Source: Octopus vulgaris | Taxonomy: Eukaryota | Length of the DNA: 64,000 nt | NCBI GenBank assembly: GCA_951406725.2 | Contig: OX597814.1 | Coordinates: forward strand, 91,760,001 to 91,824,000 | Direction of reading: 5' to 3' | Shown: piece by piece, positions 1-64,000 of the stretch | How positions within the stretch are numbered: position 1 is the first letter of the stretch | Layout: each line of letters begins with the position of its first letter | The notes under the pieces: model-generated | The model's database searches: none | Told to the model about the DNA's origin: nothing | Seen by the model: only the letters and a program-made list of their open reading frames with translations | Made by a program: the position numbers and the translations under genes

Positions 1-1399
1 ATTCTTGTGTTCCAATGACTGAATTGCCTGTTCCTGAATTAATGTTTCAGTCACTGAGAATTTCGTAGTCAGATGCACCCTTAACCTAATGATCTGGCAT
101 AATCAGCACGACACAGTGTCAGACAAGGCTATACCTTCTTTTGGATGACAAGTGCAAACCATCCGATGGGCTTCTATACAGCTTTCCCTCAATACAGGTC
201 AGTCAGAACCTATAGGTCACATGCTACTTTTGAAAATAACATTTTCTCAAATTCCACACTCTAAAATTCAACCTGGATTCTCGAGATTTCCAAGCAAACT
301 TCACTATTCGACCAAACTGAACTTATATGCATATATATTTAGGCATATATAAAGAACAGTCAAACAAGATCTATAGAGCACACGCATTATTTCGGAATCT
401 ACGATATATCTCCTTATCGCAACACAAATTCAATCATGCAGATAGTGGCATCACGTTTCACATTGCTACCCATTTAAGTTTTGATGCAGCCATCGCACAA
501 GTACCCAGCTGATCATAAGATGTGCATTATATCTAGCTAAGAATCATATTTTCATAATATAACTCAAAGAACTAAAAATAGAATAAATTTTTCCTCCTTT
601 ACGGGAGAAAAGAGTAATTTTGTCATATCTGTAATTTTCCTATCGATAGATCCACAGAGTTATCTGAAAACAGCCAACATAGTAATAATTCTCCCCACTC
701 TACACAACTGATATGTTAATTGATCATTTTTACAGACAACCTGCCACACACGCAAACCACATACGAGAATGTTAGTGTACGTCATTGCATATTCCGTCTT
801 AAAAGTACACATGAAACTTCATCTGAACAAAGATAATCGATGAAAACTTTTAAGTAGGAAAATCATTCGCCCAATTTCATCTAAGTTAAGTCCAGTTTAT
901 GTTTTAATTTTATTGTAGCTTGAACAATTCTGTAACGTGAGAAACATACAGTTAGTAGTAACGGATAGAATCATCAACTCAAACGAATGGATACCGCTAC
1001 ATGTAATGAGTACAATGCATTCGTATCATATTATTTGTATGCATATTTATATGAAAGGCGGTTGGATCTGTCCAATGCAGTAGTGGTTACATTTTTTTAT
1101 TGCTTACCAAACACTGACGCGTTTTATTGCTTTTATTTATAATTTATATTTTTTTATTTAATTTTTTAGAATTTTTTGTTATTGTTCTATAGTTGAAGAT
1201 CAGAGGCGTCATCTAAGATATTATATCTGTCCAAACACAATTTTTATACTGCAGGTAGGAACCTTGCATCAGATTTTGCACATTTTAAAGAGGATACGGT
1301 GTGATCTGGGAGAGATATATCAACCATTTTAGCAGATCAAAATACTTCATACGAGCAACTTCGAGGTATCCCAGCTAGTAAATCATTAATGTGAGGATG

Positions 1400-1720
1400 T
1401 GAAAAATATCCAAAGATCAAGAGTGAATCATATCTGAATTTGAATGAAACAGTGCTAGGAAAATGTGTAAACATTGGTATCCCCATTTCTTGAACAGATA
1501 ATTCAGACGATTTCACAGTTCCTAAAGTTCTGTCGGAAGAAGTGAGAGAGCGTGTAATGAACCACGTTGATCATATCTGTTGAAAACGTAGGAGAGGTGG
1601 TGGCATCATCGTGTACATATCTGGAGGATCTGCACACGACCACCACTCACTATTTATGTCTACTTCTGTTTCTGAACGAAGTTGTCCACATTAGAAATCA
1701 AGTATAAATCACTTCATGCT
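1400..1720 (+). pseudogene. Degenerate LINE apurinic-like endonuclease fragment
   Basis: 1587-1625 translates RRRGGGIIVYISG, matching the 'R..GGGV..YI' motif of CR1/L2-type APE domains; surrounding frame is broken; boundaries approximate. Confidence 0.35.
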
Positions 1721-3526
1721 GAAGTGGAACTGGTTCAGCAGAAGTTTGGAGCACAAAGCATTTATTCGCACTCAGCCTCACGCAGGACTTCTATTTCATG
1801 TCCTCGCTCGTCTTACAGACTCCAGTAGTACTTTTGTCAGCTTGGTGAAGGCCCTCATCAACCCATTATAATCTTTGACTACATTAATTACCTCTCATGG
1901 AGGATGCACCTCTGCTAGAGCCCTCTCTTTCCCAACCCTGAAAACGAAGCACTCTTTCTAAGAATCTTTGACTGACGATGAAGCGATGTGTAAGTTTGTA
2001 TTCCCTATCAGGTAAGATGCTTCATTACGAAAAATGAAAAACAAAAATATGATGGAAAAGTCAACATATGGCGCATGCAAAGGTGGAATACAATTGATTG
2101 ATGCTTACATTTTATCAATAAATAGCCGGTATGCACTGTAGATATTATAATCAATTCGCTTCATGGGTTTTTAATTCTTTCTTCAAATAAATGCCATGCA
2201 TATCATGCATCAGCCTGCCTTAGAAATGATTAATTACGCGTTTTATAAGCACTCAATACAAACCACATAAGTAGCTAAGAAGTACCTTCGAGATAATTCC
2301 AATTAGCATTCAACAAATGCATAGAGAAGAAAGTTGTTGACGCGCTAAAGTTCAACGACAGTAATCGTTGCAGTTATTTATATACATTTGAGTTATAGCA
2401 TAGATGCAGAAATGCAGTTCTTTGACAATTCAAATGCCAATAACTAGATTTCTAGGAAATTCTAAAAATGGATATTTTCATTTCAGCGATAATAGCGAAA
2501 TCAAGTAAAAGGAAAAAGTATACATGAAATATATTTTCAATTATATGTTTATTCATTTATTGATTTTGTTTGAAATGGAAGAATACAATTTTGCTTGTGG
2601 TTTTATAAAAATAAATTGAGTATAGTGTATATATTGATCCGTATACAATTGGATTTTGAGTAAAGAATGTATTACTTATTCTGGATAGTTGCAATATATA
2701 TTACATAAACTAAAGGGATATAAAATACAACCGCATATTTTTGTTTGTTTAGCTGTATTTTGTATTAAATAGTATATGTATTTCTATAGGAATTTTGTCT
2801 TAACTGAACAGTTAACCAGCGAGGTAACATGGCTTCCGTATTCCAAAGGCACCAAATTATACTGAGTAGTTAAAATTGTTTATGGCTACAATTAAATTCA
2901 TAAATTACATTAGTGATTTACAATTACGGAAAGTTTTAGAATCAGTTTGCAACTTTTAACTAGTTACAATAATCTAGCAGAAATCTCGCTTTGCAATATA
3001 AGCGCAATTCTTGTTTAGAACATTCTACTTTATATATTTCATATATTCCACGTTCCAACGGTCATAAGCAATAACCAATAGCCTAGAGAGGAATAGGTTT
3101 CACATGATAGACTTTGCACAATGTTCAACGCAAGGAAAATTTTCTTCGATGGTAACCTGAAACTACATAAAATGATTAGAGTTACTTCCATTTACAGTCT
3201 TGCAAGGCTCTTTTGAGAGCAATATATTATTTATTCTTATAATGGCGTTGTGCTCTATCAAAGTTCTTACCAAATAATAACCCTGCTAAGATCAAAATAT
3301 TAAATAGCTAAAACTGATTCGCGAAAGAACATCGATACAAACGTGTGTGATTTCTGGATGATTTTTCTATGTATTTCGAATTGCTTGTGTATGTTGATCA
3401 GCTAATATTACATCACCGTGTTTATTCCTTTGTGTAACCCTCAGCAAATAAAAATAGGAAAGTACATATATACATATATGCGTGTGTGTGTGTGTGCGTG
3501 CGTGTGTGTGTGTGTGCGAGCGTATG

Positions 3527-3566
<40 letters not shown>

Positions 3567-3856
3567 AACAGCTGCAAAGTCGCCCTATCTGACTGTTTTG
3601 GAGAATTTAATGCAATTGCTTCCTCAATGATGATCATATTTGTCGCAAACAATCTTCTAAAAAAAAATCCCCGAAAACAATCGCAGTAATAAAAACATAC
3701 GGATCAAAAATTTCAGGATTGTGGATCCGGTTTCAGCCTGGAATGCTTTAAATTTACTCACGGAGTCAGCCTGATTCCAAAATGGTGCGATATGCTTGGC
3801 TACGGCCTCTAGGTGTAAAGCTGAAAAAGTGTGACACACTGACATATGCACAAATT

Positions 3857-3956
3857 ATATTATATTATGTTATATTATATTATATTATATTATATTATAT
3901 TATATTATATTATATTATATTATATTATATTATATTATATTATATTATATTATATT
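3857..3956. repeat. (ATTAT)n pentanucleotide microsatellite
   Basis: Direct read. Confidence 0.95.
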
Positions 3957-4092
3957 AAGGCGGCAAGCTGGCAGAATCATTACCACACTAGGCGACATGC
4001 TTAGCGGTATTTCGTCCACCGTGAGGTTTTGATTTCGAATTCCGCCGAGGTCGATTTAGCCTTTCATCCTTTCGGTGTCGATAAAATTAGTA
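3957..4092 (+). mobile_element. SINE-like interspersed repeat (family D, GGCGGCAAGCTGGCAGAA head)
   Basis: Diverged copies at ~12888-13000 (+), ~19440-19590 (-) and ~61388-61455 (+); B-box-like TTCGAATTCC. Confidence 0.65.
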
Positions 4093-4379
4093 ATAGTAAG
4101 CCCTTACCCCTACACCCTGAGGCCATGGGCCTTCTGCAGAAATGATCTATTGAAGTTGAGAAAGTGTACTACACTGATATTCACATATATTTTATTAGAT
4201 TTTTTTAATTTGGAGAAACTTTATTTCCATTATATTTATGTGTGTGTATGTGTGTATGCTTATATATGTGTGTGAGTGTATGTTAAAGAAAGCAAAAAAT
4301 AAAACAAAAATGATAATGTTCAGTAGGGGGTTCAATATGATGGCCACAGGAATTTCTGTCAAACAGACGTGGCTAAACA

Positions 4380-4479
4380 NNNNNNNNNNNNNNNNNNNNN
4401 NNNNNNNNNNNNNNNNNNNNNNNNNNNNNNNNNNNNNNNNNNNNNNNNNNNNNNNNNNNNNNNNNNNNNNNNNNNNNNN
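4380..4479. other. Assembly gap (100 N)
   Basis: Run of N. Confidence 1.
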
Positions 4480-4900
4480 AATTATGATTATATTTAGCAT
4501 ATTCCCCATATATATGTCCGCATGGGTAGACAACATATGCACACGTTATATACATATACATTCAAAAGCACACATGTCGTTACGCGACCATTCGGTGCAT
4601 AGACAATTCAGTGCAGGGTATCTTATTGAACTTTGGGGTTAGAGTTCGACTAATTTTTAAATTTTACTGATTCACCGTCAGCGTTAGTCTATTGAACAAA
4701 AATGCTTAAAAACCAATAAATATTAAACCAGTTTCAACCAGTAGTTAGCTAGTTAAATTTTCATGGGAGATTCAAGACGTGTAGTTATAGTTTCGTATGG
4801 GCGTGTGTATATAAGTTACGTTTCCCTGTTGATGTCTATTTCATGTACGTAATGCTTTTTGTTTATGTATATTTAATTTATTCTATAACTGTTTTGTCTG

Positions 4901-4944
<44 letters not shown>

Positions 4945-4953
<9 letters not shown>

Positions 4954-7715
4954 AGTATATGAAAGAATGGAGTTGAACGACTAGTTAACAAATATCCTTT
5001 ATTCTCGACATATGTTTCGAAGGCTGCATATTCCTAATTCTGAAGGAATAAGGAGTACATTATGCAGATTTCTCATCATGAAAATCAAGGAACTTATGTC
5101 GACATCAAAATGCACAAAAGACTTTTAGCTGACCGCTCTCAAGGAGCCCATGGCGATAATGAGTGTCTCTTTATAATGAGTGACATCAGAGTGGCTGAAT
5201 GTAGAAGAATCTAGAAGTTTCTAAAGGTTCAAGAGTTCAAACGGAGTAGGAGGAGGGAGGTATAAGAATAGTAAGGGGAGAGAGTGCAGGTCAAAAGAAT
5301 GGTGGGTTTAAATGATTTCTTTTGTGAATGAGTGCCTGTGTGTGTGACTGTATATAACTGTCTTAATGTGTGTATGTGTGTGTCTGAATGCGTGATTGTG
5401 TTTGTGGATGGGTAGATGTCAGAAAACTGACAGCTGTGAGGTGAAAGATCTGTGTCTCTGTGTTCGATTATGTTTACTGTAGAGAAAGAAAAGGAGATAG
5501 CGAAAGGGAGAGAGACCCGGGCGAGGTGAGAGGCAACGCAAGAATGGATAGTAGTAATTGGGAATATAAGAAAATCTTTTTGACTATTGGGGTGAAATAT
5601 AGCAAATTTTTGTTTGGAAATCGAGGGGTTATCTATATTAGTCACTATTTATATGAGTGAAAGGTGTGTCTTTTCCAGTGTAAACACCTGTAGGATCTTT
5701 CGACGAATGTGTTTATTAAAGGGCCTTTGGCGAACAAAATATGAAAAAGTTTGGAATTACAGATGCCACAAAATTTTCTGCCTTTATCAAACGGGAAGGA
5801 CACCGACAAAATGGACCATTCGAGCTTGAACGTAGTGTTATTGTTCTTCAGACGCAAGACTAATTTGCTTAGCCCTGTGCTGTGTTGCTTTCTCTTATCT
5901 CTTAAAGTGGAATAATGGTTGGAGTTCCTTTGGGCTAATTTAGAAGAGGTTGAGCCAATATAGAAGTAGACATCGGTTCCAGAAGAGATTTTGCATTGGT
6001 AAGTGGTGTTTCTAATTTTGGAATTATTGGATAAGAACTTTAATCTATTGGGGTTGTTTTCCGATACTAAGACAGAGTTTTATTGTTGTGATAGGTGAAA
6101 AAATTGTTGCTGGCTTTGGCCACGATACTATTCATCTTATTATCATTACTATTAGTTGTAATATCGTCGGCAAATTCTCTGGCTATAGGAATGCTGCGAT
6201 TGTTATCATCAATAATATAACTGTTATTAAGAATGCTGGTACTATTACCACTAACACCACCACTGTTAATAATCTGGCTAATGTAATTATCATTATTACT
6301 ATTGCTGACGCTAATGCTGCTATGAATGTTGTTAATATCCATATTACTTCTATTATTATTATTATTGTATGTTACGTTGGAATGGGTAAGGGCGGTGTCG
6401 CTACTCATGGGTAGAGAGACCCTATTTAGCAGCTTATTATTGTGGGAAGCTATTATCTGCGAAAGATTTTTAGTATTTGAGAATGGTATTCTTAATTTAT
6501 GCGAATTTATAGTGGAGTAGTATCTAGAATTCCTAGGAAAATTCTTAGTAACGGCTTCACGGAATTGTAAAGGGAGATTAGACCTGATTTGTCTCCCGAA
6601 AGGAATCACAAACCAGATATATTTTTTTTGTTCTTGGAATGGCTGAGAGTGTTGACATTTACATTAAAGGGTATATTTCTGTGTTGTAGAATGGATTTAG
6701 GTTTACGCTGGCCTCCCCTGGTCCGTAAGTTATTATTGTAAAATATATTTGTGTCGACGTCGACGTTGCTAGAGCTGAAATCACTATTTATGTTATTTAT
6801 ATTATTATTAGAAGTTATCTTATCTTGATGGGCAGATATTAGTTTAGGACGGGCCGGATCGATATATGATACCTTATCCCTATAACCGGCCTTTGACAAG
6901 GCGGCATTATAAAATTCAGCTTTCTGTTTAAAAATGTCGACATTTGCTGATAACTTAGATAGTCTTAAGGATATATTTTTAACCAAATTATCGATGATAG
7001 TTTTTGCATGGTTACTGAAAATACTGACATATTTTAGGTTCGTAGACGGCTTATGGTAAAGGGAAGTAAGAATTATTATGCAAATTTATGGTAACATCTA
7101 AGAAATTGGCCTTAGTTAGTTCGTTGTCAAAAATTATGCTTATGCCCAGCCTGCTGAAAAATCTAACTAATCTATTTTTAGTCTTCTGTATCCTACTGAT
7201 AGGGGCATTCTGTAGGTAAAAAAGACAATCGTCTCGATACAGACCGCCGCAGATGTCCGGAAATTGGTCGGCTAATTCATATAGAATATAGATTCCGACC
7301 AAATCGGCTATCTGGGCGCTATCTGAGCTTCCCATTGGCACATCGAACGCGTTGGGAGTATCCTTACGGACCCATAACTTATCATCGAATTGAATGAAGG
7401 ATTTTCTAGCGGCTAGAATTATATTAATTTCCTCCTTGTCAGCCCTGCCTTGTTATGTGCGTGCCATAGGGCCTTATTGAGCACGATGGGGTTTATCGAA
7501 GGGTAGAAATGGGAAATATCGAATTGAATGAATTTAGTGCTATTTTTATTTGAAATGGAAGAGAACCATTCTACGACTTGAGTGGAGTTAGACCATATGT
7601 TGAGTTTAAGCTTATTAACTAATCTAGGTATGTATTTATCTAAAATGTACTTACTTATGGAACCGATATCGGAACTAGAAGGGCAAATGAGCCTTAATGC
7701 TGGGTTGATTTGGAA
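4945..7715 (-). mobile_element. 5'-truncated Penelope-like element, inverted left arm (RT, linker, GIY-YIG, 3' pLTR)
   Basis: Near-identical reverse complement of 8660-11337; ORF pieces contain FDISHFYPSI, MGSSDSAQIADLVG, GLYRDD and the GIY-YIG C-terminus; ends in (TA)n. Confidence 0.95.
4995..5091 (-). ncRNA. Type-I hammerhead motif in pLTR, core mutated (C3>A)
   Basis: Reverse complement reads TCCTTGATTTTC-ATGATGA-stemII-GAAAC-ATAT-GTC-GAGAATAAAGGA. Confidence 0.75.
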
Positions 7716-7734
7716 TTTTGATGTCGACATAAGT

Positions 7735-7831
7735 TCCTTGATTTTCCTGATGAGAAATCTGCATAATGTACTCCTTATTCCTTCAGAATTAGGAATATGC
7801 AGCCTTCGAAACATATGTCGAGTATAAATGA
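7735..7831 (+). ncRNA. Type-I hammerhead ribozyme, intact core
   Basis: CTGATGA 7747-7753; stem II GAAATCTGCATA/TATGCAGCCTTC; GAAAC 7808-7812; palindromic stem III ACATATGT; GTC cleavage triplet 7817-7819; stem I TCCTTGATTTTC/GAGTATAAATGA. Confidence 0.85.
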
Positions 7832-8068
7832 TATTTGTTAACTAGTCGTTCAACTCCATTCTTTCATATACTTATAATTTTAAAATAAACATACAAATTT
7901 CCGCACGAAGACACGTAGTCTATGCCTTAGGGACGTATTTTCAACCGTGTTCTTTCTGATGTGAATTTGCTAGCCAGGTATCGGTTATCTTTGAATTATC
8001 CTTAATAAGATAATTCATTCAATTACTCTATATTCATATGCAGCTTCGTCCAGATCCTGCTACCTTAA

Positions 8069-10639
8069 CAGATACCACACATTGAGTTGTTCGAGATTAA
8101 CGCATCCTTTAAGGACATACCAATACCACCAAACGAAACCTTCCTTAAGGAAATTGTCAACAAAACAAATGCATTCATCAACTGAATTAGATGGCTCCCT
8201 TTCTTCCATGATAACGAGGAATTAAAACAGAACGGTACAGAAACATCTTCCGAATATAAGAAGCTATTCAAGTCGAGGGAGACACCGCCACCCAATCCCA
8301 GACTGAAGAAATTTGAGGACGACTTGTGGGACATTGTAAGGAGCGTTAAATTCCGTAAATTGCCCCTTAGGAATAAACACCTTAGATACCTCAACAAAAT
8401 TACGAAAGATATAAACAGCTCAGACGCTATCCTGGTCCAATCAGATAAAACCAGGAATACATACAAGCTAGCAAAAAACCAGTATTTAGAATTGCTCAAG
8501 AAGGAAATACAGAAGAATTACAGAACTACGAATAAGGATACACTTAGAAAAGCCAACTTGGAAATTAAGAAAATCATGGTTACTCGTGGTTTGCAAATGA
8601 AAACACAACCACTCAACCCAAGGCAACCAAGATTCATCGTCAAGGACCATAAACCAAACTTCCAAACCAACCCAGCATTAAGGCTCATTTGCCCTTCTAG
8701 TTCCGACATCGGTTCCATCAGTAAGTACATTTTAGATAAATACATACCTAGATTAGTTAATAAGCTTAAACTCAACATATGGTCTAACTCCATTCAAGTC
8801 GTAGAATGGTTCTCTTCCATTTCTAATAAAAATAGCACTAAATTCATTCAATTCGATATTTCCCATTTCTACCCTTCGATAAACCCCATCGTGCTCAATA
8901 AGGCCCTATGGCACGCACATAACAAGGCAGGGCTGACAAGGAGGAAATTAATATAATTCTAGCCGCTAGAAAATCCTTCATTCGATGATAAGTTATGGGT
9001 CCGTAAGGATACTCCCAACTCGTTCGACGTGCCAATGGGAAGCTCAGATAGCGCCCAGGTAGCCGATTTGGTCGGAATCTATATTCTATATGAATTAGCC
9101 GACCAATTCCCGGACATCTGCGGCGGTCTGTATCGAGACGATTGTCTTTTTTACCTACAGAATGCCCCTATCAGTAGGATACAGAAGACTAAAAATAGAT
9201 TAGTTAGATTTTTCAGCAGGGTGGGCATAAGCATAATTTTTGACAACGAACTAACTAAGGTCAATTTCTTAGATGTTAACCTAAATCGATAATTTGGTTA
9301 AAAATATATCCTTAAGACTATCTAAGTTATCAGCAAATGTCGACATTTTTAAACAGAAAGATGAATTTTATAATGCCGCCTTGTCAAAGGCCGGTTATAG
9401 GGATAAGGTATCATATATCGATCCGGCCCGTCCTAAACTAATATCTGCCCATCAAGATAAGATAACTTCTAATAATAATATAAATAACATAAATAGTGAT
9501 TTCAGCTCTAGCAACGTCGACGTCGACACAAATATATTTTACAATAATAACTTACGGACCAGGGGAGGCCAGCGTAAACCTAAATCCATTCTACAACACA
9601 GAAATATACCCTTTAATGTAAATGTCAACACTCTCAGCCATTCCAAGAACAAAAAAAAATATATCTGGTTTGTGATTCCTTTCGGGAGACAAATCAGGTC
9701 TAATCTCCCTTTACAATTCCGTGAAGCCGTTACTAAGAATTTTCCTAGGAATTCTAGATACTACTCCACTATAAATTCGCATAAATTAAGAATACCATTC
9801 TCAAATACTAAAAATCTTTCGCAGATAATAGCTTCCCACAATAATAAGCTGCTAAATAGGGTCTCTCTACCCATGAGTAGCGACACCGCCCTTACCCATT
9901 CCAACGTAACATACAATAATAATAATAATAGAAGTAATATGGATATTAACAACATTCATAGCAGCATTAGCGTCAGCAATAGTAATAATGATAATAATAT
10001 TAGCCAGATTATTAACAGTGGTGGTGTTAGTGGTAATAGTACCAGTATTCTTAATAACAGTTATATTATTGATGATAACAATCGCAGCATTCCTATAGCC
10101 AGAGAATTTGCCGACGATATTACAACTAATAGTAATGATAATAAGATGAATAGTATCGTGGCCAAAGCCAGCAACAATTTTTTCACCTATCACAACAATA
10201 AAACTCTGTCTTAGTATCGGAAACCAACCCCAACAGATTAAAGTTCTTATCCCAAAATTCCAAAATTAGAAACACCACTTACCAATGCAAAATTTCTTCT
10301 GGAACCGATGTCTACTTCTATATTGGCACAACCTCTTCTAAATTAGCCCAAAGGATCTCCAACTATTATTCCACTTTAAGAGATAAGAGAAAGCAACACA
10401 GCACGGGGCTAAGCAAATTAGTCTGGCGTCTGAAGAACAATAACACTAAGTTCAAGCTCGAATGGCCCATTTTGTCGGTGTCCTTCCCGTTTGATAAAAG
10501 CAGAAAATTTTGTGGCATCTGTAATTCCGAACTTTTTCATATTTTGTTCGCCAAAGGCCCTTTAATAAACACAATCGTCGAAAGATCCTACAGGTGTTTA
10601 CACTGGAAAAGAGACACCTTTCACTCATATCAAAAATGA
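8069..10639 (+). pseudogene. PLE polyprotein (RT + Asn-rich linker + GIY-YIG endonuclease), interrupted by stops, frameshifts and deletions
   Basis: ORF pieces 8324-8956, 9029-9292 and 9294-10214, plus an unlisted frame 10214-10639: NTTYQCKISSGTDVYFYIGTT...STGLSKLVWRLK...CGICNSELFHIL...CLH. Confidence 0.9.
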
Positions 10640-11509
10640 CTAATATAGATAACCCCTCGATTTCCAAACAAAATTTTTGCTATATTTCACCCCAATAGTC
10701 AAAAAGATTTTTTTATATTCCCAATTACTACTATCCATTCTTGCGTTGCCTCTCACTTCGCCCGGTTCTTTCTCCCTTTCGCTATCTCCTTTTCTTTCTC
10801 TACAGTAAACATAATCGAACACAGAGACACAGACCTTTCACCTCACAGCTGTCAGTTATCTGACATCTACCCATCCACAAACACAATCACGCATTCAGAC
10901 ACACACATACACACATTAAGACAGTTATATACAGTCACACGCACAGACACTCATTCACAAAAGAAATCATTTAAACCCACCATTCTTTTGACCTGCACTC
11001 TCTCCCCTTACTATTCTTATACCTCCCTCCTCCTACTCCGTTTGAACTCTTGAACCTTTAGAAACTTCTAGATTCTTCTACATTCAGCCACTCTGACGTC
11101 ACTCATTATAAAGAGACACTCATTATCGCCATGGGCTCCTTGAGAGCGGTCAGCTAAAAGTTTTTTGTGCATTGTGTGCATTTTGATGTCTTTTGTGCAT
11201 TTTGATGAGAAATCTGCATAATGTACTCCTTATTCCTTCAGAATTAGGAATATGCAGCCTTCGAAACATATGTCGAGAATAAAGGATATTTGTTAACTAG
11301 TCGTTCAACTCCATTCTTTCATATACTTATAATTTTAAAATTAACATACAAATTTCCGCACGAAGACACGTAGTCTATGTCCTAGGGACGTAGCTTCAAC
11401 CGTGTTCTTTCTGATGTGAATTTGCTACCCAGGTATCGGTTATCTTTCGAATTATCCTTAATAAGATAATTCATTCAATTACTCAAATATATATATATAT
11501 GTGTATGTG

Positions 11510-11540
<31 letters not shown>

Positions 11541-11541
<1 letters not shown>

Positions 11542-11848
11542 GAGTCGAAATGGCCCAGTGGTTAGGGCAGCGGACTCGTGGTCGTAGGATTGCGGTTTCG
11601 ATTCCTAGACCGGGCGTTGTGAGTGTTTATTGAGCGAAAACACATAAAAAGCTCCATGAGGCTCCAGCAGGGGGTGCTGATCCCTGCTGTACTCTTTCAC
11701 CACACTTTCTGTCACTCTTTCTTCTGTTGGCCTGCTCGCTTAGCCAGCGGGGTGGCGTCATTAGAAGGCTAAAACAATGCGAACGCATTGTGACCAGCGA
11801 TGTGTAACAACATCTGATGGTCTGATCGGTCACGTGATCTGACGTGAT
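11541..11848 (+). mobile_element. tRNA-derived SINE (family A)
   Basis: A-box TGGCCCAGTGG 11551-11561, B-box GGTTTCGATTCC 11594-11605; its 3' segment recurs at ~49947-50005. Confidence 0.85.
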
Positions 11849-12021
11849 ATATATATATATATATATATTATATTAAATTAGAGATAAAACCTCTATTAGG
11901 CAAATCAAACAGTGAAAATCATAAGCCAATACATAGAAATAAAATTAATTTTAAAAATATAAAATTGGATTTAATCCTAAATCTAATTTTTCCCTGTAAG
12001 TTTGGATTTACACCCTAATAT

Positions 12022-12026
<5 letters not shown>

Positions 12027-12080
<54 letters not shown>

Positions 12081-12111
12081 TATACACATATATATACATA
12101 TAAATATATAT

Positions 12112-12154
<43 letters not shown>

Positions 12155-12272
12155 TATACATATATATATACATATATATATATATGCATATATATATATG
12201 CATATATATATATATACATATATATATACGTATATATATATACATATATATATATATATGCATATATATATA

Positions 12273-12344
<72 letters not shown>

Positions 12345-12382
12345 TATATACATATATATATACATAATATATACATACATAA

Positions 12383-12420
<38 letters not shown>

Positions 12421-12432
12421 TTGTGTGTGTGT
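12027..12432. repeat. (TA)n/(TG)n compound microsatellite
   Basis: Direct read; source of the spurious YIYI ORFs. Confidence 0.95.
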
Positions 12433-13914
12433 ATCATTCAACCACGGTAGTGGTTGAATATATTCGTAAGTCCGCCATTTCATCAAAGCTTCACCCCTAA
12501 TTCAGTTCTCAAATAAATTGCAAACTGTTAATAGTTTTAAAGAGGACACCTCTTCAGCTACGCTTTGGCATAAATATTTTGAGATCTGGCACACTAGGAA
12601 AAAAGTTACATCAAAATATCTGCGATGTCAAGGGGGGCAGTAAGGCACCTATTCACCTTCAATTAACATAAACTTTATAATTCTAAAATAAAAGTATACC
12701 TTTCTTAAGCCTAAATGATAGAAAAATGTATGAGGAATTCAGAGTCGTCAGTCGCATTGAACACAAATTAGCAGAAAAAAATGTATGGGGTGAAATACCA
12801 CGAAGCTTCGCGTAAGTAAGAGAGTAAAGAAGTAAAGCTTAGCAATAAGAATAAAGAATATACTGCTAAAATGAATGGCTCCGTTCAAAGGTGGCGAATT
12901 GGCAGAGACGTAAGTTCCTCGGGCGGAGTGGTTAGCGGTATTGCACTTGTGTTTATATTTTGAGTTCAAATTTCTCCTGATGTCGCCTTTGCTTTTTATC
13001 TATTTCGAATGTATTCAATTTGACGTACAATTTCTTTAATTAATATTTTTAGCTAAACACTTTGAAACTTCCGATACTGCTACAATGTGTCACATACAAC
13101 AGGGTTTACTCTTAACGTTTGAGGCAAAATTTTGTATTTGAGAAGTTATTTCGTTACAAGTTACAGTGTGACAACGGACAAATTCGTGTTTGATAAGTGG
13201 CAATACACGAAACTCTCAACTTTCGACTTACTTTCTATCTTCTGATATATGCATACTATACATATATGTGTAAAAAAATCTCATCACGCAATCAAACCAA
13301 TGAAAGAGCCTCTACCTGGTCGCTCGATGTAAAATCCTAAATTATTAATTCACACATTATTAATTATCTTATAACAGCAATACCTGGAATAATCATGCAT
13401 TAGATGGGAAAATGTGATCATGAAAAGTAATATTCTTAAGATTATAAACCTGGAAGAGTGCAGGAGATGTTATTACACCTGTAAAAGTACTGGCCAAATA
13501 TTACTTCAAGTAAAGTAAAGAATAAAATAATTTTTACTTAAAATATTGCAGCTAAAGTTAAAATTTTAATATCAAAAAATATTTTATTATAGTTTACGAA
13601 TAACACTATACAAATTTAAGTAGAATTTTGCTAATTTACTACCTTCGATAGAGAAAAAAGTGACTAATTAAAAAACTTACAAATTAGCTGAACAGTTTTG
13701 TACAATAACTCTAAAAGATGAGAACTGTAAAGAGTGATTAATTAGAAGATTTGTCATTGTTTGCTACAATATTTTGAGTAAAGAGATTCTTATTCTGTAC
13801 TTTACTTGCAGTAATAGTTTATCGTATAATTTTAGAAGTGTAATAATTTGCCCTGTACTTTCTAGGTTTATGATCTTCAGAATATTGCTTTTTATGCTCG
13901 CATTTTTCCATGTA

Positions 13915-13946
<32 letters not shown>

Positions 13947-13971
13947 TTACACACATATACATATATATATA

Positions 13972-14200
13972 TAAAGTTAATCCAAACAAGAAAACACAGA
14001 AAAAAAGAAAAACACAGCAACGCAGGACGTGGAACAATTAAAGTATTATTGACGCTCAGGAAAGAAGGGAAGGAGGGTTTAACGTTTCGAGCGGAGCTCT
14101 TCGTCGGAAATAAGGAGAAGGAAAGATCCCAAGAAGGAAAGACAGAGGGAAAAATATTTGAGCTGGTGGTGCTCAAGAGATCACATGTTGAAAGAACAGA
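13972..14200 (-). mobile_element. Short non-coding HHR-bearing repeat (PLE pLTR-like); second copy ~43930-44113 (+)
   Basis: Both copies end GGATTAACT followed by (TA)n; minimal HHR at 14077-14111. Confidence 0.7.
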
Positions 14201-14795
14201 AGTTGAGAGGTAGTCGAATCGTGGTTTTTAAAAGCAAGAGAGTTTCAAAAAAGGAATGCGTGTGTGTGTGTGTGTGTGTGCAAGGATGACAAGTGTGTTT
14301 GTGCGTGCGTGTGTGTGTATTTTTGGTGAATAATAAGCAATGACAAAGTCAGCTGTCATAAGGCACTCCTTTATGACTACTAGCTGTTTGTATCAAGCCA
14401 GGTCAAAGCCAGGTCAAAAAACAAAGGGCTATATGTATCATGTGTGTGTGTTGTTTGTAGTGTGTGTGTGTGTGTGCATGTGTGTGTTCGTGTGTATATG
14501 CGTAGAGTGTGGGTGTGTGGCGAGTAACTGCTTAACCTAGTGCGTGTGTGCGTGTGTGCTTGTACGTGCGTGTGTGTGTGTAGGATGTATGTGTAGGTTC
14601 ATTTGTGTGAGAGTGTATGTATGTACGTGTATGTGTGTGCGTGTATGTGTGCGTTTGTATGTTTTTGTGTGTATGTGTGCGTGCGCGGGTAGGTGTATAT
14701 TGTGTATGTATATCTGTCGGTGTGTATGTGAGTTTGTGTGTGTTTGTACGTGTGTATGTGTGTGTGAGTGTATATATGTAAATGTGTGTGTGTGC

Positions 14796-14867
<72 letters not shown>

Positions 14868-14892
14868 GTATATATATATGTATATATATATG

Positions 14893-14972
<80 letters not shown>

Positions 14973-14990
14973 TATACATATATATATATA

Positions 14991-15829
14991 TATATTACAA
15001 TTCTGTTTCTGGGTGTGGCTGTGGAGTTGTTAGCTAACCTCTACACAGTTTTATGGATTTTGATGAAACTTCACACGTGAGTAGACCTCATGGCTGCAAA
15101 CCTCATGGAAAACTCAGGTTGTTGAAAAAAATTGATAATAGGGCCCATAGAAGGGATCCTTATATATATATATATCCAAGGGAAATAACCCATTCATTTT
15201 CCTAACTTATTTGGTATGAATCAAATTGAGTATGCCTATTTCTTAGTATTTGAACTGTTAGAGATATTTTCACAATTTATCCAGTACAACACTTAAACAA
15301 GTAAATACTATTTTCCTAAAGAATAGATCCAGTTATTTAGGTTAGTGACTTATTCAAGAATATATATACACTAGCCCCACTGAGGGTAATATTCCCTAGG
15401 AACGTACGAAAGTCCTTTTCTGAGTTATTTACTTTCAATTGCTATTATCTCATATCGGATTACCTTGTTATTACGTAACATACTTCACGATTCTAGATTG
15501 CATACCTTATTAGTATGTCCTCCTATATAATCTGTTCTATATAATCTGGGAACGCATTAAAGCCCTTTTCGGGACTACTTTTTTTGAATTCTTATCGAGT
15601 TTTCATGTTTTTATATAAGTGACTTCACAATTTGGGTATTCATAACTTACTGGGAATTCCTAAAAACAAGATCCTGTGTAAGAGAGTTAAGTATTCACTG
15701 TAAATGCACAAAAGCCGTTTTAAGGACTACATACTTTGTATTGATGTTATTGGATTAGCGAAACAATTATGAGAACGGAACCAAGAGATAAACCCCGCTT
15801 TCCCGGGAATTACCGGGTACGTCATCTAG
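14991..15829 (+). mobile_element. Non-autonomous Helitron
   Basis: 3' hairpin CCCGG-GAATTA-CCGGG (15802-15817), 8 nt, then CTAG|T at 15826-15830; internal GATTTTGATGAAACTT motif; 5' end buried in (TA)n. Confidence 0.7.
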
Positions 15830-15951
15830 TATATATATACAACGGGCTTCTTTCAGCTTCCATCTTCCAAATCCACTCACAAGGCTTTGGTCGGCCCGAG
15901 GCTATACACGCACACAGATTACACACACATACACACACAGATATATATAAA

Positions 15952-16297
15952 TAGGGGCAGGAGTGGCTGTCTGGCAAGTGGCTTACTCACCAACCACATG
16001 CTTCCGGGTTCAGTCCTACAGCGTGGAATCTTGGCCAAGTATCTTATACTATAACCTCGGGCCGACCAAAGCCTTGTGAGTGGATTTGGTAGACGGAAAC
16101 TGAAAGAAGCCCGCCGTATATATATACGTGCGTGGTTGTCAACCCACTATCGCTCGACAATAGATGTTGATGTGTTTACCTCTCTGTAACTTAGCGGTTC
16201 GCCAAGAACCGATAGAGTAAGTACTAGGCTTGCAAAAGACTGTACTCCAGCATGGCCGCAGTCAAATGACTGACATAAATAAAAGAATAAAAGAATA
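15952..16297 (+). mobile_element. SINE family C (GGCGCAGGAGTGGCTGTGTGGTAAG head, internal microsatellite, AAAAGAGT/AAAAGAAT tail)
   Basis: Homologous to 44145-44546, 44551-47004, 56221-56592 and 59676-60088. Confidence 0.85.
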
Positions 16298-16300
16298 TAT

Positions 16301-16522
16301 ATAAGGGGATGTTTAAAAGTTCTTGGTCATGAGTAAAAGAAAGTACAGGAAGATCAGTTAATTATGATTTTATTCAACATATTTCCCTCACAGATTCACA
16401 CACTTATTGCTGCAGTCCTTCAGTTTTCTAAGCCCTATTAAAGAAATCGGAAGTTTGGGCCTCGAGCGAAGCCCTTTCGAGAAGCCTTTAAAGCCAATAA
16501 CTTTTCTGCCCCACTCCTACGT
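16301..16522. mobile_element. Tc1/mariner-type MITE
   Basis: Degenerate TIRs AGGGGATGTTTAAAAGTTCTTGG / CCAATAACTTTTCTGCCCCACT flanked by TA; internal piece duplicated at ~16972-17024. Confidence 0.55.
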
Positions 16523-16655
16523 ATATGTATGTGTGTGTGTATGTGTATATATATATATATGTATGTATGCATGTATGTATGTATATGTGTGTGTGTATAT
16601 ATATACATGTATGTATATATATATATGTATGTATGTATGTATGTATATATATATG

Positions 16656-16715
<60 letters not shown>

Positions 16716-18708
16716 ATATATATCCTTTACAAAGAAATCTTTATGCAATCACAATATCTAAAGACAGATTTTCTTAAATTAACGATTAGCAATTATATTT
16801 CAAAATATCTGTAATAAAATGTAACAAGAGAAAGTAGAATGATACGAACCTTGTAGACGGAAGTTTTCTTATTAAGAAAGTAACCGCTTTCGCAGCTCTC
16901 TTCTTATCAGCCACGACTAATTGGGAAATCCACGTAAAGGAATTTGCTTTAAGTGACTAGTTTTTTTAAGTGATCAGTTAATTATGATTTTATTCAACAT
17001 ATTTCCCTCACAGATTCACACACTTTTATAATGTCTTGTTTAGTTTCGGATTTAGAATTCTTATAATTCATTCCTATTTTGCCTTTCCTAGTTTGCCATT
17101 TCTTACTTTACCTTTTCTAACTTTACCTATATGTTAACTAGATGGAACGTTTCTAAGAAATGTATATTTGAACCATTGTTTATGGAATGTATCTTGGTGT
17201 ATTTATTTTGATAAAGTTCAACCGATATAATTTGTCTGGCATTGTGAAGCAGTAAACAAAATTTTTCGGTTTCCAATTCATATTTGTATCAACCTTCAAT
17301 TCCTTCTCTTTCTTGAAATTGTTATTTACTTTGTGCGCTGGAACAAGTATAAACAAGACAAACTAAAGAACTCGATGTTATAACAGTGAGAAAATTAGAT
17401 TTTATAAAGAAAACGTTTAAAGATGAAATGCAACAAATGTATAGTTTGCTTCCGCTCTGAACTAGAGTTCACCATAGTACTTACTAAGAACACGAGGCCA
17501 AATCTGTACAAACCGTTATAGGGTGGTGGTTTGCGTTGTTACCGAGTAATAGTTTCTTGTCTTCATGTGCATAATTTAAAATGATCATGAGTAGAACAAT
17601 TGCATTTTTTATGAAAGAAATATCTATCCTGGAAAGTTATATATTGCATGTTAAATATTCCGAAGATGCCAATGATGTAAGGGAATAAAAATATTTTATT
17701 GGATATTAAGAAATCTCAGATAGCTATTAATGTGTACCTAGAAAGGGATAAAGAATTTTGCGAATATTTTAGTGCCATGGCAAAAGCAATGATAAAAGGT
17801 GTATTAGTGATGTATAACTTTAAATGTTATTTTATTTTATTTAATAAATTGGTTATTCTATTAAGTGTGTTTGTACAAATATAAGTAAAGTAAATTAAGA
17901 GAGACTATTGTGTTGTGACAACAGTGGTTGCTAATTGGAAGAATTTGAAGCATATTATTATGCAACAATTGCAAAATTGTAGTGAAAATCCTAGGAATTC
18001 ACTTGGCTATCTAATGAAGGAATAGAGATGCTTTTAATTACGAAATTATACATTTTCTAGCGAAGAAATTAATGGGTTTGCAGTGGTAGGATTTTATTTT
18101 TAAATATGCTTAATATGTGCTTAATGCGATGGTCTCAAGAGAGTCGTTATTAAGACTGATGGGATTGATTAAGCATTCCAGATGCTATTCACCATGAGAA
18201 GTGAATAGATGATTTAGAGTACGTGTTTATTTGCAACGTTGCTAGAGGCTGTCAAAATGACATGTTAGTAATTTTTAAATTACCATAATCCGCATGACAG
18301 AGTAGATGCGTATGAAGGTACATGTGAGAAATTGCGCATGAGAGCGTCGTGGAGTTCCCATTTAATATGAAAATACCGATGTGCAAACAAACTTACACGC
18401 ACATACAACCACGCAAACATATATACAAACGTACACGCGCGCACACCCTCACGCATACACACGCATACACACAGCAAAACAAGAAAGAGCATGTAAGAAT
18501 CATTCAACTACGGTAATAATTGGATATATTCTTAAAGCCGCAATTTAATCACACGCAGCCTCTTTCAGATCTTGTCGCTAATTCAGTTCTTAAACAAATT
18601 GAAAACTGATAGCATTTTTTAAAAGGACTGGTCCCTAGCTACATTTTGGCATTAAAAAATTCATATTTCATCCAGTAGAAAATAGTTTAAATCAAAATTT
18701 GTAGCAAC

Positions 18709-18774
<66 letters not shown>

Positions 18775-19603
18775 TGTGTTGTGTGTGTGTGCGCGAGAGA
18801 GAGAGAGAGAGAGAGAGAGAGTGTGTGTGTGTGTGTGTGTGTGTGTAATTTTAATTAAGTACCTATAAAAGGCCATAGATAATGGTTTGAAATCCATCGC
18901 CGTTTTCAGCATTTCTCAGTACATTTCAGAAATCAAAAGCATACATATAGAAGAACATAATTATATAGATACATAGAATGATGCATAGATACAGACATGG
19001 CAAAAGAAAGATAGACACATACATTACACACACACACACACACTGAGATGGGCACACACATACATACACACACACACGTATTTTTAAGAAGACATGCATA
19101 CGTATTTACATGCTTACATATCTTCAAATATAAAACAGGCATCTATTCAGAAAGATACCATATCTCAGAAATCTATTTTTAACTCTAGCTTCCTTCTTTG
19201 ACTGGTTCTTTTCTACGTTAAGCTTTTAATGTTTAATTTCGAATCGATAGTTTTCTTTATTGTTGTTATTCATGAACATATGTGTAGTTTTGTCCTTGGT
19301 TGCAGAAATTTCGGTGAGTTTTTCGCGGCGCATCGGTTTTTAATGTACACACACAAACACACACACACACACACACAAACACGCAGATATATGTATATGA
19401 TTCAAATTATGGCACAAGGCCAGCAATTTAGGGAAAGGGTCAAGTCTATTTCATCGGATTATTTTATTGATCCCGAAAGGATGAAGGCCAAGTAGACTTC
19501 GACGGAATTTGAACTCAGCGCATAGAGACAAATGAAAGGCTACTAAACATTCTGCCTGATGTAGTAAAGATTTTGCAAGCTCGCTTTACATGTACAATCA
19601 CTC

Positions 19604-19634
<31 letters not shown>

Positions 19635-19676
19635 AACTCATTCCCTGACACACACACGCATACACTCACACACACA

Positions 19677-19707
<31 letters not shown>

Positions 19708-19782
19708 TCTTTTTCCTCCTTCTTCTTCTTCTTCTTCTTCTTCTTCTTCTTCTTCTTCTTCTTCTTCCCTACCAAGAATTCC

Positions 19783-20016
19783 CAACGACCTCGAACCCGC
19801 AAGAGTAAACAAGAGAGACAGAGACAGGCAGAAAGAAGGAAAATGCCCCTTGTATTTAAATACTATGGAAATATTCTTTAAAAAATTTTTATTTTAGTTT
19901 TTCCAAAATTTAATTGTTTTCCATAATTACAGTTGAAAAAGACTCAATGACTGAAACCGATACTAAAATGTCTTTTATAAAATTATTTTAGCATTTTCTA
20001 GCTTGACTTTTTTCCA
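19783..20016 (+). mobile_element. ~240-bp non-coding repeat with U3:A8 HHR motif; second copy ~39042-39276
   Basis: The two copies align over their length and both end CCA-(TA)n; HHR at 19926-19968 and 39188-39227. Confidence 0.7.
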
Positions 20017-20090
20017 TATATATATATATATATATATCAGCTCGTTTGTTCCTTTTCAACTTTATATATATATATATATATATATATAAA

Positions 20091-21052
20091 TTAATAAATA
20101 AAATATATGCATACATACATATATATACGTACGTATCTACATCTACATGTATATATACATGCATATATAAATATATATATGTGAGTACAGGACACCATAA
20201 ATAGACGTAGAACTCAGCGAGAGACGAAAACGTAAAAACAAACATGGAAACGGACATTTTTTTAACAACGAAAGAACAGAGTACAAGACAAACAATACAA
20301 GGAAAATTCCCCTTAATCAGCTGCGTGTTTCGAAGGTAAGGACAGAACACGACTCGTCGAACTAGCCATTCCTGCGAAAGAATTAAATAAAATTCCTTTG
20401 CAGGGGGGTAAAAACAAGGAAAGAAAAAAATGTGACAAAAACAGGACGTAAAAACAATACAAATAAAAAAACAAATACAAAATAAAAATACAAATACAAA
20501 AAAATACAGTACAAGTAAAGATTAAAAGCAGGACAAGGAAACAAACATTGAGGGCCTTTTTTTAGCCGAGACGATGGAAAAATTCAAGAGTGCAGGAAAA
20601 AAGCATGTTCACTTGTAGGAGGCCGCCAGCGAAAGGAAGTGGTCGACTCGGCTGTGTGAGAGATGAGGAGAAGTGAAAGGGAGAGAGAGATAGAGAGGAA
20701 AGGAAACAAGAAAGAGTGAAAAATAAGAAAGAGAGAGACAGGCAAAGAGGAAGACAGACAGGAGGAAGGGAAGATCAAGCAAAGGGTGACAGAGTTTCGC
20801 GTCATAATTATATATAAAAACTTACTTGGAGAACAGAAAAGAAACGAAACGACGCGAGGGCGCTCAGTCATGCAATAAATTAATAAATAAAATATATGCA
20901 TACATACATACATATATGTACGTACGTACATCTACATGTATATATACATGCATATATAAATATATATGTTTGAGTACATGACACCACAAATAGACGTAGA
21001 ACTCAACGAGAAACGAAAACGTAAAAACAAACATGGAAACGGACTTTTTTTA
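20091..21052. repeat. Element bounded by ~170-bp direct repeats (20091-20262 and 20880-21052), pLTR-like
   Basis: TAATAAATAAAATATATGC...AAACATGGAAACGGAC present twice; left end abuts (TA)n. Confidence 0.65.
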
Positions 21053-21189
21053 ATACATAAAATACAAATAATAAAATGGAGAAACAAATTTAGTTTGTTC
21101 ATCATTTTTCGGATATTGGAATGTTGAATTATTTATTCATTTAAAAAAATGAGAACCTTAATAGCATATATATATATATATTTTATAAT

Positions 21190-22800
21190 TCAATACATAT
21201 AAGATTGTGTGAATGGACTATATGTGGCTTTGTTTGGGAAAACGAGTAGGATGTTTGTGTTGTGTGTACGTGTGGTATGAGTGCGGGCTTTGGTTGACTT
21301 TTTTTGGTGGCTTCTTTGTTTGGGGTAACGGAATATGATTTTTGTGGTTTGTATGTTTATGTTGTGGATGCGGGTTTTGGTTGTCTTTGGTGGTCTTTTT
21401 TATGAATGCGAGGGGCGTACCTTTCATTTTTAATCTCTTGACTATTGTCCATCCGTCGTCGCTCTCCTCGAGCCAAGTTGGTGGTGGTTGCTTTGGGGTG
21501 TCCTTCATGGTGTTTTTCTCTTCGCTTTGGGGGACCTTTGATGTAGGCTGCCTTATAGTGGTGTTGGTTGGCTTCTTTTTTACTTTCGGGTTGTTAGTTT
21601 GTTGTAGATTAAGAGGTTGTTTCGTTGTGGTGCTGGTCGACTTTCTTTTTCTCTTTCGGGTCGTCAGTCTGTGAGGGTTTGGTGGGTTGTTCCATTATGG
21701 AGCCTATTGACTTCCTTTTGCCTTTCTTCGGCTCGTCAGTTTGTGGTGGTTTGATGGACTGTTTCATCGTGATCCTGGTTGTCTCCCTCTTGCTTTCTTT
21801 CGGATCGTCAGACTGTGGTGGGTTGCTAGGTGGAGGGGGTGCTTCTGGTTGTAGGACCTGTGTGCATGTGTTTTTTTTATGTGACCCTTTTGCCCACACT
21901 TAAAGCTCCTTGGATTTCTTCCCTCCACTATGAGTCTTGGTATGGTGTCATCCGACCGTGTTATTTTCTCTGATATTTCTTCCAAGTTCCTCTGGGTGGC
22001 CTGGATTATTAGCTCCAGACCTTGGCCTCAACCTGTTTTGTTGATGTAGCTCTATGACTTGCAATATGGAAATGCTACTTTCCATGGAAATGCTTCTTTC
22101 CAAGTCAAGTAAGACAGTCCCCACAAGTCACATCACGTCGATTTCCGGTAAGACCTCCCGTATTTTTATTTTTGAAGTACGCCGACTAGATTACGTGGGT
22201 CGCAGCACCAACTCGTTTGTCTTCAAAGGCACTGTGGAGTGTTCCTTTGCTTCTTCTTCAGAACCGAACCTTACTTCCACAGTACTGCATTTCCCCCCTT
22301 GCTACAGAAGTTGTTTTATCCCATATTGGGCTGTAGACCTTTTTCGATACTTTCTTTTGGCAGGTGTTCCATTTCTCTCGTTTTGAGTGACATAGTTTTA
22401 AAAATTATACTTTTCCGTATTGTCTGTTGCATTATCTCGCTGGAAGGTGTCAGGTTTATTTTCGTGCCATCTCTCTTTAACAGGTTTATAGCCCATTTGT
22501 TTATCTCGGCTACAGGCGCAAACACGTGCTTGTAGTTTTCGGTTGTAAATCATTGCTTTTGCTGGTGGTAGAATTTGAAATACTTGTGGTTTGTTTTTTT
22601 CTATTTTTTTCAATGAGTGAGAGGCGGGAAAGCTTCATCGTACACATCTGGCATGTGGGCGTTGTTTTCCATTAGTTTGAATTCCATAGTAACATCGGCA
22701 TGTTGCTTATTGTCCATCAGATCTATTGTTAGTAGAATCGCCCGCAGTGGAGCAAACTTACCAGTCTCCGCGAAACGTCAACCGCTAAGCGTAGTTGAAT
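21190..22800 (-). mobile_element. L1/Tx1-type ORF1 (gag-like, zinc knuckle) relic without ORF2
   Basis: TVEVRFGSEEEAKEHSTVPLKTNELVL and RLIVEGRNPRSFKCGQKGHIKK, homologous to the 28.2-31.5 kb elements. Confidence 0.7.
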
Positions 22801-22935
22801 TAAAGGGACAGCATTAAAAAAGCACAATAGTCACATGCACACACATACATGCGTGCGTGCCTGTATGCGTATCTATGCATGTGTATGTTCTTAAAGACTG
22901 ACAGATGCATGTATGTATGTATGTATGTATGTAGG

Positions 22936-23038
<103 letters not shown>

Positions 23039-23763
23039 TTGTATGTATATATATGTATATATATATATATATATATAAATATACACATATACACACACAT
23101 GTGTGTATGTGTGTGTGTATTTTTGTATATGTATATAATTAAATTCATATTATATTTCGAAAGTTTCATGGCATAATATTAGTCTGTAAATAAATAATTT
23201 ATATAGCACTTAAACAAAGTTCTATTTTCAGGTAACCCATTTAGCGTACGGGTTCTGCAAAGAGAAAATAGGCATTTTCATCAAGTTATATGTTTGGTAA
23301 TTTGTAAACATATGTGTTCTGCATTATTCTATTTCCAATGCCACAGGTTACGTCTTTTGATTGGCAGGGCTTTCTGTCAGAAATTCATTCTGTTCCGAGT
23401 TTGAATTAAACGAATATTTCCACATGTCTAAATTTTAAGGCCAGTTAAGTGGATATATTATACGAAGTATTTTAATGCTTTTAACATCAATTGACGCCTC
23501 CCTCGACATATTTACTCATATTATTTATAATTACAAATCATTTCATTAATTTTCAATTCTGTGTCTAATGTTTATTAGTTGCAATTGATCTTGATTCGGA
23601 TTTGTCAGTCAGCCACACTTTCTGTGAAATATTGAGCGTATACAAGTAAATATCACAGTTCTTTTCGTCCTTTTTGGACCGCTAATAATGGCTCCAGATA
23701 GTTATAAACTACTGCTTTGCATTGCAATATCACGTTGTACAAGGTCTCCATTTGAACTCGTCA

Positions 23764-23826
<63 letters not shown>

Positions 23827-24658
23827 CATAAATTAGAGAAAAACTGTTATTATGTTATTCAAACAATGATTGACATAAACCAAATCATAAATTAAAAAAA
23901 TATATATTTTAAAACATATAACTAGATCACAAAAAGTACAAAGATGAATAAATAAAAAGACTACGTATGTTACATGGTTATAATTTAAATTCGAATTACA
24001 ATTAAATTTAAACTTAATCGGAAAACAATTCAATTTAAAAATATAGTCACTCCTCAGGCCAACAATGATAACAATAATAGTTAAATAAATAATCAAATAG
24101 AATTAAAGAATATTTCTTAAAGAAATAAAATCATGATTGTTGTTATAGAAGAAACTCCATTAACTAAACTTGAAACTTAAAACATTAGAACCAGGTGCCT
24201 ATAATACATTTATAATGTTAAATATTTAAGGTAAAAGATAGAGTAAATAGGCAGATAAATGTATTTAATTTAGCCTGAAGTAAAAACATTAATAAACAAT
24301 AGAATATATTTAAACTATCTATACACTATTTTAATTCAGAAACTATTTTACAAAGCAATAACACTTAATACTTTTAGATTTTAATTCACACATAATAATT
24401 ATAAAATAATAAAATTATATAAAATTACGTATCTAAATTATAATCAACAAATATAGAAATTAGGAATCCATATTTTTTCAATCAATAAACATATAAATAA
24501 ATAAATAAATAAATTACTCCATTATTACTTAAATAAATATTATATAAATAAATATTATAGATATCATTCCGAAAATATTAATGAAATATAAAAATTAAAA
24601 AATCCAGAGCTAAAAACGTATTTCTTATCGTTTATAAAATTATTTGCGAAAAAAGTAC

Positions 24659-24741
<83 letters not shown>

Positions 24742-24762
24742 TTTATTTTTATTATTATTATT
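24659..24762. repeat. (ATT)n microsatellite
   Basis: Direct read. Confidence 0.95.
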
Positions 24763-25910
24763 AACAGTACTAAAAATATAATAAAAACCTTTACTTATAC
24801 TAAAAAATAATTTACAATCTCAATCACAAAGTGACAAACTAATAAATTTACAATTTAAGTTCAGATATAAAAATCATAAAATAATAATAATTAAATAAAT
24901 GTACATATCTAAATTATCACTAACAAATAAAAAAAAAAGAAATTCATATTTATCAATACTTATATAGATTACATTATTATTTCTTAAATAAAAATATATA
25001 CTTATTTCTCCGAAGATGTATTATGAATTATGTAAATTAAATAAGAATCTTCCCATAATATTGATGTTTCGACAAAAAGCGGGATAGATTTTCCTGACTC
25101 ACCGTATAGAGAGTTTGTGCACTTCTCTAGAGATAAGCCACGCCTGGTTTAATTTGCGAAATACTATCATAGATCAGCTACTCGTATAGTAGTCGAGAAT
25201 CAGGTTTGTATTGCTGCAGTTTAATTTTGCACTGTTAAATTGATGAAGGCTTGTTACCAATTAAACAATACGTATAAGAAACAGCATAAATCAGAAAAAC
25301 TGAAATATATTAGAGATTATACAGAGCACTCTGAATTAAATACAATAAATATAAATACTTTCTTTCTGCACTATTGATATAGAGTAAAGTGGTAGTCTCA
25401 TTTAAAAAGCAGTTGTAAGTTAACCAGGCACCGTAGTAAGCAACGTGATTTACATATTCCTGCTCTTATTTAACTCAGTGCTGCTTTATAATATTCGATT
25501 TTTTTCCTGTTTTTCTTATACACGCTGTGTTGTGCATGGATTTTTATTGTTCAATAAATGACGAGCCGTCAAAAGCAAATTATACAAAGTACGATGTCCA
25601 CCCCCATGCTACTCATATTTATAACAACTGCAAATATATATTATCGAGATTATTGATTGTAGACGGAATCCGGTTACGTCTTCTCCGAGAAGCAGTCAAC
25701 AAACCGTTAAAATATTCTTCAGGTGATTGTTTTTTGGGGTTTTGTTTTGTCTTTTTTCGCTACATTAATAGTATTGAAAGAACATACATTCTTAATTAAC
25801 CCATCTGCTCTGTAACCGCATAATATATATGTTATGCCATCAAATCCGTTCCTTTTATATATATTTTAGATGTTGTGCAGTGAAAAGGCACATTTTCATG
25901 TAATTATTAG

Positions 25911-27238
25911 TAGGGTGTGTCAATTTTAATAACTTTAAAAAAATTTTATTTAGTAGTGAAATTATTGTACCATTTTACTCCCAGACTTAGGATATATATA
26001 TATATACCAAAATGGATTAACATAACTCTAACCTACATCAATTTTATCCTGAAGATTTATATGAAAAACTGATTAGACTCAAAATATCACTCTTATATTA
26101 TCTTTCAATCGGGTAAATGAATCTTACATTATATTTTAATTGGTTAAATGAATTCGTTAAATGATTTTTTACTATTTTCAGATATTCACAAGATGTTAAC
26201 GCTGAAGACTAGAGGCCAGATGTCATCCCACTTGAGCCTATTAATTGGCACAGGACAAGACAAGAACTTCCTGTATCAGAGCTTCCAATAGTAAGAAACA
26301 TTTTAAGACTTGGGTTACTACTTCGGGAACAAAATTCCAAGAACCAGAGGAACTATACAGATAAGGAACTCATACATGATATAATACCCTATCTTCTGCG
26401 CCAGTGGACAAACGCTAATTCACAACTCAAACCGCTAGCAATCATATAGTGTCGAAAAATTGAGCTAAAACTAATGGGATTGTGGCGGAAAGCAGTACAC
26501 AGATCACTTGGTAAAGGAAACTTGGCAATGTAAAATGTTTTTCTACACTCACTTGTTATAGTGTTCGATACACTGTATCGAGCTACAAGTGTTCCATAAT
26601 ATTGTGTTCAAAAGAAGATTGTTCTCCCACTGGTAAAAGAGGAAATTATTCCCGCATTGACTGTTGTTGCCCTCGTGAAAAGAGAAATACCTTTTCTAGA
26701 GCTAGATTACTATCAAGGTGTTTGGGTTGGTTGATTTGTGTTCTGAGGCCTTGGAACCACCATTGACTACATACTTAACTAGTAGGAATCTCACAAGTTT
26801 TAAAGACACACCAATGATAGTACCAAAATGGCCGGCCATCACACACCCAAAGTGTTGAGAAGCGTGTTACAATGGTCACTGAAGCTGCGAGTCACGCGAA
26901 GTGAGAGGGTTACATCAAACCACAATCAGTCAGTCGGCAACTGATGAAAAGGAGCAACAGCAAGAAGGATGTGAAGGCTTTGCTTACTTTTAAATAGTGT
27001 ATTGGAACATATTCTTGTATATACAAAACTTCAAACAGAAAGATGCTAGTGAAAACCAATTATGTTCAAAATTGTCAAAACATATAAATTTCAAAGTCAT
27101 ACTGATGTAGTTAAGAATTATTTAAAATTGCTTTCCTTTCCAGAATTATACTTTATATGCTAAAGGGCAACGACAAATCACTACCAGAATTAAAGTTTAT
27201 GAAATTTCCTATTTACTCCCCAAAATTGATACATACTA
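25911..27238 (+). mobile_element. Internally deleted hAT-superfamily (hATm-like) DNA transposon
   Basis: TIRs TAGGGTGTGTCAATTTT / AAAATTGATACATACTA (13/17); transposase remnants ELPVSELPIVRNILRLGLLLRE and HTQSVE.RVTMVTEAAS. Confidence 0.6.
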
Positions 27239-27418
27239 TAATAATAGTTCATTTCCATTGACCTTCAAACCTACACACAGACACACAAAAACGCACATGC
27301 ACACACATACAAACATACACTCAGAGTGTGAGTGAGAGAGACAATATTATCTATCTCGCGTCGATAAACAACTTTCACTGTTAAATTACTCCCTTCTTTC
27401 CCTCTTTCCCTCTTTCTC

Positions 27419-27457
<39 letters not shown>

Positions 27458-27832
27458 GCTTGTAAGTTTATCCTACCCATCGAATTATCTTATGTTTTGC
27501 CACCAAAATTTTCTTTGCTTCACATCGATCTTTCTAATAATTTCTGATAACTGATATTGATACCTGTGGCCTAAACAAATCTGTCAAACATTTGATATTT
27601 ATTTTTGTCATTATTTCATTTTATCCCATCATTCATAAACTTTATTCGTACATAACTCCAAATTCACGCACCATCTCATTCTTTCTCTCTTTCTTTCTTT
27701 TTTTCTTTCTTTTCCTTTCTTTCTTCCTCTCTTTCTTTCTTATTTTCTCCCCACCTCTCTCGCTCTCTCTTATTTACACACCCAAACACGTATTTATATA
27801 TCTATCTTCTCCGTTTATAGACACCTTAACCC

Positions 27833-28171
27833 TTATTACTTCCGCCTTCACTAGGGTAGAGGTATTATTTTCAGTCGTGTTCCTTTGTTTGTCCGTGGAG
27901 AAGATATCTCAAGAACCGCTGAATGGATTCGAATGAAACTTTTAGGGATATTTGGCCTCGTGACTGGCATGAATTGATTAGATTGTGGGATTGATCTAGT
28001 ACCGGAGAAGGATTCTGAATTATTTTTCCTGTTTATTTCACTTTTTTTGAGTTTTGAGAGCGATCGGGTTCATTTTTAGTATTCTCGTTTGTGAGCGCCG
28101 TCGAGTTTATTTCAGATATTTTTATTTTAAAAATCATCTCCGGCTAATTGTTGAGAGGACGTTAGTGTTGT
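27833..28171 (+). mobile_element. Helentron-associated (HINE/DINE-like) non-autonomous element, interrupted near its 3' end
   Basis: TTATTACTTCCGCC start, short stem, GTTTGTCCG tract and GATATCTCAAGAACCGCTGAATGGATT.GAATGAAACTT core. Confidence 0.6.
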
Positions 28172-30011
28172 GTTGAGTCATTTGATTCCCTTTGTATTTG
28201 ATGTGTGTCCGCTCCATGTGAGTTTTGTTATTGTTAAATTGTTGAAGGTCTACCACACCTAAATTGTTATATTACTGAATCGTTAAATTTGTTACCTGTG
28301 AATCTTTATTTCTCTTCCCCATTTATAGGTGAAGTTGTGAATAACGACATTATGGAAAGTCAAACAGTTCCAGCAGGCAGTTACGCTGCAGTAACTGGGA
28401 AAAGTCAAACCGTAGATGTCCTGAAAGTGAGAGAAATTCGACTGAACGACACGAATTTCAAGAAGTACAACGAATTGTTAAGAAAGGAAGGAGACAGCCT
28501 GAGGCTGACGCCGCCTTAGGAAATTACTGAAAAAACTGAAAAGAGGACTGTAATATACAGAACGCTGTCCCTTGCTACAAAAAGAGTGGAAATAGCTGCA
28601 GTAGAGGCAGTCGAGTAATGCTGAAAGAAATCAAAAGTCTAACTACGTACTACACCAGAGGTAAAAAATACGGTACAGTTGAGGTAGACTTCGCGAGTGA
28701 TCAAGAAGCGATAAAACACTCCACTGTGCCTTTGAGATCAAATGAGTGGGTACTACTATCAACCTACTGCGGTAAACGTACGGCCAGAGTGAGGATTGGT
28801 AGAGTGTCCCCAGAAATTGACGAGGGGTGGCAGCCATCCTCTGTAATACAGAAGAGGAAACCAAAATACTGAAAATCACAAGAACTACGGAGGCAAACTG
28901 AGTGGATACGATGTCGGTTCACACCAGTTTACCAGACCTCCACAAAATTGCAGAGGAATTGGTGCTCCCAGACGAGACGAAGCTGAGAGCTGTAGTGGAA
29001 GGAAGACCTCCCATATGCTATTAACGTGGAATACGGGGAGACATGAAAGTTAAGTGCCCTCAGAAACACGAAGAGAAGGTGATGGAGATGGAACAGCAAG
29101 AATACGTAGACGTGCAATGTATAAAGGAGCAGAGGCCAGTGGAAATGTGGAAGAAAGATATAAAGTGATGAAGAGAAAGAAAAGACAAGAAAACGCGGAC
29201 TCACCACCAAAGAGTCCCACGGAGACGAGAAAAGGAAGTGTAGAGGAGAGTGTTACCAAAAGGAGGAGAAGCGAACGAACAGAAAAGAAGCGAGATATCA
29301 GCAAAATTAAGTGAGGGAGACGAAGAGAGAAAACAGAGAGCGATACCAGCAATTAACACGGAGGAGAAAGTAAAAGGACAGGGAAAAAGAAAGATAGAAG
29401 AGAAATGACAACAACATCGAGTGAAAGACAAGCAGAGAAGAAAGAGATGGAAATACCAACAACAGCAGAAGAGATTAGTGAAGGAAATTAGAAACACTGA
29501 AAGGAAAACAATTAAAACAATGACACAGTACAGGAAAATGTAAAAATTGGAAAAAAGATAACGAAAATGAAAAATGTAATTAGGATGAAGTTGGCGCCCA
29601 GGGAGTGCAATGAAGGAATTAATGCAGTCTTGCTTGTAAAAGAGAAGTGTGAAAGGTTGTAGGAACATCCCGGGGAAATGACAGAGATATTACCGTTGCA
29701 GTTTCGATTCAATGAGTTGCCACCGGTGGTGGTATTCGATGACATAGTGGAATATCTAATATAAAGGAACGTAAGTTTAAAAGTTTAAAATAAGGACTTT
29801 ATTTTAATGATGGAAGAAAAGAAGAATAATGTACTGTGTTATATATAAACAGTAAAATGGAATTGCCCGCTTGTGGGGGTCAGATAAGTAATTTCATCTC
29901 ATTTATTCATAATTTCATTCGTTATATGTTTTATGTATCACACTGTATAGTTTTGTCTGTATTTGTATTGTCCCATCTTTATACGAGGCCTTGTGCCTAA
30001 TAAAAGAAATC
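28172..30011 (+). mobile_element. L1/Tx1-type ORF1-only element with polyA signal and 16-bp TSD
   Basis: GKKYGTVEVDFASDQEAIKHSTVPL and VVEGRPPICY; ends GCCTAATAAAAGAAAT; TSD AGGACGTT(A/G)GTGT(T/C)GT at 28156-28171 and 30012-30027. Confidence 0.75.
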
Positions 30012-30027
30012 AGGACGTTGGTGTCGT

Positions 30028-31540
30028 AGACTAACAACTGGTTTGAGTTTAGTCATTTTTGACAACGGTTTTGGATTGCCGTTACATGTTCAAGGCTTTC
30101 TCTTCAAGATCGTCCGTTGTTGAGATTATTGTATATCGCTGTTAAGCATTATTGTTGAGCGACTCGCAAGTGATTGTTTTTTTGGGTTTTTTTGCTGTTT
30201 TCTCCCCATTGTGGGGCTGAAAAGTTGTTTTCTTCATTATGGAGAACTATGCAAAGGCCGCTGAAAGCGAAAGAGATAACAATGAATATAGAAGAGATAA
30301 TAAGAAGTTAACAGTTTGTGCAAATGCAAGGAGACGCAATAAAGCTGGTCCCTCCAGAAGATCAGTCAAGGATAAGAGTGATACGATGGTGGTGTACCGC
30401 ACTCAAGCGGTCGCCACAAAAAAATTGAAATCCTATCAAAAGACGACGTGGAGAAATGTTTGGAACCCCTGATGAAAACAGCAACTTTAGTTAGGTGAGG
30501 AAAGAAATATGGTATGGTGGAGGTGAGGTTTGCCACAAAAGAATAGATGGCCTCACATTTCACCACTATTTTACGCATTGAAAAGGTGACGCTGCTGCCC
30601 ACGTATAGGCGCAGGTGAAGTTTTCGCATTTGCATTGGCAGGGTGCCCCCAGAAATAAAGACTGAGTGGTTGGTAGAAGCTGTTATGGGTACCACCGAGG
30701 AGAATTCCGAATTAGGATCAGTGGAAAAAACGAGTATGCTAAAATGCGGCACCGATATGTGGCTTTTTGTCACTTTCGAAGACATTCAAAGGATCCCCTA
30801 CCAGACAGATTCCGGGAGAGAGCTCCCTCAAAGTGATTGTAGAGAGACGCCGACCAAAGTGTTACGAATGTGGAGTGATAGGCCACATGAAGACGCAGTA
30901 CCCCAAGCACAAACCTCCTCAGAGTGGGAAGGGAGCAAGAAGTAGAGACTGGAGTACCAACCGAAGCAATAAAAGACGGAAACATTAAAAGCGATATGGA
31001 CTCCGTATCCAGGGATACGGAAGAGGTGGAGCCGAAGAAAGACAGAACGAAGGCAGCAGATGAGGAGAGTGGAGGATTTGTCAGCTTCAAAAGGAGGAAG
31101 AAGGCGAAATCAAGAGAACACTCGAAAAGACCAGCAGCAGAAACAGCTAGGACGGCCAAAGAAGGTAGTGAGCCGCCTATATTGAGGCATACGCAGACAG
31201 TAAAGACGGAACCAAGAGAGAGAGGGAGAGAGAGAATCGTTGGAGGAGAATGCACAGCACGGTTTTAGAAATGAGGCTTTCACAGTCTATTACTAAAATA
31301 ATCTAGATGTAGAAAGGAGAATTTCCAAGTGGAAGGGATTAGTAAGTGTGAAGCTGCTCGTGGAGGATTTCAAGGAGGAGGAAAGATGTGTACTATTGAA
31401 TGTCGATAGATACGACACGTTCAGAAAATCATATATAAGGTATATAACTTCATTTGACGGGCCGGTGTGGTTTCAAGCCCTACCACCCGTAATTGAACAT
31501 AGAGAGTTGAAAAAGTTTAAAAAAACGCTCTGAGAGATTT
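30028..31540 (+). mobile_element. Second L1/Tx1-type ORF1 relic in tandem
   Basis: KYGMVEVRFATKE, IGRVPPEIKTEWL and KVIVERRRPKCYECGVIGHMKTQ (CCHC-like knuckle). Confidence 0.7.
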
Positions 31541-31565
31541 AGAAATGCAATATTTCTAACTTCAC

Positions 31566-31626
<61 letters not shown>

Positions 31627-31644
31627 CGTATGTGTGTATACATA

Positions 31645-31684
<40 letters not shown>

Positions 31685-31890
31685 TGGTGAAATAGAAAGA
31701 TGAATAATCTTGTTGCAGATTAATCAAAAGTTTAACCGATACCTTGGTAGCAAAAATCACAGCAGAAGACAGCACGGTTGGAGGTACAACCATATGGTGT
31801 TGCAACCGTGCGTTGGTGCGGATAATTGAATTTTAATATTATTAGTGAATTGAAGAAATGGAGTTGAACGAAGATTGAACAGAAATCGTT

Positions 31891-31990
31891 TTATTGCATT
31901 CTACACGTGTTTCGAAAGCCACAATTTACCAAATTCCGATTGAATAAGGAGACCATATTGTGTCTTTCTCTTCAGGAAGAAATAGGAATT
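31891..31990 (-). ncRNA. Type-I hammerhead ribozyme
   Basis: CTGAAGA; stem II GAAAGACACAAT/ATTGTGGCTTTC (11/12 pairs); GAAAC-ACGT-GTA with palindromic stem III ACACGTGT. Confidence 0.8.
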
Positions 31991-32279
31991 CCGTTGGCAA
32001 AAACAAAAACAGAACAGAGGCGCAGCAAAACAAATCGAACGAGGCTCCTAAGAGCCCATGGCCAAACTTATTATCAATGTATGTTGAAATCGGGTGGTGG
32101 GTGCGTTGAAGATTTTAACAGGTCAGGCAGCGGTCATTCCGGTGGGTGAGAGCACGGGGTGCGTAGATGTTCTTTGTGACCGAGACTAAGGTTCTTACTA
32201 TTTAAAGAATATTACGTGTATTATATGGGGCGAGTAAAAATCTACTTAGAAACATGTGTGTGTGAACTGTTCTATATGT

Positions 32280-32479
32280 GCGCGGCCGCAAGTTGGTAAG
32301 AAGCGCTACACACTGGTCACTGCTGAAAAATCCGTCAGGCGGCAGAAAATATTTTATGTGTTCGTATGTTCGTTTAATCGCGCGGCCGTCAGTTGGTAAA
32401 CAGCCCTACACAATGGTCACTGCTGAAAAATCCGTCAGGCGGCAGAAAATATTTTATGTGTGCGTGTGTTCGTCTAATC
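32280..32479. repeat. ~100-bp tandem duplication in the PLE 3' UTR
   Basis: GCGCGGCCG...AATC unit present twice. Confidence 0.85.
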
Positions 32480-33339
32480 ATGCTTTGTCAAAAAAAAACC
32501 CCGTCGTCAAACCAAAACACCAGTCGCCTACTGGGAGTAATTCCCCTTGCAATGGTTAATCATATTTCTCTTAAAAAGCTTTTTCAAAATTTATTTCCAA
32601 GGGCTATTTTCATATAAGTAGGGTAACCGGGTGCAAGTATCATTTATAAGCGTCATTTATAAGCAAGATAAGTATAACGCCGCCAATGGGGGCATCGAAA
32701 AGCCGACTGTAAAAGTCCGTTTACCATCCGGTCTCTGGCGAACAATATATGGAAAAGCTCGGAGACACAAAGGTTGCACTTCCTTCTGCCCCTATCAAAT
32801 GGGAGGGCCACCGACAAAATTGACCATTCCAGCCTGTAGCTTGAGTTCGTATTCTTCAATCGCCATATTAGCTTGCTAAGTCCCGTGGTCTGGCAATCTT
32901 CGTTCAACTCCATTTCTTCAATTCACTAATAATATTATATATATATATATATATATATAAGAATGTTACCGTTAAGTGGTTAACTCTAGTGCTAGAAATA
33001 GCTCTTGGTGTTAAACTGATGGTATTATTAAATTAATATCTAATTTTTCACCTTCATTTATGGATTTATATATATATATGTATATATATACATACACACA
33101 CATACATTCGTGGCTCTGTATTTGTTTGCGTCTGTATGCTTAAAGTTTGATACATCCTTAGTTGGATACAAGTATGTATCTGGATAATTATATATGTATA
33201 TACGTTTTTGTATGTATATATAATTTAATTTATATTAATTCATATAATATTTATATTTCATGCTTTTTATAAGTACGTAAACTGATAATTTTTTAAGGCT
33301 GTTAAACCGAAGTACTATTTGCAGAATAACGAGGAGGCA

Positions 33340-33379
<40 letters not shown>

Positions 33380-33424
33380 ATATATATATATATATATATG
33401 TATGTATATCATATTATATTATAT

Positions 33425-33456
<32 letters not shown>

Positions 33457-33480
33457 TGTATGTATGTATGTATGAATGTT

Positions 33481-33537
<57 letters not shown>

Positions 33538-33879
33538 TATTATATTATATTATATTATATGTATGTATGTATGTATATAGGAAAATTTGTTTTGAAAATG
33601 CACCTAAATTTGAAAAACATGTTATTAAATAAATTGTAATTAATTTTAAATAAATTTATTTACATACTTACCATGCTAGTTTCAAGAATATTTTTTGTTA
33701 TCAATAGTAAAAATTTTAAATTATGAATTAGAAAAACATGTTTAATGTTTTAAATGTTTACAAGTTTCAATAAAATCAAATCTGATTTACATGTACATAA
33801 CATTCAATGATATAAAAATGTGGATAATCTTGTTTAAATGCGCAAAATTAATAGTGTTAGAAGTGATCAATAAGAAATG

Positions 33880-34900
33880 TGGATCACTAAAGTTTCGGTC
33901 ATACCGAGTTAAGATGGAGAAAACAAGGGAGAAATGAAGATAGTGAAAAAAAAGGGTTTTGCTTACAGTTTCTGCGATTCTTTTTCCAGTCGTGTGGAGG
34001 GACTTTCGCTTGTGACGACGTTTTTTTTTAATCCGGTGTAGTTATAATTTGTTTCCGTGAACTGATCTGATTTTCGATTCTTTAAAGTACTGGTAACGAC
34101 TTATTTCTCTGGTAGTCAAGTTTGTAATTCTACCTGGTTGATTTCCCAGTGAGGAACGAACGGTCATCAGCCGTTGAGTCCCTTAAAGGGTCATTTATTG
34201 TTTTTGTTGAAGTTCGGTTTTGAGCAGAGATAAAATTTCATTGGTCTAAAGTTAGGTGACATCAGCAACTGGTGTTTATAAAATTTCATTGGTCTAGTGT
34301 TAGGTGAAGTTAGTAACTATTGTTTGTATGGTGTTAGTGTATGGTGATTTCGAGTTGCGGTTTGAAAACTCGCGAGGAAGACTGTTGCTCAAGTATTTTT
34401 AATTATGTCTGTTGTATCTGGTTATTTTTCTGTGGTGTAAGACTGTTACTAAAGTTTTTTTTAATTATGTTTGTTTTGCATGGTTGTGTTTTTCTGGAGA
34501 GATTAAGTCTTCTTTCCTTTTTACCGTTAGTATATTTTCTTTTTTCTAAAGGATATTCAGCTGTGGTTTATATTTTTTAAATGTTTATGCTTTCTCTATT
34601 TAAACGGAATTGGATTGAAGTGTTTCCAGTGCATTGATAGAAATGGAAGATTTGCTATTTCGGGTTTATGTTTACGGGGCATTGGTCTAGGTGTTTGCTT
34701 TCGGAAATGTTTCTGGTCGTAGGGTCCCGGATTTTTGCCTGTGCAACATTTGACTGTCCCTGAAGGTTAAGCTTGTTTGACCTATGTAATCTTCACCACA
34801 CCCTCCACATTTGGGAACATAGATTGAGTTGTTCGAAGCACAGGTGAAGTGATTTTTTATGGTAAAAGTTTGACCTGACTTAGATTTTTCAAGTGTAGAT
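33880..34900 (-). mobile_element. PLE 3' remnant with GIY-YIG fragment
   Basis: FTIKNHFTCASNNSIYVPKCGGCGEDYIGQT (ORF 34687-34938); left boundary uncertain. Confidence 0.7.
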
Positions 34901-34974
34901 GATCCCAATGGGGGAGATGAAGAGTAAACTATGATCAAAATAATAAGACAAAGAAATACTTTAACGCATATTTA

Positions 34975-35052
34975 ATTATTCGTTACAATTGTTTCTGTAC
35001 CGCCAGTTTACGCAAAATATCGGAGTTATATTGGCAGTTCATCAGACTTGCA
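34975..35052 (-). ncRNA. Type-I hammerhead motif
   Basis: CTGATGA-ACTGCCA...TGGCGGT-ACA-GAAAC-AATT-GTA; palindromic stem III ACAATTGT; stem I weak. Confidence 0.65.
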
Positions 35053-35639
35053 TCAAATGTGCGTTCTTACATTGTGCGTCTTCCGGGATCTCTGGAAAAC
35101 GCACCGTATAAGAGAGCACTTATTTGGATATTATTATGGAATCCGACAGGGTTGATAGCCCAGTACGCAGGTTGAGTAGTTCTCTGGAAACACCTTATCT
35201 TTATAGCCTACCAGGGTGTGTATGTATGTTTGCGTGTTTATATATATATATATATATATATACACATGTACATATATATACATATACACATACAAATATG
35301 TGTGGGGGGAGTTTATATAGTTTTAATATATGTTTTATATATTTTATAAGTGAAAGTGTACTGCGTTTGTCGACCGGTATTGCTTTCGCTAATCATGGCA
35401 TTGAAATTATTGTAATGTCTTATTTTCTTAAGAAGATATTAATCCATGTTGTGTGTGGAATAGTTTGTGAATGAATGATTCAAAGAGTAGAAAAATCGTT
35501 ATATTGGGAACAGGTGATCGTTATAACTGGGGACAGGGGAAGTAATTGCTCATCATTCAGGGAGGGGATAAACAAATATATATACAAAAACTCAAACTCT
35601 AATATAGTGAGATGAAATATGTACAGAGATGGGTATGTG

Positions 35640-37745
35640 ATCATGAAAAAAATATATAACCTGGGACCAAAGTTGTTTATATGTTCACATTTAGGTGTGT
35701 TCTGTAGTTTTTCGATGAATACATTTTCTTGTACAGAAATTGTTTCTTTACACTAGTAGATGGGAAAAACAATGAACTTTGGTTGGATATTACCTATACA
35801 TCTCTCTATGTGTTCATTCAAAGGAATGTGTCTACAATGTGGAAACGTGATCTGTTCCTTATGTAATGTTGTTCTCTGCCCCAGTGTTATATTTGGCTGG
35901 CCTACATAATTATATAGAAAATAAGAAATTACAATAATTATATATGTGAAGGCGCATGGCTCAGTGGTTAGAGCGTCGAGCTTACGATCATGAGGTTGTG
36001 AGCTCGAATCCCGGACCGGGCTGCGTGTTGTGTTCTTGAGTAAGACACTTTATTTCACGTTGCTCCAGTTCACTCAGCAGTAGAAATGAGTTGCGACGTC
36101 ACGAGTGCCAAGCTGTATCGGCCTTTGCCTTTCTCTTGGATAACACTGGTGGCGTGGAGAGGGGAGGCTGGTATGCATGGGCGACTGCTGGTCTTCCATA
36201 AACAACCATGCCCAGACTTGTGACTAGGAGGGTAACTTTCTAGGTGCAATCCCATGGTCAGTGTCGTGACCGAAGGGGGTCCCGGATCCCGGATATAATT
36301 ATATCCACAACCTGAACAAGGAATGATATAAATTAGATTCTAGGAAGCACAAGTGAAGCTAGTTTTAATTGTGAACCTCACTTCTTGTTTGCATAGTAAT
36401 TTCAACCCTTCCAGTGGGTGGGGGCATATTCCACAGTTTCAGCGTCCACATTTTTTAACCGTTGGTTTCATGGTCGTTGTGTAAATCTTTGCATTTGTTG
36501 GATGTATTTCCAGTGATTTGTGCTGCTTTTTGCATTTGATGAATTTATGTTTTCTAAATGTTGTTAATTTTTGGGTCCCCAATGAGCACAGGTAGATTTT
36601 GTACAATAGTGTTGTATGCGTCATTGTTTCTAGTGTTTTGAGACAATGTGTGGTGTTAAGTTTTGTTTCTCTTAGTGTTTTAATGCCTAATTTCTTAGCA
36701 TGCTTAATTCTATCGTCTATAAGTGTGAGTGGATATTGTCTTTCAGTTAGTGTAGTTCTGAGGTCTAGAAGACGCAAGTCCCAAGTTTCCATCAGACACT
36801 ATTGTGCAAATCCTTTTTGCTAAACTAAAGGGTATATTTCTTTTGATGCTTTGCCATGAGCTAAAAAGGAAATATTGCTTCGAGTTCGTTGATTTATGAG
36901 AAATGCCTGTTACAATTTGGTTGTTGATGTTTTTTAATCATAATATCTAAGAAACGGAGTTGTTCTTTGCTATATTCCATTGTAAATTGAATGTTAGAGT
37001 TTATATTATTTAGTATTAATTTAAATTCCAAAAGTTTATCAATGGTCTCCTTCCAAATGACAGAGCAGTCACCCAGATATCTTTATATTTTTTCCATTTC
37101 TTTCTTGTATAATGGTGAAATTGATATCAATATTTTTGCAGTGACACTTCATATATGGTGAATTCAAAATCCCCTATTATTAGGTTCGTAAGATCAAGGG
37201 CTGCTTCCATTCCCATCGCTATTCTGCATTTTTTACGATAGTAAATGTCATCAAATAGGAAACAATTCTTCTGAAGTATAAATTTTAAAGTTTCAAAAGT
37301 AAAATCTAGTATATGAATTGAAGTACTTTGGAGTACATTTCTAACCAGAATTTCATTACTTCTATTCCATAGCCATGTGGGATGTTGGTGTAAAGGTTAA
37401 TAACCTCGTTGGTATAAAATATCAGGGATCTTAATTATGATTGAGAATCTGGGGGTACTGTATAGGTTGAAATTCTGTAGGTCGAGTTTCTTCAATGAGG
37501 GATAGAAGTCCCTTGGATATTTCTAGTTGCTGGGGAGAAATAATTATTCCTAACACTAGTTTGGATTCTTTTCGTATTTCTTATTATTCCTAGATTGACA
37601 GCAGTTTACTTCCAAGTGAGGAGTTAGTTTTGTGTGTTTGTGTTCTTTTAGATGTTTACAGTTTGATCTACTTGGATGTATATTTACTTCTGTAGATGCA
37701 TTTGTTCTACATTTTATCAGAAATGGGTTAACTGAATTGTAGTCT
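35640..37745 (-). pseudogene. Decayed PLE RT-GIY-YIG coding region (different family from the 8-kb element)
   Basis: NLYTNIPHGYGI, IAMG..AA, RYLGDC (degenerate YxDD) and FTCAS*NLIYIIPCSGCGYNYVGQ. Confidence 0.8.
35949..36282 (+). mobile_element. tRNA-derived SINE (family B) inserted in the GIY-YIG motif
   Basis: A-box TGGCTCAGTGG, B-box GCTCGAATCC; ATAATTATAT duplicated at 35906-35915 and 36295-36304. Confidence 0.85.
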
Positions 37746-37790
37746 CCTTTAAACTGAGTTTCGTAAGAATGAAAGTTTGTTACTACATAC

Positions 37791-37848
<58 letters not shown>

Positions 37849-37960
37849 CCACATCCATATACACGTACATATGATCGCGTGTGTGTGTGTGTGTTTACAT
37901 ATATATATATATATATGTGTATATGTGTGTGTGTGTGTGTGTGTATGTGTGTTTGTGTGT

Positions 37961-38294
37961 AAAGGCGCATGGCTAAATGGTTAGAGCGTCGAGCTTACGA
38001 TCGTGAGGTTGTGAGTTCGAATCCCGGACCGGGCTGCGTGTTGTGTTCTTGAACAAGACACTTTATTTCACGTTGCTCCAGTTCACTGAGCTGTAGAACT
38101 GAGTTGTGACGTCACAGGTGCCAAGCTGTTCGGCCCCTTTGCCTTTCCCTTGGATAACACTGGTGGCATGGAGAGGGAAGGCCGGTATGCACGGGCGACT
38201 GCTGATCTTCCATAAACAACCTTGCCCGGCCTTGTGCCTGGGAGGGTAACTTTCTAGGTGCAATCCCACGGTCAGTCGTGGCCGAAGGGGGTCT

Positions 38295-38295
<1 letters not shown>
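37961..38295 (+). mobile_element. tRNA-derived SINE (family B)
   Basis: Close homolog of 35949-36282; B-box GTTCGAATCC. Confidence 0.85.
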
Positions 38296-38384
<89 letters not shown>

Positions 38385-39431
38385 ATATGTATGTGTATAT
38401 ATACATATATAAATTAGAAATGGAAACCAAAGCAATAAATTGAACAATTAAATAGTTTAATCATTAAATGATAAATTCCATTCAATTTAATTATTTCATA
38501 CAAACAAATGACGCATCTCACTTCATTAATAAAACCAAGTTTTTCAAGAATAATAAAATCCCCTTTAAATATAATGAGGTTTCACCAGATCGACATATCT
38601 TCTTAAATAATTCACGGAAAATACAAATTGTAACTTTTTATAACTGCTCGCGCTTCTCAAAAAAAAAAAAACGCTTTTTGAGAGCGAGATTGGTCATAAA
38701 TAAAGAACCTAATTACGTAAATTCCTAAATTTACGTCTATTAGTATCCAGTCCTATAACAGATATTGTTGCATAATACACACAATTGATATATACATATC
38801 TATATATATTTATATATACACACGTACATCAGTTCATTTATGTATATATACATGCATACACGTACGTATAGAGACATGCAAATTCACATACACAAGTTTA
38901 CTTATTCATCTGTATGTATATATATATATATGTGTGTGAGTGTGTGTGTGTGTGTGTGTGCGTTTGTGTGTGTGTGTGTATATACCTTTAAATCCTTTAA
39001 AAAGTTTCAGCCCGAAAGCTGCGGCCATGCTGGGGCACGCACAACGACCTCGAACCGACAAGAGTAAACAAGAGAGACAGAGACAGGCAGAAACAAGGTG
39101 ATTGTCCCTTGTATTTGAATGCTATACAAATAATTTTTTAAAAAGTTTTCTTTTAATTTTTTCCAAAATTTAATTGTTTTCCACACCTACAGTTGAAAAT
39201 GTCTCAATGACTGAAACCAGTACTGAAATGTTTTATATAAAATTATTTTAGCATTTTCTAACTTAACATTTACCCATATATATTTATATTTCACAATAAT
39301 GACTTTTATTACTTCTATTCCTACCTCAGTTATTCTAATTGTATATACCTATCGTTACTTTTCATAAAAAAGCTTTTACATTTTTTGATTGCCAATGCGC
39401 ATTTTCGTTTATTTTTCTTCTTATTTCCCCA

Positions 39432-39522
<91 letters not shown>

Positions 39523-39881
39523 TGTATGTATGTATGTATGTATGTATGTATATACATACACATAATATGCATACATATACAATTCACACGCATATGTATA
39601 TATATTTATGGTAAAAAATTATTACATTAATTCAAATCTAAATAATAGAATTTATAATATAAATCCAACTTACAATATATTTAAGTAATAGTTTAGAGTA
39701 AATACAGGGAAGAAGCTATTTTTCTATATATAGAAACAAAACGAAAACGAAATTTCCATATTAAATACATACATACAACGAAATGTCGCAAATACGAAAA
39801 ACGAACCAAAACAAGTTAAACAAGATAAATACTGTATATCTTCATGTATATCACTTTATGGGTTGCTATGTGGGTGCATTA

Positions 39882-39918
<37 letters not shown>

Positions 39919-39923
39919 TTTAT

Positions 39924-39971
<48 letters not shown>

Positions 39972-40241
39972 CCACACTCATATACACATATACACACGCA
40001 TATTCATACAAATATTTACAAATACATTAAATTATAATTATTTAATTGTTCAATTTATTGTTTAACTTTCCACTTCTAATTTGTATTTATATATTGATAA
40101 ACTGTATGTCCATGTTATTTATTTACCTATTTGTTAAGACCAATAGTTCATAACATTGTTATTGACAGAGGTAGTAAAAACCGCTAAATTCTTCGGATAT
40201 TCAATATCCCTTAGGTGGCTATTAAACAACTAGCAAAATTG

Positions 40242-40290
<49 letters not shown>

Positions 40291-40303
40291 TATGTATAAT
40301 TTA

Positions 40304-40359
<56 letters not shown>

Positions 40360-41988
40360 TGGGCCATAAGAAATTCAAACGGAAGACAAAATTATAAACA
40401 AGGACACAATATAGTACCAGCATTGCTAGAAACAGGAGTCAAAAACGACTTAAAAAGGCTCCCTTTCGTCAACTTATTGGAGTTTGTGCTTTTTGCGGCT
40501 TTTGATTCTCTTTTGACTCTTGTTTCTAGCAATGTGAGTTCTATTTTTTACCCTTGTTTATACACATACATACATGCATGCCTGCATCCATCCATCCATC
40601 CATCCATCCATACATACATACATACATACATACATACATACATACATACATACATACATACATGCATACACACACATACATACATAAACACACACATACA
40701 TACATACATACATACATACATACATACATACATACATTATTATTATAGCTGCCCCCTCGTTATCGAGTATGGCCATTGCACGAAGCTTAACTGTTACTGG
40801 TGCTGTGATCGAATGTGACTTTTTAGCCCAGCTAAAGATCTACAATGTCTTGTACAAAATTGGCAACTAAAACCTTTAATGGTAATACATACATACATAC
40901 ATACATACATACATACATACATACATACATACATACATAGGTACGTACACACATAACATACTATTTACTTGCTAATAGGTACAGCAAAAATGTACTCCTT
41001 TCAGCGAGAGAGGTAAATATCATTTGATGACATTTACCGAATTTATAAGCGAATGACTTGAAGTATCCTGTTCGGATATTGCAGTTAATACACGACCTTT
41101 TCATTCAGGCTCAAATAACATGGCCACTCATGAAGAAATATGTGAAAAACGAGAAAAATTATAGAAAAATTAAATTAAGAAAAATATTAAGAAACCTCCT
41201 ATTGAAAAGATTGTTGATTCCCGTCAAGGAATTGATGCCTTTATCCGTTAAGTGAGGAATCTTGTTAACGATGCGTGTTCATTTTAACTAGGCGTTGTCA
41301 TTTCGTGCATTAAGCCTTCTGGTGATAGTCGACTAGAGAGGTTACAATACGTTAAATGGTATGTCTAATGTGGTTAGTGGAGGGCGCGTTTTGCAATTGG
41401 ATGACAGAAATATCTCGAGGTGTGTACATCTTGTCCAGATTTTAGATCTCAAGTTTAGGAGGCTGGTGCAGTCCTTGGATCTAATACAGGTATGTGTTCT
41501 TTCGATAATACAGAGTTTGCACTTTCTTACCCTTTAATATACGGTCTAGATCTCACTAAAATCGTCCACTTATGCGGTGTTACAACTAAATGTGGCTGCT
41601 TGCCACACAAAGGAGGACACGAGTGTAGCAGGTGTATTTCTTGACGTTTCCCTATTTGGCAGCGCAGAGATAACCTCGACTTCCTAGAAGACTGAATCAG
41701 CCATGCAAACTCGTGCATGTATCTAGGCTCCGGAAGTTGCTGTCTGCAGTGAACACCTCCGCTGGGCTACGTGAATTAAAGTTTTTCATATTAAGGACGA
41801 AGTTCAAGTAACATCTAAATATCATATCTGTTCTGAAGAGTATATTCCTTAAAATATTATTACCTAACAAATTCTAACTTCTTAGTGGCTTTCTCTAGAT
41901 CTAGTTTTAAGTACTTATAGGCCCTACCCTAATTCAAATGAAAACCTTAGTATATACACAAAGAGTCTGTAGATGCAATGTTCTCTTT

Positions 41989-43252
41989 TAAAAACTTATA
42001 GAGAACTTTTGTAATGGAAAATCTAATTTTTCTTCTCTACAGACATTTTCCAATAACGTAGCCCATTTTTATACTAGCGCCTTGGGTCACAGTTTTTTAA
42101 ACCGGAAATATCATACTTTGCGACCTCAACAAGAACCAAGCCTAAAAACAGGTCTTCGAAAATTATATGTCTCCCTCTCCTTTCTCCTTCAATTCTAGGA
42201 TTAAGGCAATGAAAAAATTACTAACCGTAATAGATAAACATTTTCCTGATAGACATACGAGGAAATCGTAATGAACTGATATATATATATATATATACAG
42301 ACAGACATATATATGTAATATATATGTGTGTATATACACACACACACATATATACATAGATGCATACATACATACGTACATATATGTATATATACATACA
42401 TATGTGTATGTGTGTGCGTGTGCTTGCATAAGTAGGGGTAGGGCGAGGAGACAATCCCTCATACAGATGATCACCTCTGTAATCAATTGTCATACTATTA
42501 ACTATTTTAAACCCGTAATAGAATTTAGTCTACAAACATTCGTCTTCAATATAAAATTTAATGCATTATATTGGAAGAAAGGAGTAATTATTTAGTGCTG
42601 TGGCGGGGTGAAGGATGAATCATACAAAAACTTATAGCGAACATTAGTAATGGAACACCTAACTTTTCTTGTCTCCAGAAATTTCCAATAACGTAGCCCA
42701 TTTTTATATTAGCGCCGTTTTAAAACAGAAACTATCATACTTTGCGACCTTAACATGAACTCCGCCAAAAAATTGGTCCTGGGAAATAATATGGCTCGCT
42801 ATCCTTTCTCCTTCAATGCTTACGACTAAAAAAATTACTAACCCTAATAGATAAACCTTTCCCTGATAGGCATATGAGGAAATCGTAATGAACTGATATA
42901 TGTACATACATATATTTACCACATACATATATATATGTATATATGTATATTATATATATATGTGTATATACACACACACATACATATATATACATAGATG
43001 CATACATACGTACATATATGTATATATACATATGTGTATGTATGTGCATGTGCTTGCGTAAGTGGGGGTAGGGTGAGGAGACAATCCCTCATGCATATGA
43101 TCACCTTTGTAATCAATTATCATGCTATTAACTATTTTAAACCCCTAATAGAATTTACTCTACAAATCTTCGTCTTCAATGTAAATTTGAATGCATTATA
43201 TTGGAAGAAAGGAGTAATTGTTTAGTGCGGTGGCGGGGATGAATCATACAAA
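41989..43252. repeat. Old ~635-bp tandem duplication
   Basis: Units ~41989-42625 and ~42626-43252 align end to end with visible divergence. Confidence 0.85.
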
Positions 43253-43788
43253 GTTCATATTCATATACATGAAGCTATTGGGCTGTATTATCAACCATGT
43301 CACGTTACCCTAAATTGAATATTAAGATATGGCCGTTAAGCATTTCTGAGAAGAATGCGATGTAATTCCTTTCCAAGTAGTGCTTTAGCATTTAATTTCA
43401 TCGCGGGTGGAAAAGAGAATTATTAGCTGATATAATTAAAGAAAAATAGCCTTATCTAATTTTAATTATTCATCTAATTGAATTTTAACTGGTGACATAA
43501 TTGAAAAGAAAGGAACACAATGACTACGATCGGTTTTACGAACCAGTTTCAGTAGTGGTTTTATTTATTTTTTTATTTCTTAAATTGAAATGTAGCCAGT
43601 TTACAACTTTATTGAAATATCTCGATACATTTCACTCTCAAACAAATAATCTTTCCGCTAGGTAGAGTTTCCACAAGGCTAACTATATTATCATGAAAAA
43701 GAAGTTGTCTCATTGTTTGCGTATTTAACTCATTTGTTTTCGCATTTCATGTTGTTTACTGTTAGTGACGTCCTGTACCCATATATGC

Positions 43789-43879
<91 letters not shown>

Positions 43880-43990
43880 TGCTTGTGTGTGTGTACCCAG
43901 TCGCTTGCGGTCATTCAAGATGTGACCACGTGTGCACCGTTGGCGATTTTTTTTCTCCGTCTTCCCTTCCTTGGATCTTTCCTTTTCCTA

Positions 43991-44026
43991 TGTTTCTGAC
44001 GAAGAGCTCCGTTCGAAACGGTAAAT
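43991..44026 (+). ncRNA. Minimal type-I hammerhead motif
   Basis: TGTTT-CTGACGA-A-GAGC-TCC-GTTC-GAAAC-GGTA-AAT. Confidence 0.6.
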
Positions 44027-44108
44027 CTTCCTTTCTTTCCTTTCCTGAGCGTCCAATAACACTATACTTGTTCCACGTCCTCGCGTTGTTGTGTTTTCAT
44101 GTTTGGAT

Positions 44109-44144
<36 letters not shown>

Positions 44145-44146
<2 letters not shown>

Positions 44147-44546
44147 GGCGTAGGAGTGGCTGTGTGGTAAGTAGCTTGCTTACCAACGACATGGTTCCGA
44201 GTTCAGTCTCACTGCGTGGCACCTTGGGTACGTGTCTTCTACTATAGCTTCGGGCCGACCAAACCTTGTCAGTGGATTTGGTAGACGGAAACTGAAAGAA
44301 GCCCGTCGTATATATGTATGTATATATACATACCTGTGTGTGTTTGTGTGTCTGTGCCCTCCCACATCACTTGACAACCGATGCTACTGTGTTTACGCCC
44401 CCGTAACTTAGCGGTTCGGCAAACAAGACCGGTAGAATAAGTACTAGGCTTACAAAAAATAAGTCCTGGGATCAATTTGCTCGACTAAAGGTGGTGCTCC
44501 AGCATAGCCACAGTCAAATGACTGAAACAAGTAAAAGAGTAAAAGA
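44145..44546 (+). mobile_element. SINE family C
   Basis: Full-length copy, tail-to-tail with the next copy. Confidence 0.85.
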
Positions 44547-44787
44547 TATATACTCTTTTACTGTTTTGCTTGTTTCAGTCATTTGACTGCGGCCATGCTG
44601 GAGCACCGCCTTTAGTCGAGCAAATCGACCCCGGGACTTATTCTTTGTAAGCCTAGTACTTATTCTATCGGTCTCTTTTGCCGAACCGCTAAGTGACGGG
44701 GACGTAAACACAAACCAGCATCGGTTGTCAAGCAATGCTAGGGGACAAACACAGACACACAAACACACACACACACAAACACACACT

Positions 44788-44828
<41 letters not shown>

Positions 44829-45120
44829 TTTTTTTTTTCAACAATTGAGGGTAAAATTAATTAATTATTAATCAATTTCACCAAGTATTCAGTATGTAAA
44901 GGGACCATTTAAGGCGAATTCAAAATATTACATTTTATAAAGGGCTTAGTAAAATAAATTACTTTGCCACATACTGAACTCATTAGAAATAGCAGCCAAA
45001 AAAAATTTTTTTAGCCATTTCTAATACTTAAAGAAAATTTCTCTCAGATAGTGTTTACTCAAAATAACCCACGAAGGTATGGGGGTAAAAACATTAAAAA
45101 AATCACAAGTGCAAAGATTA

Positions 45121-45182
45121 TTTGAGAACGTACGTTTCTAGATCAGCCAAATACAATTCGACATTTCTTTCATCAGCTCAAA
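45121..45182 (-). ncRNA. Type-I hammerhead ribozyme (unit 1)
   Basis: TTTGAG-CTGATGA-stemII-GAAAC-GTAC-GTT-CTCAAA on the reverse strand. Confidence 0.85.
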
Positions 45183-45685
45183 ATTTCTTAATTCGGATTT
45201 GTAAACACTGAAAGTAGGAGCATACCATTTTGGCGACTTTTCACCTCCGAAGATCCGTTCAAACTAACAGTGCCAACAAATTCAAAATATGCAAGCGAAG
45301 AATTTCTGCCCTTCCCTTTCCACCCACGTGGGCTAAACTAGCAAACACCATGTTTTAGCGGTGAAAACCGAAGCATTAAACAGAGAGAAATGAATTATAA
45401 TTTCAACAATTGAGGGTAAAATTAATTAATTATTAATCAATTTCACCAAGTATTCAGTATGTAAAGGGACCATTTAAGGCGAATTCAAAATATTACATTT
45501 TATAAGGGGCTTAGTAAAATAAATTACTTTGCCACATACTGAACTCATTAGAAATAGCAGCCAAAAAAATTTTTTTTAGCCATTTCTAATACTTAAAGAA
45601 AATTTCTCTCAGATAGTGTTTACTCAAAATAACCCACGAAGGTATGGGGGTAAAAACATTAAAAAAATCACAAGTGCAAAGATTA

Positions 45686-45747
45686 TTTGAGAACGTACGT
45701 TTCTAGATCAGCCAAATACAATTCGACATTTCTTTCATCAGCTCAAA
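45686..45747 (-). ncRNA. Type-I hammerhead ribozyme (unit 2)
   Basis: Identical motif 565 nt from unit 1. Confidence 0.85.
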
Positions 45748-46476
45748 ATTTCTTAATTCGGATTTGTAAACACTGAAAGTAGGAGCATACCCTTTTGGCG
45801 ACTTTTAACCTCCGAAGATCCGTTCAAACTAACTGCCAACAAATTCAAAATATGCAAGCGAAGAATTTCTGCCCTTCCCTTTCCACCCACGTGGGCTAAA
45901 CTAGCAAACACCATGTTTTAGCGGTGAAAACCGAAGCATTAAACAGAGAGAAATGAATTATAATTTCAACAATTGTGATTTAAAAAATTTTTTTTTTATG
46001 TTTTTACCCCCATACCTTCGTGGGTTATTTTGAGTAAACACTATTTGAGAGAAATTTTCTTTAAGTATTAGAAATGGCTAAAAAAAAATTTTTTTTGGCT
46101 GCTATTTCTAATGAGTTCAGTATGTGGCAAAGTAATTTATTTTACTAAGCCCTTTATAAAATGTAATATTTTGAATTCGCCTTAAATGGTCCCTTTACAT
46201 ACTGAATACTTGGTGAAATTGATTAATAATTAATTAATTTTACCCTCAATTGTTGAAATTATAATTCATTTCTCTCTGTTTAATGCTTCGGTTTTCACCG
46301 CTAAAACATGGTGTTTGCTAGTTTAGCCCACGTGGGTGGAAAGGGAAGGGCAGAAATTCTTCGCTTGCATATTTTGAATTTGTTGGCACTGTTAGTTTGA
46401 ACGGTTCTTCGGAGGTGAAAAGTCGCCAAAAGGGTATGCTCCTACTTTCAGTGTTTACAAATCCGAATTAAGAAAT

Positions 46477-46538
46477 TTTGAGCTGATGAAAGAAATGTCG
46501 AATTGTATTTGGCTGATCTAGAAACGTACGTTCTCAAA
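46477..46538 (+). ncRNA. Type-I hammerhead ribozyme (inverted arm)
   Basis: CTGATGA 46483-46489, GAAAC 46521-46525, GTT 46530-46532; perfect 6-bp stem I TTTGAG/CTCAAA. Confidence 0.85.
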
Positions 46539-47033
46539 TAATCTTTGCACTTGTGATTTTTTTAATGTGTTTACCCCCATACCTTCGTGGGTTATTTTGA
46601 GTAAACACACTCTGAGAGAAATTTTCTTTAAGTATTAGAAATGGCTAAAAAAAATTTTTTTGGCTGCTATTTCTAATGAGTTCAGTATGTGGCAAAGTAA
46701 TTTATTTTACTAAGCCCCTTATAAAATGTAATATTTTGAATTCGCCTTAAATGGTCCCTTTACATACTGAATACTTGGTGAAATTGATTAATAATTAATT
46801 AATTTTACCCTCAATTGTTGAAATTATATATATATATATACGACAGGCTTCTTTAAGTTTCCGTCTACCAAATCCACTCACAAGGCATTGGTCGGCCCGG
46901 GGCTATAGCAGAAGACACTTGCCCAACATGCCACGCAGTGGGACTGAACCCGGAACCATGTGGTTGGTTAGCAAGCTACTTACCACACAGCCACGCCTGC
47001 GCCTATAAGTGTCCATATATATATATATATATA

Positions 47034-47067
<34 letters not shown>

Positions 47068-47112
47068 CATCATCATCATCATATACATATATACATACAT
47101 ATATATATATAT

Positions 47113-47320
<208 letters not shown>

Positions 47321-49597
47321 AAATGTAATTATATAGAGCATAAAGAATACAAAATACTGAGAAGAACGCACATGATTTCTAAAATCGAGTAAGAGTTACG
47401 TACTAATCATCATTTTAATAATTGTCTGATGGAATATGCAAAATCCGTGGATATGCAGCCAGTAAACAGTCACAAGAATATAAGTCCGGCTTGCTTGCCA
47501 CACACCGATTGGTCAAAATATAGTTTGTAACTTTCAGCTAGGTGGAGCCCATCGCAAGGTATTTAAAGGACAAATTTAATTATTTCACAACAGTTGTCAA
47601 TTGTGGAAGACGGCAATCAATACTACTACATAAATCTGATGATTGAGTAACATATTAAAGTACTAGTTTTATCACAATAAATATATAATATTCTATTTCT
47701 ATAATATTGTAAAATTGTAAAAATTGTAAATAATAAAACTTGAAAATCATACTATAGGGAGATGGCAGAGAAAATTAGGAAACAGCATCTGATCTAGCCT
47801 TGTCGTCAGAATCAGGATACGGGGTCAGATGCTCAAACACCACCTCTCACACACTAACAACACAACGGAAGCATGTTGCCTAAACCAGAGCCCTATCCAG
47901 ACAACCCAACCACCAGACAGTACCCGGTTAAGTTTTAAATCCGACGTGTTGTACTTGAAGACGTGCTCCAGCGTGGTGATATACATAGGATCGTCACATC
48001 ATGAATTCGCAAGTGCTACGTAAGCTATAATACCCATCAACAAGCCTCATTCCAGACCATACATCATACGCGGGGTAAACTATCTATCATTCTATCAACC
48101 TATTGAATCTATCGGTCTATCAACCCATTTCTCTATTGATCGATCAGTTAATATATCTGTCTGTCTTCCTAACTTTTAACCCATCTATATGTCTGTCTAT
48201 TCATTTATCTACCTATCTCCTTTTAATTGTCAAACAATAAACTTTATAACTAGAAGCATTTAAAGCTTCTATATCCGTGAACGTTTTTTCTTTGAGAAAA
48301 ATATTATATAACCATCAAATCATTAAAAAAATTAAAGCTCCTTGCTCTCTACTCTTGCATTTTATATTGCTTTACCTTTTTTTACATTCTTTCATCTTCC
48401 TCCATTTTTTTGTATTTTATCTTGTTTTAGTTTTACTCTATTTTCTTTTTCTTTTATTTTCTCTCATCTTTCTATCTACATATCTAACGGTGATACCCTG
48501 TTATCTTACTAAAATCTAGACCTTATGCCTGAGTTAGACCAACATACTATACTGAGTATCTGCATTTTTTTTCAAAGTTTCTTTATTCTTTTATTTAAAC
48601 AAAAGCTGACAACATCAAACAGATGCATCATTAATGGTATTGACCACGCTATCAATTATTCCAATACATTTATTTTCAGAATTCTCAAAGATTCGGGTAG
48701 GAGTGCATGCAACAGAACTAAATCTGTTACACGTTTCACTGGCAGATTCGTAAAAATGCTTCTCTGCAAAAGATAATATATTAATATATTATTAAATGTA
48801 TAATGCGGATTTTCTTGTCTGTTCAAAGAACATCTTTGTTCCAGTTATCTTACATTTTTAGATTTGACACGCCACTTCACAATTATGTATGAACTTCCGT
48901 GTTTAATTCTTTTCTAATTGCAGCTTAGTCAAACGTCTCCTACAATACTCAATATTGTCCATATAACCATTAGCACTTGAGTGAATTTTGGCAGTTGTAA
49001 ACTGCATAATCCCCCATATGTGTGTCTGTGTTTGTGTGCGGGCGCGCGTGCAAGTGTATGGTTGTGGGAGTGTATGTGCATTCATATGCATAAAAAGATC
49101 TAAACATCACTAAAGACCAATGTTGTTTGTGCTGCGTTACATTCTGCTATATGATATAGAGGTTCAGAAAATAGTTGCAATTAAATTAATATTGGAGTCA
49201 GTAACATCGAATAAATTATTGACTGCTGTGCTGCGGGACGTCTACACTCAATTCAATGACAGAAACTAGAAACTGATGTGAATCTTAATGATAATGAATG
49301 CAATGGCACTTTATTTCCATCTCCACGCTGTTCCAGTGACCAGTTGCACAAGTTGAAATGAATCAATTAACTGAATTATAATGGATAACTAATCAAATCA
49401 CAGTCTACCATTTACGTCATACATTGAAATTATTTTTCTAGGAATCGCACGTATTTATTGTAAGCGCTTGGCTTGACTCCATTAAGGTCTGGGAGAAATA
49501 GCAAAAATGTCTTAATCAAATCACAACACCCACACACACACATATATGTATGATGTATGTGTGTATGTAAGTACATATATATATATATATATATACA

Positions 49598-49930
49598 CTG
49601 TTGTGTCTGGGGAGAGTCATTTTCTTTTTGTGCCTTATAACGTAACACACTCACCGGTAAAATTTCCACTTATTTCTTATTTTTATTTTCCTAAAATTTT
49701 CGTTGCATCTTGCAGTCTTTTCAATAGTCGAGAGTCAAGACTATTGAAAAAGCTGCAAGACGCAACGAAAATTTTAGGAAAATAAAAATAAAAAATAAGT
49801 GGAAATTTTACCGGTGAGTGTGTTACATTATAAGGCACAAAAAGAAAATGACTCTCCCCAGACACCACAGAATATGCTTCAACACATGAACTCAAATAAA
49901 GAATCTTGCAAACCAAATCCCCAAACGAAA
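49598..49930. mobile_element. Palindromic non-coding element (~132-bp arms, 9-nt spacer) in (TA)n with candidate U3:A8 HHR in each arm
   Basis: 49598-49729 is the reverse complement of 49739-49870; related fragments at ~62205-62285. Confidence 0.8.
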
Positions 49931-50000
49931 TATATATATATATATATCGCATTGTGACCAGCGATGCGTAGCAACATCTGATAGCCTGGTCGGTCACAGT

Positions 50001-50047
<47 letters not shown>

Positions 50048-51146
50048 CATACAAAAATGGGACACGAACGCAAAACATCCAGACAGTTAGGTAATAAAAA
50101 AAGGGACAACAGCCAATATAGGTGTGCGTTTGTGCATGCGCGTGTGTCTATTTTGATTACGCGTAGATATCATGTTTCCACTTATTATGTGTTAGAACTC
50201 AATACATTTATGGTTTAGTGGAGATTAAAAAGCGTAATATCAATTACTGAATCACAAAAGAAATAGAGTTAAATTATCACATTCTAAAACTGACCATAGT
50301 TTCTGCTATATGAAGTAGCACAAAGTCGAGTTCTTGTCCAGCATCCTATAGCTTATTCGAAGTTATTAAACTGATTTGTATGTTTATTTAAGAAAAAATA
50401 AAAGCAGTTCCTTCGTCCGGGGCAGGCAGCAGGCATTTCAAAGTGTCTTGCAAAATGTTCGTGATTTTCTTTCATGTGGAGTAAAGTTTAGTGTAATGCT
50501 TTACTCATCTCTCCATCTGCTTGCACACATCTTTTATGCTTTTCGGTGATGCTATCTTGCTCATAGCTGGATCGATGGTTTTCTTAATTTCGTCATACAA
50601 TCGAGGGATAGCACCTGTTTCGAATGTCAAGAGATTACTTTTGTAAGGTTCTACTCAGTAGTCATTGTCACAGCATCCGACATATTTTCAGGAACTTGTA
50701 TCCTACTGTTCTTCATGCATGCAAAATTACCATGCTGGTAAGGCGTTTATACTCGAATATTGCTATACATCAATGACAATGGTTGCACAGTACTGAACCC
50801 ACTGCTCAGATGAATCAGCTATAATGTCAGTGGATCAACAGAAGTTGAGAAGACTAACAAACAACTGTGCCTCAAGTTTACTTTCTAGAAGAATGTTCTA
50901 GCAAGGACTGCGATCTTTCATTCCCAATGGTTCACATGATAAAACTACAACTGGTGCTACTACTTCGGGTTAAAGTAGACCTGGGAACAATAATCTCTAA
51001 GAAGTGGTACCGCACTTCTCAAAATCCTGAAACTCCCGTACCTGGGCCCCACTAGTAGATGCCCTTTAATGTCATACACGAGACACTACCTATACACATA
51101 TATATATACATACATACATATATACATACATAAATACATACAGAAA

Positions 51147-51900
51147 TAGTGATATCAACAGGCTCTACCTAAGAAGAAATAAAGGACGTAGAGGCATGAG
51201 ATCAGGGCAGACAGCCTTCGGATCTCGTATAGTCTCTCTTGCAAGGACACTTACTAAACAGCAGCAAATTTCAATACAGAAAAGAGAGCAATATCATGCG
51301 GGTCAGTAGCGAGCTTCGCTGTAAACATTCTCATCTTAAATGACTTCCCATACAAAGCTAAAGCAGCCGGACTAACATACCTGAAAGACCTGGATGTGAA
51401 ACGCTCAGCATATCAGTAAAAGACCACGCTTTATATGCTTCCTAAAAACTTGAAGACAGTAATATTGACATAAAGCAAAGGCTATCTTGGACTCGTGACC
51501 GCTACACCACACATCACATCACACTTCAAAGGCAATCCAAGAACGTGAGATTGATGCTACATGTTTAATAAACAAAAGATACAGTGAATCCTTTGGAGCT
51601 CCAAGATGCAACCGAAAATGTAGATTATGTCACATTTCCCTGTAAGACATCATATATGTGATGCCGTCCGGAAAAAAGAAATGCTGTCCTCGAACAAATA
51701 GAGAGAATTCTCCTGTTGATGAACACATACACAAATATCAACACAATGAATCCTGCTGGAATATTCCCATCAAAACATGTAAGGTGAAAACATAAGTGGC
51801 CGGATATTGTTTGGGGCAGACAAGAAAAAGTTCGAAACAGCATAAAGGTGAGCTGTCCAGGCGATGTGAATATCTCTTCGAAATTCAAAGAACAAAGAGG
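51147..51900 (+). pseudogene. R4/Dong-type non-LTR retrotransposon 3' relic (RT thumb, zinc finger, restriction-like endonuclease)
   Basis: SDINRLYLRRNKGRRGM, KCRLCH, PDIV and VSCPGDVNI motifs in the expected order. Confidence 0.7.
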
Positions 51901-54900
51901 ATAATTATGGACAATTGCTTCGAAGCCTCCGGCTTTAATACCCAGATTGCAAATTCATATTTACACCAATGATAATTGATGCATTTGGTTTTGTGAGTAA
52001 TTGCCTTAGTGTCAACCTGGACAAGCTAGGATTCTTGTAGAAAAAGATATCAATCAACTAATTTTCACATTGCAAATTGAGTTTGTAAATGTAACAGTAA
52101 AAATATGCTAGATTTTCATCAAGTTTAAATTTATCATTGTTTGTGTTACTTACATTCCATGGAAAGAGCTTTTTCTTCTTTTAAAAACCAGCTGCTTTCT
52201 CAGGCGAAGAATTAAGATAATTAACAACAGAAGAGAACATTCATACACACATACATGCATAAATACATACATACATACATACACACACACATACATACAT
52301 ACATACATACATACATACATACATACATACATACATACATACATACATACATACCTCCTGGACACGAATGTGGTTAGAATAATACAAGAGAAAAAGGACA
52401 TCTATAGACAATTGATAAGGAGATTGCTAAGGTTTGGTGTCAAAGTTTGCCCTCTCTTAGATGGTTGCCTATCTATCCGAAGCACTAGTTTAAGGTACTT
52501 GCTTTCTCCATTTCTTCAGTCAGTTCAAACAGTTTCACCGAATTAGAGGCCAACTCACACGAAACAGTCATCCCCATGCCTATTATTATTGGAGCAACAG
52601 GATACGTACCGACTCGTCTGGAGTAAAGAATGACTGAACTTGGGGTTTGGGGGATAGAATGCCAGTCCTCAATTCATAAGCTACAAATGATCACGATATC
52701 CAGGATTATAAAAATCTGCATGACTTTCTTCAGACGCTTAAATCATTATACGTTACTTCACAACCTTGCTACCAAGTCTGTGGCTGGTCAAACTTTACTC
52801 TAAATTAAAAAGGCAATGACAAGATATACATACATACATACATAAATACATACATACATACACATACAGACACATATGCATACATACATACATACATACA
52901 TACATACATACATACATACATACATACATACATACATACATACATGCATGCATACATGTCTTTGCATTAATCAGTATTAGGTTTCCACCATAATGATTTG
53001 TTTCTAACAACTGATGTTAGTTTTCTGATTTGTTTGAACTCAGATTTTATTTCAATATTCTTACGGATATCAACTTGCTATGTGTTTGTTCGTTGCCATC
53101 ATGTTAACTGCTGATGATATGGATTTTGCTGTGAGGCATCTTCGAAATATGTAAGGTGATGTCTGCTTGAATCTTGATAAATAATTCTGTATTAGAATTT
53201 CTACAGGGGCGTTTATGGCATTTTTCTTTATCTTTCTTTTTTTTTTCTTTTTTTTTTTTTTGCTACTATATCTTTCTTTGGGAAAACTTTTCTTACAGAA
53301 CTTGTTTTAGAATTCATCAATTCTTCAATGGAGTTTAGACTATACCACAATTATATCAGCAACTTTCAATTATAGTTTTATTTGATTGGATTTTTGAAGA
53401 ATTCTTGTTGCGGGTCAACATCGATTGCAACTTATATATATAAGTCAATTTTGAAAGAGTTAAGATTCAGAAAGTTTCTCACATATCAGAGCGCTGACAC
53501 TATAAATATGACAAATGTATGAGTCAGACATTCATTAATTCTTCTCGTGCTTGAAGTAAACTTGTTGGTATTCAGAATCAAAGGACTATACTTCATAGAT
53601 TGCGCACGTACAACACTGATCACAGTGTTATTAAATTACAATGAAAATCCGTTCGATACTAGCGTTTATTCGTCTGAATATATATTCTTTCACGTAGATA
53701 AAGTTAATTGATTCACGTAATCTATTAGATAGAAGAGGTAACGTTTGAAGATGTCATTTCCAGATACTTATATCAAACTATTCATCTTGTTGATTCCTAA
53801 ATTTTACTTTTACTACTGACATTATTAGATCGAAGCTACTAGCAAATAATATTAGGAGCTAAGAGAACTCAGTTATACAAATGACTTGTAACATATAGAT
53901 TAAGATTTAGTTTCTCTGAAATGCTCTCTAACTCAATGAACTACAATGTTAGACAATCAACAGTAAAGATTTTCGAAAAACGTTCTATACGTATCCTAAA
54001 ATATGAAATACAGATTAAAAGTAATCATTATTTCAAAGTTGAGTTGCCATAAGTTTGGAAGTTGATAAGCAAAAACTAAAACAGAAACTAGTTCTTTTGA
54101 AACTATCGCACTCATATTTTTTTTTACTATAGTTAACACAAAACGACACTCCGATAAATAATGAAACAACGTGAGATATATGATATCTATTTATCACCAT
54201 TTTCACTGTTATATAAACGTAAGAGATTTTTTTCTGATTTTGCATGGAAATCTAGTATGTACGAAATTTTTAAAGATAATTATACTGAATACAAAGCAAA
54301 AATATAAATGCATTCAGACACTGAATAAAAATGAACATAGTATTTTATGCATTTATAGCCAATTACGTTTACGAAAGAAAGTGATTAGCTCTCATAATAT
54401 GAAGCATTAAATTTGAAGTTAATCATTTCATTAATATGAGGATATTGCCCGATTCTTCTGTTCTATATTTGATCCTATTGTTATCAAAATAGCCTATTGA
54501 ATTAATTCTATCGTGTATCAGACATTTGTACGGGCAAACATGAATACACAATCAACACTTTACTTTGTAAAAATATACTCCCTATGGTTTTATGTGTGTG
54601 AGAAATGTTTCATTCATATCAGCAAGACGCTTATAAGATCGAGTAGCCAAATGGTTCATTATAGATCTTTACTTAATGAGAGCATCATTAGTGTTGTATA
54701 AACATTGTTTTGCAAGATTTCATTGTATTGTTTAGGTTCTTCAACCAATCTAGTTGATCAAAAGAAAGTAGTTATATTGCAACTGTTCTTCCACAAATGG
54801 TACAAATACAAATAATTATTTATTTCAGTTTGAATGAAAATATTAAATTGATGTAAGTCGGGAAAGAACGAAAAATTAACCAGTTTGGGTATTTTAAAAA

Positions 54901-55846
54901 CTGTAGTGTATATTTAACTTGTGCCCCATAATCAGGATGATGATCTTTCAAGTAAATTGATTTCATCCGACGTCGAACAATTTCGAGATTTGTTGTATTG
55001 AAGATATAAATAATTGAATCAGTACTTCAATATTTCTTTTTTTTTTGTGCCAACTAAAACTTTGCATACAGAAGAAAATGAATTAAGCACTGTCTGTTCA
55101 GAAATATGCGAGTAACTGTACCTCGTCAAGCCCGTCTATCGTAGTGAGGTGTCAATTTTTACAGAAACGTACTGATGAGAGGTTAGCTGCCTGAGAATTA
55201 GGGGTTTAATCGGAGATACGATGCAGTTTAACTGGATACGAATCAAAATTATCGATTAGTTATCCGCGCTATGATCGGATACGACCCAACCGTGCATCGT
55301 CAACAGGTAACAAACGAAAGAAAAATATGAGATTACAATCATTTTTTAAAGGAAAGGTAAAAGTTTTGACTTGCTTACATTCATCAGGCAATCTTAAACC
55401 ACTGAGGATAAAAAGAATTATTTAGCAAAATTTTATGATATCTTCACGTTTGCTTAATTGTAATTCATCATAAAGTGTTATTTTATTCATATGCAAATGC
55501 GATTCTGTTATTTTTGCTGCTAACATTAGTGTTTTTCATGAGACAATTCAAAGCAATAACTTTATTGATTTGAACTGCAGCAAGCTGTCTAGTCTAAAAA
55601 TAGTGTGCCTACAGTGAAGATGAAACATTTAAATCATCCGTGTATATGTACCACTTAGTAACATAGATAAGTGGTGTAAAGGTTACTAGTATTGTGACAT
55701 TGACATGCATTCGGTAACGCTTGTCTGTAGGAAAAGTACTTGTAATCGCATAACAAACAGTGTAGCGAAAGATTATTCTACGATCCACTTAAGGATGGTT
55801 GAACGAAGCGTAATCAAATGCAAACACTTAAAATTAGCATCGCTTA

Positions 55847-55894
<48 letters not shown>

Positions 55895-56220
55895 GGAGAG
55901 AGAGAGACAGACAGATAGACAGACAGATACTCAGACAGACAGATAGATAGTATTCGAAAGTGTGCTGGGACGCACAAGTTACTTGAAACTTTTCGATCGA
56001 TGAACAGTTCCACACTCCACTTCTATATCCTATAACCCTTGAAAACAACCCTAATATCACTGGATAGGCTAACAATCGGAATTACAACCATGTTATATAA
56101 ACGTTTTTGCGATTAATACAGAGGTGCCAATCGGATCAGGGAAACTCGTATATGCTAAATACAAATTAAAAATATCTACTACCATTTCTGAATTTCTGAT
56201 ATATATGTGTATATATATAT

Positions 56221-56588
56221 ATTCTTTTATTCTTTTAATTGTTTTAGTCAGACTGTGGCTATGCTTCTGCACTGTCTTTTGTCGAGAAAGCCTATGACTT
56301 ATTCTATCGGTCACTTTTGCTGAACCACTATGTTGCGGGAACGTAAACATGCCAGCATCGGCTGTGAAGCGATGTTGGAGGGACAAATACAGACACACCA
56401 ATACACACACACACACATATATATATGTATATATACATATATCAGTGACAAGCTCCTTTCACTTTCCGTCGGCCTGAGGCTATAGTAGAGGATACTTGCC
56501 CAAGGTGCTACGCAGTGGACTGTACCCTGAACCATGTGAGGAACCATGTGGTAAGCAAGCTACTTGCTACACACCCACTTCTCCTACG

Positions 56589-56592
<4 letters not shown>
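56221..56592 (-). mobile_element. SINE family C, degenerate
   Basis: Homology to 59676-60088 with deletions. Confidence 0.75.
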
Positions 56593-56670
<78 letters not shown>

Positions 56671-58095
56671 TATAAGGTGTGTTATGAGCAGTTATAGGAT
56701 ATAATCCTATATAAACTAAACTAACCATTAAAGATGGGGAAGAGAATATGTTTCAAATGATAACACCAACAAGAAACATGGAAAAAACTAAATTATAATC
56801 ATATAATTATAATCATAATTAAATTAAAATAATTGAGTATTACCATTCTCCTCAGTGCAAAAGATAGAGAAAACATCAGGAAAGGTGGTAACAGAAGAAT
56901 ATTACAGCGGACCATATTGGGTCTGTGTCAGATGACTCAGTTGGATATTCATAAAGTGATTGTGTAAGATGAAATATAAGAACACGGTTCGGTAGTGTTG
57001 AGTCTACTTGTGTAAGGACTAAAGCTGATTTGGCTAACGGATGTTTTGAAATATAAATAGGAAACATCGAAGTAAAATTATCACTACATGAGTATAATTA
57101 AGGTGGTGAAAAAATATTCCATATAGTGTGTTTATCCTAAGGGGAAAATATATTATATTAACATATGTATACATGCACACATACAAATCATACACACACA
57201 CATATATATATGTATATATATATATATATATATATACAAACATACATATACATACACATACGAATTTCCCATATACATATAAACAAAATAAAAAAATTAT
57301 GCACACACATATATTATACGCATAAGTGGACGTAATCGTACATAAATGTGTGTAACCATGCACGTATGCACAAGTGTATACATATACATTCATACAAATA
57401 CATACACATATTCCCGTATACGTACACACACATATATATTTATATACATATATACAAAAAGACAAATATCCACACATATATATTATACACATAAGTGCAC
57501 GTACGCGAACATAAACGTGTATATACTTATACATAAGTGTTTACATATAAATAATAAGCGTCCAATGGGACATCATAGCTATGAGTGGTGTGCAACGAAG
57601 AAGTATTCACAAGAGAGAATGGGGAAAAAATTAAAAGAGAAATAGTTTTGTAAATGAAGAAAATCTAGGATAAGAAGTATAGGTAAATTAATGTGGTTTT
57701 ATATAACTAACTAGAAAATCGAAAGGCATGAATATAATAAATTTGTATAATATCATAGGGGAAGTATGCTTCTTTATGGTAAGATAGCATTATATTCGTT
57801 TGTAAGAAAAACAGGTATAGTTGCCAATATCATAGAATTGAGGGAGAGAAAGAAAGAAAAATTACTTCCTACCGTTATAATATGTCTTCAAAAGTAATTC
57901 ACAATGGTAAAAAATTTCATCATTTATTCATGGGTTAGAGATTTATAGTGGAGGGGAGATAATGCTAAGTACAATTTCAGAAAATATTATATAATCCGTA
58001 CTCGTGCTTCGTACTTTTTGCCCGCCTAATAGCTCCACGAGCGATATGGTCAAAATAAACACCGCAGTGAATGATGAAACATATAAATTTATAAA

Positions 58096-58351
58096 TAAGG
58101 ATAATATTGATATTTAAATATCGATCTTATCAAGTGGCCAGCATGGGAATAAGTACCATACAAAGGTAATAATTATTTAAAACTATAAATTAGGGTATCT
58201 GAGAGATACCACCATGCTGACATAGCAGTCAAAACCCTGACCCAAAAGCCACCTTAAATGTTCATATAGTTTTATATAATGATTACCTATGTATGATATT
58301 TATTCCTAAGCTGGCCACTTGATAAGATTGATATTTAAATATCGATATAAT

Positions 58352-58356
<5 letters not shown>
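58096..58356. repeat. ~92-bp imperfect inverted repeats with ~78-bp spacer (MITE or paired PLE tails)
   Basis: 58096-58187 versus 58266-58356; right end abuts (TA)n. Confidence 0.75.
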
Positions 58357-58395
<39 letters not shown>

Positions 58396-58517
58396 TATAC
58401 TATTGCAAGTACGGAATTAAAATAGGATTTGATGTAAACTGTGCTAGGTATGTTAGAAATATAAAAAAGAAATAAGTATCAAGAAATAGGTAACGAAATG
58501 TAATATTATCGTGATCA

Positions 58518-58578
<61 letters not shown>

Positions 58579-59111
58579 CATATTCATGCATAAACATATA
58601 TATGTGCACATACACACATATCCATGGATATACACACATACATATATGGAAGCATATGCAGGTATTAATGGACATATGTATACGTATATACAAATGTATA
58701 TCAATAACACAAGTAATAGTCAAAATATCAAATAGATTGGTAAAAAGTTGATTATGATAATAATAATATAAGTAGTAGTAACTATAATAGGTGAAAGAAG
58801 TATATTTAAGAACATATTGTGAAAAATTTACAACATACAAAAAAATGCATATATATGTGTGTCGAAAACTTTGACTAAAAATATATTGAGTAAGGGGGGA
58901 AGAAAAGTGAATTTCTGGTAAAAACTATATAATTATTTAAAGAAAGTGTGAAAGGGTCTTATAATATTAGTTGACGGGGAATAGCATATGAATGACTAGG
59001 TAGTGTAAGGTAGATAATATAGAGAGTACAGATGATAGAAATCATATGTAAAAAGGTAGTAATTATGTAGAGGGAGGTATTATACGAATAACTAAATTAT
59101 GAGGAGGAGTA

Positions 59112-59144
<33 letters not shown>

Positions 59145-59354
59145 TATATATATGTATCTATATATATATACATACATACATACATATATATATATATGTA
59201 TATATATACATACATACATATATATATATATACATACATGCATACATATATATATATATATATACATACATGCATACATATATATATATATATATACATA
59301 CATGCATACATATATATATATATAACATACATATACATATATATATATATATAT

Positions 59355-59674
59355 TACGGAGTTGTACTCGCATAGCAAGTGATTCGATCTGAGATCGTGT
59401 GCTGTAACGAAAACAATTGCAGCGTGGAAGGTGTTTGTAAGCCATTTAAGAAACACACAAAAGCCGTTCGATTCACTTCAACATTTAAGTTTAATTTGTC
59501 AAAATATTTTCGTCGCTAAAATCCGCGACCTGTTCACTGACAAAAATCCGTGCTGCATCTGATTCTTGATGCATCACGGATTTTTGTCAGTGAACAGGTC
59601 GCGGATTGAAGTGAATCGAACGGTTTTTGTGTGTTTCTTAAATGGCTTAGAAACACCTTTCACGCTGCAATTGT
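59355..59674. mobile_element. Palindromic non-coding element carrying a G3:C8 hammerhead
   Basis: Arms ~59413-59559 and ~59568-59674; the right arm lacks ~40 nt; left end abuts (TA)n. Confidence 0.8.
59495..59544 (-). ncRNA. Minimal type-I hammerhead, G3:C8 core variant
   Basis: TTTGTCA-GTGAACA-G-GTCGC-GGATTTTA-GCGAC-GAAA-ATAT-TT-TGACAAA: 7-bp stem I, 5-bp stem II, palindromic stem III AATATT. Confidence 0.75.
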
Positions 59675-59675
59675 G

Positions 59676-60476
<801 letters not shown>

Positions 60477-61706
60477 TTAATGCAGCACATGTGAACAGCT
60501 AGATGGGAAAATATCGGACATATAATTAGCCATATGTCTGCTGTTTATACTTGCACGGAAATATAGTCGCACACACAAGCACGCATACACTCGCACACAT
60601 ACACACACATACACAGAGATGCAAATACGCGCGCGCGCACATAGACACGAACTTACACAAAATCGCAAGTCTTTAGAAAGATTAAGATTTTAAGTAGCAG
60701 ATATCAGCTATGGACAGAGATGATAGACATTATCATAAACAAATAAACTGAAGGTGAAACAGAGTAATGTGTGAACAGATTAACTGGGAGTGGAATAAGG
60801 AAATATTGAAAAATAGGTTGGAAATAATTAAGGATGCTCACTTTGATAGCAAGGACCATTCCGAAACAAAAATAGAAAGTTCAATATTAAAACAAGGATA
60901 GCAAACAGAATACTTATTCTTAGCAACACCCATGTACAATTGTTAGTAAAACTATCCAGAAATTTTGCAGCCATACAGTTATCTATGCCAATTCTGTTAT
61001 TGGGCGGCTCTTTGATAGCGACATTCATGCCGTCAGGAACTGTAGAATGTACTCGGCAACGCAATATTTTACAATAAAATATAATATATTACAGAGCAAT
61101 ATAACGCAGTACAATATGATATGATTAATATAATATGATTAATATACAATAATGTAATTAATATGATATAATACAATTAATACGATATAATATAATCACA
61201 ATGTTATCCGTTATATGATGAGCAAATCTGGGAGTATACTACTGTGCCATGCGTAATATCAGAAAAATGGCATACACAAAATAATTTAACTAATATCAGA
61301 TTTCTTTGTGCTTATACAAAAATGACAAAAGCTAATTTAAATTTAATTTTTCAAAAAATCAATATTTATTAACATTTTTTCTTTAGAGACGGCGAGCTTC
61401 CAAAATCTATTGCACGCCGAACAAAATGCTTAGCGAAGTTCTGGGTTCAAATGTCTTTCATTCCACAGTTGCTGGTATTTTGCAACAATTTGAAACCTAT
61501 ATTTATTAAATTTATTTGAGAGTACAATGTGCCTTCCAGATGTTTAAAAATCATTTCGGGAGAGACATATATTAATACAAAACCCTAGTTTCCTTTAAAA
61601 TAGAACTTCGAACTTCAGTGCACTTGTTGTAGCGTTCCAGTCACTTCTTGAAGGCCCCATGGAAATCCACCTCCACCCCGTATATATATGTCTGTGTGTG
61701 TGTGAC

Positions 61707-61743
<37 letters not shown>

Positions 61744-61823
61744 TAGTATGTGTTCGCCTATCTGTAAGAGGATGCATATATACATGTATATTTGTGTGAA
61801 TGTATGCATGTATATTTGTGTGA

Positions 61824-61875
<52 letters not shown>

Positions 61876-62428
61876 GTACGTGTGTGTGCACGCAGCGCAT
61901 TTGCTGTAGTGTATCTGTATATAATCGTGCGTCTATATTTACAAACATACATTTCTGAGTATGACTGTTTTCTAACTTATCTAACACGAAAATGTTTCTT
62001 TGTTTCCATTTGAAGCGAATATATTTTTATTTTTGTTTATTTGTCTATACATATTTTCTTTATAGAGACTTATGCAAAACATTGTATTACACTTTCAACA
62101 GTTTAGATGCATTTCAGTTGCCGATTTTCGTTTTTATTACACTAATTTCATTGTTTTTCATATAATCTCTTAAATTTGATATGCTTTAAATTACTCTATT
62201 TTGCTTTTGGATTTGGTTTGCAAGATTCTTTGTGTTAAATACTAAGGCACTAAAAGAGAATGCCTCTCCCCAGACACAACAGAATTAAATTCTTCTGTTC
62301 ATACGTTTATAATTGACTCATTCGCCCTCTCTGCCTATAGCCTTGCCTATCACCTTTTCCCCTAAGCTTCCTTTTTCCTATGACATTCTACCACTACTTA
62401 CTCTGCCCACGTTAATCACCTTCTACTC

Positions 62429-62473
<45 letters not shown>

Positions 62474-64000
62474 CCTCTCTTTCTGTCTCTCTCTTTTCTA
62501 ACGATCTTCTTTACCGCTACCCATTTTCCCCTCTCACTGATACACCCTCTATTTTGTTTTATGACTTTTATTCCTACATGTTAACACTTTGTCCTTTTCT
62601 GACCTCTTGCTTTTTCATTCCTCACTCACTTTTCCTCTCTCTCTAATTCCTTCATTTACTACATCTCCTCCTCTGTCTCTGGGATTCTTTCTCTTTTACT
62701 CTGTTTGTAGCATTCTTTACTCATTACGTTTCACCAAACTAAGTATATGCACTCCTCTTGCAACTCTTATGTTAACACTCTCTGCATTTATTTTTTAATT
62801 CTCTCCCACTTCTTTGTGTACGATGTAAAGCGTGACTGGAGAAGTCAATGAGCAAACTAACTTTTATATCGGCTATTGTATTTTACTAATAACGCCATGT
62901 GACACATTCGGGGATCATGCCAAATACAAATACCGAATGAAAAATGTTGAGTGGAATTATCCTCAATGATTTTCTGATATCCTTTATCAAATTTTTGATA
63001 CAAGCTTTGGAATCTTCAATACAAAATCTAAAATCAAAAATAGAAATCAAATTAAAGTGGGCATAGAATGTAGCTCTTTCTTTTGAGTGTACAGTAACGG
63101 TAGGACAAGTGCTGTTAGTGTTGATGTGACTGCACACGTTAGGGTTCTCCCTCATTGTAGTTTGACTCTTGTAGTTATGTGAAATGCATCTGTTCCTGTT
63201 TGATAGTCGTGTGAATTCAGGTTGATGGTGTAGTGAATAGGCTGTGTAGTTACAGTTGATTAGAGGAAGGAGTATGCAGAAATCTGCAGGTACAGGATAT
63301 AACATTTGAAGTACCAAGTGCATTTAGTTGGATTGTGGTAGATTGCATTGGTAGCAGAGTTTGTTAAATACGCTGCTATAGTCCTGACAATGTACACGTA
63401 GAAAATATTGCCAGTGGGGAAAAAGAAGAGGAGAGAAATAAAAGAAACAAGAGAGAACAACAATAATGTAAAGATGGTGATAGAAATGTTGATAAATTAA
63501 CTTAACCTAAGTTTTATTCCGCTTACAGGAAGAATTACACCCGAACTGGAATGTGTTTCTTGCACGTAAGCGAGTAGAAAAAGTTTCATCCCTCAGGTTT
63601 TGGATATTGGCCGGAAAGGTGACAATATTCAACTCTTTCATTCCATACTTTTGCACTTACTTCTGCTTCCATTGTAAAATTTCACTTTCTCTTCGTTATA
63701 TTCAATGGAGTACTCCTCTCTCGCCTTTCCTTTCAATCGTTAGATCTATTCTGGAGCGAAGGGAAATTTTGTTTCTTTGTATATGCTCTTACGAAGAAAG
63801 AAAACTGAATCTTTTGGTTTATATTCATACAGATGATGATGATGATGCATTGAATACGTTTTATTATGATTTTAAAATATTGGTACCTATGTTACCTAGA
63901 CAACTTTAATTAATATTAGTCGTGTTTATGTTATATTAGCCGTGTTATGTTTTGTGGAGAAATTAATCTTAATTAGGGTTAAAAAACAACAAGTTATGTT

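What the first reader, a model, noticed from the sequence alone, without database searches (positions are those of the whole stretch)
59495..59544. Natural G3:C8 core-variant minimal hammerhead
Seen on (-): TTTGTCA GTGAACA G GTCGC(GGATTTTA)GCGAC GAAA ATAT TT TGACAAA. All three helices form, but the core is GUGAACA instead of CUGANGA. Known: C3 and G8 form a Watson-Crick pair in the active HHR fold, and compensatory swaps can rescue activity. Inference: this is a covariant HHR that a CUGANGA pattern search would miss, with an unusual predicted UUU cleavage triplet.
Basis: partly seen in the sequence, partly recalled or inferred. Interest (0 to 1): 0.75.

Follow-up and report, generated by a model that had tools for sequence, protein, structure and literature searches.

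The report
Swapped-core hammerhead in Penelope retrotransposon
This is the leftover end of a jumping gene whose family carries, in over five thousand motif matches in this genome, a hammerhead-shaped RNA motif with two paired core letters swapped (G3:C8); sister families keep that pair in two other ways, so it is likely a natural self-cutting variant, though cutting is untested and this copy is predicted to be misfolded.

Summary
The 50-mer is real and not chance: 1611 exact genomic matches. It lies in the pseudo-LTR of a Penelope-like retrotransposon family (RT plus C-terminal GIY-YIG), on the sense strand 49 nt before the ORF start. G3 and C8 are the family state (64 and 62 of 67 arms chosen without the motif). 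Sister families carry C3:G8 or U3:A8 at the same place, with compensated stems, which argues for a constrained catalytic core. None of 90 arms begins at the predicted cut, so insertion likely uses uncut RNA. Natural U3:A8 and laboratory C3G/G8C rescue are published; I found no natural G3:C8 in eight searches, but two key papers were unavailable. This scan already noted G3:C8 Penelope hammerheads elsewhere in this genome and in others. Verdict: new variant of a known kind; cleavage untested.

The parts
59495..59544 (-). Type I minimal hammerhead motif with G3:C8 core pair (G3 59537, C8 59532), extra G after A9, 5-bp helix II, 7-bp helix I, palindromic 2-bp helix III; predicted scissile bond between 59502 and 59501
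59354..59562 (-). Direct arm: 5'-truncated pseudo-LTR plus tail of the Penelope-like family A
   Evidence: 94-98% identical to the pLTR of ORF-bearing copies L061, L096-L099
59354..59445 (-). First 30 codons of the element ORF (ATG at 59445-59443), cut at the tail end
   Evidence: same sequence opens the RT-EN ORF in L097 and L099; homologous to the N-terminus of sister family B
59354..59411 (-). About 60-nt tail between the two preferred 3' ends of family copies
   Evidence: 3' ends of 90 arms fall at offsets 128-139 (43) and 181-193 (47)
59568..59674 (+). Inverted partial copy of the pLTR without the tail; holds the 5' half of the motif (59583-59605) but lacks 40 nt including helix II 3' strand, GAAA and the cut site
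   Evidence: pairs with the direct arm in the predicted fold
59563..59567 (.). 5-nt spacer at the fold-back junction

Best explanation
The 50 bases are the hammerhead motif of the pseudo-LTR of a Penelope-like retrotransposon family in which the 3:8 core pair is G3:C8 instead of C3:G8; in full-length elements it likely cuts slowly and only with help (the element's protein or a second copy), while this window copy is a truncated fold-back remnant predicted to be misfolded. Shown: family identity, position on the sense strand just upstream of the ORF start, fixation of G3 and C8, three different Watson-Crick pairs at 3:8 across related families, and absence of inserted copies that start at the cut. 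Inferred: that selection on catalysis kept the pair; that G3:C8 arose once in the family A lineage; that cutting needs helix III stabilised in trans; that the cut RNA serves processing or translation of the element transcript rather than being the insertion template. Untested: any cleavage.
For: Element: ORF of at least 1025 aa with RT motifs (read by eye) and Pfam GIY-YIG; pLTR runs into the ORF in L097 and L099; inverted arms, two 3' ends bounding a tail, and 8-18 bp target duplications in 16 of 42 insertions (10 more in simple repeats), the PLE layout of PMC8557442 and PMC11167929. Fixation: 5204 matches with C8 against 375 without; 96 of the first 100 C8 matches have G3; in 90 arms picked by a downstream motif G3 64 of 67, C8 62 of 67, and the only high-frequency variants inside the motif are in loop II and one U-A to U.G change in helix I (13 of 80). 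Covariation: family B (57% identical protein) has C3:G8 in 53 of 53 motifs, with G-C to A-U in helix II and A-U to G-C in helix III; with N at both positions, 3 of 3 matches were U3:A8 and 19 of 21 were G3:C8 (13) or C3:G8 (6); C3:G8 and U3:A8 copies lie behind the homologous endonuclease end. An older G3:C8 lineage differs at N7 and loop II. Tree: G3:C8 family is sister to a C3:G8/U3:A8 clade (99/99), outgroups C3:G8 or U3:A8. In an intact pLTR helices I and II form with probability 0.83-0.93 and 1.00. Literature: C3G/G8C partly restores a PLE hammerhead, which needs the element protein (PMC11167929).
Against: No cleavage data. Helix III is the weakest kind (-0.2 kcal/mol against -4.8 for a palindrome seen in relatives) and the two-copy fold did not form it. 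UUU is called a poor substrate (PMC6908138) and G3:C8 rescue is only partial, so three handicaps add up. The young family B amplified with A9 replaced by C in 53 of 53 motifs, showing that a core change is tolerated. 0 of 90 arms start within 2 nt of the cut. G3.G8 mismatches are twice as frequent as G3.A8 among decayed copies (24 and 12 of the first 100) and 3 of 9 informative G3.G8 copies have G8 in both arms, so a minor unpaired source is not excluded. The swap appears to be a single event, so G3:C8 itself has one independent origin here. The U3:A8 pattern was only weakly enriched genome-wide (61 against 37 control), and some U3:A8 copies could be double transitions.
Confidence: 0.7

Rival explanations
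1. The motif is a hammerhead descendant that no longer cuts; the fold, including the 3:8 pair, is kept as a binding or positioning structure for the element's protein or for translation.
For: Weak helix III, UUU and G3:C8 together; A9C fixed in young family B; no insertion starts at the cut; in the anole element, catalytic mutants do not impair insertion and no RNA ends were found at the cut (PMC11167929).
Against: U4, G5, A6, G12, A13, A14, A15.1-U16.1 and non-G at 17 are kept, and the 3:8 pair, a contact of the active core, stays Watson-Crick in three forms. Part of that invariance across families is built into my search patterns.
Confidence: 0.22
2. The conserved letters act at DNA level as an internal promoter (initiator- and downstream-element-like), and the hammerhead look is a by-product.
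For: 5' ends of arms pile up just upstream: 38 of 90 at offsets -19 to -10, mode -15, where the sequence resembles an initiator (consensus recalled, not from a call). PLE pLTRs hold promoters (PMC6765202).
Against: A DNA promoter does not explain double-sided changes in helices II and III or three pairings at 3:8. It can coexist with the ribozyme.
Confidence: 0.05
3. The sequence is part of a palindromic MITE-like DNA element and the hammerhead shape is chance.
For: The locus is a long fold-back and Rfam finds no hammerhead.
Against: Copies continue into an RT-GIY-YIG ORF on both sides; arms are unequal, with variable centres and a tail; orthologous motifs have canonical cores.
Confidence: 0.02

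Closest known systems
Minimal type I hammerheads in pLTRs of metazoan Penelope-like elements (Cervera and de la Pena 2014, PMC4209133; main text parts 1-2 of 4 and supplement file 2 parts 1-2 of 3 read)
   Same: Type I topology, pLTR location, one unpaired base after A9, G10.1-C11.1, short palindromic helix III, mostly solitary truncated copies, pairs on opposite strands, U17 frequent; natural U3:A8 reported in Schistosoma.
   Different: G3:C8 appears in none of the 56 aligned examples (C3:G8, U3:A8 or U3.G8 only); the extra base is G, outside their H consensus (one listed precedent); helix I is longer (7 bp).
Hammerhead of the anole Poseidon element PAc (Frangieh et al. 2024, PMC11167929; parts 1-2 of 4 read)
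   Same: Motif next to the ORF start, two reverse-transcription start sites bounding a tail, AT-rich targets, insertions not starting at the cut; engineered C3G/G8C partly active.
   Different: PAc is naturally C3:G8 and its ORF starts inside helix II; here G3:C8 is the natural state and the ATG is 49 nt downstream; the protein has the CX3CX2C linker that marks Neptune/Nematis-type elements.
Natural core variants of hammerheads (Perreault et al. 2011, PMC3088659; section 8 and passages read)
   Same: Compensatory change at the 3:8 pair in nature.
   Different: Only U3:A8 is named there.

Membership tests
Hammerhead ribozyme, type I minimal | Helices I and II around the core, G10.1-C11.1 | tested here: met
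   double-sided changes across families
Hammerhead ribozyme, type I minimal | Literal CUGANGA core | tested here: not met
   core is GUGAACA; Rfam models give no match
Hammerhead ribozyme, type I minimal | Watson-Crick pair between positions 3 and 8 | tested here: met
   G3:C8 fixed; C3:G8 and U3:A8 in sister families
Hammerhead ribozyme, type I minimal | U4, G5, A6, A9, G12, A13, A14, A15.1-U16.1, H17 | tested here: met
   all present; 91-100% conserved in 67-80 arms chosen without the motif
Hammerhead ribozyme, type I minimal | Helix III formed as monomer or palindromic dimer | tested here: inconclusive
   palindrome present but duplex -0.2 kcal/mol; not formed in the two-copy fold
Hammerhead ribozyme, type I minimal | Site-specific self-cleavage after N17 | not testable with these tools
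   only assembled contigs available; needs a bench assay
Penelope-like element, C-terminal EN+ | Single ORF with RT and C-terminal GIY-YIG | tested here: met
   Pfam GIY-YIG 1.8e-05; RT motifs by eye, weak RVT_1 in sister protein; no copy with a wholly unbroken ORF among the 4 long regions
Penelope-like element, C-terminal EN+ | pLTRs in tandem or inverted arrangement, tail, AT-rich or (TA)n targets | tested here: met
Neptune or Nematis clade | CX2-5CxxC linker before the GIY-YIG motif | tested here: met
   CX3CX2C in the ORF; feature from PMC8557442
Neptune or Nematis clade | Grouping with named reference RTs | not tested
   no named reference sequences were in hand; tree holds unnamed relatives only
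MITE / DNA transposon | Matching terminal inverted repeats and no retroelement ORF | tested here: not met
   unequal arms with tail; continuity with RT-EN ORF

The most novel reading that the evidence does not exclude
One clade of Penelope-like elements has sampled three Watson-Crick pairs at the hammerhead 3:8 position, and the G3:C8 form, so far described only as a weakened laboratory rescue, is a working ribozyme that has ridden a multi-thousand-copy expansion. Since insertions are never made from cut RNA, the cut serves the element's message (a new 5' end 56 nt before the start codon, enabling translation) rather than its template, which would make this clade a ready series for asking what Penelope hammerheads are for.
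Probability: 0.25. Interest if true: 0.62.

Novelty: new variant of a known kind. Interest (0 to 1): 0.42.

Why it matters
Hammerhead searches use CUGANGA, sometimes U3:A8; a G3:C8 family with over 5000 motif matches in one genome is invisible to them and to Rfam, so counts of natural hammerheads and statements that some elements lack one may be too low. Three pairings at 3:8 in one clade are natural comparative support for the tertiary pair and for selection on the core of Penelope hammerheads, whose role is still open (PMC8557442, PMC11167929). The chemistry itself is not surprising, because the double mutant is known to be partly active, and the scan has noted the variant before.

Tried and rejected
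Rfam at E 10 over 30000-64000 and 59370-59900: only hairpin-type microRNA models below gathering score, no hammerhead. MITE reading rejected. Sequencing runs: no RNA holder listed on record; eight runs laid were all contigs, which cannot show ends, strand or level; within the motif the listed differences were all in loop II, but only 40 of 112 rows were shown. An amplified G3.G8 intermediate was sought: of 24 such copies 9 had an inverted arm over position 8, 6 with C and 3 with G, so most look like later mutations; no tree of them was built. A spliced form at the acceptor-like sequence upstream of the motif: 0 of 79 junctions joined to a distant same-strand part of the element and 60 of 79 keep the AG; one sub-count in that script had an offset error and is not used. 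Pair counts on a 30-row alignment (covariation 0.250, 0 of 500 shuffles) are partly circular because rows were picked with patterns fixing U4-A6, GTC/GAC, GAAA and often 3 and 8, and helix I was misaligned in some rows; I rely instead. Metagenome relatives: 18 motifs in 17 of 78 loci, 15 C3:G8, 1 U3:A8, 2 doubtful, no G3:C8. PDB search with the ORF: 0 hits. One row (L275, 50 residues) was left out of the tree. Lunse et al. 2017 (PMC5785218), Przybilski and Hammann 2007 (PMC1986816) and Kore et al. 1998 (PMC147825) were not held, and supplement file 1 of PMC4209133 was not searchable; any of these could already describe natural G3:C8 or give its rate.

Full report
Observation. The sequence is at 59495-59544 on the minus strand as written. 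Helix I (7 bp) and helix II (5 bp) form in the isolated RNA. The core reads G3 U4 G5 A6 A7 C8 A9, then one extra G, then G10.1. Helix III is A15.1-A15.2-U-A-U16.2-U16.1, two pairs around a two-base loop; it does not form in a monomer and its palindrome is worth only -0.2 kcal/mol as a dimer. The motif is the only hit of a relaxed descriptor in the window, and 0 of 60 shuffles give one with such stems. Rfam has no hammerhead match here.

Context in the window. The motif lies in a fold-back: a direct arm 59562-59354 and an inverted partial arm 59568-59674 that lacks 40 nt. A transcript through both arms buries the 5' half of the motif; forcing the hammerhead costs about 34 kcal/mol, against 1.3-1.5 without the inverted arm or in an intact element. 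This copy is therefore predicted to be inactive unless transcription starts at the junction.

The family. The exact 50-mer has 1611 matches in G000, control 0; a downstream 33-mer has 6398. Longer copies continue upstream through about 1.1 kb of untranslated sequence into an ORF ending in a GIY-YIG domain, and tandem copies L097 and L099 continue downstream into the start of the same ORF, 49 nt after the motif. An open frame of 1025 aa with RT motifs, a CX3CX2C linker and the endonuclease was recovered; none of the four long regions held a wholly unbroken ORF. Copies end at two places about 60 nt apart, and 16 of 42 insertions have 8-18 bp target duplications, 10 more sit in simple repeats. 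This is the layout of Penelope-like elements (PMC8557442, passages; PMC11167929, parts 1-2). A protein labelled Octopus vulgaris matches G000 at 100%, so the host is probably an octopus.

Is G3:C8 the family state? Yes. With N at 3, 5204 matches have C8 and 375 do not; 96 of the first 100 C8 matches have G3, and 23 of the first 100 non-C8 matches are C3:G8 copies of another family (my tally by eye of the listed rows). In the first 90 of 6398 arms picked by a motif outside the ribozyme, G3 is in 64 of 67 and C8 in 62 of 67; high-frequency variants inside the motif are confined to loop II and one change that turns U-A into U.G in helix I (13 of 80), whereas six flanking positions vary in a fifth or more of the arms. 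Some of the 90 are two arms of one insertion.

Is it a covariant? Family B (57% identical protein, a 1309-aa ORF with a homologous N-terminus) has the motif at the same place with C3:G8 in 53 of 53 occurrences and double-sided changes in helices II and III. A pattern excluding G3 found 7592 matches against 1354 control, mostly family B and further C3:G8 families. After reading an earlier scan note I looked for U3:A8: 61 matches against 37 control, including recognisable family members; with N at both positions 3 of 3 matches of one type were U3:A8 and 19 of 21 of another were paired, 13 G3:C8 and 6 C3:G8. An older G3:C8 lineage with C or U at position 7 and a different loop II exists. C3:G8 and U3:A8 copies lie behind the homologous endonuclease end on the same strand. 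In a 17-row protein tree the G3:C8 family is sister to a C3:G8/U3:A8 clade (99/99; joint branch 86/92) and metagenome outgroups carry C3:G8 or U3:A8, so one origin of G3:C8 in this lineage is the simplest reading.

Against activity. Helix III is very weak, UUU is described as a poor substrate (PMC6908138, passage), and C3G only partly rescues G8C (PMC8495972, passage). Young family B has C in place of A9 in all 53 motifs. None of 90 arms starts within 2 nt of the predicted cut; 38 start 10-19 nt upstream of the motif and 17 more align from its first base. G3.G8 is somewhat over-represented among decayed copies and 3 of 9 informative ones have it in both arms.

Mechanism. Shown: identity, position, fixation, covariation, uncut 5' ends. 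Inferred: the element is transcribed from its pLTR; the motif folds helices I and II; helix III is completed by a second copy or by the element's protein, as for the anole element, whose hammerhead cuts only with protein, is partly rescued by C3G/G8C and is not needed for insertion (PMC11167929); cutting would leave a new 5' end 56 nt before the ATG, and self-cleavage has been tied to cap-independent translation in other systems (PMC13725137, passages). I put cutting under some condition at about 0.7 and a non-cutting structural relic at about 0.2.

Novelty. Hammerheads in PLE pLTRs, the extra base after A9 and natural U3:A8 are published (PMC4209133; PMC3088659). G3:C8 appeared only as a laboratory variant in eight full-text searches and in none of the 56 aligned natural examples. 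Lunse et al. 2017 and Przybilski and Hammann 2007 could not be read, so prior description is not excluded. Earlier unreviewed notes of this scan describe G3:C8 Penelope hammerheads in this genome and others; these are not independent evidence. Also consulted: PMC6765202 (passages), PMC6962438 (passages), bioRxiv 10.64898/2026.07.22.740005 (part 1 of 5 and passages). Verdict: new variant of a known kind, interest 0.42.

Noticed in passing
family A arms L412-L501; window 59562-59554: 5' ends pile up 10-19 nt upstream of the hammerhead (38 of 90, mode -15), at a spot that looks like both an initiator and a splice acceptor with branch point (consensus motifs recalled). No spliced junction found in 79 cases; a transcription start or RT stop is more likely.
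   Followed up: partly
L100-L129 (family B pLTR): The young, ORF-intact sister family has A9 replaced by C and U17, while older copies (L131, L134, L147) have A9 and C17: a second core change fixed in an expanding family.
   Followed up: partly
window 59676-60120, with copies at 44113-44777, 46825-47335, 56215-56625, 15941-16301: Interspersed SINE-like repeats abut the inverted arm; resemblance to an octopus SINE is recalled, not tested.
   Followed up: no
window 4944-11337: A 2-kb inverted duplication (97% identical) with ORF fragments of another retroelement, probably a different Penelope-like family.
   Followed up: no
window 44816-46840: Complex tandem and inverted repeats of 270-850 bp at 97-99% identity.
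   Followed up: no
window 32280-32479: Two tandem 100-bp units at 91% identity.
   Followed up: no
L063:7129-8295 (L037): The 3' region and pLTR of family A are joined to the endonuclease end of a different Penelope-like ORF, a chimera or nested insertion.
   Followed up: no
L376:1735: A metagenome relative has a hammerhead-like motif with A3.G8 and a 6-bp helix II downstream of its ORF; single sequence, could be a mutation.
   Followed up: no
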